A stretch of 61,031 nucleotides of DNA from a virus (IMGVR_UViG_3300028384_000043:1-61031), one strand, 5' to 3'. Counted from the stretch's first letter, positions 1 to 61,031 are shown. Notes: generated by a model from the letters alone, not told the origin. A program made the numbers and translations.

Positions 1-99
1 CCGAGAACTGTGGATCGTTGTCCGTGATTCGATTTACAATAGTATCGATTGCACCTTGCACGTTATGTGCTTGACGGTACGCACTATACAATTGTTGTT
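1..99. repeat. Terminal direct repeat, identical to 60933-61031 (circular assembly overlap)
   Basis: First 99 nt match the last 99 nt, and an ORF reads in frame through the junction. Confidence 0.95.
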
Positions 100-154
100 T
101 GTAGTTTTCTGTTATTTGGTCACGTAATGTTTGTGACATTTGTACACTAGCCAT
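1..154 (-). CDS. 5' part of the junction-spanning Nmad5-like gene (continues into 60253..61031; about 277 aa in total)
   Basis: ATG at 154 preceded by GGAGG; reads MASVQMSQTLRDQITENYKQQ in frame into LYSAYRQAH of ORF 60253..61023. Confidence 0.85.
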   Translation of the reverse strand, partial: MASVQMSQTLRDQITENYKQQLYSAYRQAHNVQGAIDTIVNRITDNDPQFS

Positions 155-155
155 A

Positions 156-491
156 TTATTTCCTCCAAGATGGTTCGACTCTGCGCCAGCCAGCTTTAAC
201 TGTTGGCACTTTTACATTAAATGGTTTAGTCATAACGACTTTGTTTACTTTTTTGACTTCAAGCACCTCGTGAGTCATAGTCTTTTTGAGAACAAATAAG
301 ACAAGAGATGCAGTCAAGCCGCCGATCATAGCTGCAGTCATGCCGCTGAAGGTACCGTAGAAACAGACCATCAGCGTAACTGTGATAAGCACGTCGACAA
401 AAATATCATTACCGATAGTCTTACGACCACCAGCTTTAAGCGCCAGCAAAAGCAGTCCTAGCGCGCTGAGTATGCCTACTAGTAACATCAT
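156..491 (-). CDS. Hypothetical membrane protein
   Basis: About three hydrophobic segments; AAGGAGG precedes the ATG at 491. Confidence 0.7.
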   Translation of the reverse strand: MMLLVGILSALGLLLLALKAGGRKTIGNDIFVDVLITVTLMVCFYGTFSGMTAAMIGGLTASLVLFVLKKTMTHEVLEVKKVNKVVMTKPFNVKVPTVKAGWRRVEPSWRK

Positions 492-588
492 TCCTCCTTT
501 GCCATGCAAGAAAAGCCATATACGCAAACTGTATAAGCTCGATTAGAATCCACAATGCTGTGGTAATAGTACCGACTACATTAGTCAT
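436..588 (-). CDS. Small hypothetical membrane protein
   Basis: GGAGG RBS before MTNVVG; one hydrophobic helix. Confidence 0.55.
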   Translation of the reverse strand: MTNVVGTITTALWILIELIQFAYMAFLAWQRRNDVTSRHTQRARTAFAGA

Positions 589-767
589 TAGATTAACCTC
601 CATAATAAATAAATAATACACCCGAGGCCGACCCCGACACCGAGCAGAAGCAACGAATACTGAATACTTGTTGCAAGACCGAATAATAGAAACAACACAG
701 CTGTGCCGGTCAACACAGATATACCAAAGTCTTTGGCATATTGTTTACATTTTGATAACTTCTCCAT
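588..767 (-). CDS. Small two-TM membrane protein
   Basis: GAGGAGG before MEKLSK; two hydrophobic helices. Confidence 0.6.
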   Translation of the reverse strand: MEKLSKCKQYAKDFGISVLTGTAVLFLLFGLATSIQYSLLLLGVGVGLGCIIYLLWRLI

Positions 768-1851
768 AAGGAGCCTCCTCACTTGCTGTAGTTACCCACA
801 ATACTGGATAACTTGGTTTATCTCCGAAGTCTGATTGACTAGCTTCAAGGTCAGTCAAGTACACAAGAGCTGCCACGTTGGGATGGTGCTCGTTGACGTA
901 GTCAATGACTGGATAGAAACTAGTACCACCTCTACCTTTGTATGTAACTTTGAGAGGCAATGACTCACGAGTGTACTCGGTAGTTTCATTTACTTCTGCA
1001 TCACATTGTATAAACTGCACTCGCTCAGGATTGAGTTCATGCAATATGTACGAGGTTTCGGTAGTAAACTGTGCCAACTCGTCTTCTGATATAGAACCAG
1101 ATGTATCGACCGCAATCGCAATCTCTTCGAGACATGGATTATGGAGACTAGGCAGATACATACCTTGGCCAATGAATCGTCTGTTAGGACGAGCCCATGT
1201 GAAATCAGATTTGTTGTTCGCACGTAAGAAACGAGCCAACACAGCTTTCCAATCAACTCTTGGATCTGTAATCTCTGACACCAGCGATTGCATGTTGGCA
1301 GAGAGTTTACCTTGTGCTTTGGCGGCTTCAGCTGCTTGGTTAACTGCTACTTGCAGTTCCGATTCGATAGCACTAGCAGTACCGCTTGTACCATCAGAAT
1401 TGGGATGATCCAGCACGCCACCGCAACCACCACCATCTACATACACTGCGTCCCATCCCTGAGGAGGTTCAGGTAGCATATTGTAGATAGCTTCGGTAGT
1501 CATGTTTTCGTACTGGTCATCCACCAGACCGCCTTTCGGCAGAATAAAACCTTCGGCTATAAGATGATTGTTAATAGCGTAGTCAGCTGCAACATTCCAC
1601 TTGTGTGCATTGCGTTCTTGTCTACGCGTGTGATGCATGAGAACCAGGTGCATAACTTCGTGCGCCAGGAAACCTACACGTTCCATTTCTGTAAGCTTTT
1701 CAAACCACTTGACGTTGTAGAACAGATGTTTACCGTCTACTGCACCAGTTGGCTCGTCCCACTCGGTAGGCTTTTGCCTGAGGCACAAGGTACCGAAGAA
1801 TGGGTTGTCAAGAATAAGTCTTGACCTAGCTTTTTGAAACAATGGATTCAT
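745..1851 (-). CDS. DUF2201-type metallopeptidase-like + vWA domain protein
   Basis: HEVMH zincin motif, ADYAIN, MIDAS DTSGS, GRGGT, YLTD. Confidence 0.88.
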   Translation of the reverse strand: MNPLFQKARSRLILDNPFFGTLCLRQKPTEWDEPTGAVDGKHLFYNVKWFEKLTEMERVGFLAHEVMHLVLMHHTRRQERNAHKWNVAADYAINNHLIAEGFILPKGGLVDDQYENMTTEAIYNMLPEPPQGWDAVYVDGGGCGGVLDHPNSDGTSGTASAIESELQVAVNQAAEAAKAQGKLSANMQSLVSEITDPRVDWKAVLARFLRANNKSDFTWARPNRRFIGQGMYLPSLHNPCLEEIAIAVDTSGSISEDELAQFTTETSYILHELNPERVQFIQCDAEVNETTEYTRESLPLKVTYKGRGGTSFYPVIDYVNEHHPNVAALVYLTDLEASQSDFGDKPSYPVLWVTTASEEAPYGEVIKM

Positions 1852-2507
1852 TAATCATCTCCTAATAGTGCATCTTCTAACAGAACTTCACGCAGTCCTT
1901 GTAACTGGTCGTCTGCTAGTTCAGCAAGTTCTTGACGTCTACCTGTACGATCGTCTTTCTCGTACATTTTTGTCAGTTTTTCTTGTGGCACCAAGTCTTT
2001 GACATAAGGTGCAGCTTTAAGTAACTGATTTAAAGTAGAAAAATTACCCATGGCAACGTTTAGTTGCCTTATTTGATCATATCTTTGGTCAGATAAGTCT
2101 TTGTTGTAATTCTCAATAGTCATGCACTCAACAATAGTTGGGTCATCGCATGGCACGTCGAGTCTTAACTCATCGTAGTAACATAGAAACTTAGGTACTT
2201 CTGTTGGTGGACAACGAAGCTGATAAGATAAGTTTCTAGTATATTCATTACCTTCACCGTCATCGTCTGCTTCAACAGCCTCTGACCTGAGAGTAATGTA
2301 ATCAACAGTCTGAGCAGGCATTGTCCTATCCCAGATGTCTTTGAACATTTTTTTAGTTTTCTCAACTTTGTCAACAATACCTAGCCTTTGCATAACAGAG
2401 TACCCATCGTCTGGGTACTCCTTCTTTGGATTAGCATTGTCAAATTTTTTACGAGCAGCATCAGTGATGTCGCTTTGTAATTGCGCAGATAATCTAACTG
2501 TTTTCAT
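1851..2507 (-). CDS. Nmad5-like hypothetical protein (paralog of the junction-spanning gene)
   Basis: TLNQLLKAAPYVKDLVP motif and LLGDD end shared with the 60253 gene; family name from recall. Confidence 0.55.
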   Translation of the reverse strand: MKTVRLSAQLQSDITDAARKKFDNANPKKEYPDDGYSVMQRLGIVDKVEKTKKMFKDIWDRTMPAQTVDYITLRSEAVEADDDGEGNEYTRNLSYQLRCPPTEVPKFLCYYDELRLDVPCDDPTIVECMTIENYNKDLSDQRYDQIRQLNVAMGNFSTLNQLLKAAPYVKDLVPQEKLTKMYEKDDRTGRRQELAELADDQLQGLREVLLEDALLGDD

Positions 2508-2515
2508 ATAACCTC

Positions 2516-3532
2516 CTATAAAACAACGTTAGCGTTGTCAACGATCCACTTACGTACATCGTTGTGTGATTTGAGTTGTCTGTCTTTAGCCAAACAACCT
2601 TTAACTAAGACAACCTGAAACTCAACTGGTAACTTGTTGTTTAGCTTCATAATGTTTTCCATCATGTCATCCTGTGCTCTAGTAGCAACAGCAGTAGCAA
2701 GAGCATATAACAATGCAGGATTGTCGTCTTTCTTGTATGTTGATGGGTCTTTGAGCAACTGATTAATATCTGGTAGCTTGTTTGCAATCTCTTTGAATGC
2801 AATAAACTCACCGGCTGGTCCATCACCGACTAGTGATGACACACCGAAGAACAGACGTTCTGGATCTGTGTTTGCCCTGGATAGTTTTTTGCTGACCATT
2901 GACCAAGCACGTGGTGTTGGAAATGCATATTCGTCAGCGTCAAACTGTGACAACAGATTAGGTCTGTACTGTATGAACGAAATAACATCTGGGTCGATGT
3001 TGTGCTGATAAGCCCATTGCACCCAGTCGTCGAGTGTTGGCTCGAGCTCGTAATGTGCAAGTCTGTTACGTACAGGCGATGGCATCTGATAAACAGCTGC
3101 TGCATCGGTAAGTCTGTTGCCGGCACAGATGATTTGCCAACCGGCAGGCAATCTGTATTCACCAATCTGTTTTGTTAGTAACAGTTGTAAGAATGCGTTT
3201 TGCGTTGCTGGCGGTGCAGTTGGTAGCTCGTCGATGAAGAGTAAACCACGTTCACCGTCGCGTTCTGCGATTGGAAACACATCAGGCACAGCCCATGATG
3301 TAAACCGTTTGCCGGTTTCTTTGAGCTGTTTGATATATGGAATACCACGTACGTCGACAGGGTCGAACAAGTTAGCACGGAAGTCGATGAGCGGGACGCC
3401 CATCTCATCGGCAACCTGTCTTGGTATTTCTGATTTACCAATGCCTGGCCCACCCCAGATCATAGCTGGGTAGCCGGCATTGATGCAGTCAGTCAATTCT
3501 TGTTTTAGTTTTACTGGATTTATTGTGTGCAT
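2516..3532 (-). CDS. MoxR-like AAA+ ATPase
   Basis: Walker A GGPGIGKS, Walker B LFIDE, AGNR, RNR, PTPRAW; near a vWA gene. Confidence 0.9.
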   Translation of the reverse strand: MHTINPVKLKQELTDCINAGYPAMIWGGPGIGKSEIPRQVADEMGVPLIDFRANLFDPVDVRGIPYIKQLKETGKRFTSWAVPDVFPIAERDGERGLLFIDELPTAPPATQNAFLQLLLTKQIGEYRLPAGWQIICAGNRLTDAAAVYQMPSPVRNRLAHYELEPTLDDWVQWAYQHNIDPDVISFIQYRPNLLSQFDADEYAFPTPRAWSMVSKKLSRANTDPERLFFGVSSLVGDGPAGEFIAFKEIANKLPDINQLLKDPSTYKKDDNPALLYALATAVATRAQDDMMENIMKLNNKLPVEFQVVLVKGCLAKDRQLKSHNDVRKWIVDNANVVL

Positions 3533-3548
3533 AATTACCTCCTATAAT

Positions 3549-3986
3549 TTACCACGAACAGTCGTACCAGACCTTTTTGCCTTCATCAAGCCATTTGAGT
3601 GCTTGCTTACAGAACTTAAGGTCGAGTTCTTTATACTCTTTCATTGATTCTTCTTGAAACTGTTGTCCCCAAAAGAATCCGTCTGGGCAGAAAGGCAAGT
3701 CATTGTTTTCAACTAGCTTTTGTAGTTTTTCAATATCTTGTTTTTCTAAGAACATAACTTCAGCATAGTCATGCTTGCCATCCATTCTTAGTCCTTGCCA
3801 ATACTTGGCGTCGTCGCCAAACGTTCTAACACGCCATAGTCTTTGCATGTATTCTTGCAGTCTGGCATGTTTACGCCAGTAAAATTCATCATTGCCTTGT
3901 AACGTTTCGTAGAACGCATCGTCATTGATTGGCTCTACATTCTCAGGTTGTGGCTCCTGAAAGCCTGCGTAAGCATCTAATCCCAT
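3549..3986 (-). CDS. Conserved phage hypothetical protein
   Basis: MGLD start, YWRK motif, Y..SW end; strong RBS. Confidence 0.75.
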   Translation of the reverse strand: MGLDAYAGFQEPQPENVEPINDDAFYETLQGNDEFYWRKHARLQEYMQRLWRVRTFGDDAKYWQGLRMDGKHDYAEVMFLEKQDIEKLQKLVENNDLPFCPDGFFWGQQFQEESMKEYKELDLKFCKQALKWLDEGKKVWYDCSW

Positions 3987-4003
3987 AATTACCTCCTTGG
4001 AAT

Positions 4004-4027
4004 AAAATGGGGAGCCGAAGCCCCCCG
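4004..4027 (-). terminator. Intrinsic terminator
   Basis: On the minus strand GGGGGGC-TTCG-GCTCCCC followed by ATTTT, just after the 4033 stop. Confidence 0.75.
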
Positions 4028-4032
4028 TTAGT

Positions 4033-4812
4033 TTAGGCTGAAGCGAACATATTTGTAGTATGTTGCTTGGTAGCCTGGTTTAGCTCAGTTGCAACTTTGA
4101 CAGATGAATCTGCATGCTGTTTGAAGTTCCACTCAGCTAGTCGCTGTTGACGTCTTTCGATCTCATTTCTGACACGAACATCTTTTAGTGACAGATCGTG
4201 CAATCCGAATGATTCACCGATAAGACCAACAACAGCTGATAACATACGAGCCTTGCGACCGAGACCGAACATCTTCTCCTCACGCTCGACCAACCATACT
4301 GGTAAGTCATCGTTTGGATTAGCTGATTCAGTTTCTTCTTTGTACTCGTATGCAATAGACGCGAACTCTGCCCAAGTCCTGGTTGTCAACTGTAAGAAGT
4401 TGATACCTGTTGATTGTGGGTCAGTCTCAAGCAATGGCATAAGACCGTCCGCAATCTGTTGAACTTGTTGAAGATAATAATCTTCTTCTTTCTTACGAAG
4501 TCCACTGTCTTCAGTGTTGAATACCATTGGTGTATTCTTTTTAGACATGAATACGTCCATGATACCTTCTACTCTTGATGGCTGAGCAATAGCTTTGCCT
4601 TCGCCGTCAATAGAATATTTTCTGTAGTAAAAGTCAGGCAGATGCACAGGATCCTGTGATGCTCTGGCTTCACTACCAACTGGGTCACCGTTGGTGTCTG
4701 GTTTCCACGCAGACTCTGGTGTTTTTTGGTCAGGCAATAACTCGCCTGTTTCACCGTTTGCCATGTCTACGATTTCTGGACCTAGGTCCGATGGGTCAAA
4801 ATGATTTGCCAT
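4033..4812 (-). CDS. Hypothetical early protein
   Basis: Long ORF; GGAGG before MANHFD places the start at 4812. Confidence 0.75.
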   Translation of the reverse strand: MANHFDPSDLGPEIVDMANGETGELLPDQKTPESAWKPDTNGDPVGSEARASQDPVHLPDFYYRKYSIDGEGKAIAQPSRVEGIMDVFMSKKNTPMVFNTEDSGLRKKEEDYYLQQVQQIADGLMPLLETDPQSTGINFLQLTTRTWAEFASIAYEYKEETESANPNDDLPVWLVEREEKMFGLGRKARMLSAVVGLIGESFGLHDLSLKDVRVRNEIERRQQRLAEWNFKQHADSSVKVATELNQATKQHTTNMFASA

Positions 4813-4954
4813 AATTTCCTCCTTGTGGCTTAGTTTCAATACGTCTGATGAATCTCCTAAGAAACTCACCAGAATTCACATAATTAGCTTGCGATTGTGT
4901 TTCGCTTGCTTCGGCTTGTTGTAGCACCTCGTAGGGTACACTTACTTCGTCCAT
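4796..4954 (-). CDS. Small hypothetical protein (52 aa, not in the ORF track)
   Basis: AAGGAGG RBS; MDEVSVPYEVLQQ...GKSF; overlaps the next start. Confidence 0.6.
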   Translation of the reverse strand: MDEVSVPYEVLQQAEASETQSQANYVNSGEFLRRFIRRIETKPQGGNYGKSF

Positions 4955-5061
4955 ATCAACCTCCTTGTATAAAATGGAAAGGCTCGGCTTCTCATCCGAG
5001 CACGTGCTTTCGGTAACAACCCCCCCGAGCTTTAGTTGGTCCTCGGGGTGACACTACCAAC

Positions 5062-5277
5062 TTAAGCTACTGCTTGAGCTGGCTGTTCAACAGACTGAGC
5101 TTTTTGCTCAATCTGTCTCATGAACACCTTGGCTTGCTGATTGTCAGCAGTCAATGGTATAGCTACGTCAAAGTGTAGTGTTAAGCTACCATCTTTGTTA
5201 GTAGTTGCAATGCCGACCTCTCTAGATCTAGATTTGCCGTCTTTGCCGTCTTTTAGTATGTATAATGAATACAACAT
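5062..5277 (-). CDS. Small hypothetical protein
   Basis: AGGAGG RBS; EVGIATTNKDGSLTLHFD. Confidence 0.7.
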   Translation of the reverse strand: MLYSLYILKDGKDGKSRSREVGIATTNKDGSLTLHFDVAIPLTADNQQAKVFMRQIEQKAQSVEQPAQAVA

Positions 5278-5380
5278 ATTTACCTCCTAGGTAAGTAAAG
5301 TTAAGTGGCTCGATACACCCGTATCAAACTCACACATACACCAGCAACGCCATCAAGCGTAGCGACTGGCGATAGATTTA

Positions 5381-5667
5381 TGGTTCCACTGGTTCCACGT
5401 GGTTCCACGAGTCATGGAACACGAAAAACCTAATAACGATGCGTGGTTATAGGTTTGGTTCCACTGGTTCCACTAGTTCTAGGTTAAGATAATCTTTATT
5501 CTTTAACCGTGGTCCGTTGTCCGTCGACAACCTAGCGTTTGTTCCACGTGGAACAACGGAACCACACTAGTTGCAGTTACACGCAAACCAGCACTGCTAT
5601 GCATGTTTGTCATGGTTCCACGACTTGGTTCCACATCTGCACATTCCCGTGGAACACAAGGAACCAC
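5381..5667. repeat. Cluster of GTTCCAC/GTGGAAC repeats (10 copies)
   Basis: GTTCCAC on + at 5383, 5392, 5402, 5458, 5467, 5541, 5615, 5628; GTGGAAC at 5548, 5649. Confidence 0.9.
5540..5555. promoter_or_regulatory. parS: Perfect parS-type palindrome TGTTCCACGTGGAACA
   Basis: 16-bp perfect inverted repeat matching the bacterial chromosomal parS consensus. Confidence 0.6.
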
Positions 5668-5782
5668 AAATGCGTGGCGATGCACAAGCACGCACGCATG
5701 ATGATAGTAGTCAAATGATAGTAGATAAGGGGGTGGTTAGCCCCCTGGGGTTAGAATATTAGGTTGAGGAAAGTGTTGATAA

Positions 5783-5809
5783 GAACCCCGAGGCTGAATG
5801 CCCCGAGGT
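5783..5809 (-). terminator. Probable terminator after the 5821 gene
   Basis: Minus strand CCTCGGGGC-ATTCA-GCCTCGGGG (with G-U pairs) then TTCTT. Confidence 0.45.
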
Positions 5810-5820
5810 AGAGACAGAAC

Positions 5821-6054
5821 TTATACATTGTCAAAGTCAAACTCACCTTGAACAGGTGTCTTAGGAGCGAAAGTCTTTGGTGTAATCTTTAGACCAAGTT
5901 CTTCTGCTTGAGCTGTTGCGTCATCAATCTTAGCTTGGTTAGCTTTGATCTCTGAGTAGCCCTGTGTGAACTCCTTGATAGGATTAGATGCTGAATCAGT
6001 TACGACTCGTTGTGTCTTGTAAGTAAGACGACCTAGTTTATAAAATATACTCAT
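5821..6054 (-). CDS. Hypothetical protein, first gene of the leftward arm
   Basis: GGAGG RBS; 77 aa ORF. Confidence 0.7.
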   Translation of the reverse strand: MSIFYKLGRLTYKTQRVVTDSASNPIKEFTQGYSEIKANQAKIDDATAQAEELGLKITPKTFAPKTPVQGEFDFDNV

Positions 6055-6277
6055 GATGTACCTCCATGTACTTAAGAGTTAATAACACAAACATACTAAC
6101 AACGTCACAAAGCGCTAGCGACTGACGACAAAAAAACCAAAACAAGGTTCCAAAGGTCAAAAGTCAAAGTGCGATGTACGATGTCGATCGGGTCGGTGAT
6201 GGGTGTCTGGTGATAGAAGGAGAAGATGTCTCAGCGATATATTCTATATTTTTCAAAAAAAATTTTCCCACAAAAAA

Positions 6278-6307
6278 TTTACAAGTTATCCACAAATAAG
6301 ATATGCT
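6278..6307 (+). promoter_or_regulatory. Putative sigma70 promoter of the rightward arm with a DnaA box in its spacer
   Basis: TTTACA-18 nt-TATGCT; TTATCCACA at 6286-6294. Confidence 0.4.
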
Positions 6308-6833
6308 TACGAATATGAGCTTAGCTACAGATCAATCGACCGAGGTCACCGAACAAGATAGACTGGACCTCCAATCACATTTCCCATACGCGGGTGTAAA
6401 GTTATCCGAGCTTTCGGTTCAGGAAGAAAGATTAATTTTATATTTTTTACGAGGCATGAGCAAAGCAGCAGCGGGTCGTGCTGCAGGGTACCGGAACCAA
6501 GATTCCGTGTACGAAGCTTTTAAGCGACCAAAGATTATGCAGGCCGTCGAGTATTTAAGAGAAGAGATGCGCGAAGAAGTTAAGTTCGACAGAAATACCG
6601 CGACTCAATTATATCTAGAAGCACATAGAAAATCAGCAACCGCGACTGAAGAAAAGAATGTCGTAGATTCGTTGTGCAAGCTTCACGGTCTATTTGCACC
6701 AGAACAAGCAACACAAGTTAATATTAATGTAGATAAAATTCAGCAATTAGAAAGACTGCCGGATTCCGAGCTGTTAAAGTTAGCTGGTGTAGATACAAAA
6801 TATCTAGAACCCCAAGGAGGTACTAATGACTAA
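6303..6833 (+). CDS. terS: Terminase small subunit (start may be 6315)
   Basis: HTH-like AAGRAAGY segment, KLHGL motif; first gene of the packaging arm. Confidence 0.7.
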   Translation: MLTNMSLATDQSTEVTEQDRLDLQSHFPYAGVKLSELSVQEERLILYFLRGMSKAAAGRAAGYRNQDSVYEAFKRPKIMQAVEYLREEMREEVKFDRNTATQLYLEAHRKSATATEEKNVVDSLCKLHGLFAPEQATQVNINVDKIQQLERLPDSELLKLAGVDTKYLEPQGGTND

Positions 6834-6975
6834 ATACGCGCAACAAGCGAGAGCTACCAAAAGGAAACGTAAAGTTTCAAAAATGAAAAAATTTCCAGAT
6901 TATTCTGGAGATGGCAAGATTACTAAAAAAGACATCTTGATGGGTAGAGGTATTATCCCTAAAAAGAAGAAGTGA
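6826..6975 (+). CDS. Small basic protein with an EF-hand-like loop (49 aa, not in the track)
   Basis: AGGAGG RBS; FPDYSGDGKITKKDILMGRG; overlaps both neighbours. Confidence 0.65.
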   Translation: MTKYAQQARATKRKRKVSKMKKFPDYSGDGKITKKDILMGRGIIPKKKK

Positions 6976-7748
6976 TCGTAGCTGTAACTGGAGCCAATGG
7001 GTATATTGGCCAAGAAGTTATAAAACAGCTTTCTAAAAAAGAAGGCATAAAAATCCTAACCTTTGATATAGATGACTGGGACATTCGACTGCCCTTATCT
7101 ATATGCAATCCTGAAGTAGACGTTGTTATACATTTAGCTGGTTTAGTAAAAGTTGGCGAAAGTGTCGCGCGGCCTACGGCCTACTACTATACAAATGTAG
7201 TTGGTACTAAAAATGTTATTGAAGCATTTCCAAACGCAAAAATGATTTTTGCATCTACGGGCGCTGCTTATGATCCGACCTCACCTTATGCGCTTTCTAA
7301 AATAGCTGCCGAACAAATAGTCCAGGAGCTCTGTCCCGATTACACGATATTTAGATTTTTTAACGTTGGCGGTGGTAAGCCAACAAATCCTGAAGGTTTA
7401 TATGCCGCGACCCAACGGGCCGTGGACCGTGGTTCGTTCACAATTTTCGGAAATGATTACGATACGGCAGATGGGACATGTGTCCGAGATTATGTGCACG
7501 TAGAAGATCTGTGCGCCGCATTGGTAGCGGCGGTCGGCCAACCGGGGTCTAAAAGTATCGAGCCGATTGGTTCCGGTAGGTCATATACAGTTAAAGAATA
7601 TGTTGACGCCTGGCTACTAACTAATGGTAAACTATTTAATGTGGAGTTTGGTCCTAGGCGACCAGGCGATAATGAACGGTCGGAGGTACCACACCTCTCG
7701 AGGTTCGTAAGTCCGACCAAAACTATATATGACATAGTGAGGTTATAA
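6972..7748 (+). CDS. galE: UDP-glucose 4-epimerase-like extended SDR
   Basis: GANGYIG, HLAG..VGES, YALSK, RFFNV, DGTCVRDYVHVEDL, RRPGD. Confidence 0.85.
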   Translation: MIVAVTGANGYIGQEVIKQLSKKEGIKILTFDIDDWDIRLPLSICNPEVDVVIHLAGLVKVGESVARPTAYYYTNVVGTKNVIEAFPNAKMIFASTGAAYDPTSPYALSKIAAEQIVQELCPDYTIFRFFNVGGGKPTNPEGLYAATQRAVDRGSFTIFGNDYDTADGTCVRDYVHVEDLCAALVAAVGQPGSKSIEPIGSGRSYTVKEYVDAWLLTNGKLFNVEFGPRRPGDNERSEVPHLSRFVSPTKTIYDIVRL

Positions 7749-7750
7749 AT

Positions 7751-7861
7751 ATGCATTGTATAAACGCACCCCAAAAAAAGATGTCCATGAAGAAGGGCAA
7801 AAAGAATAAAGGTTATTCAGGAGGAAAGAAGAAAAGTGCCGGCAAAAAGAAAAACTACTAA
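7751..7861 (+). CDS. Lys-rich micro-protein (36 aa)
   Basis: Manual translation MHCINAPQKKMSMKKGKK...; fills the gap between genes. Confidence 0.45.
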   Translation: MHCINAPQKKMSMKKGKKNKGYSGGKKKSAGKKKNY

Positions 7862-8009
7862 AAAGAAAAGCGGAGCTAAGCCTACAAACCCAGCTCTATA
7901 TGCTAGAGTAAAAGCAGAAGCCAAAAGAAAATATAAAGTTTGGCCATCAGCTTATGCTTCTGGTTGGTTAACAAAGACTTATAAAGCAAGGGGTGGAGGC
8001 TATAGATAG
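7836..8009 (+). CDS. Small basic protein (DUF5872-like)
   Basis: GGAGG upstream, GTG start; NPALYARVKAEAKRKYKVWPSAYASGW..Y..RGGGY. Confidence 0.65.
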   Translation: MPAKRKTTKKKSGAKPTNPALYARVKAEAKRKYKVWPSAYASGWLTKTYKARGGGYR

Positions 8010-8317
8010 TGGCCAGCTCTAAACCCAAAGGTGGACTAACTAAATGGTTCAAAGAAGAATGGGTTGATATAGGTAGAAAAAAGAAAGGTGGCGGACATGC
8101 ACCGTGTGGTAGAAAGAAAGCGTCGACAAAACGTAAAGGCTACCCAAAGTGTGTACCAAAATCTAAAGCAGCAAGTATGACTGCTGCTCAGAAAAAGAGC
8201 GCAGTAAAAAGAAAAAGAGCCAAAGCTCAAGGAGTGGGTGGTAAGCCAACAAACGTGAGGACTTATGCCAAGAAAAAAAGAAAAGCCAATACGAAGAACA
8301 ACAGGAAAAGGCGGTAA
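8009..8317 (+). CDS. Basic hypothetical protein
   Basis: GGLTKWFKEEWVD..CGR..YPKCVP, Lys/Arg rich. Confidence 0.7.
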   Translation: MASSKPKGGLTKWFKEEWVDIGRKKKGGGHAPCGRKKASTKRKGYPKCVPKSKAASMTAAQKKSAVKRKRAKAQGVGGKPTNVRTYAKKKRKANTKNNRKRR

Positions 8318-8561
8318 TTACCGAAAAACCAAGTCTGGTGCCGGTATGACCAAGAAGGGTGTAGCTGCGTATAGGCGCGCGAACCCCGGTTCTAAGTTAA
8401 AGACCGCTGTTACTGGTAAAGTTAAGAAAGGTTCTAAAGCTGCAAAGCGAAGAAAGTCATATTGCGCTAGGTCATTAGGACAGTTAAAACGAAGTTCTGC
8501 TAAAACTAGGAACAATCCAAACTCTAGAATTAGGCAGGCAAGGAGAAGATGGAAGTGCTAG
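8265..8561 (+). CDS. Basic hypothetical protein
   Basis: NPGSKLK..RRKSYCARS..RRWKC. Confidence 0.7.
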   Translation: MPRKKEKPIRRTTGKGGNYRKTKSGAGMTKKGVAAYRRANPGSKLKTAVTGKVKKGSKAAKRRKSYCARSLGQLKRSSAKTRNNPNSRIRQARRRWKC

Positions 8562-8716
8562 AGAATATTTTAGGCATTTTGTTACTTATTTTTATGGGTT
8601 GGGCCGCTTATATGTCGTCACATATAATAGCTGAACGTAAAGCCGGCAAACACATACCACTACCTTGGGAAAAAAAGCCCAAAAAAAGAGGTAGACCGCC
8701 TAAAAAGAAAAAGTGA
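8549..8716 (+). CDS. Micro-protein: N-terminal TM helix + C-terminal AT-hook-like motif (start 8549 or 8555)
   Basis: AGGAG RBS; ILGILLLIFMGWAAYM...KPKKRGRPPKKKK; GTGA overlap with terL. Confidence 0.6.
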   Translation: MEVLENILGILLLIFMGWAAYMSSHIIAERKAGKHIPLPWEKKPKKRGRPPKKKK

Positions 8717-10356
8717 CAGAGCAAATTAAGATAGAATGCTATAAGTGCAAGAAACTTTTAGCAGATAACCTTGTTTTACCTAAAGGTTTGTGCGTTTATT
8801 GTGCTGCAGATGAAGCAGATCAGCTTCCCCAACCCCAAAAACAAGAAAAAACCTCAAAAAAAGAGCAAAATGCTCAAATTCGTGCGGAACAGGAGCTGGC
8901 AAAGCGTATTTTGTCCAGAAAACGCATGTTACCCTTCGTAGAAAAGTTTAATCCCGATTACCAAGCAGGCTGGGTACATAAAGATATCTGTAAAAGGCTA
9001 GAAAAATTTAGTCAAGACGTGGCAGATAAGAAATCCCCAAGACTTATGCTGTTTATGCCCCCTCGTCATGGTAAATCTACCTTAGCAAGTATTGCCTTCC
9101 CTGCTTGGCACCTTGGCCGTAACCCTGGACATGAGTTTATTAGTTGTTCTTACTCAGGTTCATTAGCTATGAGTTTTTCTAGAAAGGTTAGACAAGTGCT
9201 CAGAGAGCCAAATTACAAAAAAGTTTTTGAATCTACTAAATTAGACAAAGATTCACAGTCTGTAGAATCCTGGCAAACGACCGAAGGCGGCGGTTATGTA
9301 GCAGCTGGTGTTGGTGGTGGTATCACAGGTAAAGGTGCGCACATATTACTAATCGATGACCCAGTAAAAAACAGAGAAGATGCAGAATCAGAGAACAATA
9401 GAGAAGCAACTTGGGATTGGTACACTTCTACTGCCTATACTCGTCTTGCTCCAGGTGGAGGTATCTTGGTTATTTTAACAAGATGGCACGATGATGATCT
9501 AGCTGGACGTTTGTTGATGGCTGGCGAAAACGGAGCCGATGATTGGGAAGTAGTTAAATACCCAGCGATTGCAGAAGAAGATGAAGAGTTTCGTGCAACC
9601 GGTGAGCCGCTGCACCCTGAACGATACAATGTAGAATCTTTAGAAAAAATACAAAAAGCTATAGGCCCTAGAGACTGGACTGCTTTGTATCAACAGAATC
9701 CAGTATCCGATGAAGGTGATTACTTTACTAGGGATATGATTCAGTATTATGACCCAGCTGATATAGACTATGATAAGATGCGCTATTATACGGCCTGGGA
9801 TCTAGCTATTGGGCAACGAGATAGAAACGACTATTCTGTTGGCATAACTGTAGGTATTGACGAGTACGATAATATGTTCGTAGTAGATATAATCCGCGGT
9901 AAATACGACGGTTTTGAATTAGTAGAAAAAATATTAGATTTCTACGAACAGTGGAGACCTGGTATAGTGGGGATAGAACGTGGGCATATAGAAATGGCCA
10001 TCGGTCCTTTTTTGGAGAAACGTGTAGCAGAACGTAGATTACATTCTGCATATTTTAAAGATTTAAAAGTAGGGAGACGTGATAAAGAAGCAAGAGCTAG
10101 AGCTATTCAAGGTAGAATGCAACAGGGTAAGGTTTTTGTACCTGAAGATGCAGTCTGGACCGGGCCTCTTGTGGCTGAACTTTTGCGTTTTCCTAACGGC
10201 GTGCATGATGATCAAGTTGACGCCCTGGCCTGGGTGGGTTTGATGATGACAGAATACGCAACTTTTTACGAAGCACCAGAGCATGTACCTTCGTGGAGAG
10301 ATAGGTTAGAATTAATTGCAAAAGGGCCGAAAAAGAAATCGGCAATGAGTGCGTAA
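8713..10356 (+). CDS. terL: Terminase large subunit
   Basis: MPPRHGKS Walker A, LLIDDP Walker B, TRWH.DD, YQQ.P, WDLA, HDDQVDA; N-terminal CxxC..CxxC. Confidence 0.95.
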   Translation: MTEQIKIECYKCKKLLADNLVLPKGLCVYCAADEADQLPQPQKQEKTSKKEQNAQIRAEQELAKRILSRKRMLPFVEKFNPDYQAGWVHKDICKRLEKFSQDVADKKSPRLMLFMPPRHGKSTLASIAFPAWHLGRNPGHEFISCSYSGSLAMSFSRKVRQVLREPNYKKVFESTKLDKDSQSVESWQTTEGGGYVAAGVGGGITGKGAHILLIDDPVKNREDAESENNREATWDWYTSTAYTRLAPGGGILVILTRWHDDDLAGRLLMAGENGADDWEVVKYPAIAEEDEEFRATGEPLHPERYNVESLEKIQKAIGPRDWTALYQQNPVSDEGDYFTRDMIQYYDPADIDYDKMRYYTAWDLAIGQRDRNDYSVGITVGIDEYDNMFVVDIIRGKYDGFELVEKILDFYEQWRPGIVGIERGHIEMAIGPFLEKRVAERRLHSAYFKDLKVGRRDKEARARAIQGRMQQGKVFVPEDAVWTGPLVAELLRFPNGVHDDQVDALAWVGLMMTEYATFYEAPEHVPSWRDRLELIAKGPKKKSAMSA

Positions 10357-10357
10357 T

Positions 10358-12478
10358 ATGGCATATAGTAAAAAACCAAAGAAAAATTTAACAAAAGCCG
10401 AACAACTGACACTTGCAAAAAGTCAGTGGAATGCATATACACGGGCTAGAGATTCAGGCCATGAAGAGTACATACACCTCGCAAAAAAATGCGACATGTA
10501 CTACAGGGGAGACCAATGGGATGAGTTTGACATGCAGCAGCTTGATGACCAGGGTCGACCAGCTTTAACAATCAATACTATTTTACCAACTGTAAATGCA
10601 GTTCTAGCAGAACAAAGTTCAAAGAAAGCAGATATACAATTTAAACCTAGGGGCGGAGGTAACCAAGATGTTGCCGACGTTCTTACAAAAGTTTATGCCC
10701 AAGTAGCTGACAACAATAAGTTAGATTGGGTAGAGCAACAAGTTTTTTCTGATGGGTTAATTCAAGACAGAGGATGGTTTGATGTGCGTGTGGATTTTGA
10801 CGACCATGTAAACGGAGAAGTTAGAATAGAGTCAAAAGACCCATTAGATATTCTTATAGACCCAGATGCAAAACATTATGACCCAAGAACTTGGAATGAA
10901 ATATTTGAAACCAAGTGGATGAGTATAGATGAGATAGAAGAACAGTACGGACAAAAAGAAGCTGATCAGTTACGCATGCTAGCAGAAACTGGCACGACTT
11001 TAGGTGCTGACTCTATGGAGTTTGAAGAAGAAAGGTACGGAGACAGTGATGAGTATAACTACGGACAACAATATCCTGGAGATCCGGAGAACGCACGAAT
11101 GCTCAGGTCGATTAGAGTTATAGAAAGGCAGTACTATAAATTAAACGACTGTATGTTTTATGTAGACCCAGTAACTGGAGATAAAAGAGAAGTACCATAC
11201 AACTGGGGTAAAAAGAAAAGAGAGCAGTTTGCAGATCAGTTCGGATTAGATATTATTCAGAAAAAAATGCGAAAGGTCCGCTGGACCGTGACCGCGGACA
11301 CCGTGGTTTTATTCGATGACTGGTCACCGTATCATCATTTTACGCTCGTACCATTTTTTCCATACTTTCGAAGAGGTAAACCGTTCGGTATGGTCCGAAA
11401 CTTATTATCACCCCAAGAACAGCTCAACAAAATTACTTCTCAAGAGCTACATATAGTAAATACAACAGCTAATAGTGGTTGGATTGTAGAGAACGGTTCT
11501 CTTTCGGGCATGACTGCAGATGATCTAGAAGAACACGGAGCAGAGACAGGTTTAGTATTAGAGTTTAACCGTGGGTCTACACCACCTGCAAAAATACCAC
11601 CTAATCAAATACCAACAGGTTTAGATAGATTAGGACAAAAAGCTGCGTCAAATATTAAACAGATAAGTGGTATAACAGACGCTATGCTCGGTATGGATAG
11701 CCCAGAAGTTTCTGGTGTAGCTATAAATGCTAAACAAAATAGAGGTTCTTTGCTTTTACAAGTGCCATTAGATAACTTAGCTAAAACAAGACAGTATTTA
11801 GCAGAAAAAATATTAAACCTTGTACAAGCTTATTACACAGAAGAAAGGATTATACAAATCACCGACGAATCTGATCCTTATAAACCTAGAGAAAAACTAA
11901 GAATAAACCAACAAACTCCAGAAGGTCAGATTATAAATGACCTTACTATAGGAGAGTATGATGTAGTAGTTGGTACTGCTCCTGCTAGAGATAACTTTGA
12001 CGAAATGCAGTTTGCTGAAGCTATTGAACTTAGAGGCGTGGGTGTACCAATACCAAATGACATGATTGTTGAGTACTCACATTTATCACGTAAAGCAGAT
12101 ATAGCAGAAAGAATTAGACAAATGGAAGGTACTGCTCCTCCAACAGAAGAACAAGTACAATTACAACAGTTCCAGATGGAGTCACAAATTAGAAGCACAC
12201 AGCTTGAGATAGCTAAACTTGAAGCTGAAGTAACTAACTTACAGACTTCTGCAGAGCTAAATATGGCTAAAGCACAAAACGAACAAATAGATCCACAGTT
12301 GAAGGTTGCTGAATTACAAAGTAAAATTCAATCTAAACGTGAAGAACTGGGTTTACGCGAGAAGTTGTCAGAGTTGACAAACTCAATGCGTAAAGACCAA
12401 AGCGATACTGCAGCTGCTGCTAAATTAGCGGCTGCGGCCATGAAACCACAAGGAGGTAACAGAAATGGCGAAAGATAA
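10358..12478 (+). CDS. Portal protein
   Basis: About 700 aa after terL; YY.GDQW, GRPALTIN, SGVAI, C-terminal coiled coil. Confidence 0.9.
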   Translation: MAYSKKPKKNLTKAEQLTLAKSQWNAYTRARDSGHEEYIHLAKKCDMYYRGDQWDEFDMQQLDDQGRPALTINTILPTVNAVLAEQSSKKADIQFKPRGGGNQDVADVLTKVYAQVADNNKLDWVEQQVFSDGLIQDRGWFDVRVDFDDHVNGEVRIESKDPLDILIDPDAKHYDPRTWNEIFETKWMSIDEIEEQYGQKEADQLRMLAETGTTLGADSMEFEEERYGDSDEYNYGQQYPGDPENARMLRSIRVIERQYYKLNDCMFYVDPVTGDKREVPYNWGKKKREQFADQFGLDIIQKKMRKVRWTVTADTVVLFDDWSPYHHFTLVPFFPYFRRGKPFGMVRNLLSPQEQLNKITSQELHIVNTTANSGWIVENGSLSGMTADDLEEHGAETGLVLEFNRGSTPPAKIPPNQIPTGLDRLGQKAASNIKQISGITDAMLGMDSPEVSGVAINAKQNRGSLLLQVPLDNLAKTRQYLAEKILNLVQAYYTEERIIQITDESDPYKPREKLRINQQTPEGQIINDLTIGEYDVVVGTAPARDNFDEMQFAEAIELRGVGVPIPNDMIVEYSHLSRKADIAERIRQMEGTAPPTEEQVQLQQFQMESQIRSTQLEIAKLEAEVTNLQTSAELNMAKAQNEQIDPQLKVAELQSKIQSKREELGLREKLSELTNSMRKDQSDTAAAAKLAAAAMKPQGGNRNGER

Positions 12479-13505
12479 TACTACGACAGACGATAAGATC
12501 GAACTAGACGTAATGCCTGGGGCAGATCCAAAGACCGAAGAAGATGTAAAAGGTTTTGAAGTTGATATGAACTTTGAAGCTCCAGAAGAAGATGAAGTAG
12601 AATTTCCCAAGGAGGAAGAAATTGAAGAAGTCGAAGAACTTAAGGCTGACGAAGAACCATCTGAAGAGCCTGAAGCGGAAGCAGAAGAGGAAGTCGTTGA
12701 AGCTGCAGACGAAGTCGCAGAAGATACAGGAGAAGAAACAGTATTGGCAGAAGATGACGGAACTGCACAACAACCTGTTGAGCCAATACAAGAAGGACTT
12801 GATGAAGAAAAACAACCAATGATTCCAAAGTCTAGGTTTGATGAAGTCCTAGCAAAACAAAAAGCTTTACAAAAACAACTACAAGAAGCTACTAATCCCG
12901 TAGAAAAAATAGAAAATGCTCCTGAGTATGATTTTTCTGCTAAAGAAATAGAGTATCAAGAACATATTTTAAATGGCGAGCCAGAAAAAGCTGCTGCTCT
13001 TAGGTCAGAAATAAGAGAAGCAGAAAGAAAAACTATGCTATTTGAAGTGCAACAACAAATGGGCCAGACTGTACAACAAAGTACAGAAGCTGTTGCTTTA
13101 CAAAACAAAGCAATAGAATTACAAACTGCGCATCCTGAGTTAGATGAAAATAACGCTGCTTACAATGCGGACTTAACGCAAGAGGTTATGGACCTGAGAG
13201 ACGCGTTTATGATTCAAGGGTTTAGCGGGGCGGATGCTTTAGATAAAGCCGCTAAGTATGTTATAAAACCTGCTTCAGTAGTTGCAGAAACACCTGCACC
13301 TAATCTAGAACAGAAAGAAGTAGCACAGCGCAAAAAGGTAGCAAATACAAGTAAAAAATTAGCAGCAGCTGAATCTCAACCGCCCACAATGAAGACAGGT
13401 AAGCAGAAAGTTGAGAAGAAAGTTGATGTAAGTTTATTATCTGCAGATGAGTTTGAAGCTCTGCCGGATGAAACTTTACGTAGAATGCGTGGAGATTTCG
13501 GATAA
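12465..13505 (+). CDS. Capsid scaffolding protein
   Basis: Acidic, IPKSRFDEV motif, lies between portal and capsid genes. Confidence 0.75.
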   Translation: MAKDNTTTDDKIELDVMPGADPKTEEDVKGFEVDMNFEAPEEDEVEFPKEEEIEEVEELKADEEPSEEPEAEAEEEVVEAADEVAEDTGEETVLAEDDGTAQQPVEPIQEGLDEEKQPMIPKSRFDEVLAKQKALQKQLQEATNPVEKIENAPEYDFSAKEIEYQEHILNGEPEKAAALRSEIREAERKTMLFEVQQQMGQTVQQSTEAVALQNKAIELQTAHPELDENNAAYNADLTQEVMDLRDAFMIQGFSGADALDKAAKYVIKPASVVAETPAPNLEQKEVAQRKKVANTSKKLAAAESQPPTMKTGKQKVEKKVDVSLLSADEFEALPDETLRRMRGDFG

Positions 13506-13507
13506 AC

Positions 13508-13519
13508 TGTGGTATAAAT
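13508..13519 (+). promoter_or_regulatory. Putative extended -10 promoter for the capsid gene
   Basis: TGTGGTATAAAT just after the scaffold stop. Confidence 0.55.
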
Positions 13520-13527
13520 TAAACAAG

Positions 13528-13684
13528 TTCGCACGTAAGAGCGATATCTTACCGGGGTCGTGTCCGTAAAAAACGTTTTCGCCTGTTAGTGCGTAAAACT
13601 AACCGGAGTCGTACTCCGTAATTAACGAGAGCGTTTCCCCTACGACAGTGGGTATACGGATAAAAGTCGCTCCAAAAGTCGACT
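13528..13684 (+). ncRNA. Structured capsid-gene leader with tandem H-type pseudoknots
   Basis: Two 50-nt units with interleaved complementary stems and compensatory changes. Confidence 0.6.
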
Positions 13685-13715
13685 GGTTAATAACTTTAAT
13701 GATAGGAGAAATATC

Positions 13716-14861
13716 ATGGCAAATACTAACTTTGCTGCGTTGACCAGTGAGCAGTTAACCATCTGGTCTAGAGATTTCTGGCGTGTAGCTAGAAATATGT
13801 CCTTCATTAACCAATTCGCGGGTAGCGGTAACAACGCTATGGTTCAGAGAATATCTGAGCTAACCCAATCAGAAAAGGGAGCTAGAGCTGTATTAACACT
13901 TTTAGCTGACATGACTGGTGACGGTATTGTTGGAGACAACACTCTCGAAGGTAATGAAGAATCACTAAGAGCGTTCGACATAGTCGTAACAATCGACCAA
14001 CTAAGATTTGCGAACAGACTGTCAGGTAGACTGGCTGATCAAAAATCAGTTGTGAACTTTAGGGAACATTCAAGAGATGCTCTTGCTTATGCAATGGCTG
14101 ACAGAATGGACCAATTAGCATTCCTTACACTAAGTGGTATTGGATACAACTTGAAAAACAATGGTGGTCTAAGACCGTCAATGAATTCAGGTCAAAATCT
14201 AAACGATTTAGAGTTTGCAAGCACTATAAGTGCACCAACTTCTAATAGACATAGAAGAGTGGATGCAACTGGTGGTCTTGTAGCTGGTGATGTTACTGCT
14301 TTAGAAGCAGCTGACAAATTAAGCTACAGCACTATTGTAGATCTAAAAGCTTACGCTAAAGATAACTACATTAGAGGACTAAGAGGTGCGGGTAACGACG
14401 AGACATTCCATCTTTTCGTAACACCACAAGTAATGGCTGACCTAAAACTTGATTCAGACTTTCTTGCTAACGTAAGAAATGCTGGAGTAAGAGGACCAGG
14501 TTCAAGCTTGTTCTCAGGTTCATCATCTCTAATGGTTGATGGCATCATGGTTCACGAGTTTAGACATGTGTTTAATACAAGTGGCGCTTTATCTGGTACA
14601 TCATCAAACGCTGGTGCTGCTGGATATAAAGGTGGTGCAAATGCTGACGTAAACTACTCAAGATGTATTTTCGCTGGCGCACAATCATTAGCTATGGCAG
14701 ATATTGGAGTACCAGAAATAGTAGAAGACACATTCGACTATGGTAACCAAAACGGTATTTCAATTGGTAAAATATTCGGACTCAAGAAGCCAGTTTATCA
14801 TTCAGACCACACAGGTCAGGATGAAGACTTTGGTGTTATTGCGTTAGATGTTGCATACTAA
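13716..14861 (+). CDS. Major capsid protein (N4-gp56/DUF4043-like)
   Basis: GDNTLEGNEE, TIDQLRFA, FDYGN..GISIGKIFGLKK, DFGVI; AGGAG RBS. Confidence 0.92.
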   Translation: MANTNFAALTSEQLTIWSRDFWRVARNMSFINQFAGSGNNAMVQRISELTQSEKGARAVLTLLADMTGDGIVGDNTLEGNEESLRAFDIVVTIDQLRFANRLSGRLADQKSVVNFREHSRDALAYAMADRMDQLAFLTLSGIGYNLKNNGGLRPSMNSGQNLNDLEFASTISAPTSNRHRRVDATGGLVAGDVTALEAADKLSYSTIVDLKAYAKDNYIRGLRGAGNDETFHLFVTPQVMADLKLDSDFLANVRNAGVRGPGSSLFSGSSSLMVDGIMVHEFRHVFNTSGALSGTSSNAGAAGYKGGANADVNYSRCIFAGAQSLAMADIGVPEIVEDTFDYGNQNGISIGKIFGLKKPVYHSDHTGQDEDFGVIALDVAY

Positions 14862-14875
14862 TTGTGATATATTTT

Positions 14876-14905
14876 ATGGGTGGCTTTTATTAGCCACCCA
14901 TTTTT
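14876..14905 (+). terminator. Intrinsic terminator after the capsid gene
   Basis: ATGGGTGGCT/AGCCACCCAT stem followed by a T run. Confidence 0.8.
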
Positions 14906-14917
14906 AAGGAGGAAATT

Positions 14918-15244
14918 ATGTGGATAGTATCAAATGAAGACAAATCAGTAGCTTCTACTTGGGGCGCAGTTATACATTTAAAAGCTGGCGAGCCAAGACA
15001 AGTTGGTGATGATTTGGGTTTACTTTGCTTACAAGCCGGATGCACGGAGGTAAAAGACGTCAAAGAAGCTCCAGTAGTAGAAGAAGCTCCCGTTGAGGAA
15101 GTTGTCGAAGAAGCTGCTGAAGAAAAATCTTTTGAGGACATGACCAAAGTGGAACTAGAAGCTTATGGCAGAACTATTGGTATTGAACTCGATAGACGTA
15201 AAAAGAAATCAGAGTTAATCGCAGAACTAGAATCTGCACAATAA
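14918..15244 (+). CDS. Hypothetical protein with a Rho-N/HeH-like C-terminus
   Basis: EDMTKVELEAYGRTIGIEL..KKSELIAEL. Confidence 0.65.
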   Translation: MWIVSNEDKSVASTWGAVIHLKAGEPRQVGDDLGLLCLQAGCTEVKDVKEAPVVEEAPVEEVVEEAAEEKSFEDMTKVELEAYGRTIGIELDRRKKKSELIAELESAQ

Positions 15245-15253
15245 GGATAAGAT

Positions 15254-15979
15254 ATGGCAGGGACACTTACAGGCGCTAACCTACTCAGCAGGATTCAGGA
15301 CACCTTACAAGACACGACTAGTGTCAGATGGCCAGAAGCTGAGTTACTTAGGTATATAAACGACGCTCAGAGAGAAATTGTAAATTTCAGACCTGAGTCA
15401 TCAGCTACTACAGCAAACGTACAGCTAGTTGCAGGTACTAAACAGGCTCTACCTTCTGGTGGGTTAAGGTTAATTAAAATAACTAGAAACATGAATGGTA
15501 CAAGCAACAGTGCTACTGGTAAAAGAGCAATTAGAATCGTAAACGTAGACATCTTAAATACACAAGAACCGGATTGGAACGATCCGACTGTATCTGGAGA
15601 TGCACAACACGGTACTGTAGTTAAACATTACATCTTTGATGAAGATGATCCAAGAAACTTTTACGTGTATCCAGGAGTAAATGGAAATGCATATGTGGAG
15701 ATTGTGTATTCAGCAGCTCCAACAGATTTATCAAGCGCTTCTTCTACTATTTCAGTAGATGATATATATGCAAACGCAATTATTGATTTTGTTTTATACA
15801 GAGCGTATATGAAAGATGCAGAGTATGCAGGAAATGCGCAAAGAGCACAAAATCATTATCAATTGTTTACTGCAAGTATAGGACAAGGCGGACAATCCGC
15901 AATGTTGCTAGATCCTAATAACGACCAAGTTTCTAATATAGGGGCTGTTCCTAAGGTAATGCAACAGCAAGGTAGGTAA
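15254..15979 (+). CDS. Head-tail adaptor-like virion protein
   Basis: LQD....RW...ELL.YINDAQREI; position after the capsid gene. Confidence 0.7.
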   Translation: MAGTLTGANLLSRIQDTLQDTTSVRWPEAELLRYINDAQREIVNFRPESSATTANVQLVAGTKQALPSGGLRLIKITRNMNGTSNSATGKRAIRIVNVDILNTQEPDWNDPTVSGDAQHGTVVKHYIFDEDDPRNFYVYPGVNGNAYVEIVYSAAPTDLSSASSTISVDDIYANAIIDFVLYRAYMKDAEYAGNAQRAQNHYQLFTASIGQGGQSAMLLDPNNDQVSNIGAVPKVMQQQGR

Positions 15980-15981
15980 AT

Positions 15982-16656
15982 GTGGCAGCCTACTCTTCTT
16001 TAGTTAAAGAAGTACTACCTTACGTACCTTTATGCCCAGATTCTTTGGTAGAACAAAACTTACGTTCTGCAACAATAGAGTTTTGTGAAAGATCAAAAGC
16101 GTATATTCTCGACATAGACCCCTTTAATACTATTTCAGGGGTATATGAGTATGATTTTGATATACCGACTGGGACAGAGGTACATCAAGTATTGTTAATG
16201 ACACATGATGGCAATGATATGGACCCTATAAGCCCTCGTAGTCTAGAGTTAAACTACCCAGATTGGAGAAATAGAACAGGACAACCTCACGTATATTTAC
16301 AAAAAACCCCTACTACTTTTTGGACAGTGCCTGTACCAAGTGGCTCAAAACAAGTAATAACTAGTGTTGCACTAAAACCAAGTAGAACCTCAAACAATAT
16401 AGATACTAATATCTCTAATCAATATAGAGATGCAATCGTATACGGCACTTTGTATAGATTACTTAGGATGCCAAGTAGAGAATGGACCGATATAGGTGCG
16501 GCTCAAGAGTATTTATATCAGTTTAATTTAGAGATAAAACAAGCAGAATTAAGGGCCCGAGGCGGAGACCTAGGGGTAAAAAGAACTGTTAAGTACAAAG
16601 GAATAGGACTACCAAGGAGACGGTATGGAAAGTACGGAAAGGAGATCGACTACTGA
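15982..16656 (+). CDS. Virion adaptor/connector-like protein
   Basis: A.IEFCERS, L..MP.REWT motifs; position. Confidence 0.6.
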   Translation: MAAYSSLVKEVLPYVPLCPDSLVEQNLRSATIEFCERSKAYILDIDPFNTISGVYEYDFDIPTGTEVHQVLLMTHDGNDMDPISPRSLELNYPDWRNRTGQPHVYLQKTPTTFWTVPVPSGSKQVITSVALKPSRTSNNIDTNISNQYRDAIVYGTLYRLLRMPSREWTDIGAAQEYLYQFNLEIKQAELRARGGDLGVKRTVKYKGIGLPRRRYGKYGKEIDY

Positions 16657-17059
16657 GTTACCTTTGCCTGCTGATATACGGCAGTGTTGGGATAAGATTA
16701 AACCGGGTTTAGTCGAGATAATAAAAGAAAATCCATTACTTACCTTTATTCCTGAAGATGTTTACAGCGAATGTGTAAACGAAAGAGCGTTTCTTTACAC
16801 GTCACCTGTAGGTTTTTTGGTATTAACTGTAGAGGTTGATACGTTCACAAAAGACAAGACATTATTGCTATGGATAGCGTATACTTACAATAAGGGCGGA
16901 CACGAGTGGTTAGCCCATGATGAGTGGTTTAACGACCTAGCTAAACAAGCAGGTTGTAAGTATCTCGAAGCGAGATCACGAGTACCAGAAATGGAATCGT
17001 ACACAAAGAAGATAGGATGGGAGTTAGACACACGAATTTATAGGAAAGATGTTAAATGA
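16625..17059 (+). CDS. Hypothetical protein, possible GNAT-like fold
   Basis: LLWIAY..AKQAGC..LEARS; precedes the internal virion genes. Confidence 0.5.
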   Translation: MESTERRSTTELPLPADIRQCWDKIKPGLVEIIKENPLLTFIPEDVYSECVNERAFLYTSPVGFLVLTVEVDTFTKDKTLLLWIAYTYNKGGHEWLAHDEWFNDLAKQAGCKYLEARSRVPEMESYTKKIGWELDTRIYRKDVK

Positions 17060-17646
17060 GTAGTAAACCTAAAAGTTCAGAGTACAAAGCAAGCGATCAA
17101 GAGAAAGCACTTGCTTCTGTTTCTTTAGCTGAAAAAAACTATTTTAGACAGAAGTATCTACCTAAACTTACACAGTTAAGAGATAGAGCAAGTACAGAAA
17201 ACTACGAAAGCGTAGCAACGGGCCGTGCACAAGCAGATACTATGCAAGCTTTATCTAGACCTAGCTTACAAGCTGCGCAATCTGTTGATACTGCAGCTAA
17301 TATGGCTTCTGCAGCTGGGGCTCAGGCTTTACAAGGTAGAGCTCAGGGTCTGACAGCGCAAAGAGGTGACCAGGTAAATGTTCTTAAAAATGCTAGAGGC
17401 ATGGCGGCAGATGCACAATCTGGTTTATCTAAAGCTGCACGAATAGAGTCAACAAAACAATTACAATTTGCTCAAGCTAAACAGAATAGAAGAAACGCTA
17501 ATTTTGCTATGGGTACTAAGCTTTTAGGTGGAGCAATAGAAAAAGATAAAGCGAATGAAGGTGGGTTCTTTGGCGACAATAGTTTCTTTAATCCCGCCCC
17601 CCAACCAGAAACACAAGAAGATTTAAATAAGGTGGTAAATACATAA
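17056..17646 (+). CDS. Putative internal virion (ejection) protein
   Basis: Ala/Gln-rich, helical; position. Confidence 0.6.
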   Translation: MSSKPKSSEYKASDQEKALASVSLAEKNYFRQKYLPKLTQLRDRASTENYESVATGRAQADTMQALSRPSLQAAQSVDTAANMASAAGAQALQGRAQGLTAQRGDQVNVLKNARGMAADAQSGLSKAARIESTKQLQFAQAKQNRRNANFAMGTKLLGGAIEKDKANEGGFFGDNSFFNPAPQPETQEDLNKVVNT

Positions 17647-18236
17647 TGGCATTATCTCCCCTATACGAAGGTTTATACAATATGCGAGATTACAGGCGTA
17701 ATTCTCAAAATGATTACGTTAGTAATTTACCGTCAGTAAGCGACCCAGAAGCTACTTTTGCAGGAATAACTAGACAGGACTACATGGATTATGTAAATAA
17801 TTTTAGAGGTTTTGAAGAAAATTTATTAAACCTAACAGAAGATGAAGGCCTCATGCAAAGAGCAAGAGAGGATCAAAAAACTCAAAATAGAATTGCACAA
17901 GAAGTGCAACAAAGAAATTTAGAAAGGTATGGTGGCGGTGGTATGTCTGCAGCTCAAAGGCAACAACAACAAAGAACTCTACAAAGAGGCGGACAGTTGG
18001 CTATGGCTAATACTTCTAACAATGCAAGAGTGCAACAAAGACAGATAAACAATGCTTTGTTAAATGAACTCATAGGTATTGGACAAGGGGTAAACCAAAG
18101 TTCTTTATCTGGACTAGGAGATGCTTCTGCTATGCAAGCGCAAAGACAAGCAGCATATAAAAATGCAAAAGCACAACATCATAGTAATATGGTAGGACTA
18201 GGCGGCGCTGTTATAGGCGCTATATTTGGTATATAA
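17646..18236 (+). CDS. Putative internal virion (ejection) protein
   Basis: Gln-rich with a Gly-rich hydrophobic C-terminus. Confidence 0.6.
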   Translation: MALSPLYEGLYNMRDYRRNSQNDYVSNLPSVSDPEATFAGITRQDYMDYVNNFRGFEENLLNLTEDEGLMQRAREDQKTQNRIAQEVQQRNLERYGGGGMSAAQRQQQQRTLQRGGQLAMANTSNNARVQQRQINNALLNELIGIGQGVNQSSLSGLGDASAMQAQRQAAYKNAKAQHHSNMVGLGGAVIGAIFGI

Positions 18237-18237
18237 A

Positions 18238-20379
18238 ATGGCAGAAAGAGTAGGCATATTAGGTAGGATAGGAGAGGCCCTTACTAATCCTACTACCCAA
18301 GAACAAAGACAAAGTATAGCTTTAAAAGAAGAGCAACGTCTTAGCAACCTTAGAGACGAAACTGAACTTACTAATTATTTACAATCCAATAACATTATTG
18401 ATCAAAGTGGTAATTTTGCATCTGATGAAGCTTTTAATAATCTTTTAGGAGATAGAGCTAGAAGTGTACAAGTCGCAAACGCTACAAACTCTATCGGCCA
18501 GTATAAAACTAAAAGCGGTAAAGTAGCACAAGGTAAAGTAGCTGGATTTGTTAAGAATGATGATAATTCTGTAAGTATAGTAATGCAAAGACCAGATGGT
18601 AAGTTTGCTCCAAAGACCTGGTTTTCAAGTGAAAACAATGATGACAGAGTAGTAACCTTAAGCCCTAAAGAGTTTAAAACTTTTATGACTCAAAACTACA
18701 GGGCTATTGACGCTAGAGTAAAACCCCTTAGAGGAGAAGCAACTACAAACCAACCAAATATAGATGAAATTGGGGCTTTAACAAACGAGATAGATAATGA
18801 TCCTGAATTATCCATGGAACAAAAACAAGAAGCTATTACAGAGTTAAACCAATTATTAGCTCCTAGTATAGACACAAGCACCATAGACCAAGTAGATCTA
18901 AACTTACCAACGCAATCTGTTGAACAACCTTTGACAGACGAAGAGGAATCAAAAGTTCAAGGTTTTAGTGTAGTAGACACTAGCTCTCCAGAAACACAAA
19001 GCGCGATAGCATTAATAAGTAATCTAAAACCGGAAACTATTTTATCTGACGATGAGGTAGTGACTTTGTCACAAGGCTTAAGTAAAGGATTTAGGTCTGC
19101 TTTTGTTAATCAATACAAGTTTGGCCAAGCACAGTTGCAGGCGAACCAACGTAAGATAGATCAAGCAGATGAAAGGGCTAAACCTAAGCTAGAGCAGCAA
19201 AGAGAATTATTACTTAAAAGACAACAAGCAAGAATAGATAAGGTTAGCAAAAATATACAAGACGATTCAGCTACTAGACAGACTGCTAGAGACACCGTAA
19301 AAGCAGATAAAGATCAAAAACGTACAGCAGTCGAACAACAATTAGCTAATCCAAACCTATCTGATGCAAGACGAAAAGAACTGCAAGATGAGTTTGATGC
19401 TATGCAACCTAAAGTAGAAGTGCAGTCTAGCCTGGAGACTTATAACTTTACAGAGTTACCGACTTCTGCAGATGATACTGAAGCTTTTACAAGCTGGTTT
19501 GAAACAAACAAAGCAGAGTTAGAAAAAGCAAGTAAAGATGGCGATTTAGTTAATAAAGTAAAAGACGTTATCACTAAGTTTGACGTACAGAGTGCAGAAG
19601 ACGTAGATAAAATACCTTTTGACACTCCTGAAGCAAATGGTTTAAGTAGGTTTACTATGGCTAATGTCATGGCTGGTAATACTAGTGTTGATAAAGATGG
19701 TAGGGTACCTAACTATGCAGCACAGTTAGCAGGCAACATGCAGATATTTGATGCCTATGGTACTCAAGCAAGAGCTGCAGCAACTTTCGCACAGAACACC
19801 ATTACTTGGAAAAACGCTTTAAATGACAGAGCAGATAAATTAGCTAATGAAGTTATAACTTCTTACTCTAATGTTGTAGATATTTTATACCCTATGGATG
19901 ATAAAGGTAGAATCTCTGAAAGAGATATAAGAGACCAAGGTGTAACTCAGCGTCTACGAGAAGAACTTTTAAAAGTAGAGAAAAATTTAACTACACCTAA
20001 ATTTACACCAGATGGCAAAGGTGGATATAAGATACAAGGTGGCACTAAAGCTGGTAGAGACGCATCAAAAGACATTGCAGGTATTTTATTTGAGAGACTT
20101 GTACAAGCAAATGGGTCTGCAGATGTAAAAGACTGGTTTGGTGACGTGTTTACACAAAGAGGAGAATCTCCTGACTTAGGGCAGATACTAGATAGGGTTA
20201 GGTATACTAGAAATAGCAAAGGTCAAATAGACGAAATATTCTATGTAGACGCACAACAAAACGAACTAGATGGTAGTATTAAACTAGGTGGACTTATAGG
20301 CGGATTTGGTCAAGAGGGTTCTTATGCCCGTAATCTGTTATTAGCATTTATAAACGAAGATGGCAGACTTAAAGAATAA
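18238..20379 (+). CDS. Putative internal virion protein
   Basis: About 713 aa, coiled-coil rich; position. Confidence 0.6.
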   Translation: MAERVGILGRIGEALTNPTTQEQRQSIALKEEQRLSNLRDETELTNYLQSNNIIDQSGNFASDEAFNNLLGDRARSVQVANATNSIGQYKTKSGKVAQGKVAGFVKNDDNSVSIVMQRPDGKFAPKTWFSSENNDDRVVTLSPKEFKTFMTQNYRAIDARVKPLRGEATTNQPNIDEIGALTNEIDNDPELSMEQKQEAITELNQLLAPSIDTSTIDQVDLNLPTQSVEQPLTDEEESKVQGFSVVDTSSPETQSAIALISNLKPETILSDDEVVTLSQGLSKGFRSAFVNQYKFGQAQLQANQRKIDQADERAKPKLEQQRELLLKRQQARIDKVSKNIQDDSATRQTARDTVKADKDQKRTAVEQQLANPNLSDARRKELQDEFDAMQPKVEVQSSLETYNFTELPTSADDTEAFTSWFETNKAELEKASKDGDLVNKVKDVITKFDVQSAEDVDKIPFDTPEANGLSRFTMANVMAGNTSVDKDGRVPNYAAQLAGNMQIFDAYGTQARAAATFAQNTITWKNALNDRADKLANEVITSYSNVVDILYPMDDKGRISERDIRDQGVTQRLREELLKVEKNLTTPKFTPDGKGGYKIQGGTKAGRDASKDIAGILFERLVQANGSADVKDWFGDVFTQRGESPDLGQILDRVRYTRNSKGQIDEIFYVDAQQNELDGSIKLGGLIGGFGQEGSYARNLLLAFINEDGRLKE

Positions 20380-23300
20380 TGTTGCAGGAAGTCTTGCTAC
20401 CAAAGACCCGGTACCTGATGAAGCAGTTGTAGGTACTTTAGCAAGTACTCCTAGCGCCCCAGAAATAATTCCTATAGACGATCCGATACAGTTGTTTAGA
20501 GCAGCTGTAGATACCGGTGTCTCTAATACAGCAGCTCAAGTAAATAATTTTAATGCATCTATTGCTTCCTTTATGGGCAATGAAAAAGACATGCAGGACA
20601 ATTTAAATAAAGCACAAAGAATACAAAGTTCTGGTGCTTACTATTTGGCAGATGCAGAAACGTTTGAACAGTTCTTAGATCAACCTACTTTTGGCGGGTT
20701 TATTAACCAAGCAATCACTGCAACAGGTCAGTTTGTGCCGTCTGCGGTAGCTAGTATTGCTTTAGCTATGACAGGCGCTGGTGTAGGTGCAGGGGTAACA
20801 GCAGCTGTAACTAGAAAAGCAGGAGCAGGGGCTTTAAAGAAAACTATTATTCCACAAAGTATTGCAGCTGACGCTCGTACTAAAAAAGAAGTACGAACTG
20901 TTATAGACAAATTTGTAGCTATAGAAGCTAACAAAGCTAAAAAAACACCTAGTAAATTAGACCCACTTACTCCTGATGAGCAAAAGATGATTGATAATCT
21001 GTATGCTCACATACGTAATAAAAGAATAGGCACAGCTGCAAAAGCAGGGGGTCTCGTCGGTGCAGGGTCGCAAGAACAAGTTATGGGACAAGGTATTGCT
21101 TTTGGTGAGTATGCAAAACAAGGTATGACTGATAAAGATGCAGTTCTTGCTTCTGGTTTACAGGGCCTTGGTTTTACCGCCATAGGTTTAGGTAGTGAAG
21201 TAGCAGTATTTAAATCAGTGCAGAATGTAGTCAAGGCTAGGGCACCTAAAGGTATAAATACTCGTCAAGATGCACCGGTAATGAGTAGAAGAAGCAGGAT
21301 TGCACAAGTTGCAGGTACTACTGCTGTAGCAGAAGGGTTAGCAGAAGCGGGACAAGAAGAACTATCCGTACAACAAAAATTTAGAATAGACGACGATTAC
21401 ACGCAACAGATGGCAAACTTAGATAGAGCGAACGCTTTGTTTGCTGGTTTCTTTGGTGGTATAGGTGTAGGTACTGCGATTGGTACACCATCTGCTGTAT
21501 CCGGTAAGATGTATGATCTTTCACAAAAAGCACGTGAACAGTTTAACCAAGGTGTGTTTGATGAGGCTACTGGTGAGGTTCTACCAGAAAAAGAAACAGA
21601 TCTAAGAGCACAGTTTGAAGCTATGGATAATCCTGGTATTAACAAAGATATGGTTTGGTCAGTAGAAGCGAACAGAAAAACCATGCAAAAGCTAGAAAAA
21701 GAACTCAATGAAAAATATCCAAATGTACAAGCTGTAGATATAAACAGAGTAGGCACTTTGTACACCACTAACCCAGAGAAAGCTGAAGGTTTTGCTAATG
21801 TTATGTCTGCAAACCCCCTTAATAGACAGCTCTTAGACCAATGGCTGGCCGATAATAATGGCTACTCACAAGCTAGGGCCCCAGGAGATAATTATGCAGT
21901 TAGGGTAGAAGATGCTAACGGCAATGTTATTTGGGAGCAATCTACAACAAAAGAAAACCTAGCAAAAGCAGAAGCAGCTGCAGAAGCTGTAGCTAATAAG
22001 CAACCAGGTTTTACTGTTAAGTCTAAAGAGTTAGAAGAAGTCATAGGCGAACGTATGCAGGATGAAGGCCTAGACCCTAACGAACAAGAAGATTCTTTTT
22101 TAACAGCTGAACAAGAAATAGGTAATATCTACGATGTACAAGAACCAGCGGCAGTAGAAGAGGGTAGAGGTTCTTTTCTTGACCCGATAACACCTAGACA
22201 ACAAGGTAAACAGGTATGGCAGATACCTTCTACTGACATAACTTACGACCAAGCTTTAGTAGAAGAAGCTAAGTCTTTAGTCCCTGCAGAGTTTGAAAGA
22301 GAGTTTGAAGAAAATATAAATAAAAAAAGATACTCAGAAAGTTTACTAAAAACATTTATAGATGAGAATGTAAAGGATCCTACTGGTGCTTTTTATAAAA
22401 TAAACGAAAATACTGATAGGGGTGGTTTTAATTTAATTAAGTACAATATGGGTTATCAGTCAGGTGTTAGTCAACCTAGTACTGCTGATATTACAAAGAG
22501 TGTTAACCTTGCAAAAAGAAGAGCAAAGGGTAGTAGGTTTACTATAGAAACTCCTGAAATGGACAAGCCAGTGGGTATAGATATGCCAACGCTACTAAAT
22601 CAAGGTAGAGTTCTCGCTAAAAGATTTAAAGAACCCATGCTTGATGGAGATCTTGGTAGCGCTTTGTCTGGTCTTTCTTTTATTTTAGGAGCTTTAGAAG
22701 GTAACTATGCTATTTATTATGATGGCAAACTTTTGAGCGATGAAACTCTTAACGACCCTGGGGCTTTTGTTTATACAAAAAACAAAGGTAAAGAAAGATA
22801 TACTTTACAAGACTTACAAAGAGCAAGTCGTAATATACCTAGTGATCCTGACTTTGTAGATAGAGACCTTCTTCTTGGCCAAGATTTTAAAGAAAATCAA
22901 GAAATGTTAGAAGCTCAAATAGAAGACCAAAAGAAAAAAATAAAAGAAAGAGAAGAAAATCCAATTTCTGATTTTACTAGTAGCACAGGGGAGACAGTTA
23001 CTCAACAAAGTGTACTTCAAAAAATGGATGCTAAACTAGTAAGACTAGAGCAACAGCTAGAACAAGCCAGAGGAGAAGCGCAACAAGAAACATCTGAGGC
23101 AACTACCCCAGATCAAAGAGCAGAGGATGAATATAATAGGCGTTTATTTAAAAACCCATATGCTAAAGGTTCTTTTAAACAAGGTGGACCTAAGCCTGGA
23201 ATATATTTTAGTAGCGTAGTAGAACAACATCTGGATTCTACTTTCTTACAAGATTTTAAACGTATTGCTACAACTAAATTAGGGCTTACTAAACCTTATA

Positions 23301-25945
23301 GAATATTTAGCACTACCGAAGATATAACAGCTGAAGCTTTAGACGGAGATGTAGATTTAGCAAATAGAGTACAAGCTGCTCTCGGACAGATGGGCCCAGA
23401 AGGATCTACACGAGGTATGAATATAAACGGTGCAAATTTTGACGTTATACTTGTTCAGACTAGAGAAGGGCTAAATGCAGCAGAACAAGGATCAAGAGCA
23501 TTTGTTGTTGCACACGAAATAGGTCATTCTTTTGTAAATCAAGAATTAGAAAAGAGTTTAAGTATTCCTAAGTTGAGAGAAGGTTTGCTTGATGCCTACA
23601 ATGAAGAACTGCAAAACAATGACACAGGTCAGTACACAAATGATGAGCAAGGCTTTAAAGAATGGATGTCCGACCAGGTAGGTTCGTATCTACTTGATGA
23701 AACTAAAAAAGCTCAAAATCAAACAGACTCTTTTTTCAAACGGTTAGCTAATAAGATAAGAGCTTTTGTAAAAGAATTTAGTAGTTTTGCTAACAGAAGA
23801 TACAACGTAGCTCCTGCTTTTGCTGACTATGTAACTGAACTAAAAAGAATCAATACAGACCCTGGTCACTTTATGGTTAACTATTTGACCAGAGCTGAGA
23901 TAGAACAAACAGTAGAGAAGATAGGCAAAGAGATACCTTTGGGTGATCCTAAAGCACCACAAAAAATACAACAGACTGTCAATAGATTAAAAGAAACAGG
24001 GAACATAGTTGGTGTAGGGGAGTTTTTAAAAGTAGTTTTATACGCAAAAGATAATTTACTTAGGGGCTATGGCAAGCCTGGTAAAGCTTTAGCGCAAATG
24101 TTTAGAGGGCAATCACAAAGTCAAGAAGAAGTAGGATTACTTACTGCAACTGTAACTAGGGCTAGAGCAAAAATGAATGAGATACAAGCTATCCTAGGCG
24201 TAACTAAAAGCGGTGATATGACTGAAGATAAAATGAAAATTCTTTTAGATGCAGAAAACAATGATATTCCTACAGAACAACTAGGGCCACAGGCCAAACA
24301 AATAAGAGAGTGGCTGGATAGACATTATGAATCAGAAGATTTAAAAGCCATAGGCGTAGATAAGTTATCTAACTTCTTCCCACGCTCCATAGCTATACAA
24401 GAGATAGCAGGGGATGATGGTAAGAAAGAAGCATTGGCTAATCTACTTATGGAATACAATCCAGGTTTAACAAAAGAACAAGCAGATTTAAGCGTAGAAA
24501 TTACCCTTTCAGATGCTACAAATGAAATAGAATTAGCAGTTTTAAAACAAGCAGAAGAATTAGGAACAGTAAAAGAAACTCTTGAAGAGCTTAAAAAAGA
24601 AAGGAATCTACCTTCACATGCAAGATATTCTTTAGGTTTAACAAAAGCTAGGGTAAAGCTTTACTCTAGAATACCTACAAAACGTTTAAGAGACATAGAA
24701 GTTTTAGAAGATCCACATAGAGCGTTGCAAAAATATATTGATAATACTGTCAAAAAAGTAGAATTAAATAAAAGAGGTGGGTCAAAAAGAATAGAAGAAC
24801 TTCTTAAGCAAATAGAAAACCCACAACAAAGAGAACAAGCTACAAAAACAGTACTCGCTATGTTAGGTAAAGTAGAACCTATTTCAAATGGAATGTTTAA
24901 AGGCGCCAATCAGATAGGTTTAGCATTTAACGTTACTACTCTTTTAACCTTTGCTACGTTTGCTTCTTTCCCAGATTTAGCTGGTCCTATACTTAGGTCT
25001 AAAGACTTTGGGGCTTTGCGTACTGCAACTAAAACTATTTTTAACATGATTCAAGATAAAGAAGAAGCAGCACAACTTGCTAAAGATATAGGAGTTGTTG
25101 GCATTGATGCTATGATGGAAACCTTTGTAGGCGCTGGAGAACTAGATTACACAAGCGAAGGCACTAAAAAGTTTACAAATAAGTTTTTTAGAGCTATAGG
25201 ACTAGAACAATTTACTAGATTTACTAGGATTTTTGCAGCCGGTATGGGTAAGTCTTTTTTATTAGATAACGCTAAAAAAGCAGCAGCAGGTAATCAAAGG
25301 TCTGTAAGATATCTAAAAGAGTTAGGCTTAACAGCGGAAGAAGTAAACAAATGGGCTGGCGGTAACATCAATGAAGCAGGCAACGAGAAGATAAAACTAG
25401 CTTTAGCTAGGTTTGTAGATGAGTCTATTGTAAGACCTAATGCAGCAGAAAGACCTACTTGGGCCTCTGATCCTAGGTTTGCTTTAGTGTGGCAGTTAAA
25501 GTCTTTCTTTTATGCATATGGTAAAACTATCGTAGGTGGTTCTATGAATGAAATGCAAAACAGGTACACAGAAGCAGGACTAAAAGGCGCAGCTGTACCT
25601 TTGTTCCTGGGCGCTGCTACTTTACTACCTTTGACTATGCTTGGGTTTGACCTACGTGAAAGATTTAAAGTTGGCTTAGCTTGGGTTTTACCAGGAGTAA
25701 GTCCAGATGATAAGAACTATAGAAGGTCACAAGACATGGATTGGGGCGAGTATACTACAGAGATTATAGATAGATCAGGAGTACTCGGGCCCTTTACTTT
25801 AGCGCTTCCTTTGTTTATGGAAGATAAAAGGTATGGAGACCCTATGTGGGTAGGACCTCTTGGCCCTACTGTAGAAAAAGGGTATGATTTATTTACGGGA
25901 GACTTAAGGCTCAAAGACTTAACTCCTCTTTATAACAATTTATAG
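20360..25945 (+). CDS. Large internal virion/ejection protein with a zincin-like motif
   Basis: 1861 aa; Gly/Ala-rich hydrophobic N-terminal stretches; AHEIGH...EWMSD. Confidence 0.7.
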   Translation: MADLKNNVAGSLATKDPVPDEAVVGTLASTPSAPEIIPIDDPIQLFRAAVDTGVSNTAAQVNNFNASIASFMGNEKDMQDNLNKAQRIQSSGAYYLADAETFEQFLDQPTFGGFINQAITATGQFVPSAVASIALAMTGAGVGAGVTAAVTRKAGAGALKKTIIPQSIAADARTKKEVRTVIDKFVAIEANKAKKTPSKLDPLTPDEQKMIDNLYAHIRNKRIGTAAKAGGLVGAGSQEQVMGQGIAFGEYAKQGMTDKDAVLASGLQGLGFTAIGLGSEVAVFKSVQNVVKARAPKGINTRQDAPVMSRRSRIAQVAGTTAVAEGLAEAGQEELSVQQKFRIDDDYTQQMANLDRANALFAGFFGGIGVGTAIGTPSAVSGKMYDLSQKAREQFNQGVFDEATGEVLPEKETDLRAQFEAMDNPGINKDMVWSVEANRKTMQKLEKELNEKYPNVQAVDINRVGTLYTTNPEKAEGFANVMSANPLNRQLLDQWLADNNGYSQARAPGDNYAVRVEDANGNVIWEQSTTKENLAKAEAAAEAVANKQPGFTVKSKELEEVIGERMQDEGLDPNEQEDSFLTAEQEIGNIYDVQEPAAVEEGRGSFLDPITPRQQGKQVWQIPSTDITYDQALVEEAKSLVPAEFEREFEENINKKRYSESLLKTFIDENVKDPTGAFYKINENTDRGGFNLIKYNMGYQSGVSQPSTADITKSVNLAKRRAKGSRFTIETPEMDKPVGIDMPTLLNQGRVLAKRFKEPMLDGDLGSALSGLSFILGALEGNYAIYYDGKLLSDETLNDPGAFVYTKNKGKERYTLQDLQRASRNIPSDPDFVDRDLLLGQDFKENQEMLEAQIEDQKKKIKEREENPISDFTSSTGETVTQQSVLQKMDAKLVRLEQQLEQARGEAQQETSEATTPDQRAEDEYNRRLFKNPYAKGSFKQGGPKPGIYFSSVVEQHLDSTFLQDFKRIATTKLGLTKPYRIFSTTEDITAEALDGDVDLANRVQAALGQMGPEGSTRGMNINGANFDVILVQTREGLNAAEQGSRAFVVAHEIGHSFVNQELEKSLSIPKLREGLLDAYNEELQNNDTGQYTNDEQGFKEWMSDQVGSYLLDETKKAQNQTDSFFKRLANKIRAFVKEFSSFANRRYNVAPAFADYVTELKRINTDPGHFMVNYLTRAEIEQTVEKIGKEIPLGDPKAPQKIQQTVNRLKETGNIVGVGEFLKVVLYAKDNLLRGYGKPGKALAQMFRGQSQSQEEVGLLTATVTRARAKMNEIQAILGVTKSGDMTEDKMKILLDAENNDIPTEQLGPQAKQIREWLDRHYESEDLKAIGVDKLSNFFPRSIAIQEIAGDDGKKEALANLLMEYNPGLTKEQADLSVEITLSDATNEIELAVLKQAEELGTVKETLEELKKERNLPSHARYSLGLTKARVKLYSRIPTKRLRDIEVLEDPHRALQKYIDNTVKKVELNKRGGSKRIEELLKQIENPQQREQATKTVLAMLGKVEPISNGMFKGANQIGLAFNVTTLLTFATFASFPDLAGPILRSKDFGALRTATKTIFNMIQDKEEAAQLAKDIGVVGIDAMMETFVGAGELDYTSEGTKKFTNKFFRAIGLEQFTRFTRIFAAGMGKSFLLDNAKKAAAGNQRSVRYLKELGLTAEEVNKWAGGNINEAGNEKIKLALARFVDESIVRPNAAERPTWASDPRFALVWQLKSFFYAYGKTIVGGSMNEMQNRYTEAGLKGAAVPLFLGAATLLPLTMLGFDLRERFKVGLAWVLPGVSPDDKNYRRSQDMDWGEYTTEIIDRSGVLGPFTLALPLFMEDKRYGDPMWVGPLGPTVEKGYDLFTGDLRLKDLTPLYNNL

Positions 25946-25957
25946 GTATAATTAGTT

Positions 25958-26332
25958 ATGGCTTACTCAGACACAATAAAATTCGTAGTAGGAGATACAC
26001 TACCGTCTTTAGAGTTTACTCTAAAAGACAGCAACACTGCTGCTGCTGGTTTGACATTAGACACAGAAAACTCAGATACATGGGCACCAATAGACCTAGG
26101 CGGCGGCTCTGTAAAACTTAGAGTACGAGAAGTCGGACAAACTACACTGATCCAAACAATAACTGGCACGATAACCGATGCTTCAAATGGTAAAGTAACT
26201 TGCTCTATTCCAAGTGGAACTTGGACTGCAGCAGGAACATTTGAAGGCGAGATAGAATATACAACTTCAGGAGGAGGTATACATACTGTTCAGGACTTGA
26301 TTAAATTCAAGGTCAGAGACGACTTTGATTAA
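25958..26332 (+). CDS. BppU-N-like tail/fibre adaptor
   Basis: GDTLP.LEFTL.D, IDL, NGKV, G.FEGEIE. Confidence 0.6.
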   Translation: MAYSDTIKFVVGDTLPSLEFTLKDSNTAAAGLTLDTENSDTWAPIDLGGGSVKLRVREVGQTTLIQTITGTITDASNGKVTCSIPSGTWTAAGTFEGEIEYTTSGGGIHTVQDLIKFKVRDDFD

Positions 26333-27417
26333 TGTCTAAGTTAAAGAGCATAGTCTCATTCGTCGATCTCAAAGGTGAGGTCGCACACGTTGACCTACGG
26401 GGTCAAGTTTCTCACGTTCAATTAAGATTTGCAGACCTATATCTAAACCCAGATACTGTAGATAGATTACTTTCTGATAGCTTTAGTATGACTGAAGCTT
26501 TGGTCTACACTATAGCAAAAGACATACGACCAGAAGTTTTCTTCATGGATGAAGAACACGCTATTGAGCTATCTAAGCCTTTTGCAGACAGCTTTGGTAT
26601 AACAGAAAGCATAGACATACTTAGAACTTTTGGTAGAAGCTTTGCTGACACAGCTACTATGTCAGATACACCTGTCGTGTCATTCTCTGGGGCACATACG
26701 GATGCCGTGTCCGTAGCAGAAATATTAGCTTATGCCATAGATAAAGCCCTATCTGATACAGCTACTATGTCAGATAGCCCATCTTTAGAACCTAACTTAG
26801 GTAAAACAGATAGTGTTAGCATGTCAGAAGTATTCTCTAGAGTAGTTACTTTTGAACGTTCATTTAGTGATGCTATATCCTTAGACGATAGAACTTCTTT
26901 ATCAGACCCATTAGCTACTGACGTAGCAGCAGACAAAACAAATGTCATGTCTATATCTGATGTGCTTACGTACGATTGGGCTAAAGCCAGGACTGACACG
27001 TTTAGTATGGTAGAGAGCCATGCTATAGACTTTGTTCCAGGGGGGTATACAGATTCATTTAGTTTTGCTGATAGCGAAACAATAGATACAAGTTTAAGTA
27101 AATCTGATAGCTTTAGTTTCGCAGATAGTGAGACACTATCTAATGCTTTAGGTAAGTCAGATAGCTTTAGTTTTACAGATAACCAAGAGTTATCTACCAG
27201 TTTAAACAAGTCTGATAGTGTTAGTTTTGCTGATGCACAAGCATTGGCTAGTGCTATCGCTAAGTCAGACAGTTTAAATATTACCGAAACTCATTCATTT
27301 AGTCTTGGTAAATCAGCACAAGATAGTGCTACAATAAGTGAGTCGATAAGTATTCTGAATGCTAATAGACAAAGCGCTCTGAATGCATCGGCTTTAAATA
27401 GTAATACACTTAACTAG
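26332..27417 (+). CDS. Repetitive virion structural protein
   Basis: Roughly 19-aa repeats of the form L.KSDSFSFADSE. Confidence 0.65.
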   Translation: MSKLKSIVSFVDLKGEVAHVDLRGQVSHVQLRFADLYLNPDTVDRLLSDSFSMTEALVYTIAKDIRPEVFFMDEEHAIELSKPFADSFGITESIDILRTFGRSFADTATMSDTPVVSFSGAHTDAVSVAEILAYAIDKALSDTATMSDSPSLEPNLGKTDSVSMSEVFSRVVTFERSFSDAISLDDRTSLSDPLATDVAADKTNVMSISDVLTYDWAKARTDTFSMVESHAIDFVPGGYTDSFSFADSETIDTSLSKSDSFSFADSETLSNALGKSDSFSFTDNQELSTSLNKSDSVSFADAQALASAIAKSDSLNITETHSFSLGKSAQDSATISESISILNANRQSALNASALNSNTLN

Positions 27418-27425
27418 GAGAAATT

Positions 27426-27851
27426 ATGTTAAATGACGGCTTAAAATTAACAGGTAAATTAACAATTGCCCTCAATGATGAGATCGTTCAAGAAGTTCCT
27501 AACTTAGTTGTTACTGCAGGAAAGGAATACGTAGCTAGTAGAATCAAAGATGCTACTGCTACAGCTATGTCCCACATGGCGATTGGTACTGGGTCAACAG
27601 CGGCAGCTGCTTCTCAAACTGCTTTAGGCAGTGAGTCAGCTAGGACTGGTTTGACATCCACAACTGTATCAGGTGCTGACATTGTTTATGTCGACACTTT
27701 TGCAGCTGGAACAGGCACAGGCGCTATAACAGAAGCTGGTATTTTTAATGCTTCTTCTAGTGGAACTATGTTATGTAGAACCGTTTTCTCAGTAGTTAAC
27801 AAAGGTGCTTCAGACGCTATGACAATTACCTGGACGGTAACTGTTTCGTAA
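27426..27851 (+). CDS. Tail fibre-associated structural protein
   Basis: NLVVTAG, MAIGTG, ITEAGIFNA, TW.VT. Confidence 0.7.
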   Translation: MLNDGLKLTGKLTIALNDEIVQEVPNLVVTAGKEYVASRIKDATATAMSHMAIGTGSTAAAASQTALGSESARTGLTSTTVSGADIVYVDTFAAGTGTGAITEAGIFNASSSGTMLCRTVFSVVNKGASDAMTITWTVTVS

Positions 27852-27856
27852 TATAA

Positions 27857-31694
<3,838 letters not shown>

Positions 31695-31708
31695 ACACAG
31701 GAGGTGTT

Positions 31709-32275
31709 ATGAATTCAATTTGGCAGATGTGGCACGGGGGTGTTAGCCCTACAGTTTGCGACAAAATAATTTTAGAGTGCGAACAATTACGTCCTATGGA
31801 AGCCCATGTAGGCTTCGGAACAGGCAGTGAAAAAAACGTAGATAGAGGTGTTAGGCGTTCTGAAGTACGTTGGGCTGGCCATATAAAATGGATCAATGAG
31901 TTAGTATACGACTTTGCTTCTCGTGCTAATAAAGCTGCGTTCGGTTTCGATATTTCTTATTTAGAAGACATTCAATACACTATATACAACGGCACTGACG
32001 AAGGTTACTATGATTGGCATTTTGATACATTTTGGGCTAACCACACAGCGTTTGATAGGAAATTAAGTTTGATTATACAACTAAGTAACCATGGAGATTA
32101 TGAAGGCGGTGAGTTTTTATTAGATGGTCAATACGAACAACCAAATCCAACAGAGCTAAAAGCACGAGGGACTGTGCTTTGCTTTCCATCACCTATACGA
32201 CATACAGTAAAACCAGTAACTAGTGGCGTGCGTAAATCTTTAGTAGCCTGGATAGAAGGACCGAAGTTTAGATGA
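31709..32275 (+). CDS. 2OG-Fe(II) oxygenase (prolyl-hydroxylase-like family)
   Basis: YDWHFD, RKLS, YEGGEF, H.VKPVTSG.R.SLV.W. Confidence 0.9.
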   Translation: MNSIWQMWHGGVSPTVCDKIILECEQLRPMEAHVGFGTGSEKNVDRGVRRSEVRWAGHIKWINELVYDFASRANKAAFGFDISYLEDIQYTIYNGTDEGYYDWHFDTFWANHTAFDRKLSLIIQLSNHGDYEGGEFLLDGQYEQPNPTELKARGTVLCFPSPIRHTVKPVTSGVRKSLVAWIEGPKFR

Positions 32276-32748
32276 TTATAGTAGTAGATAAAGTCTTTTA
32301 CCCTGCAACCTTAGAGACTATAAATAACGAAAACAAACACACTTATTTTAGAAAAGAAGAAGAACATGACAACGGTATAGTTGCTAGACGTCTTATGAAT
32401 ACAGCAGCTAACTATTTTAATTTTGACAATCAAGTAGGCTATGACATTTGGTTTCATAGAAATGGTATGCCAGACTGGCACCAAGACAGAGATGAACAAA
32501 CATTTTTTAAAACAGGGCAAAGTCATTTTCCTATATGTTCTATAGTGTTTTACCCACATGTAAAAGACCTAGTAGGCGGTGAGCTTATATTTAAAAACAA
32601 CATGCGTATAACACCGGTGTCAAATAGACTTGTCATGTTTGGTCCTGGACTAGAACACAAAGTTACACCTATACAAAGTGGAGAAAGAGTATCTATGAAT
32701 ATAAACTCTTGGAACTACGACATAGAAGTAGCTACGGAATTTAATTAA
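32272..32748 (+). CDS. 2OG-Fe(II) oxygenase
   Basis: WHQD, GGEL, NRLVMF, H.V, R.S. Confidence 0.85.
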   Translation: MIIVVDKVFYPATLETINNENKHTYFRKEEEHDNGIVARRLMNTAANYFNFDNQVGYDIWFHRNGMPDWHQDRDEQTFFKTGQSHFPICSIVFYPHVKDLVGGELIFKNNMRITPVSNRLVMFGPGLEHKVTPIQSGERVSMNINSWNYDIEVATEFN

Positions 32749-34592
32749 TGAAAAAATTTGTAATAAACCTAAAAAATAGACCTGAGCGTAAACAACACTT
32801 TATAGATAAAAACCCAACCTTAGAAGATTACACATTTGTAGAAGCTGTAGATGGTTTGGCTCAAGACTTATCTGAGTATAAGACTAGGCCAGGGTGGATA
32901 GACCCATTTCAAAATAGAGGTATTGTACCTACAGAAGTAGCTTGTTTCTTATCTCATAGAGAGATGTGGAAAAAATGTGTAGAGTTAGATGAACCTATTT
33001 ATGTAATAGAAGATGATGCCATAATAAATGTAGATAGGTGGGACGAACCTTTTTATGACCACACCATAGGGTATTGGGATTTGCTATATTTACAACGCAA
33101 TGAAAACGAACCAGAGAATACTATAAAAGTATCTGATAAGTTGGAAAGACCTTGGTACCCATACAATACAACTGCATATGTAATATCACCAAAAGGTGCA
33201 CGAAAGCTGTTGAATACTAATATAATGAAAGAAGGTATAATACCGGTAGACGAGTACATACCCGAACAGATCAGAAACGCTAGTCTTATGGCACTTGCTT
33301 TACAAAAAGACTCTTGTAATCAAGCTACTACGGACGTGCTACCTTCTGACATACGTAACGATAGGAGAGATATGACTATACATGCAATCACAATTGGTAC
33401 AGATAATAGCAAAATGAAAAAGCTATACGACTCTGCAGATAAACACGGTATACAAATAGACAACTGGGGTGCAGGTGTTGAGTGGAGGGGCTCAGACATG
33501 ACAGGGCCAGGGGGTGGTCAGAAAGTAAACATACTAAAACAACATATAGATAACCTTTCGGACACGGATATTTTACTCTTCACAGATTCGTACGACGTTT
33601 TTTACGCAGATAACCTAGATACGATTAAAGAAAGATACTTGGATATGGGCCATAAGGTACTTTTTTCTGCAGAAGAAGTATGCTGGCCCGATCCTAGTTT
33701 AGGTAATCAGTTTCCTTCCGTACACACTAGATACAGATATCTTAACTCTGGTACGTTTATAGGTGAGGTAGGAGAAATAAAAAAGATACTAAATCACAAT
33801 ATTATAGAAGACCACCAAGATGACCAATTGTTTTACCAGCAAGCATATCTAGAAGGTCTATACGATATCGGTCTTGATGTAGAAGCTTACATCTTCCAGT
33901 GCCACGAACCTAATATAACTATGTTAGGCAATCAGTTACATAACCAAGAAACTACTTGTTGCCCTTGTATATACCATGGTAATGGTGATGACTCTGCAAA
34001 AGATAACTTTGAACGTATCTACAAAGAAATGTATCCACAGTATAATTTGTTTCATACACCTACTCATGATTACGAAGTCATAGAGAAAGACATGATACTG
34101 ATAGATTTTATGTCAGAACACCAATGCCAAAGGCTTATAGAATTAGCAGAACAAAAAGCAGAATGGAAAAGTCTACCTAACGACACTTACCCTGCACAAG
34201 AGATAAGACTAAAAGAACTTAACATATACCAAGAACTAGAAGAACATTGGCAGAACCATGTCAAACCTATAATAGAACCTTATTGGAAGCCTATGGTTGT
34301 AGAAGGTGTAAGAGATGCGTTTATGTTGAAGTATTCTACTGATTCACAAACAAAACTAGCACTACACCATGACTCCTCGCACGTAACTGGCTCAGTAAAA
34401 TTAAATAAAAACTACAAAGGTGGCGAATTAGTTTTCCCTAGGCAAGGTATAAGCAATGCTGACATACCCATAGGCAAACTGCTTTTGTTTCCAGGACAAG
34501 TTACGCACCCGCACGAATGTGTCGAACTTACTGAAGGCACTAAGTACAGTCTTACTATATGGTCACAAAGGTATAAAGGCGATATACTGTAG
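32748..34592 (+). CDS. GT25 + PLOD-type glycosyltransferase + lysyl-hydroxylase-like 2OG oxygenase fusion
   Basis: VINL..RPER, CFLSH, IEDDA; GGGQKV, FTDSYD, FSAE..CWPD, YLNSG.FIG, DDQLFY; L.LHHDSS, GG..F, FPG..TH.HE. Confidence 0.88.
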   Translation: MKKFVINLKNRPERKQHFIDKNPTLEDYTFVEAVDGLAQDLSEYKTRPGWIDPFQNRGIVPTEVACFLSHREMWKKCVELDEPIYVIEDDAIINVDRWDEPFYDHTIGYWDLLYLQRNENEPENTIKVSDKLERPWYPYNTTAYVISPKGARKLLNTNIMKEGIIPVDEYIPEQIRNASLMALALQKDSCNQATTDVLPSDIRNDRRDMTIHAITIGTDNSKMKKLYDSADKHGIQIDNWGAGVEWRGSDMTGPGGGQKVNILKQHIDNLSDTDILLFTDSYDVFYADNLDTIKERYLDMGHKVLFSAEEVCWPDPSLGNQFPSVHTRYRYLNSGTFIGEVGEIKKILNHNIIEDHQDDQLFYQQAYLEGLYDIGLDVEAYIFQCHEPNITMLGNQLHNQETTCCPCIYHGNGDDSAKDNFERIYKEMYPQYNLFHTPTHDYEVIEKDMILIDFMSEHQCQRLIELAEQKAEWKSLPNDTYPAQEIRLKELNIYQELEEHWQNHVKPIIEPYWKPMVVEGVRDAFMLKYSTDSQTKLALHHDSSHVTGSVKLNKNYKGGELVFPRQGISNADIPIGKLLLFPGQVTHPHECVELTEGTKYSLTIWSQRYKGDIL

Positions 34593-34594
34593 GC

Positions 34595-35227
34595 ATGTAC
34601 AAAGCCTTATCACTTACAAAAGAGGATCTTGCTTATTTTAATTTTTCAGGGGTAATGGAAAGTTTCTATGTGCACTCTAATGAATATATAAACAGGGGTA
34701 CTTTTGCATACCCAGGATCTACACGTACACCAGAAGAAATAGCTACTGTTTCAGTTGCAGGTAAAACTGAGTATTGGTTTAATCACTTTTCAGCAATGCT
34801 TGACCACCCAGGCGGGGTTGTTTTAGCTACCTATGTAAACGACTATCCTGTAGGTTTGTTTATGGGGTTTATTAATGATGATGGCGAATATCATTTGTGT
34901 AACTTCTTGATGAGACCAGATGCAGATGGCACGAAAAGTTTTCTATTTGCTTATGATTATCATAATGTCTTAGGTGAACTAGAAAAATCCTTAGGTGCTA
35001 CCGTAGCTTATACTTATGTAGATATAGGTTCTCCTATACATGACAGCTTAGCATCTTGGAAGAACTATTTTACAGGCATAGAAGAATCAAATGTTAAAAA
35101 CTGGGAGAGCATGGTAAACTTAGGCGAAGTTACGCAAAACTATGCTGTACCGGAAGGGGAGACCTGGGATGGTATACAGGATAGTTACAGTTGCACTTTT
35201 GAAAAATATAAGATGGAGTATTACTAA
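34595..35227 (+). CDS. Hypothetical protein
   Basis: 210 aa ORF tiled within the operon. Confidence 0.7.
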   Translation: MYKALSLTKEDLAYFNFSGVMESFYVHSNEYINRGTFAYPGSTRTPEEIATVSVAGKTEYWFNHFSAMLDHPGGVVLATYVNDYPVGLFMGFINDDGEYHLCNFLMRPDADGTKSFLFAYDYHNVLGELEKSLGATVAYTYVDIGSPIHDSLASWKNYFTGIEESNVKNWESMVNLGEVTQNYAVPEGETWDGIQDSYSCTFEKYKMEYY

Positions 35228-36018
35228 TGGCCGGTTGGTTTGACGAAGACAGTATTTCCGCTTCTTACATAACGACTGTATATCGTACGCCTGACCAAGG
35301 TGTGTCAGCTAAATCTCTTAGTAACGTTTCTTTTAATGACTACAGAAAAATGACTACTAGCAGAGGCGGTAGCTATAGCACAGGAAACGGAGTAGTAGTA
35401 CCTAGTGGCACAGTTATAAGCGCTGAAGATTTTCATAACGCTGGCGGAGTAACGCCAACACAGACAACTTTTAGCACTGGCTCAACAAAAGGAGCTTCGA
35501 CAACTACTGTTAATGGTGTTTTTGATTCTATTACTAAAAGTTTTATTAGCAGTGGTGTTAACACTACAGCACAAGGTTACTTTGGCCTAGGAGCCACCGG
35601 AGGGAGTAATGGTGCTGTAGTCCGTAACATAAGTGGATTAACAGTAGGTAATGTTGCAGCTGCATCCAATAATGGTTCCGTATACATGTCTGGGGCAGGA
35701 AGTAGTTTCGTCAGTGGGGGGTTTGGTGGTACGTTATGGTTTGCGCTTCGCAGGGTTGGATATCAAACGGGCACACCTGGTGACACAGAGTGGACTACTA
35801 TACGTGTGCGAACTCTTTATCCTGGCGGTAGTACTACTGCTGGTAATATTACTGTTTATAATGTAACAGTTACTTTTAACAGGTCTGATGGTTGGACTTC
35901 TGCTACTAGTGGTACTACGCGTATTTGGTCAGCTAGTTATGGCAGCTTTGGATCACCAGTTTACTCGAACAGTGGAGGATGGGTAGGCATATACCCTTGT
36001 ATAATAGAGCTTGATTAA
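35227..36018 (+). CDS. Putative fibre tip/receptor-binding structural protein
   Basis: Gly/Ser/Thr-rich; N-terminal VPSG..IS..DF motif. Confidence 0.55.
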   Translation: MAGWFDEDSISASYITTVYRTPDQGVSAKSLSNVSFNDYRKMTTSRGGSYSTGNGVVVPSGTVISAEDFHNAGGVTPTQTTFSTGSTKGASTTTVNGVFDSITKSFISSGVNTTAQGYFGLGATGGSNGAVVRNISGLTVGNVAAASNNGSVYMSGAGSSFVSGGFGGTLWFALRRVGYQTGTPGDTEWTTIRVRTLYPGGSTTAGNITVYNVTVTFNRSDGWTSATSGTTRIWSASYGSFGSPVYSNSGGWVGIYPCIIELD

Positions 36019-36032
36019 CATATAATCTATCT

Positions 36033-36215
36033 ATGGCCACGGTTAAAGAAACATTAGCAAAGATCGAAGCGCACGAAAGAGAGTGCAACATTCGATATTC
36101 TACTATTGAAAAACGCTTAGACAAAGGAGACGCTAAGTTTGACCGTATGGACACTAAGTTCACCACAATGATTATAGGTGTGTATCTACTTATCATTGGG
36201 TCTAATTTATTATAG
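36033..36215 (+). CDS. Small protein with a C-terminal TM helix
   Basis: HERECNIRY..I..RL..G..KF plus hydrophobic tail. Confidence 0.65.
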   Translation: MATVKETLAKIEAHERECNIRYSTIEKRLDKGDAKFDRMDTKFTTMIIGVYLLIIGSNLL

Positions 36216-36224
36216 GAGGTAATT

Positions 36225-36473
36225 ATGGCAAAAGCCGAAAAGCAAGTACCACAAGTAATCAACTTTGATGGTAAACAATACGATATATCTAAAATGACTG
36301 ACCGCGTAGCCGAGCAGTTTAACATGTTAGTTAGACTACAAAGCGAGTGGCAGGATGCTAGTTTTAACCTTAAGAAGGTAGAAGCAGCACAGAAAACCGT
36401 TGTCACAGAACTGCAAGTCTTTATGAAAGAAGACAATATCAAAGCAGTAGACGACAGGATAATAACTCCGTGA
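36225..36473 (+). CDS. Hypothetical protein (possible fibre assembly chaperone)
   Basis: AGGAGG RBS; I.FDGKQY.IS.M. Confidence 0.65.
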   Translation: MAKAEKQVPQVINFDGKQYDISKMTDRVAEQFNMLVRLQSEWQDASFNLKKVEAAQKTVVTELQVFMKEDNIKAVDDRIITP

Positions 36474-36922
36474 ATATAGAATTACTAAAAGAAGAGATTA
36501 AAAGACACGAAGGCGAGGTCTTAGAAATATATGAAGATAGCTTAGGCTACAAAACACTTGGCGTAGGACATCTTTGTCAACCTAACGACCCTGAATATAA
36601 TTGGGAAGTTGGTACGCCTGTAAGCCAAGAAGTTGTAGACATGTACTATGAAGATGACTTCAACAAGCATGTTGCAGAAGCTATACACGTGTTTGGTACA
36701 GAAGAAGCTTTTGCTAACTTACCTGAAAATATTCAACATGTAATAGTAAATATGTGTTTTAATCTAGGAGGGACTAGACTTTCTAAGTTCCGCAACATGT
36801 TAGCAGCGTGTAGAGAACATGATTGGAAAAGAATGGCAGCTGAAATGGAAGACAGCAGATGGTTTAAACAAGTAGGAAGAAGGAGTCGAGAACTGCAAGA
36901 ATCAGTTCTGAATACTGTATAA
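36470..36922 (+). CDS. Lysozyme-family endolysin (GH24/T4-like)
   Basis: HEG....Y.D.LGY.TLGVGH, NM.FNLG, SRW.KQV.RR. Confidence 0.9.
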   Translation: MNIELLKEEIKRHEGEVLEIYEDSLGYKTLGVGHLCQPNDPEYNWEVGTPVSQEVVDMYYEDDFNKHVAEAIHVFGTEEAFANLPENIQHVIVNMCFNLGGTRLSKFRNMLAACREHDWKRMAAEMEDSRWFKQVGRRSRELQESVLNTV

Positions 36923-36929
36923 TGAATAA

Positions 36930-38903
36930 ATGGCCTATATTAAACTTAAAACATTTGGAGGTCTTGCACCCAGGACTTCACCAAGACTCTTAAGGGATGA
37001 GTTAGCTACAGTAGCTACCGACGTAAACCTTGAGAGTGGCCGTTTAGTGCCCGTCACAGACAATTCTGATACTTTAACTTTATCTAGCACTACCGAACAA
37101 AGTATCTTTAAATATACAGATAGCCCAGAACGTTGGCTACAGTTCGATGAAGATGTAAACGTCGTACGTGGTCCAGTGCCCGCGGATAATAACGACACGA
37201 TTTATTGGTCAGGGCAGTCTTTTCCTAGGATGGGTAGGAACACTGACATCATAGGTGGTAGTGTATACCCCAATGCTTTTTATAGGTTAGGTATTCCTGC
37301 TCCAACCGCAGCTCCAACAGTAGCAGTGGGCGGGGGTACTACTTTTAATATAACTATTACAACTACAAACGAAAGCGCAACTTTAACTATAACCACTGCA
37401 TCAGCACATGGTGCTGCAGTAGATGATTACATAACTATTGCAAACGTAACAGGTACTATAGGTGGTATAGCTGCTGCTGATATAAATGGAACTTTTAGAA
37501 TAAGAACAGTACCTAGTGATACTACAGTTACAATAATAGTATCTGCAGCTGCTACTTCTGGTGTTACTAGTAGTTCTATAACAAACGGAGCTAGTTTTGG
37601 TGAAAACTCAGAAGCTGAATTAGATTATGAAACCTCTTATGTATACACTTTTGTATCTGCGTATGGAGAAGAAGGACCTCCATCCCCAGCTTCTAGCGTC
37701 ATAACCACAGATGATAATATGTCTGTAAACTTATCTAACCTAGAAACATCCACAACTATTACTAACACTAACTTAACCAAGAAAAGAATATATAGATCTA
37801 ACACAGGTTCTAATACAACAGATTTTCAGTTCATAGCAGAGCTTGCATTATCTGCTACTTCTTATACAGATACTTCTAAAAACAATGAGTTGGCTGAAGT
37901 TATACCTTCTACAACATGGATTGCACCACCAGATGATGACACTGCTTTATATCCTGAGGGCCCATTAAAAGGTCTTATATCAGTATCTAACGGTGTTTTA
38001 GCTGGTTTTACAGGCAAACGTATATGTTTTAGTGAGTCTTTTTTACCACATGCTTGGCCTACTGATTACAGAATTGCGATAGATGAAGAGATTGTGGGTA
38101 TAGCTGCAACCTCTAATGGCGTTGTTGTAGGAACAAAAGGAACACCATATCTAGTAACAGGTACTGATCCTTCTGCTATGGTAGGTATACGAATAGAGTC
38201 AGGCGAAGCATGTTTAAGTAAAAGGTCTATGGTAGACATGGGAGAATATATTATTTATGCAGGACCTGACGGCTTAACTGCTGTACAAGGTGCTACAGCT
38301 ACTGTTATAACTCAAAATATAATAACACCAGAACAATGGCAAGCTAGTTACTACCCTTCTACTATTACTGGTTTTAAATGGCAAGGTAGGTACGTAGGGT
38401 TTTATAACACGGGTTCTGGGTATGGCGGTTTTATATTTGATCCTAGAGAACAAGCTAATGCTTTTGTAAATTTAGATGCAAGCGCTCTTGTACGTGGTGG
38501 CTTTACTGACCCAGATGATAACGAGCTTTACCTAATCATAGGTAACAAAATCAAAAAGTTTCAGGGCAGCAGCACTGCTTTGACTTACAATTGGAAATCA
38601 AAAGAGTATGCACTTCCTAAACCTACAAGTTTTGGTTTTGCTAAAGTAGATGCAGAGGCTTACCCAGTAACAATAAAAGTATACGGAGATGGTAGTGTTA
38701 TTTATAACGCCACTATATCTACTAGCGGCAATGCATATAGCGTAACAGGAACTACTCCTAGTTTTAGTGCTACTAATATAACTGAACCTATGGTTCGTTT
38801 ACCGGCCAGTGTTCATAATACATTTGCTATAGAAGTAGAAAGTGCAAAAACTGTAAATGAAATCTGTATCGGAGAAAACATAGCTGAATTAAGAGAGGCA
38901 TAA
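36930..38903 (+). CDS. Tail tubular/stabilisation protein
   Basis: F.GLAPR..P.LL, YVYTFVS.YGEEGPPS, FSE.F.PHAWP. Confidence 0.7.
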   Translation: MAYIKLKTFGGLAPRTSPRLLRDELATVATDVNLESGRLVPVTDNSDTLTLSSTTEQSIFKYTDSPERWLQFDEDVNVVRGPVPADNNDTIYWSGQSFPRMGRNTDIIGGSVYPNAFYRLGIPAPTAAPTVAVGGGTTFNITITTTNESATLTITTASAHGAAVDDYITIANVTGTIGGIAAADINGTFRIRTVPSDTTVTIIVSAAATSGVTSSSITNGASFGENSEAELDYETSYVYTFVSAYGEEGPPSPASSVITTDDNMSVNLSNLETSTTITNTNLTKKRIYRSNTGSNTTDFQFIAELALSATSYTDTSKNNELAEVIPSTTWIAPPDDDTALYPEGPLKGLISVSNGVLAGFTGKRICFSESFLPHAWPTDYRIAIDEEIVGIAATSNGVVVGTKGTPYLVTGTDPSAMVGIRIESGEACLSKRSMVDMGEYIIYAGPDGLTAVQGATATVITQNIITPEQWQASYYPSTITGFKWQGRYVGFYNTGSGYGGFIFDPREQANAFVNLDASALVRGGFTDPDDNELYLIIGNKIKKFQGSSTALTYNWKSKEYALPKPTSFGFAKVDAEAYPVTIKVYGDGSVIYNATISTSGNAYSVTGTTPSFSATNITEPMVRLPASVHNTFAIEVESAKTVNEICIGENIAELREA

Positions 38904-41900
38904 TGGCTAAAACAAAATTACCTGCTCTTAAGAATATACCACCTAAAACCGATAGAGAGCTAAAAATTGCTCTCGACTCAATCAAAGAAGCATTAGAAGT
39001 AAGACTAGGCCAACGTGGTGACCCGCTAGATAGAGCTGTTACTCTCAGAGAGTTAGAAGACTCTGGTATTGTAAAAGTAAAAAATAAAAAGTTAGGTGTA
39101 TCTGGTGGTATAACTACACCTCCTGGTGGTGGCGGTATAACCACACCCCCACCTGCACCCTCTCTTTTAGAAGCGTCAGCTGCGTTTACTACTATAACTT
39201 TATCCTGGACAAAAGCTAGTTACGGCAACCATGCTTACTCAGAAATATGGAGATCACAAGCTAATGATCTTGGTGGCGCCGTAAGGGTTGCAACTACTAA
39301 TGCCTTCGTATACACAGATGAAGTTGGGTATAACACAGAACAATATTATTGGGTTAGATACGTAAGCGCTACGGATGTGGTCGGCCCCTGGAATGATGTA
39401 GAAGGTACGTCAGCTACTACAGCAGCTGATGTAGGCGCAGTCATGCAACAGCTTACTGAAGAACTAGCTAACCTACCTGGCTTTACTAATCTACAAAATG
39501 ACATGCAAGTAGTAGTAGATGGTAATACTTCTAGTCTTGCTAGTGCATTAGGTACCTTAGATACAGCGGTAGACACCGCACAAACAGCAGCTAACTCTGC
39601 TGCATCAGATGCAGCTACAGCACAGACAGCAGCTAATAACGCACAGACAACAGCCAACAGCGCATCTACTGCTGCGGCTGCAGCTCAGTCAACTGCTAAT
39701 TCTGCTGCTAGTGCTGCTAGCACGGCCGCTACTGCTTCTACTAGAGTTATAAAATCTACCTCTGCTCCTACGCAAAGAGATGACGGCTCTGCTATACAAG
39801 CTCATGACATATGGGTAGATACAGATGACAACAACCAGGTGTATGCACGTAACTCATCTAACAATGACTGGGAGAAATCAAGAGATGCTACTCTCGTGTC
39901 AACTGTAGGATCTACTAGTTTTTCAGGTACGACACTTACAGGTGCTATGGCAAGTGCCCAGAGTTCTATAATAACTATTAACAGTACTAATACCAGCCAA
40001 GGTACTGCAATTACAAATCTAGAAAGCACTGTAAACGATAGCTCTACCGGTGTAGCTGCTACAGCATCAGCCTTGTCTACTCTAACTACTAGAGTAACCA
40101 ACACAGAAAATGCTACAACCACAAACACAAGTGACATAACAGCATTAGAAACTACAGTAAATGATAGCTCGACTGGTGTGTCGGCTCTTAACTCCGCCTT
40201 AAGCTCTTTGTCATCTACAGTTACAACACAAGGTAACAGTATTACTACAAATGCTAGTGACATAACAGCTTTAGAAAATACAGTAAACGATAGCTCTACA
40301 GGTGTAGCTGCTAATTCAAGTGCAATTAGTACATTAAATTCTACAGTTACAACTCAAGGTAACAGTATTACTACAAATGCTAGTGACATAACAGCTTTAG
40401 AAAATACAGTAAACGATAGCTCTACTGGTGTAGCCGCTACATCTTCTGCTCTTAACAGTTTGACTTCTACTGTTACACAGCAGGGTAGTGATATTTCTAC
40501 AAACGCTAGCGATATCGTCGCTCTAGAAACTACAGTGAATGATAGCTCGACTGGCGTGTCGGCTCTTAACTCAGCCTTAAGCTCTTTATCCTCTACTGTT
40601 ACAACTCAAGGTAACAGTATTACTACAAATGCTAGTGACATAACAGCTTTAGAGTCTACAGTAAACGATAGCTCGACTGGTGTGTCGGCTCTTAACTCAG
40701 CCTTGAGCTCTTTATCCTCTACTGTTACAACTCAAGGCAACAGTATTACTACAAACGCTAGTGATATAACTGCTTTAGAGAATACAGTAAATGACAGCTC
40801 GACTGGTGTAGCTGCTAATTCAAGTGCAATTAGTACATTAAATTCTACAGTTACAACTCAAGGCAATAGCATTAGTACTAACTCTAGTGATATAACTGCT
40901 TTAGAGAATACAGTTAATGATTCTAGTACGGGTGTATCTGCTCTTAACTCTGCTCTTAGTTCTCTGTCTTCTACTGTAACAACACAAGGTAACAGTATTA
41001 CTACAAACGCTAGTGATATAACAGCCTTAGAGTCTACAGTAAATGACAGCTCGACTGGTGTATCTGCTCTTAACTCTGCTCTTAGTTCTCTGTCTTCTAC
41101 TGTTACAACTCAAGGCAATAACATCACTACAAATGCTAGTGATATAACAGCGCTAGAGAATACAGTAAACGACAGTTCGACTGGTGTAGCGGCAACCTCT
41201 ACTGCTTTATCTAATTTAACAAGTACAGTTACTACTCAAGGTAACAGTATTAGTACTAACTCTAGCGACATAACTGCTTTAGAGAATACAGTAAATGATA
41301 GCTCGACTGGTGTTGCAGCTACTTCTACTGCTTTGTCAAACTTATCAAGCACAGTTACGCAGCAGGGTAGTGATATTTCTACAAACGCTAGTGACATAAG
41401 CGCTCTAGAAACTACAGTAAACGACAGTACGACTGGTGTTGCAGCTACTGCTAGTGCTTTATCTAGCTTAACAACTACAGTCAATAACAACAGTGGTACT
41501 TTATCATCACAAGCTACTTCTATATCTAACTTAACTACTAGCGTAGGAGATAACTCCTCTAGCGTTACATCTCTACAGCAAGCAATAGCAAATGGTACGT
41601 CTGCCCAGGCTGCCTATGGTGTAGCAGTTAATGCTAACGGTGCTGTTGCTGGTATGTACTTGATGGTAGATAGCTCTGGTAATGAACAGAACAATACTTC
41701 TACATCTAACATAATATTTGAAGCAAACCAGGTAACTATACGTAACCCACACGGTAGTAACGTTACACCTTTTACTGTTCTTACCAGTACAGATAGTAAC
41801 GGCAACCCAGCTGGTGTATATATAGATACTGCTTTTATTAAAGACGCCGCAATCTCTGCTGCACAAATTGGTACTGTCAGTGCGGACACAATTACCACAG

Positions 41901-43000
41901 GATCTATGAGTGCTGCACGTATAACATCGGGCACTATGGATGCTGCACGTATATCTGGTGGTGTTATACAGTCTACTGATTTATCTACTAGCGGTTCTAC
42001 AACCATCAACGGTGACAATATAACTACAGGCACAGTCGATGCTCAGTTTTTAGATGCAGACCTTATAGTGTCCTCGGACCTTGGTTCAAGTGGGTCAACC
42101 GTGATCGACGGTTCACGTATCACGACTGGTCAGATAGATGCTGACCGTATTAATGTTACTGATTTATCTTTACCAACTGTAAACAAAAAAGTAACAGGTA
42201 CTACGATAGGTGGTTTCCAAAACAACACTATGAGGCTAGCCCAAGTAGGAGAGATAGGAACAGAGCCTGGTGTATACATAGGCTATGTAAGGGTGTTTGG
42301 TGGCAACGGTCAAGTTAAAACATTAAGTATTGCAGCTGGAGATGGCACTTACGGTTCTTCTGGTACACAGTTACTAAGTACAGGTAATGCTTACGACAAT
42401 GGGCCTAACTCTAGTACTTTGCCGATGGCCGATACTGGTGGTTTGCAATACCATTCTAATAGAGCTGAGTACTGGTCTGGTATAGCTAGATTCCAAACTA
42501 CTAATGCTATAGCTCAGCTATCTGTTACTTTTATTAAAAGAAGTGCGAACACAGTCCCTACTAATTTATATGTACATGCCCAAGGTGATGGCGGAACTAG
42601 ATATTTAACTAGTGTTGAGTACGCTTTCCAGAGACTTACACTTAATGAGCCTAATCAATTTACATTTACAGATTTAACTAACCAAGCTACTTCTACAACC
42701 TTTACATCAAACACTATTACTTTAACTGGTTCTGGATTCTCTGGTGGTACTGCTACAGTATCTGGTGGTACTGGTGCTCAGTACAAACTTAATAGTGGTA
42801 GTTATCAAAGCCCAGGTTCATTTACTGTGACAAATGGTGATACTATAACCTTGAAGAATCAAAGTAGTTCTAGTGGAGGAGTTACTACACACGTTACATT
42901 AACAGTAAATGGAATAACTGATCAGTACTCAGTAACAACTACAGGTGGTGGTTCACCACCACCATTTAGTCCACCACCAGGAGGCCCACTAGAACCATAA
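38903..43000 (+). CDS. Long tail fibre/host-specificity protein with a coiled-coil repeat stalk
   Basis: Fn3-like N-terminal region, 42-aa repeats, GVYIDTAFIKDA.I..AQI, ITTG repeats. Confidence 0.85.
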   Translation: MAKTKLPALKNIPPKTDRELKIALDSIKEALEVRLGQRGDPLDRAVTLRELEDSGIVKVKNKKLGVSGGITTPPGGGGITTPPPAPSLLEASAAFTTITLSWTKASYGNHAYSEIWRSQANDLGGAVRVATTNAFVYTDEVGYNTEQYYWVRYVSATDVVGPWNDVEGTSATTAADVGAVMQQLTEELANLPGFTNLQNDMQVVVDGNTSSLASALGTLDTAVDTAQTAANSAASDAATAQTAANNAQTTANSASTAAAAAQSTANSAASAASTAATASTRVIKSTSAPTQRDDGSAIQAHDIWVDTDDNNQVYARNSSNNDWEKSRDATLVSTVGSTSFSGTTLTGAMASAQSSIITINSTNTSQGTAITNLESTVNDSSTGVAATASALSTLTTRVTNTENATTTNTSDITALETTVNDSSTGVSALNSALSSLSSTVTTQGNSITTNASDITALENTVNDSSTGVAANSSAISTLNSTVTTQGNSITTNASDITALENTVNDSSTGVAATSSALNSLTSTVTQQGSDISTNASDIVALETTVNDSSTGVSALNSALSSLSSTVTTQGNSITTNASDITALESTVNDSSTGVSALNSALSSLSSTVTTQGNSITTNASDITALENTVNDSSTGVAANSSAISTLNSTVTTQGNSISTNSSDITALENTVNDSSTGVSALNSALSSLSSTVTTQGNSITTNASDITALESTVNDSSTGVSALNSALSSLSSTVTTQGNNITTNASDITALENTVNDSSTGVAATSTALSNLTSTVTTQGNSISTNSSDITALENTVNDSSTGVAATSTALSNLSSTVTQQGSDISTNASDISALETTVNDSTTGVAATASALSSLTTTVNNNSGTLSSQATSISNLTTSVGDNSSSVTSLQQAIANGTSAQAAYGVAVNANGAVAGMYLMVDSSGNEQNNTSTSNIIFEANQVTIRNPHGSNVTPFTVLTSTDSNGNPAGVYIDTAFIKDAAISAAQIGTVSADTITTGSMSAARITSGTMDAARISGGVIQSTDLSTSGSTTINGDNITTGTVDAQFLDADLIVSSDLGSSGSTVIDGSRITTGQIDADRINVTDLSLPTVNKKVTGTTIGGFQNNTMRLAQVGEIGTEPGVYIGYVRVFGGNGQVKTLSIAAGDGTYGSSGTQLLSTGNAYDNGPNSSTLPMADTGGLQYHSNRAEYWSGIARFQTTNAIAQLSVTFIKRSANTVPTNLYVHAQGDGGTRYLTSVEYAFQRLTLNEPNQFTFTDLTNQATSTTFTSNTITLTGSGFSGGTATVSGGTGAQYKLNSGSYQSPGSFTVTNGDTITLKNQSSSSGGVTTHVTLTVNGITDQYSVTTTGGGSPPPFSPPPGGPLEP
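40010..41490 (+). repeat. Twelve tandem 126-bp (42-aa) coding repeats
   Basis: TVNDS motif recurs every 126 nt from about 40031 to 41417. Confidence 0.9.
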
Positions 43001-43338
43001 TGGCTATACATAATTTTAACTACACCTACGAATTTGTAAGTTGTGAAACTACATTTAAAAGTGGTACTGATAGAACACCTATAGTGGCGCAAGTTGTTGT
43101 AGATGTTACCGCGGTAGATCAAGCAGACGATACTAAGACTATAACTATTAGAGAAACTAGAGCTTTAAATTATGGTTATTTACAAAGTGCAAAAACTTTA
43201 CCTGAAAGTTTTATACAAATAGGTAGTGTAACTACTGACCAAATGATTGAGTGGTTCAAAGCTGGCGTATCTGATACAGATAGAGATGGCTACTATACTT
43301 GGCAACTCTATGGCTATGCAGAAATGGATGGAACGTGA
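43000..43338 (+). CDS. Hypothetical protein (fibre-associated)
   Basis: Start coupled to the fibre stop; 112 aa. Confidence 0.65.
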   Translation: MAIHNFNYTYEFVSCETTFKSGTDRTPIVAQVVVDVTAVDQADDTKTITIRETRALNYGYLQSAKTLPESFIQIGSVTTDQMIEWFKAGVSDTDRDGYYTWQLYGYAEMDGT

Positions 43339-43349
43339 TAATATAAGCT

Positions 43350-43544
43350 ATGGCGTACAAAAGAAAAACAACTAGAAGAAAGCCAACACGTAAAAAGTCT
43401 CTTACCAAAAGACAAGAGGCAAGTATGAAAAGGCATTCTAAACACCATACTGCAAAGCACATGAGGTACATGAAGAATCTTATGATGAAGGGTAGTACTT
43501 TTACTGCTGCACATAAGAAAGCACAAAAAACTGTAGGAAAATAA
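43350..43544 (+). CDS. Small basic His-rich protein
   Basis: HSKHHTAKHM..M..G.TF..AH..A. Confidence 0.65.
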   Translation: MAYKRKTTRRKPTRKKSLTKRQEASMKRHSKHHTAKHMRYMKNLMMKGSTFTAAHKKAQKTVGK

Positions 43545-43966
43545 TGTACGAGTATAAGTGTGGTGTAACTAGAATCGTTGATGGTGATACGGTTGATTGT
43601 GAAATAGACCTAGGCTTCGATATTATATATAAGTCTCGTGTCAGACTATACGGAATAGACACGCCAGAATCACGAACAAGAGATTTAGATGAAAAAGCTA
43701 GAGGTAAACTAGCTTCTAAGTTTTTAGCAGATCATATACTACATGCTGATAAGTTAGTAATACAAACAAAACTAGACAAGAAAGGGAAGTTCGGTAGAGT
43801 TCTAGGCGTCATCGTTGCAGATGGCGTGGATCTAAACCAAGCGCTTATAGATAATTATCTAGCTGTTGCTTACACAGGGCAAAGCAAAGATGACATAGAA
43901 GCACAACATTTAGCAAACAAGGAGGAGCTGTTAAAGCTTGGAAAATATGAAGAAGTTATTAACTAA
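43544..43966 (+). CDS. Thermonuclease (SNase-like)
   Basis: RIVDGDT, RVRLYGIDTPE, KFGRVL. Confidence 0.9.
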   Translation: MYEYKCGVTRIVDGDTVDCEIDLGFDIIYKSRVRLYGIDTPESRTRDLDEKARGKLASKFLADHILHADKLVIQTKLDKKGKFGRVLGVIVADGVDLNQALIDNYLAVAYTGQSKDDIEAQHLANKEELLKLGKYEEVIN

Positions 43967-44417
43967 CATCGTAGGGAGCGTAGCTCCAACATTAGGTGCA
44001 GCACTAGGTGGCCCATTAGGTGGCATGGCTGGTGATGTTATATCAAAAGTTTTAGGTGTAGAAAACAATCCAGCATCGTTGGAAAAAGCAATTGCATCTG
44101 CTTCTCCAGAACAACTCATGGAGATAAAGAAAGCAGAGATAGCTTTTGAAAAACAAATGAAAGAGCTTGACGTAGATTTGTACAAGCTAGAAACACAAGA
44201 GAAACAAGATGCACGAAAGACTTTTAGCAAAGACTGGACTGCAAGAATTATAGGTATAGCCATGGTCGGTGGTTTTCTTGGTTATATCTTCCTCGTAACG
44301 CTACAGCCACCGGAGCAAAACAGTGAGGCCCTGATTAATCTCGTGCTAGGCTACTTAGGCGGCTTAGCGTCTGCGGTCATATCCTTTTATTTCGGGGCCT
44401 CCAATAAACAAGACTGA
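43947..44417 (+). CDS. Holin-like membrane protein
   Basis: APTL..ALGGPLGG, coiled coil, two TMs ending FYFG.S. Confidence 0.65.
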   Translation: MKKLLTNIVGSVAPTLGAALGGPLGGMAGDVISKVLGVENNPASLEKAIASASPEQLMEIKKAEIAFEKQMKELDVDLYKLETQEKQDARKTFSKDWTARIIGIAMVGGFLGYIFLVTLQPPEQNSEALINLVLGYLGGLASAVISFYFGASNKQD

Positions 44418-44767
44418 TGGATTCAGCAGTAACCCTTATACAAGAAGTTGGGTTCCCTATAGCAGCAGCTTTAGGTTTAGGGTGGTTCATCTACAAGTTA
44501 ATCATGCGTATCGTAGACGGCATGGAAACTAAACTAGACGTAGTAGATGAGAAAGTAGCAGAGCAGATTGCAGCCATAGAAGAACGCCTGGGGGGTAAAC
44601 TTGATTCCCAGCATGGTATTCTGGTAGCATTAATAGATAGAATACGTAGCCTAGACAACGAAATCATTAGGCAGGACACGTTAATTAAAACTATTTTAGG
44701 AGTGCCGCAGCTAATTGATAGCAACAAGATAGCTAAGGCAGACAGAGATGACCAAAGGAAAGATTAG
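44417..44767 (+). CDS. Membrane-anchored coiled-coil protein
   Basis: VGFPIAA N-terminal TM followed by coiled coil. Confidence 0.65.
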   Translation: MDSAVTLIQEVGFPIAAALGLGWFIYKLIMRIVDGMETKLDVVDEKVAEQIAAIEERLGGKLDSQHGILVALIDRIRSLDNEIIRQDTLIKTILGVPQLIDSNKIAKADRDDQRKD

Positions 44768-45194
44768 TTTAGTACTACTTTTTGCAGTTAGCGTCAGCGC
44801 TGATGAAATGGTGCACAAATTCAAGAACCCTTCCTTTAGTGGAGTAGGTACATCTTCGCATTATCTAACTATTGAGAACCAAGAATATAATAGGAAAGAA
44901 GCAAACAAGGCTGAACTGAAAGCCTATAAAGAACAGTTAAAAAGGGACGCCGAAAACACTACACTTGCCAGGTTTATACGTAACCTAGAGAGTAGAATTT
45001 ATGCACAGCTATCTAGACAGTTAGTAGACGCATTGTTTGGAGAGACACCGAGTACATCGGGTGTCTTGGAACTGATGGGTAATACTATTGAGTATTCTGT
45101 AAGTGAAGACGGCACTATGATAACGTTGAAGATTACAGACCCAGATGGAAATACTACAGAAATTACCGTACCTATTGGTTCCTTTACTTTCTAG
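44748..45194 (+). CDS. csgF: Curli assembly protein CsgF-like
   Basis: Signal peptide then KFKNPSFSG; F..NL.SR...QLS.QL...LFG; TEITVP. Confidence 0.85.
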   Translation: MTKGKISLVLLFAVSVSADEMVHKFKNPSFSGVGTSSHYLTIENQEYNRKEANKAELKAYKEQLKRDAENTTLARFIRNLESRIYAQLSRQLVDALFGETPSTSGVLELMGNTIEYSVSEDGTMITLKITDPDGNTTEITVPIGSFTF

Positions 45195-45957
45195 TTGCGC
45201 GTCATTACTGTTTGACCCGATAGAAAATAATATAAACCCTGTACGACATATAGAAGAAGCTACTATAGATGAGCTAGTTATTACTGAGCTTGCTGATGTT
45301 CGTACACCTACCAGAAAACCTACTGTTGCAGTGTACGCAAGTGCATTTACAGACCAAACAGGCCAGAGACTTAGCAACTCTATGTATGCAAGTTTCTCTA
45401 CAGCTGTTACTCAACAGCCGAGTGCATACTTAATCAAAGCGTTGAAAGATGCAGGTAGTAATAATGATGGTTTCTTTACCGTGGTCGAACGTATAGGTAT
45501 AGATAATCTGACTAAAGAAAGACAAATCATAAGAAGTGGCAGAGAGCAAAATAATGACATAAATAAACTAGGCACGCTTTTGTTTGCTGGTTTGTTATTA
45601 GAAGGTTCTGTTGTTGCTTATGAAGCAAACGAGACTAGTGGTGGTGCTGGGGCTCGTTATTTAGGTGTTGGTATATCTAAGGCCTACAGAACTGATACGT
45701 TGACGATCCAGCTTCGTCTTATATCAGTTAGTAGCGGTCAAGTACTGATTGAGAAATTAGTAACTAAGACCATTCTTAGTGTATCATTAACAGACGACGT
45801 GTTTCGCTTTATCGAGGATGGCACTGAGCTAGTCGAGATAGAAAGTGGTGTAGTTAGGAATGAGTCAGGAAGTCTTGCTCTGCGCTCTGCTATAGAAACC
45901 GCCGTGTTAGGAATTATCACGGAGGGTGAACAAGCTGGATATTGGAGCTACAAATGA
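45145..45957 (+). CDS. csgG: Curli secretion channel CsgG-like lipoprotein
   Basis: Lipobox LSSC; VAVY..F.DQTGQ, FSTAVTQ, F.VVER.G.DNL.KERQIIR, GG.GARYLG.G. Confidence 0.92.
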   Translation: MEILQKLPYLLVPLLSSCASLLFDPIENNINPVRHIEEATIDELVITELADVRTPTRKPTVAVYASAFTDQTGQRLSNSMYASFSTAVTQQPSAYLIKALKDAGSNNDGFFTVVERIGIDNLTKERQIIRSGREQNNDINKLGTLLFAGLLLEGSVVAYEANETSGGAGARYLGVGISKAYRTDTLTIQLRLISVSSGQVLIEKLVTKTILSVSLTDDVFRFIEDGTELVEIESGVVRNESGSLALRSAIETAVLGIITEGEQAGYWSYK

Positions 45958-46652
45958 AAAAACTCTTACCCTTACTGTTGGTTGGTTTTTTGTATGCAGA
46001 TAACGAAGTATACATAGATCAGTCTGGTAACAACGCCAACATAGACGTTGAACAACTAGGCTCGTCTAATATTATCGGTGGCCTAAACGCTGCTACTGGT
46101 AACATGACTCCTCTTGACCTTGACGGTTTAAATCTAACTTTAGATATAAACCAAATAGGTAGTTCAAATAAATTTCTTGGTGACATCTTAGCTGATGGCA
46201 TTACAGGTTTCTTTGAGTTTGACGGAGACAGTAACGACTTCACGATACAAGTAGACCCGACTGACACTTATGGTGCAGACGACGGTGACTTCAATGTAGA
46301 TGTAACAGGTTCAAGTAATGACTTTACTCTGGACATAGGTACAACTGCTCTTGCTTCTACACTTGACCTAGACTGGGTTATACAAGGCGACTCTAACACA
46401 CTCGACTTTGATATAAACTATGACTTAGGTACATCATATGTAGATATAGATGGTGACTCTAACACTGTGAACTTTAGTGGTAGTGGTAAACAAGGTGGAT
46501 ACTTCTACCTAGATCAGACAGGCAATGGCAGAACTTACAACATTACACAATCATCTACGTTGGCAGCCGATTGGCTTAAGATTATTTCTACTGGTGGTAG
46601 TGGTACTATGTGCGTCATTCAGAATGACGGCGGCACAAGCACCAGCTGCTAG
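45954..46652 (+). CDS. Secreted curlin-like beta-repeat protein
   Basis: Signal peptide; repeated (Q/D)xGxxN units such as IDQSGNNAN, EQLGSSN, NQIGSSN, FDGDSN, IQGDSN. Confidence 0.7.
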   Translation: MKKLLPLLLVGFLYADNEVYIDQSGNNANIDVEQLGSSNIIGGLNAATGNMTPLDLDGLNLTLDINQIGSSNKFLGDILADGITGFFEFDGDSNDFTIQVDPTDTYGADDGDFNVDVTGSSNDFTLDIGTTALASTLDLDWVIQGDSNTLDFDINYDLGTSYVDIDGDSNTVNFSGSGKQGGYFYLDQTGNGRTYNITQSSTLAADWLKIISTGGSGTMCVIQNDGGTSTSC

Positions 46653-47679
46653 TATTGGAGATATATCAGAGCTTACAGGCACTGCTGAAGTTATAAGGGA
46701 TCAGCCTTATGGGGCTGAGCTCGACTTTCCTATCCAACAGATGGACGATGTACGGACCACTGTTGGTAGGATAGCTATTACCTTTTTAGATGATTCCATT
46801 GTTAAATTAACCGAGCACTCGAAGCTCGTCATTACTGAATATATCTACGACCCAGACCCATCTAAAGGTAAGATGGCAATGAAGTTTGCCAATGGTACTG
46901 CTAGATTTATCAGTAGCAAACTAGGCAAAATTGATAAAAAGAATATTAGACTATCTACACCTACGGCTGACATTGCTATTCGTGGAACCGACTTTACGTG
47001 TACTGTGGATGAACTTGGACGTTCGCTTATTATTCTATTACCTGATGCTAATGGTTTATCTAGTGGTGAGATACTTGTCACAACTGCAGCTGGTACTGTT
47101 ACGCTCAACAAACCATACGAAGCAACAACTGTAGATGTGTGGGAGAACTCTCCTAGCAGTCCTGTTATATTAGATCTAACACTAGACATCATAGACAACA
47201 TGTTAATTGTCGCTCCTCCGGATGAAGAAAACTTATCCACAGAACAATCCACAGCGTCCGTAGCAGATAGTGGTGCCATATTAGATATAGATTATCTAGA
47301 GTTTAACGAACTAGAACAAGACTACCTAGCTGAAGACGCCTTAGAGTTCACAGAATTAGATATAAATTTTTTAGATGTAAATTTCTTTGAAGACCTATTA
47401 GCAATCATAGAAGAAGTAGATCAGTTAAGTGCAGACAACTTATCCACAGGCACACTTGTACAAGGTACGGCTATAGGACAAGACTTAGAGACACAAATAA
47501 TTACATTGCTCCAGGGCGAAGAGATTGCTTTCCAAAGAAAGGTTACGCAGAACGCTCAGTTGACCGTAGATGCTTCGCAGGGGTACACTATTATATTAAT
47601 ACAGGACGGTAAGTACCAACAAATTGTAGTGAACGGTGGAGGCAACTCTACTATAACAATTACACAGGGGTCAGGATGA
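46525..47679 (+). CDS. FecR-domain exported protein (start uncertain)
   Basis: D.VRT, ITFLDDS.VKL.EHS, TPTA.IAIRGTDF; hydrophobic N-terminus. Confidence 0.82.
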   Translation: MAELTTLHNHLRWQPIGLRLFLLVVVVLCASFRMTAAQAPAASIGDISELTGTAEVIRDQPYGAELDFPIQQMDDVRTTVGRIAITFLDDSIVKLTEHSKLVITEYIYDPDPSKGKMAMKFANGTARFISSKLGKIDKKNIRLSTPTADIAIRGTDFTCTVDELGRSLIILLPDANGLSSGEILVTTAAGTVTLNKPYEATTVDVWENSPSSPVILDLTLDIIDNMLIVAPPDEENLSTEQSTASVADSGAILDIDYLEFNELEQDYLAEDALEFTELDINFLDVNFFEDLLAIIEEVDQLSADNLSTGTLVQGTAIGQDLETQIITLLQGEEIAFQRKVTQNAQLTVDASQGYTIILIQDGKYQQIVVNGGGNSTITITQGSG

Positions 47680-48056
47680 TCGGATTTACATGCGGAGCTT
47701 TTGATTTATTACATGCAGGACATGTAGTTATGTTTAAAGAAGCTAAAAAGAATTGTGATTACTTAATAGTAGGATTGCAAACAGACCCAAGCATAGACAG
47801 ACAAGAAAAAAACCAACCTATTCAATCTATTTACGAACGTTATATACAACTCCAGGCAGTTAAATATATAGATGAAGTCATACCTTATGACACAGAAAAA
47901 AGTTTAATTGATTTACTAGAAAGCACAGAGATACATTTAAGGTTTATAGGAGAAGACTATGTAGATAAACACTTTACGGGCAAAGGCATGCATGAAGTGT
48001 ACTACACAAACCGTAAGCACTCTTTCTCTAGCACAGAACTAAGGAATAGAAGATGA
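47676..48056 (+). CDS. Glycerol-3-phosphate cytidylyltransferase-like protein (TagD family)
   Basis: GAFDLLHAGH, LIVGL, ER, GEDY, R..SFSSTELR. Confidence 0.88.
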   Translation: MIGFTCGAFDLLHAGHVVMFKEAKKNCDYLIVGLQTDPSIDRQEKNQPIQSIYERYIQLQAVKYIDEVIPYDTEKSLIDLLESTEIHLRFIGEDYVDKHFTGKGMHEVYYTNRKHSFSSTELRNRR

Positions 48057-49804
48057 AGAAATGGTATTCGTATGTTGCAGTTGGGTTGTTGACTATACCT
48101 TTGTTGTTTAATTGGCAGGCACTAGAGGTACTTAAGTTAAAAACATTTGATGCTTTCGTACAGAAAGAAGAACCATCTGGCTGGTTTGTAACGTTAGATA
48201 TAACAGAAGATGATGTAGCAGCTGCAGGTGGGTGGCCGTATCCGCGCCAGGACTTAGCACGTATTCAGTTAGATCTACTAGAAGCAGGTGCTTTAGGTGT
48301 AGGTTGGGTTGTTGCTTTTCCACAAGCAGACAGGTTTGGTGGGGATAAAGCATTTGCAGATGCCTTGCTACAAGGTCCGAGTGTTATTGCTACCTTTGAA
48401 GGTGGGGCTTCGTATGCTCCAACTACAGGCACAGTCATACTAGGAGATGGTATACCTATACAAGCTATAGAAGCTCAAGGTGTTATTGGCAATGTACCCG
48501 TGCTAGCAGAGTCAGCTTACCAGGGGCTGGCAGTTGCACGAACTGATGTAGATAATTTAGTTAGACGTTTACCTTTATTGTTACAGACACCTGATGGTTG
48601 GACGCCGTCGTTTGGTATACAAGTAATGAAGATGCTTGGTGGCGCAGATACGTACATTATTAAAGGGCAGCAAGGGCAGATCGAAGAACTAACTGTACCT
48701 AACTACGCACAAATACCTGTAGATAGCATTGGCCGTCGTTGGGTATCTTGGGTTGATACTCCAAGCACAAGCCTGGAAGAGATGGATGTACGAGATAAGT
48801 TTGTGTTTGTAGGTGTGAGTGCAAAAGGTGTCATGCCTCAAATAGCTACGCCAGTTGGATTGTTGTACCCACATGAGATACAAGCCGCATTAGCTGAGAG
48901 TATGACAATGGATGTACCAGCTATACCAGGCAATGCTCTACTATATGAATTACTTATATTACTTACTGTACTAACATTAGTCATAGTTATAATACGTACA
49001 CTAGGGCTCGTCGGGACTTTAGTAGGGACCGTGGGCCTCGTATCGTTAACCGCGGTCGGTGGTTGGTACTTAATTGTATCTAATATACTTATAGACGTAA
49101 CTTATAGTATATTATCAGTTATACTTATATCAGTACAAGAATTCTATTTACGCTTTAACGAACAATTTAAACTCAGACAATTGATAAAGAAACAGTTTGA
49201 ACACTACTTAGATCCGAAACAAGTTGCACGATTGCAAAACAACCCTAACTTATTAAAGTTAGGTGGGGAAAAGCGTACTTGTACATTCTTGTTCACAGAC
49301 GTTAGGGGGTTCACAAATCTGTCCGAAAAGTTATCTCCTGAAGAAGTAACACAAATAATGAATAAAGCTCTTACCGTACAAGTTGAATGCATTCAGGCTC
49401 ATGGTGGTATGGTAGACAAGTTCATAGGCGACGCATGTATGGCCATCTTTAACGCCCCCCTCGATATTGATGAACATGAACGACGTGCCGTCGCCTGTGC
49501 CCAAGATATGCGTACGGCTATGCGCATGCTGCAAAAAGAATTGCCCGAACCGATTGCTATAGGTATAGGTGTTAATACAGGTGAGGCAGTTATAGGTAAC
49601 ATGGGCTCGGATAACAGGTTTGATTATTCGGCAATAGGAGATGCTGTGAACACGGCCGCACGATTAGAGAGTGCAACGAAAGAAGCTGGAGTAGATATAT
49701 TAATTGGTGAGTCTACTGCTAAAAAGATGCCGTTTGATCTGACACTATTAGCCCCCATCAAAGTAAAAGGCAAAGCAAAACCTTTGAAAGTGTATACTAT
49801 ATAG
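48053..49804 (+). CDS. CHASE2-domain membrane class III adenylate cyclase
   Basis: GWPYPR, D.D..VRR, three TMs, FTDVRGFT, DKFIGDA, RFDYSAIGDAVNTAARLES. Confidence 0.92.
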   Translation: MKKWYSYVAVGLLTIPLLFNWQALEVLKLKTFDAFVQKEEPSGWFVTLDITEDDVAAAGGWPYPRQDLARIQLDLLEAGALGVGWVVAFPQADRFGGDKAFADALLQGPSVIATFEGGASYAPTTGTVILGDGIPIQAIEAQGVIGNVPVLAESAYQGLAVARTDVDNLVRRLPLLLQTPDGWTPSFGIQVMKMLGGADTYIIKGQQGQIEELTVPNYAQIPVDSIGRRWVSWVDTPSTSLEEMDVRDKFVFVGVSAKGVMPQIATPVGLLYPHEIQAALAESMTMDVPAIPGNALLYELLILLTVLTLVIVIIRTLGLVGTLVGTVGLVSLTAVGGWYLIVSNILIDVTYSILSVILISVQEFYLRFNEQFKLRQLIKKQFEHYLDPKQVARLQNNPNLLKLGGEKRTCTFLFTDVRGFTNLSEKLSPEEVTQIMNKALTVQVECIQAHGGMVDKFIGDACMAIFNAPLDIDEHERRAVACAQDMRTAMRMLQKELPEPIAIGIGVNTGEAVIGNMGSDNRFDYSAIGDAVNTAARLESATKEAGVDILIGESTAKKMPFDLTLLAPIKVKGKAKPLKVYTI

Positions 49805-50050
49805 ATGCCAAGAAACTATAAACAAGAATACGAAAGATATCACAAGTCACCTGAGCAAAAGAAACGTCGTGCGGCACGAAATAAAATACGCAGACAGCTA
49901 TTAAGTAGTGGTAGAGTTAGAAAAGGTAGTCGTGTTGATGTACATCATAGAGATGGAAATCCAGAAAATAACTCTCCAGGCAATATTGTTTTGCAAGATA
50001 GGTCAAAAAACCGTTCTTTCGCCAGAAATAGCAAATCTGGGAAAAAATGA
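49805..50050 (+). CDS. Small HNH-like endonuclease
   Basis: DVHHRDGNPENN...N......NRS. Confidence 0.75.
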   Translation: MPRNYKQEYERYHKSPEQKKRRAARNKIRRQLLSSGRVRKGSRVDVHHRDGNPENNSPGNIVLQDRSKNRSFARNSKSGKK

Positions 50051-50108
50051 CCTCACAGAATGGCGTGTAACGCATTTTGTTAGGGTACCTAAAGCCTTAG
50101 GTCCAAAA

Positions 50109-50372
50109 CTATATGAAATCGTTTGGCGGGCTTGTACGTGCGTCCTCTGCGTTTTCTTCTTTTTCGAGTGTTTTAATGAGTCTTTTTAGATACCATTCGG
50201 CTTTTAAGACATCTTGTAGTCCTTTTTTGGCTTCGTAACGCCACATATACTTTTGAATGTTACCTTTAAGATAACCCTTGAACGCTTCAGGGGTCATGCT
50301 TTCTTCGATTGCCACAATACATTCCACGTTTCCTGTGTTGTAATGCGGAGGTGAGTTTACATAATCAGTCAT
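50109..50372 (-). CDS. DUF3310 (T7 gp1.7-like) protein
   Basis: VNSPPHY, ECI, GN..KY.WRY..K...D..KA.WYL. Confidence 0.85.
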   Translation of the reverse strand: MTDYVNSPPHYNTGNVECIVAIEESMTPEAFKGYLKGNIQKYMWRYEAKKGLQDVLKAEWYLKRLIKTLEKEENAEDARTSPPNDFI

Positions 50373-50766
50373 TTGTTTCTCCTAAACAAAAATGTGTTAG
50401 TCCTTCTACAAACATTGTAAAAGATATAGCTTGTTTTTGAAATTGTTTTAGTGTGATGTGTGTGAGTGTAAAGTCTTCAGTAATGTACACGAGATCCCCA
50501 GATGCAAAAACTACGTACGTGAAGACACCATGTTCTTTCTGGCGAGTAAGCCAAATGCGCTGTTGCTCAGATAAGTTAATTTTTATTTTTGAGTTAAGCT
50601 TTGCAGGCAAGTCTTCTTTGTACTTATATTCGATCCAACAATGATTGTTAGGACCTGAGTAGTAAGTGTCCGATACACCTCCGTGGTAAGGGTCGTTGAT
50701 CTTCCACCTATAAATTTCTTTAGGCAGTTTTCTGTGAACCTTATTTATGAACTCCTTTTCACGCAC
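50365..50766 (-). CDS. VRR-NUC/resolvase-like PD-(D/E)xK nuclease
   Basis: GVSD, WIEYK, LSEQQ..W. Confidence 0.7.
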   Translation of the reverse strand: MREKEFINKVHRKLPKEIYRWKINDPYHGGVSDTYYSGPNNHCWIEYKYKEDLPAKLNSKIKINLSEQQRIWLTRQKEHGVFTYVVFASGDLVYITEDFTLTHITLKQFQKQAISFTMFVEGLTHFCLGETND

Positions 50767-50829
50767 ATCCTGAGTATAGCATACGTACTTGGATGCGACA
50801 GTATATGTCGCACCCGTACGAACACTTAC

Positions 50830-51504
50830 CTAGGACTTAGCAAATGTTTTGTTGTAAAAACCTTTTGCAATTTCGTAAGTTTCTTCTTTCAACCAACCAA
50901 CGTTAGAAACAGAAATGTTCATGAACCGTTGTCCAGCTTTGTTAGCTGTTTGCACGGAAGACATTTTCCATAAAGAAGAGAATCTATCGCCCCCTAACTT
51001 AGCAATTTGTGTGTTCCATTCTCTAGAAACTCTTAGTTTAGAGATTGAACAGTCAAACAAGAAAGGTATATCTGATATATCTCCTGTCTTTTCATCTACT
51101 TTTAACAGTGTATGAGTTTGAGTTCTGTTTATATCATAGTCATCTACTTTAAGACCTTCATCTTCTAGATGTTGTAGTGCTTCTGCTTGAGAGTTAAAAG
51201 TCCCTACAAGACCACCACCTTTTTCTAGTTGTTTCCACACCACAAACTCTTCTTTGAAGTGTACGTTAACTAGATAAAGTTCTTTACCGTAGTTTTCTTT
51301 GGTTACAGTATTGATGAAGTCACCTACTTTAGCGCCTTCAACATACTCGCTATGGTTTTCATCTACTTCGTTTGATAACTGTTGCAGCTGTTTCAAACGT
51401 GGTGTAGACAAATGGTCTGAGTTAATGTTTTCATTACCCAGATTTGTGCCATTTTTTACATGAGCAGGCATTGTGCTCGTTACTATACTTATATCATTAG
51501 ACAT
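50830..51504 (-). CDS. Replication-module protein, possibly ssDNA-binding
   Basis: PRLK.LQ.LS.EV, SR.WN motifs; position. Confidence 0.5.
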   Translation of the reverse strand: MSNDISIVTSTMPAHVKNGTNLGNENINSDHLSTPRLKQLQQLSNEVDENHSEYVEGAKVGDFINTVTKENYGKELYLVNVHFKEEFVVWKQLEKGGGLVGTFNSQAEALQHLEDEGLKVDDYDINRTQTHTLLKVDEKTGDISDIPFLFDCSISKLRVSREWNTQIAKLGGDRFSSLWKMSSVQTANKAGQRFMNISVSNVGWLKEETYEIAKGFYNKTFAKS

Positions 51505-51536
51505 AGAACGTTCTCCTTTTTAATCTAATATTAATA

Positions 51537-51905
51537 TTATGCTGACCTGAAATTAATTCTGGTCAACTCCGTACTTTTAACACCAGGTACATCAATACCA
51601 AGTGTTATAAGTTCTCTGTAAGCCGTTGCAGACACACGTTTTTGCAAAAGCTCAAACTGACCTGTGTCTGTTACGTGCTGGTGCAATGCATCCCAATCTT
51701 CTACAGTTGGCACAATCTCATTTTTAAGTGAAATTGTACAAATATCATTAGAGATCTTGTCGAGCCCTTGCTCTTGCATCCTAATAGATATTTGACTTTC
51801 TAGTTCGCGTTGCTGTGACTTCAAAAGCTTTTCTTCTGACTGCACAACTTTGATTTGGTTACGAACTTTAGCTGTTTCTGCTAATAAATCATTTAATTTT
51901 TTCAT
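51537..51905 (-). CDS. Conserved phage hypothetical protein
   Basis: V.DWD, LLQKRVS..AY.E, VPGV. Confidence 0.7.
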   Translation of the reverse strand: MKKLNDLLAETAKVRNQIKVVQSEEKLLKSQQRELESQISIRMQEQGLDKISNDICTISLKNEIVPTVEDWDALHQHVTDTGQFELLQKRVSATAYRELITLGIDVPGVKSTELTRINFRSA

Positions 51906-53248
51906 GATACCTCCTTTAAGATATGTAATAAGTTTTCCATACGACCTAACTTAGTATTAAGTTTTTTATACACCTCAGGTTCCCAAGTATTTCTAGCTTG
52001 GATGAGTATTGTTTCAGTCTTTTGTGTTTGGCCTGCACGATAAATACGCTGGTTGAATTGTTGGTAATGCTCAGCATTATATGTAGGTGAACACCAGATT
52101 ACTGTATTAGCTTTAGTCAAAGTAAGACCGTGGCCGGCTGACTGTGGGTGACAAAACAGAACTTTAATTTGTCCTGCTTGGTACCTAGATACTATGTCTT
52201 TTCTACGTTCAGCTGGTATAGAACCATCAATAATCTCAAATGTATAACCTTCTTTCTGTGCTAGTTCTACTAGTGCATCACGTTCGTGTTTCCAGTTAAA
52301 TGCTACGAGGCTGTGGGCCCGTTGTCCGACAAGTGTCATAACTATGTCGTATCTTTCTTGGTGTACGAACTGGACAACACCGTCTTCATCGTACACAGCA
52401 CCTGTTACAAGTTGTAGCAGTTTTTTGACACGAGCTGCTGCATGTACAGCGTTGACTGTACCTGACTTAGTATACAAGACAGACTCATCTGCCAGCGTTT
52501 TGTATTGTTTTTGTACGTTAGGAGTTAGCTTAGTGTTGACTGTACGTACAATGTTATCTGGTAGATCCATGCAATCAGACAGAGCAAACCGTATGGATAT
52601 GTCAGATAGCTTGTTAGCTACAGCTTCTTCTATGCCAGGCTTATCAATCCATTCATTAGCAAAGCCATTGAACTTTGGTGTACAAGCTTGGTGTCTGAAT
52701 GCATAGAACCTAGAGCCCAGACGTTCCCCGCCATCGACGAGGAAGACTGGATGCCAGATATCTAGAATAGTATTACTATTAGGAGTACCAGACATGGCAA
52801 TCCTATTAGTAAAATATGAGATAATTTTGTTGAGATTTTTACTACGTTTGGCTTCTCTATTTTTAAAAGCGGTAAACTCGTCAATAACGATTGTATCGAA
52901 CTGCTTACAATACTGTGGATTTTTTTGTAAGAAGTTGACAGCTTCAAAATTAGTGATGACCATTTCGTTTGTATCATCTTCAAATATTTTTGCACGATTT
53001 TTTGCATAAGCTACTCCATATTTTATTTGAGGTTGGAACTTACTTATGTCCTCCCCCCACGCTGCTTCCAATATTGAAAGTGGCGCCAAGACTAATGTCC
53101 TGCCTCCAAGTATAGCATGCGCGTCTAGCACTGCACGTGTTTTACCAGTGCCTGGGTCTGACGTAATCAGACAACACTTGGTGTCTACTATAAAATCTGT
53201 TGTTGTTTTTTGATGCGCGTAAGGCGCAGGGATATTATTATTTATCAT
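51902..53248 (-). CDS. SNF2-like superfamily 2 helicase
   Basis: DPGTGKT, VIDE, SGTP, GHGLTL, Q...RIYRAGQ. Confidence 0.9.
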   Translation of the reverse strand: MINNNIPAPYAHQKTTTDFIVDTKCCLITSDPGTGKTRAVLDAHAILGGRTLVLAPLSILEAAWGEDISKFQPQIKYGVAYAKNRAKIFEDDTNEMVITNFEAVNFLQKNPQYCKQFDTIVIDEFTAFKNREAKRSKNLNKIISYFTNRIAMSGTPNSNTILDIWHPVFLVDGGERLGSRFYAFRHQACTPKFNGFANEWIDKPGIEEAVANKLSDISIRFALSDCMDLPDNIVRTVNTKLTPNVQKQYKTLADESVLYTKSGTVNAVHAAARVKKLLQLVTGAVYDEDGVVQFVHQERYDIVMTLVGQRAHSLVAFNWKHERDALVELAQKEGYTFEIIDGSIPAERRKDIVSRYQAGQIKVLFCHPQSAGHGLTLTKANTVIWCSPTYNAEHYQQFNQRIYRAGQTQKTETILIQARNTWEPEVYKKLNTKLGRMENLLHILKEVS

Positions 53249-53309
53249 CTATACTCCACCATTGCGTTCGGTGTTATTTGGGTGAACGCTTATGTAATGT
53301 TAATTATAC

Positions 53310-54065
53310 TTAACTTATGCCCCATTCACAATGGGGTTCTGGACCTTTGCCAAAAGAACACCACCTACAGTTGTAATTACTTGGATTAGGTGGAAATTTA
53401 GTAGCAGTAGTCATAGCTACAGCTCGCTCATGTAGCTTTGGCATAAACACCATAGCTTCATCTCGCGTGTAGGTTTGCTCCATCGTAGTTCCATGATCTA
53501 AATACCACATTTCTGTGTTAAGTATTTCTAAATCAGGATACATGAAAAACGTGCCGATAGCATAGATGAGCGCTTGTTGGCTGTGCGCGATTTCATTGCC
53601 CATCTGTTTACCAGTTTTGTAATCTATAACACGAGCTGATGTTTCGGACTCATGTACCAAAGCATCTAGTTTGATTCGTGCCCAGGTGTCGGGAGAAATC
53701 CAACCTGTCGGTTCCCACTTTTGGGTAAACCCCCATTCTCCTTCAGTTTCGACTTTTCCATCTGCAAAAAGTTGTTTTAGCTCTTCAAAATTTTGAGAAA
53801 ATTTTCTGAGTGCTTCTGGTAATTCGCCTAGTTCAGAACGTACGAACTGTTCTGCTTGATCATGAATCCGAGTCCCACGCTCCGCTGCAGGACCAAAGTC
53901 TTCTTGTACTCGTTTGACTTTAGATATATAAGTTCTATATGCGCAAGACTCGAAGGTTTTTAAGGCCGAGTAGGACCATGCTGGTACTAGACCTAGTTCT
54001 AAATCCTCCGTGACCTCAACTGTTGAGATTAGGTCTGGACGTTTGGGTGATGTTAGATTCTCCAT
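53310..54065 (-). CDS. PD-(D/E)xK exonuclease (RecB/Cas4-like)
   Basis: WSYS.L..FE.C, GT.IH, KLD, IDYKTG, C.WC...C. Confidence 0.85.
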   Translation of the reverse strand: MENLTSPKRPDLISTVEVTEDLELGLVPAWSYSALKTFESCAYRTYISKVKRVQEDFGPAAERGTRIHDQAEQFVRSELGELPEALRKFSQNFEELKQLFADGKVETEGEWGFTQKWEPTGWISPDTWARIKLDALVHESETSARVIDYKTGKQMGNEIAHSQQALIYAIGTFFMYPDLEILNTEMWYLDHGTTMEQTYTRDEAMVFMPKLHERAVAMTTATKFPPNPSNYNCRWCSFGKGPEPHCEWGIS

Positions 54066-56505
54066 TCTCTAATAAATTCAAATCCCTTTCGTCGAAATGT
54101 TCTTTTATTAACTGTTCTCGAACATTATTGTCTATTTTCCAAGTTAATACAACCCCGCGTGGTATACCAGCGTTACGATCTTTACTAATACGTTTACGTG
54201 CTGTTTTAATATTTAATCGTGACATAGCTTTAGAGAAGTCCCTTTGTGACATTGTATTACGACTGTCTGTTAAGGTATCGTACACAACTTTAAAGTGAGC
54301 TAGTGGTATTATTGTTTCATTGCCAAGACTAGCTATCCATTCTTTTACATACCTTTGTGATGTGCTTACGCCACCAGCATCAAAAGTGTTTGTAAGAGGT
54401 ATATCTAACACATCTGTAAAGTACTCAAGGTTGCGTGTACGAATTGCGTTTGCAAATTCTTCAAGAATAGACATAGATACTTCTTTCATTTCTTTCTTCG
54501 CGTCATTCTCCAGCGCTGTGTGGGCCATACGTACGTCAACTTTAAATTTATTTAACACGCCTGCAAGAATATATAACTCAGGTTCTAGTGCATTTAAGTT
54601 TTCTAATAACTCTGGAAAAGCTTGTTCTATTTTTTGTTCTTGTCGTGGTGCTACGTTGTACCTTCTGTCACTGTCTTCAATCTTGACTGCGTCTGCTCTG
54701 TTTGTAAGAAAAATAAAGTTCGTGAAAGATGGCAGCTCGATCTGGTTTGTACGCATAGCTCTAATAGTTAAGTTAGGTTCTGTAATTTGATGTTTTAGTT
54801 TATCGGCCATTTTACCAACAGATCCTGAGTCAGCCATACGAAACTCATCAACTACTAGAAACAATGCAGTACGCATATATAAGTTGAATTGTTCTTCTAT
54901 ATTTTCTAAAGCTCTCATTGGTGTCTGCATTTCACCAAAGAGTGGTTTTAATATTTTGTGTACAAACAAACCTTTACCAGTGCCCGGTATGCCCGTAAAT
55001 ATCCATGCAGTCATTGTTTTCTTTCTATATTGGTATATGTAAGCCAACCAATTCATAAAGTGTTCAAACTCAGGTTTGCCATTACCAAGCGCATGCATCA
55101 TAAGTTTGTAGAAATTAGGTGCAATCTTTTGGATCTGAATGGCTTCACCGTACGATAACTCTTTTACGTTTTCTTCGCTACGTATCATGTATGGTGTACG
55201 TCTAAATAAATTTACTGAGTATGGAACGGTCTCCAGGTCAATACCTTTGTTACTGCTAGGATCGAATACGACACGAGCATCAGGAACAAAGTCCATGGCA
55301 GGGCGACCATGAGACTTAAGGAAATCATTAATAGAGCTTTTGCCCGTTGGTGTAAGGGGATACTCATCGTCAAATTGTTGTTTTGTTTCATCATACACTC
55401 CGTTGTAATAGGTATCTGTGAAAAAATCACGTAATACAATTGGTTTCTTTTTAGTTTCGTTATCTATCTTGTCTGCAAATATTTCAAAGATACTACGATA
55501 GAAATCTGGGTCTGCTTTTTCTATTTCCCATACAGGTTCACCTTTAAAGTTGTACATGTAATGTGGGTTGGTTAGTAAAAAGTAATAACCTCCGCTGTCA
55601 CCATTGTTTACATTACAGTTAACAAAAGGTTCGGACACGCGTGTGATCTGGATGGTCATCTTGTCTGGGTTTTGCAATACTTCGTGTGCTTCTCCAGCAA
55701 CGTTGACCGTAGTTACTTTACCTACTCTTTTAGGAAGGTTGTTTTTCTTCCTTAAATTGTCTTTAATCTGCAAACCAAGGGTGTGTACCTTTTCAGGATT
55801 GACACCAACCAAAGACGAGGAGATTTCAAGAACAGGCGAACCACGGTCAACCTTAATGAACCTACCTTTAGGGTAGGGATCTTCTACATTGTTAAACTTG
55901 GGAGTTGCAATGTAGATTAACTTACTGTTGTCAGCCACAGATGGGTCTAATATGTACGAAAGACTTTGACCATTAGCTGATAACTTAATTTGTTCTGCAA
56001 GAAATTCTGTTTTGTAATTAATCATACGAATAAAATCTTTTAGAGTCTTTGGATGTACAGGCATATCTAATAGAAAGAAAAGGTGTAGTGACACAGTATC
56101 TTTCTTAAAACCTAAAGACGCACTAGCCTGAGCGATATAACTTACATTATGAAATACTTCTGGAAGTTGTAAGACAATCTTATCGGCCAGTGCTTGTAGG
56201 TCTCCTGGATTAGATGTATGTAAACCGTCTACATCCAGCACTAACAGCTGCGTAGTTTTTGCACGTTCGGACATAAAAGCCCGGGGTTCGTTGTCCAGTG
56301 TTCGTTTTAACGAACCCTTGTGTAAACACGCACCTTTGTCAGCTTGTTTTGTTAGTAATGTATATAATTTGTTTAGTCCTTTTTTATCTACAGATATATC
56401 AAAATGTTCTGAACTAAAGTCTTTGACTAGTGGATATGGCTTGATGCCGTCTTTTGATATTTCTTTGGACAGGGGTTTTTTAGCGTTTAAAAACACAACT
56501 TCCAT
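54016..56505 (-). CDS. Primase/helicase with a DUF5906-type SF3 helicase domain
   Basis: N-terminal LDVD..H; C-terminal G.PGTGKG, VVDE, LTN, DRRY. Confidence 0.8.
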   Translation of the reverse strand: MEVVFLNAKKPLSKEISKDGIKPYPLVKDFSSEHFDISVDKKGLNKLYTLLTKQADKGACLHKGSLKRTLDNEPRAFMSERAKTTQLLVLDVDGLHTSNPGDLQALADKIVLQLPEVFHNVSYIAQASASLGFKKDTVSLHLFFLLDMPVHPKTLKDFIRMINYKTEFLAEQIKLSANGQSLSYILDPSVADNSKLIYIATPKFNNVEDPYPKGRFIKVDRGSPVLEISSSLVGVNPEKVHTLGLQIKDNLRKKNNLPKRVGKVTTVNVAGEAHEVLQNPDKMTIQITRVSEPFVNCNVNNGDSGGYYFLLTNPHYMYNFKGEPVWEIEKADPDFYRSIFEIFADKIDNETKKKPIVLRDFFTDTYYNGVYDETKQQFDDEYPLTPTGKSSINDFLKSHGRPAMDFVPDARVVFDPSSNKGIDLETVPYSVNLFRRTPYMIRSEENVKELSYGEAIQIQKIAPNFYKLMMHALGNGKPEFEHFMNWLAYIYQYRKKTMTAWIFTGIPGTGKGLFVHKILKPLFGEMQTPMRALENIEEQFNLYMRTALFLVVDEFRMADSGSVGKMADKLKHQITEPNLTIRAMRTNQIELPSFTNFIFLTNRADAVKIEDSDRRYNVAPRQEQKIEQAFPELLENLNALEPELYILAGVLNKFKVDVRMAHTALENDAKKEMKEVSMSILEEFANAIRTRNLEYFTDVLDIPLTNTFDAGGVSTSQRYVKEWIASLGNETIIPLAHFKVVYDTLTDSRNTMSQRDFSKAMSRLNIKTARKRISKDRNAGIPRGVVLTWKIDNNVREQLIKEHFDERDLNLLENGESNITQTSRPNLNS

Positions 56506-56507
56506 AA

Positions 56508-56693
56508 TTAAATCTCCTTATCTAAGTATACTTCCTCTCTATCTATCCGTACAGATTTGTCTGCCTGGAACCCTAGTTTGCATTGGGTAGGTGATATATT
56601 AGTTACCGTTACAGTACAGATTACTCTTCCATCCTGTTGTACGACAACCTTGTCACCTTTCTTTCGAGTCAGTATTAAGTTTTTATTTGTCAT
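56508..56693 (-). CDS. csrA: Carbon storage regulator CsrA/RsmA homolog
   Basis: LILTRKKGD, VTV, KLGFQA...V.IDREEVY. Confidence 0.85.
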   Translation of the reverse strand: MTNKNLILTRKKGDKVVVQQDGRVICTVTVTNISPTQCKLGFQADKSVRIDREEVYLDKEI

Positions 56694-58479
56694 ATACTTG
56701 GCTTACGCCTCCCTCAGCGTCGAGTGGTAAATCTTGACACCACTCTGGGGCTGTACGCATGATTTCTATAATTTTATCCATTGTAGCATCAGCATTGTAC
56801 TCTGAGCCAATAGCAATTATTTCGTCATGTACCTGCAAGACAATGTCTACTTCAGGTAATGCTTGTATCTCTAGCATCTGATCGGTGATGACCAGCCTAG
56901 CTAGTGCTTGTACGACATTTTCTGTTACGCGGGGACCGTGTGTACGGATCATTTCACGTTCAGTGTTGTATAAAAATTGACCAGCTTGGTAACGTAAGCT
57001 TGGATAGCTTAGTCGCATGCCATTTGGTAATTCTAGTGCGTGTCGTTGGATCGTAAGGGGCCCGTACTTTAGTCCGATACCACGTGGGTTAATCATCTGA
57101 AAGAGGGAATCTTTCATACCTGACCAGAGCCTTGGTATGTTTGGATACATGCCACGATACTGCATAACAATAGCTTGGGCTGTAGCATCTCCTACGTCCA
57201 CGGATGGGGAGCCAGTTTTTAGCGTTGCTTGGAACTTGTCGGCTCCCATACCGTACCCGAGACCGAGAATAGCTGTTTTACCTACGTATCTTTCTAGCTT
57301 GTCAGTTTTTGTAATCGTACGCCCATATATTTGTGAAGCAAACTCACAATACACATCGCGACCTGTAGCAAAAGCCTGAACTAGGTCATGTTCTTTAGCT
57401 AGCCATGCGAGCATACGTGCTTCAATATTAGACAAGTCAGCTATATAGAGCTTTTGTCCTTCAGGCGCCATCAGTGCCGTACGTAACTTTGAACCCCGGG
57501 GGAGGTTTTGTAAGTTAATTTTATCTGAGCCACCGAATCTGCCTGTGTGTGCGGCATAGTAACGCAGCGGAATACTGAACGTACCGTCAGGGTTGGTAGA
57601 ATCTATGAATCGTTGTGCTCTAGTTTCTTCGATACGAGACTTTACCATCTCCCTAGCATCCCATATGTTTTTATGTTCTGGATACATGTTGCACATCTGT
57701 ATGTAAGCGCTGTCGTTTTTACCGAACGCAGGTATTTGTTTGCCAGTAGTTGGGCTTTTCTTTGTAGGCACAGTTATACCTAGCGATTCTAGATGGTCTT
57801 TAAACTTTACTTGTGATGCCAGTACTTCTCGTGTAACGCCTGAGTCCTGGATTGCTTGTTCTGTGCGTGTTGTTATGTCATCTTTGTACGCTATCAGTGA
57901 TCCGCGGTCCAGCATAAGCTTTGGCTCTACAAACATACGTACAGTTAGATCTATAATCTGTAACTCTTTGTCTGGATAACCAGCGCTGTAGTTTTTGAAT
58001 AGTTCGTACGTCAAGTCGACGTCCTGGATACAATAACCGCCGATCTGTGCATCGAGCTCTGGGTCCAGGTCACGTACGCCTTTGGCATTTACAAGTTCTT
58101 CACCTTTACGTTTTGTTTCGTCGTTTGGAAACTCTCGTTTGCACGCATTAGCAAGGCTTGCGGACATGTTTGGATAGAGCCCACGGGACATGGCCGCAGT
58201 ATCATAATAAAAAGCAGGCCTGTAACCATAGTATTGTGTCAGTATGTAGGCATCAAACAAAGTGTTGTGGCATACAACAGCAGTCGCTGCCCAATTAATT
58301 TGTCCGAGTATTTCTGGTGTTTCTTCTTCGTTGTACCATTCGGTTGGTCCGTCTTCTACTTTGATACCAACACCCCATACTTTAAAGTCTGGATGGTTGA
58401 CATACTGTACGGTGCTCATTTTAGTGAGAGACAGTTGTACGTCGTAGTAAGTCTCAAAGTCTAAGTAAATTTTTTGCAT
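56683..58479 (-). CDS. Family A DNA polymerase with a 3'-5' exonuclease domain
   Basis: LDFET, HN..FD, YC.QDV, TGR, NLQNLPR, DLSNIEAR, K.AILGLGYG, VHDE. Confidence 0.93.
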   Translation of the reverse strand: MQKIYLDFETYYDVQLSLTKMSTVQYVNHPDFKVWGVGIKVEDGPTEWYNEEETPEILGQINWAATAVVCHNTLFDAYILTQYYGYRPAFYYDTAAMSRGLYPNMSASLANACKREFPNDETKRKGEELVNAKGVRDLDPELDAQIGGYCIQDVDLTYELFKNYSAGYPDKELQIIDLTVRMFVEPKLMLDRGSLIAYKDDITTRTEQAIQDSGVTREVLASQVKFKDHLESLGITVPTKKSPTTGKQIPAFGKNDSAYIQMCNMYPEHKNIWDAREMVKSRIEETRAQRFIDSTNPDGTFSIPLRYYAAHTGRFGGSDKINLQNLPRGSKLRTALMAPEGQKLYIADLSNIEARMLAWLAKEHDLVQAFATGRDVYCEFASQIYGRTITKTDKLERYVGKTAILGLGYGMGADKFQATLKTGSPSVDVGDATAQAIVMQYRGMYPNIPRLWSGMKDSLFQMINPRGIGLKYGPLTIQRHALELPNGMRLSYPSLRYQAGQFLYNTEREMIRTHGPRVTENVVQALARLVITDQMLEIQALPEVDIVLQVHDEIIAIGSEYNADATMDKIIEIMRTAPEWCQDLPLDAEGGVSQVYDK

Positions 58480-58536
58480 ATCCACTCCCATGCTTTTTTA
58501 AGGTCAGCGTTAAGGCTTTCTAACATCATTGCTATA

Positions 58537-58725
58537 TCATTCAACTCTTTCTTCATCTCTTTTCTCCAAAACTACAAACAAGTCGCAGTGGTTTTCTTTT
58601 GCTAAGTCCATATCGTTATAGCAATCTATATTCATGTCATGTAAAACATCTTGTAGATTATCTAACATTTCGTGATGGCCATTATTGGCATCATATATTT
58701 TTACCCAGTGTTGTGGTTTACTCAT
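58537..58725 (-). CDS. Hypothetical protein
   Basis: GGAGG RBS; ATGA coupling to the upstream gene. Confidence 0.6.
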   Translation of the reverse strand: MSKPQHWVKIYDANNGHHEMLDNLQDVLHDMNIDCYNDMDLAKENHCDLFVVLEKRDEERVE

Positions 58726-58934
58726 AGTTCCTCCTTGAACTTATTCATTTTTGTACACCAGTCCTCATACTCGTTGCGTTTTGCACGTTCCCAGCCTATT
58801 TGTTTACTGGTATACATATTGTATGCAACAGAAATCTTTACATATTTCCATTGTATAAACGGCAAGTCTGCTGGATCGTTGTAAGTGTACGGATGTATAG
58901 GGTTACGTTTAACATAAACGTGGGTTGGGGGCAT
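58722..58934 (-). CDS. Hypothetical protein
   Basis: GGAG RBS; 70 aa. Confidence 0.6.
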   Translation of the reverse strand: MPPTHVYVKRNPIHPYTYNDPADLPFIQWKYVKISVAYNMYTSKQIGWERAKRNEYEDWCTKMNKFKEEL

Positions 58935-59032
58935 CTAATTACTCCGTTAATTAAACTTGACAAAATCCATTTCTGTCTTTATGACTATAGATATTACCTA
59001 ATAATGGGTAATAACACAAATGGAGAAACAAT

Positions 59033-59440
59033 ATGGCAACATATAAATCAGACATGGTTAGTGGTAATCAGTCATTCAAACCGTTCCCAAGCGGAGCTGT
59101 TGGCGTAAGATACGCTAAGTTTGAAGCTAGTACTGCATTAGCATTAAACGATGTTATTCAAATAGTTGACGTGTTCTCTGGTGAAACTGTGCATGATGTA
59201 ATTATCAAAACTGACGACCTAGATACAGGTACAGCATTAGTTCTCGACGTAGGTGACGGCTCAGACGCTGACTACTACATCGATGGTTCTACTGTTGGCC
59301 AAGGTGGTGGTACTGATGAGAAAGATGCTAATGTAGCACCAAAAGAATATTCAGCTGACGATACGATTGACGTTCTCGTACAAGTCGCACCTGGTGGTGG
59401 CGGTAAAGGTACTATAGAAGTCTGGGTATACGTATCCTAA
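59033..59440 (+). CDS. Beta-rich virion decoration-like protein, lone plus-strand gene
   Basis: GGAG RBS; DDLDTGT.L.LDVGD..D.D.Y, Y.ADDTIDV; TTGACA at 58957. Confidence 0.6.
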   Translation: MATYKSDMVSGNQSFKPFPSGAVGVRYAKFEASTALALNDVIQIVDVFSGETVHDVIIKTDDLDTGTALVLDVGDGSDADYYIDGSTVGQGGGTDEKDANVAPKEYSADDTIDVLVQVAPGGGGKGTIEVWVYVS

Positions 59441-59482
59441 AAAACGCATAGCCCAAGCCGGGACACCGAATCTTGGGCTATA
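59441..59482. terminator. Hairpin between convergent units
   Basis: ATAGCCCAAG/CTTGGGCTAT stem; T run follows on the minus strand. Confidence 0.55.
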
Positions 59483-59485
59483 CTG

Positions 59486-59880
59486 ATGCCACTCCTTGGC
59501 ATGTTCAAAAGCGGGGGAACAATGTGCATTCTGGTCGCGAGCCAGCTAGACTATTTGATTACACACGCTAGTCATCACTATTTTGGTGCAACCCCCTATC
59601 CCGCAGGAAACTAAACTTTAAAAATTGAGATAACCGTTAGATCTGTGTAATTACTCACATACGAACCTAACAGTTACCTCTCGAGGTAATTACTCCCCGA
59701 TTTTAGTATCAAGTTATATCTTAGACTATGGGGTTTGATATAAACCCACGCGCGTAACTTCAAATGATACTAAAGCTAAATGACTCTCTATCTCCACACA
59801 CATTTGCTAGTAGGCGGCAAGTTTTAAACTAGTTATAGCGCGCTGTGCCTCAGTCGGGTGGCTCTTCCTCAAGAGAGTCA
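59486..59880 (-). ncRNA. Candidate multi-domain structured non-coding RNA region
   Basis: Consecutive nested inverted repeats across a region with no ORF of 60 aa or more. Confidence 0.4.
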
Positions 59881-59883
59881 AAC

Positions 59884-60075
59884 TTAGTGCAGTACTGGAC
59901 CTTGCATATAGCCTTCTTCAACGAATTGTTCCCATTCGCCTTGGAAGCCACAAGCAAGTAGTATGCAAAGTTTTACATCATCTTCTGTTAGATGATGTTT
60001 TATAGATGTAGCTTCGATACCTATTTCCATAGCTTCTTCGCCTACATCCATCATGGCTGATTTAAGTCTACCCAT
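59884..60075 (-). CDS. Hypothetical protein
   Basis: AAGGAG before MGRLKS. Confidence 0.65.
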   Translation of the reverse strand: MGRLKSAMMDVGEEAMEIGIEATSIKHHLTEDDVKLCILLACGFQGEWEQFVEEGYMQGPVLH

Positions 60076-60253
60076 ATTCGCTCCTTGGATAATACTCATT
60101 GAACTTCATTTCTGCTTGTTCAGGTGTGAGTATCTTTTCATTATACTGTTTACGTTCAAAGTTAACAGCATCTATCCAGCTGCTCATATTAGCTTCATAT
60201 GAGTAATCTGGGTTGTATTCCCATAGTTTTTCTTTCACAATTGCTTCCCCCAT
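60068..60253 (-). CDS. Hypothetical protein
   Basis: TGATG coupling to the upstream gene; AGGAG RBS. Confidence 0.65.
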   Translation of the reverse strand: MGEAIVKEKLWEYNPDYSYEANMSSWIDAVNFERKQYNEKILTPEQAEMKFNEYYPRSEYG

Positions 60254-61031
60254 CAGTCATCTCCTAATAATTTATTAGTTAATATTACCTCATTCATCTG
60301 TTCTTTCAACTCGTTAGGTATAATCTGATCTGGTGTCATACGATTAGCTTGAGCTGGTTTCTTTTTAATTAACATACGTTGCATGTACTCATCAGGCACT
60401 AAATCTTTACCGCCAGGCCACTCATCAATAAATCTTTTAAGCGTTGTTATTTTGTCAATATATTCTTTAAAGGTTTCTACATCAGTATTTACCTTAATTT
60501 CTATTTCGCCTATCGGTGATAACTGTGCGCATAGTTCAGGATCCGTAACAATAATTGCCATGTTGCCTACGTTTGGTGCGTATTGTGTTTGGCCCCAACC
60601 TCTGTGGTATCTGATTGTAAGCTCAGTCGGTGCATAAAAAGGTTGTAAGTCTGTCAGTTTTACAGGAATATCACCTTCTACAAAGTTATCAGATGCTGGA
60701 CATATTTTACCTTCTGTGTATTCATCTTTGTACTCAGTGTGCCAGTTATGAATGTAAGTGCCATCTTCAGCTGTTGGTCTGTTTGGATTACAAATAAGAC
60801 CAAGCTCTGTTGATGTTGTAACAATATGTTCGCTTACTTTGTTATTGTGATTGTATGAATAACCATTAGTTACATATCTATTTCTGACAGCGTCTAACGT
60901 TTTAGCATGTGCCTCTTGTAGTTGGCACAGTACCGAGAACTGTGGATCGTTGTCCGTGATTCGATTTACAATAGTATCGATTGCACCTTGCACGTTATGT
61001 GCTTGACGGTACGCACTATACAATTGTTGTT
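60253..61031 (-). CDS. 3' part of the Nmad5-like gene that starts at 154
   Basis: TTLKRFIDEWPGGKDLVP motif; ends LLGDD. Confidence 0.65.
   Translation of the reverse strand, partial: QQLYSAYRQAHNVQGAIDTIVNRITDNDPQFSVLCQLQEAHAKTLDAVRNRYVTNGYSYNHNNKVSEHIVTTSTELGLICNPNRPTAEDGTYIHNWHTEYKDEYTEGKICPASDNFVEGDIPVKLTDLQPFYAPTELTIRYHRGWGQTQYAPNVGNMAIIVTDPELCAQLSPIGEIEIKVNTDVETFKEYIDKITTLKRFIDEWPGGKDLVPDEYMQRMLIKKKPAQANRMTPDQIIPNELKEQMNEVILTNKLLGDD

Follow-up and report, generated by a model that had tools for sequence, protein, structure and literature searches.

The gene for the major capsid protein (MCP) of the virus genome analysed here is preceded by a leader which, as judged from the aligned sequences of its relatives, is a conserved and covarying RNA fold on the mRNA strand. 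The window, by which is meant the whole stretch of DNA that was analysed (IMGVR_UViG_3300028384_000043; 61,031 bp), is a complete virus genome with direct terminal repeats. The leader element, an array of six short-helix pseudoknots (13529–13684, + strand), lies within a 210-nt intergenic gap (13506–13715, + strand) between a scaffold-like open reading frame (12465–13505, + strand), for which there is no family match, and the MCP gene (13716–14861, + strand; phrog_334, E = 1.2e-76; PF13252, E = 1.6e-36), with the portal gene closely upstream. The gap is the widest within the first 27 kb of a densely packed structural module on the + strand. Since it has stop codons in all three + frames, and since the length of the element among relatives (161–171 nt) varies by steps other than multiples of three, the leader element is considered to be non-coding. 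Close DNA relatives were not found among cultured phages.

Relatives and covariation

A protein search of IMG/VR with the MCP confirmed at least 593 relatives, and the best 80 of these at least 593 MCP loci are 82–98% identical to it in protein sequence. A DNA pattern derived from the invariant third unit of the array matched at least 120 stretches; the true matches among those listed are all located just upstream of a capsid gene, and approximately 10 of those listed are chance matches in unrelated coding DNA. The loci from the capsid search and from the pattern search were pooled, which gave 100 distinct leaders. From a second capsid search that started with the most divergent member, 80 more loci were obtained (73–100% identical to that query). 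A covariance model built from the nested hairpins only (R1) finds exactly one match per source in 100 of 100 sources (E ≤ 2.6e-30) and matches 79 of the 80 loci of the second, divergent search; the missing one (L208) is without upstream sequence. Every relative with upstream sequence has the element before its MCP gene. Patterns derived from the units have no second match in the genome (61,031 bp), a test that is circular, and for this reason the case is built on relatives.

The six-pseudoknot model was written on the source sequence and then counted on four alignments. With the structure-blind program MAFFT and 60 distinct sequences, 95.0% of the cells are paired as compared to 31–43% when the partners are slid, double changes are found in 30 of 48 pairs, and the covariation score is 0.361 versus 0.158 for shuffled alignments, none of 500 shuffles reaching it. 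The corresponding values are 89.1% versus 33–44%, 29 of 48 pairs, and 0.364 versus 0.157 (0/500 shuffles) for the MAFFT alignment of 100 distinct sequences; 94.2% versus 31–42%, 30 of 47 pairs, and 0.415 versus 0.172 (0/500 shuffles) for a model-based alignment of 97 distinct sequences; and 87.0% versus 34–41%, 35 of 50 pairs, and 0.395 versus 0.161 (0/500 shuffles) for the divergent set of 49 distinct sequences. The interleaved, covarying helices of the original prediction, which had been read from this genome alone, are thus borne out by the relatives (87–95% of cells paired versus 31–44% with slid partners), and the aligned leaders of the homologs do show covariation.

Model-based alignments could favour the hairpins that were modelled, and the six knot-forming helices, which are absent from the alignment model, were therefore counted apart. 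Here 91.1% of the cells pair (23–46% with slid partners), double changes occur in 7 of 21 pairs (127 cells), and the covariation score is reached by 0 of 500 shuffles; a weaker count, that of pairs changed on both sides, is reached by 45 of 500 shuffles. It should be noted that the covariation fits both helices of each knot forming together or alternately. Among the non-Watson-Crick cells, G-U and U-G (129) are far more frequent than A-C and C-A (16), which indicates that the selected structure is RNA on the + strand and thus in the sense of the capsid mRNA. A fold calculated from the single sequence was set aside, its z-score being only −2.2 and its long-range helices being unconserved in relatives.

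The nearest cultured phages by capsid are KPP25/phiR18 (50% identity), phiA008, and AP1, all with gaps of 160–200 nt before the capsid gene. On the leaders of phiR18, phiA008, and AP1 the best E-values of R1 are 0.16–0.43 and thus not significant, and the kinship of these leaders to the array is therefore carried only by a descriptor of the type A knot (CGY, S2, RCGA, S2′). This descriptor was derived from the marine set, which makes its score of 92/100 in marine leaders circular and the KPP25-like clade its true test. A capsid search with phiR18 gave 80 IMG/VR loci, 61–74% identical plus one 100%-identical contig, which is the KPP25 genome; the search with phiA008 as query matched that phage alone. 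The descriptor is present in 52 of 66 distinct KPP25-like leaders versus 4.1% of dinucleotide shuffles, and 57 of 74 matches in this clade lie 60–99 nt before the ATG, which is where knot 5 is situated in the marine clade. The fourth pair of S1, which the descriptor leaves free, is C-G in 29 and U-A in 14 matches; 45 of 58 matches have a standard pair there, the motif UCGY...RCGAYA alternating between UCGC/GCGA and UCGU/ACGA.

Searched with Rfam 15 at the gathering score, neither the whole 61,031-nt genome nor 12 related loci gave a match, in line with the original prediction, which could not assign the element to a known RNA family; at E ≤ 10, there are two irrelevant matches within 13300–13900, mostly or wholly outside the element. 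ARAGORN finds no tRNA or tmRNA at the leader, and full-text literature searches retrieved no description of this element or of tandem phage pseudoknots. According to the available part of a 2023 survey, 10,006 candidate structured RNAs were obtained from viral metagenomes (IMG/VR), some of them upstream of capsid and gp32 genes, including five before PHA00201-type capsid genes (PMC10690425). The data are of the same kind as those used here, but the five capsid candidates belong to another capsid family and are, in that part of the survey, named without structures. The motif may already stand uncharacterised among the entries of the survey (PMC10690425).

Three units of two pseudoknots

In the source sequence, all six elements show the strand order of H-type pseudoknots (S1-5′, S2-5′, S1-3′, S2-3′), and in knots 1, 3, 4, and 6 both helices are compensatory. 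Type A knots consist of UCGY, 1–3 nt, the 5′ strand of S2, RCGA, YA, and the 3′ strand of S2, such that the loop of the hairpin pairs backwards. Type B knots consist of a 4-bp hairpin, the UCGN loop of which pairs with N′CGA after a six-base A-rich linker. Each of the three units is composed of one type A and then one type B knot. Within units 1 and 2, the type A hairpin abuts with its 3′ strand on the type B hairpin, and each of these two units could in a structural model stack as a rod of approximately 18 bp.

The original prediction had placed two units of approximately 50 nt (13528–13576 and 13578–13628) and had compared GTAAGA/TCTTAC in the one with GTTAGT/ACTAAC in the other; both the placement and the comparison were correct. 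The two units are identical at 37 of 51 positions with an alignment score of 56 versus 10.9 ± 5.5 for shuffled sequences, none of 500 shuffles scoring as high, and by this comparison they are a genuine tandem duplication. That unit 3 repeats the sequence of units 1 and 2 was rejected, its score being reached by 72 of 500 and 17 of 500 shuffles in the comparisons with them. Since this similarity is not significant, the likeness of unit 3 to the other two is one of architecture only.

Pseudoknot 1 (type A; 13529..13552, + strand) is formed by S1 (13529–13532/13541–13544, UCGC/GCGA) and S2 (13535–13540/13547–13552), with UA as L3. S2 is compensatory in six of six pairs, and 99.0% of its cells pair (97 sequences). 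The fourth pair of S1, a helix outside the alignment model, is UA in 53, CG in 35, GC in 3, and other in 6 of the 97 sequences, and another pair of S1 switches from GC to UA in the divergent set. An L3 of 2–3 nt across an S1 of 3–4 bp is tight yet, by what we take to be the loop rules for pseudoknots, feasible. Pseudoknot 2 (type B; 13553..13575, + strand) has an S1 (13553–13556/13563–13566) with compensatory changes in four of four pairs and an S2 between loop and tail (CGU, 13559–13561/ACG, 13573–13575), with the A-rich linker between. At least three contiguous Watson-Crick pairs of this S2 are found in 62 of 97 sequences, in the variants CGUU/AACG, CGUG/CACG, CGUA/UACG, CGCU/AGCG, CGAU/AUCG, and CAGU/ACUG; the other 35 have just two pairs, in most cases together with a U.U mismatch. 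On average, 3.10 pairs form versus 2.40 with shuffled tails. Judged from these counts, the loop-to-tail stem of knot 2 is partly supported.

Pseudoknot 3 (type A; 13580..13603, + strand) has in the source genome an S1 of 3 bp (13580–13582/13591–13593) and an S2 of 6 bp (13585–13590/13598–13603); the family consensus is an S1 of 4 bp (CGCC/GGCG) and an S2 of 4 bp. Compensatory changes are found in three of four pairs of S1 (CG 72/UA 25; GC 95/AU 2; CG 81/UA 5), 96.4% of the cells of which pair, and in four of four pairs of S2 (93.8% of cells). Pseudoknot 4 (type B; 13604..13628, + strand) is composed of S1 (13604–13607/13615–13618), compensatory in four of four pairs, and S2 (UCGU, 13609–13612/ACGA, 13625–13628), with the linker UAAUUA. 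S2 lies outside the alignment model; 94.6% of its cells are paired and it varies between GC (84) and AU (12) and between UA (81) and CG (11). Thus, of the four pseudoknots originally proposed for units 1 and 2, three (1, 3, and 4) stand with both helices, and the fourth (2) stands with its hairpin and, in part, with its second stem.

Pseudoknot 5 (type A; 13632..13652, + strand) is formed by S1 (13632–13634/13642–13644, CGU/ACG) and S2 (13638–13640/13650–13652, CCC/GGG). S1 is invariant both in the 97 and in the 49 sequences and varies only in the KPP25-like clade; because of this invariance it is without covariation support in the marine clade. S2 hardly varies in the closer clade and is compensatory in four of four pairs in the divergent set (e.g., CG 30/UA 16/AU 3). 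Pseudoknot 6 (type B-like; 13658..13684, + strand) consists of S1 (13658–13660/13671–13673, GGA/UCC) and S2 (13665–13669/13680–13684, AGUCG/CGACU), with AAAAGU as L3. The third pair of S1, which is likewise outside the alignment model, is AU in 15, GC in 12, GU in 11, and UA in 5 sequences of the divergent set and is unpaired in none of the 97 sequences.

Downstream of unit 2, a further domain with the helices GAGCG/CGCTC and AGTCG/CGACT had been proposed. The latter is S2 of knot 6, with compensatory changes in four of five pairs. The former (13629–13633 with 13668–13672) was rejected as unconserved in the 100 sequences: only 74.8% of its cells pair, one of its five pairs fails in 54 of the 100 and another in 45, and its sole covarying site, position 13671, pairs instead with 13660 in knot 6 (AU 50, GC 34, GU 13, other 0). 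The region is made up of two more pseudoknots (13632–13652 and 13658–13684), from which it follows that the leader is composed of three units of two. Several loop and junction columns of the array are invariant, namely CGAUA, the UCGU loops, and GGGUAYACGG.

The capsid transcription unit

A promoter-like extended −10 site (TGgTATAAA; 13510..13518, + strand) ends 10 nt before the first pair of the array. T13510, T13513, and A13514 hardly vary across the alignment of 60 sequences, and of 117 distinct upstream sequences 114 have a TAnnnT hexamer 2–12 nt before the element (57 with TG), which is a weak criterion that A/T-rich DNA easily satisfies. The divergent clades have TTGCnn-17-TAnnAT in the same position. 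A scan for sigma-70 consensus promoters did not list the −10 site because it is without a −35 region, and TGTGNTATAAW is not enriched genome-wide (14 found versus 15.8 expected). The transcript start predicted from these features is probably near 13525, and the first helix would follow after approximately 4 nt.

Between the array and the MCP gene there is an A/U-rich spacer (13685..13715, + strand), read from its sequence as unstructured, with two UUAA (13687–13690 and 13696–13699) and the Shine-Dalgarno sequence AGGAG (13704–13708, + strand) 7 nt before the ATG. In relatives, the spacer is variable and A/T-rich and a GGAG-type box is conserved. Nineteen nucleotides after the MCP stop codon a GC-rich hairpin of 8 bp (GGGTGGCT/AGCCACCC, loop TTTATT) followed by a T-run (14880..14906, + strand) reads like an intrinsic terminator, although an automated terminator scan did not list it; a hairpin plus T-run is found within 90 nt after the MCP stop codon in 40 of 54 distinct relatives, the stem sequences being different. 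No terminator was found between the scaffold gene and the −10 site in the marine clade, and read-through transcripts would consequently carry the element internally.

RNA contigs from four libraries of four studies span the leader into the MCP coding sequence, DNA carry-over being possible. The RNA data are assembled contigs and as such give no starts, ends, strand, or levels; in X2 and X14 no cover is seen upstream of approximately 13567, where, as loose ends show, these contigs run on into the sequence of a relative. With the transcript ends predicted from the sequence, the capsid mRNA is probably largely monocistronic.

Functions that fit the leader

The anatomy of the transcription unit, with the −10 site before the array, the A/U stretch and AGGAG behind it and the terminator after the gene, fits stabilising, translation-enhancing, and protein-binding roles alike. 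The most likely of these, held by us with middling confidence, is that the leader acts in cis as an mRNA stabiliser and translation platform. A role in cis is proposed because the conserved fold of the mRNA strand is situated between a promoter-like site and the ribosome-binding site of the capsid gene and because a terminator follows the gene. Transcription would start at the extended −10 site, a few nucleotides before the first helix, and would end at the terminator past the capsid gene. The array would leave hardly any free 5′ end or long single strand and would in this way hinder 5′-initiated decay by RppH, RNase E, or RNase J and shield its A-rich single strands from 5′-end-dependent decay, while its helices of at most 6 bp should be too short as substrates of RNase III. 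At the same time the array would keep the downstream A/U-rich stretch and AGGAG open to ribosomes, and together with the 3′ terminator hairpin it would yield a long-lived and heavily translated message for the most abundant protein of the virion.

RNase E, RppH, and RNase J depend on the 5′ end, and roadblocks at the 5′ end stabilise messages, as described in the available text of a review (PMC3997798). In ompA-type messages a 5′ stem-loop or roadblock lies, as does the array if its predicted start is correct, at most a few nucleotides from where a very abundant message begins, and both kinds of message have a terminator hairpin at the 3′ end (PMC3997798, available text). The known 5′ stabilisers are, however, simple hairpins, bound ribosomes, or proteins, whereas the array comprises approximately 160 nt of short-helix pseudoknots with conserved loops. 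Chains of small H-type knots with stems of 3–6 bp are known from the upstream pseudoknot domain in the 3′ UTR of tobamoviruses, where the chain is tied to mRNA stability and translation, and from the pseudoknot part of tmRNA. Like the array, these chains are several small H-type pseudoknots in an untranslated region; their kingdom, their partners, and their position (3′ UTR versus 5′ leader) set them apart from it.

Few structured leaders of dsDNA phages have a demonstrated role. A 2010 review, in the part available, considers the pseudoknot of T4 gene 32 as possibly the sole viral pseudoknot for translational autoregulation (PMC3014915). Pseudoknotted phage mRNA leaders as such are known; the modular three-by-two architecture was not found described. 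The array is much larger and modular, it stands before the capsid gene of an abundant group of marine phages (at least 593 IMG/VR relatives), and its core motif is recognisable also in a clade with only 50% capsid identity that includes cultured Pseudomonas phages. If the proposed function is true, the array would stabilise and load a bacterial mRNA in a compact and RNase-III-proof manner and be useful as an expression part; it would also give the unexplained CsrA genes of the lineage a testable target and Rfam a new, well-supported RNA family.

A plain stabiliser does not need such a strong conservation of loop and junction sequences, which suggests a specific partner or tertiary contacts. 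The leader may therefore be a translational operator, i.e., a docking site for a regulator by which the synthesis of the capsid is timed or limited, a reading that we consider less probable than a stabiliser and platform but worth serious consideration. One candidate for the binder is a CsrA-family protein of the phage that would bridge ACGGAU (13656–13661) and the GGA of the Shine-Dalgarno sequence; alternatively, the capsid or the scaffold protein could bind autogenously, by analogy with gp32 on the leader of T4 gene 32. In the T4 gene 32 leader, according to the available text of the 2010 review, a 5′ H-type pseudoknot is followed by an A+U-rich UUAA(A) stretch that reaches the ribosome-binding site, and the gene 32 mRNA is unusually stable (PMC3014915). 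The array mirrors this layout, knot 6 ending at 13684 with the two UUAA and AGGAG behind it, which speaks for an operator. It differs from the T4 leader in having six pseudoknots in three repeated units rather than one and in preceding the gene of a PF13252 capsid protein rather than that of a single-strand-binding protein that binds its own leader, and there is no sequence or Rfam relation between the two.

The genome does encode a CsrA homolog (56508–56693, − strand; PF02599 at 56520–56678, 44.7 bits versus a cut-off of 27), in which LILTR and REEVY, presumably the CsrA motifs, are both retained. Of 10 related contigs, 6 carry a csrA gene, among them all four with at least 85% completeness. 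Five distant genera that share the capsid family were sampled, and in four of them (DC1, PEp14, ZX1, and Gerry; not Vibrio D60) a gene annotated as CsrA-like is located just upstream of the MCP gene. By phage group, csrA adjoins the capsid gene in Bcep22-like, Lastavirus, Pavtokvirus, and Cimandefvirus phages; in the marine clade it is conserved at another place in the genome. A tblastn search with the 61-amino-acid homolog retrieved a single phage record and is too insensitive for mapping csrA. Phage csrA genes as such are already known (PMC7366521). They were found in only 30 of 2517 phages, and the available text of the review names Ralstonia phage GP4 and a Burkholderia DC1 entry as well as papers on Bcep22 and Klebsiella SopranoGao (PMC7366521).

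With CsrA/RsmA leaders the array shares a csrA in the genome, a GGA in the Shine-Dalgarno sequence and, in about half of the leaders, a second ACGGAU. There are on average 2.07 GGA per leader; the upstream one (at 13658, approximately 45 nt upstream of the GGA in the Shine-Dalgarno sequence) belongs to GUAYACGGAU, which to us resembles a CsrA/RsmE site. This GGA is, however, found in only 52 of 100 leaders, and a canonical CsrA site was accordingly rejected as a conserved feature. In the other leaders GGG or GGU stands in its place together with a compensating partner, from which it follows that the pairing rather than GGA is conserved. Moreover, the upstream GGA lies within helix S1 of knot 6 and not in a loop, genomes with GGG leaders keep csrA, no CsrA match is found in four complete KPP25-like genomes whose leaders are related, and the leaders of PEp14 and ZX1, which adjoin csrA, are short and look different. 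Extended to the whole lineage, the array would be the operator of an unrecognised circuit for translational control of the capsid in a large group of PF13252 podophages, which is doubtful. That a small phage regulator (CsrA-family, capsid, or scaffold protein) reads the UCGY/RCGA knots in such a circuit is conjectural to the same degree, and so is the proposal that this regulator determines when and in what stoichiometry the capsid is made.

As compared to the stabiliser and platform, three other functions have little in their favour. The element stands directly downstream of a promoter-like site, and a terminator is conserved after the MCP gene ahead of a long, densely packed operon, which would suit an RNA that, by analogy with put, alters RNA polymerase past the promoter for read-through into the tail module of approximately 28 kb. 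But put RNAs (HK022) are two stem-loops and not pseudoknot arrays, an Rfam match is missing, and the constant distance to the A/U-rich ribosome-binding region fits a role in translation or stability better, all of which makes a put-like element very unlikely.

Because ToxI-like antitoxins are pseudoknotted repeats, the tandem pseudoknots with their A-rich linkers also bring to mind a trans-acting or decoy RNA, either a mimic of a type III antitoxin or a sponge for an RNA-binding protein or RNase of the host. ToxI-like arrays are, however, near-identical repeats beside a ToxN-type toxin gene, whereas the neighbours of the array are scaffold and capsid genes, its units have diverged (unit 3 not being significantly similar to the others) and each has its own covariation. 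A decoy is hardly credible also in view of the position fixed before the MCP gene in every relative, the lack of a terminator between array and ribosome-binding site, the lack of an Rfam match to ToxI, and the lack of a PADLOC match among four proteins (three neighbouring open reading frames and the distant CsrA homolog).

A riboswitch that senses a ligand, or a ribozyme that processes read-through transcripts by self-cleavage, with the nearly invariant unit 3 as core, is equally far-fetched: although CGU..CCC..ACGA..GGGUAYACGG..C.CC is invariant in 100 sequences at MCP identities down to 82%, Rfam gives no riboswitch or ribozyme match even at E ≤ 10, and neither a covarying alternative pairing that sequesters the Shine-Dalgarno sequence nor a terminator in the leader was found. 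The type B knots resemble, in our view, the architecture of preQ1-I. The loop of preQ1-I is longer and carries the bases that contact the ligand; since the hairpin loops of the type B knots have just 5–7 nt, such a ligand-contact loop is lacking. The invariance of unit 3 itself dissolves in the divergent set, where UAYAC varies.

Type-B-like elements and small open reading frames in related capsid leaders

In one subclade of the KPP25-like clade, distant relatives of the phage that include the cultured Pseudomonas phages KPP25 and phiR18 (50% capsid identity), the capsid leaders carry a near-constant element, GGAG-NNNCGAC-CUCC-UAAAAA-GUCG (L286-L291, L294, L297, L301, L305, L340 and others), whose design is that of a type-B pseudoknot, as in knots 2 and 4 of the window's leader, and 5' of which stands a hairpin with a CGAUA loop. 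Hypothetical open reading frames have been annotated inside the capsid leaders of two cultured relatives, namely FDH89_gp71 of phiR18 (39 aa; L082, 1292-1411) and gp47 of DC1 (29 aa; L375, 2264-2353). Both are probably spurious gene calls across non-coding leader RNA.

CsrA-family genes

The window encodes a CsrA-family protein of 61 aa (56508-56693, minus strand; PF02599, 44.7 bits), flanked by a DNA polymerase-like and a primase/helicase-like open reading frame. Such a gene was found in 6 of 10 related contigs, and in all four of those that are at least 85% complete. Four distant phages whose capsids belong to this same family have a gene annotated as a CsrA-like regulator, which follows the portal/scaffold genes and precedes the capsid gene: Burkholderia phage DC1 (L375, 2069-2263), Erwinia phage PEp14 (L378, 2149-2340), Klebsiella phage ZX1 (L365, 142-351) and Ralstonia phage Gerry (L376, 1303-1500), the gap 5' of the capsid gene being 98-189 nt. 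This synteny suggests that phage CsrA is tied to capsid expression.

Region 3' of the capsid gene and a second gap

Directly 3' of the capsid gene lies a strong terminator-like hairpin (14880-14906), which is kept in relatives with covarying stems and which was not listed in the terminator scan of the window. It is immediately followed by a small open reading frame (14918-15244, 108 aa) without a match in the Pfam search; the PHROG matches of its C-terminal half, to families of Arc-like repressors and of endonuclease VII, were weak. A second large gap, of 451 nt, is found at 36019-36469 in the structural module, which is elsewhere tightly packed.
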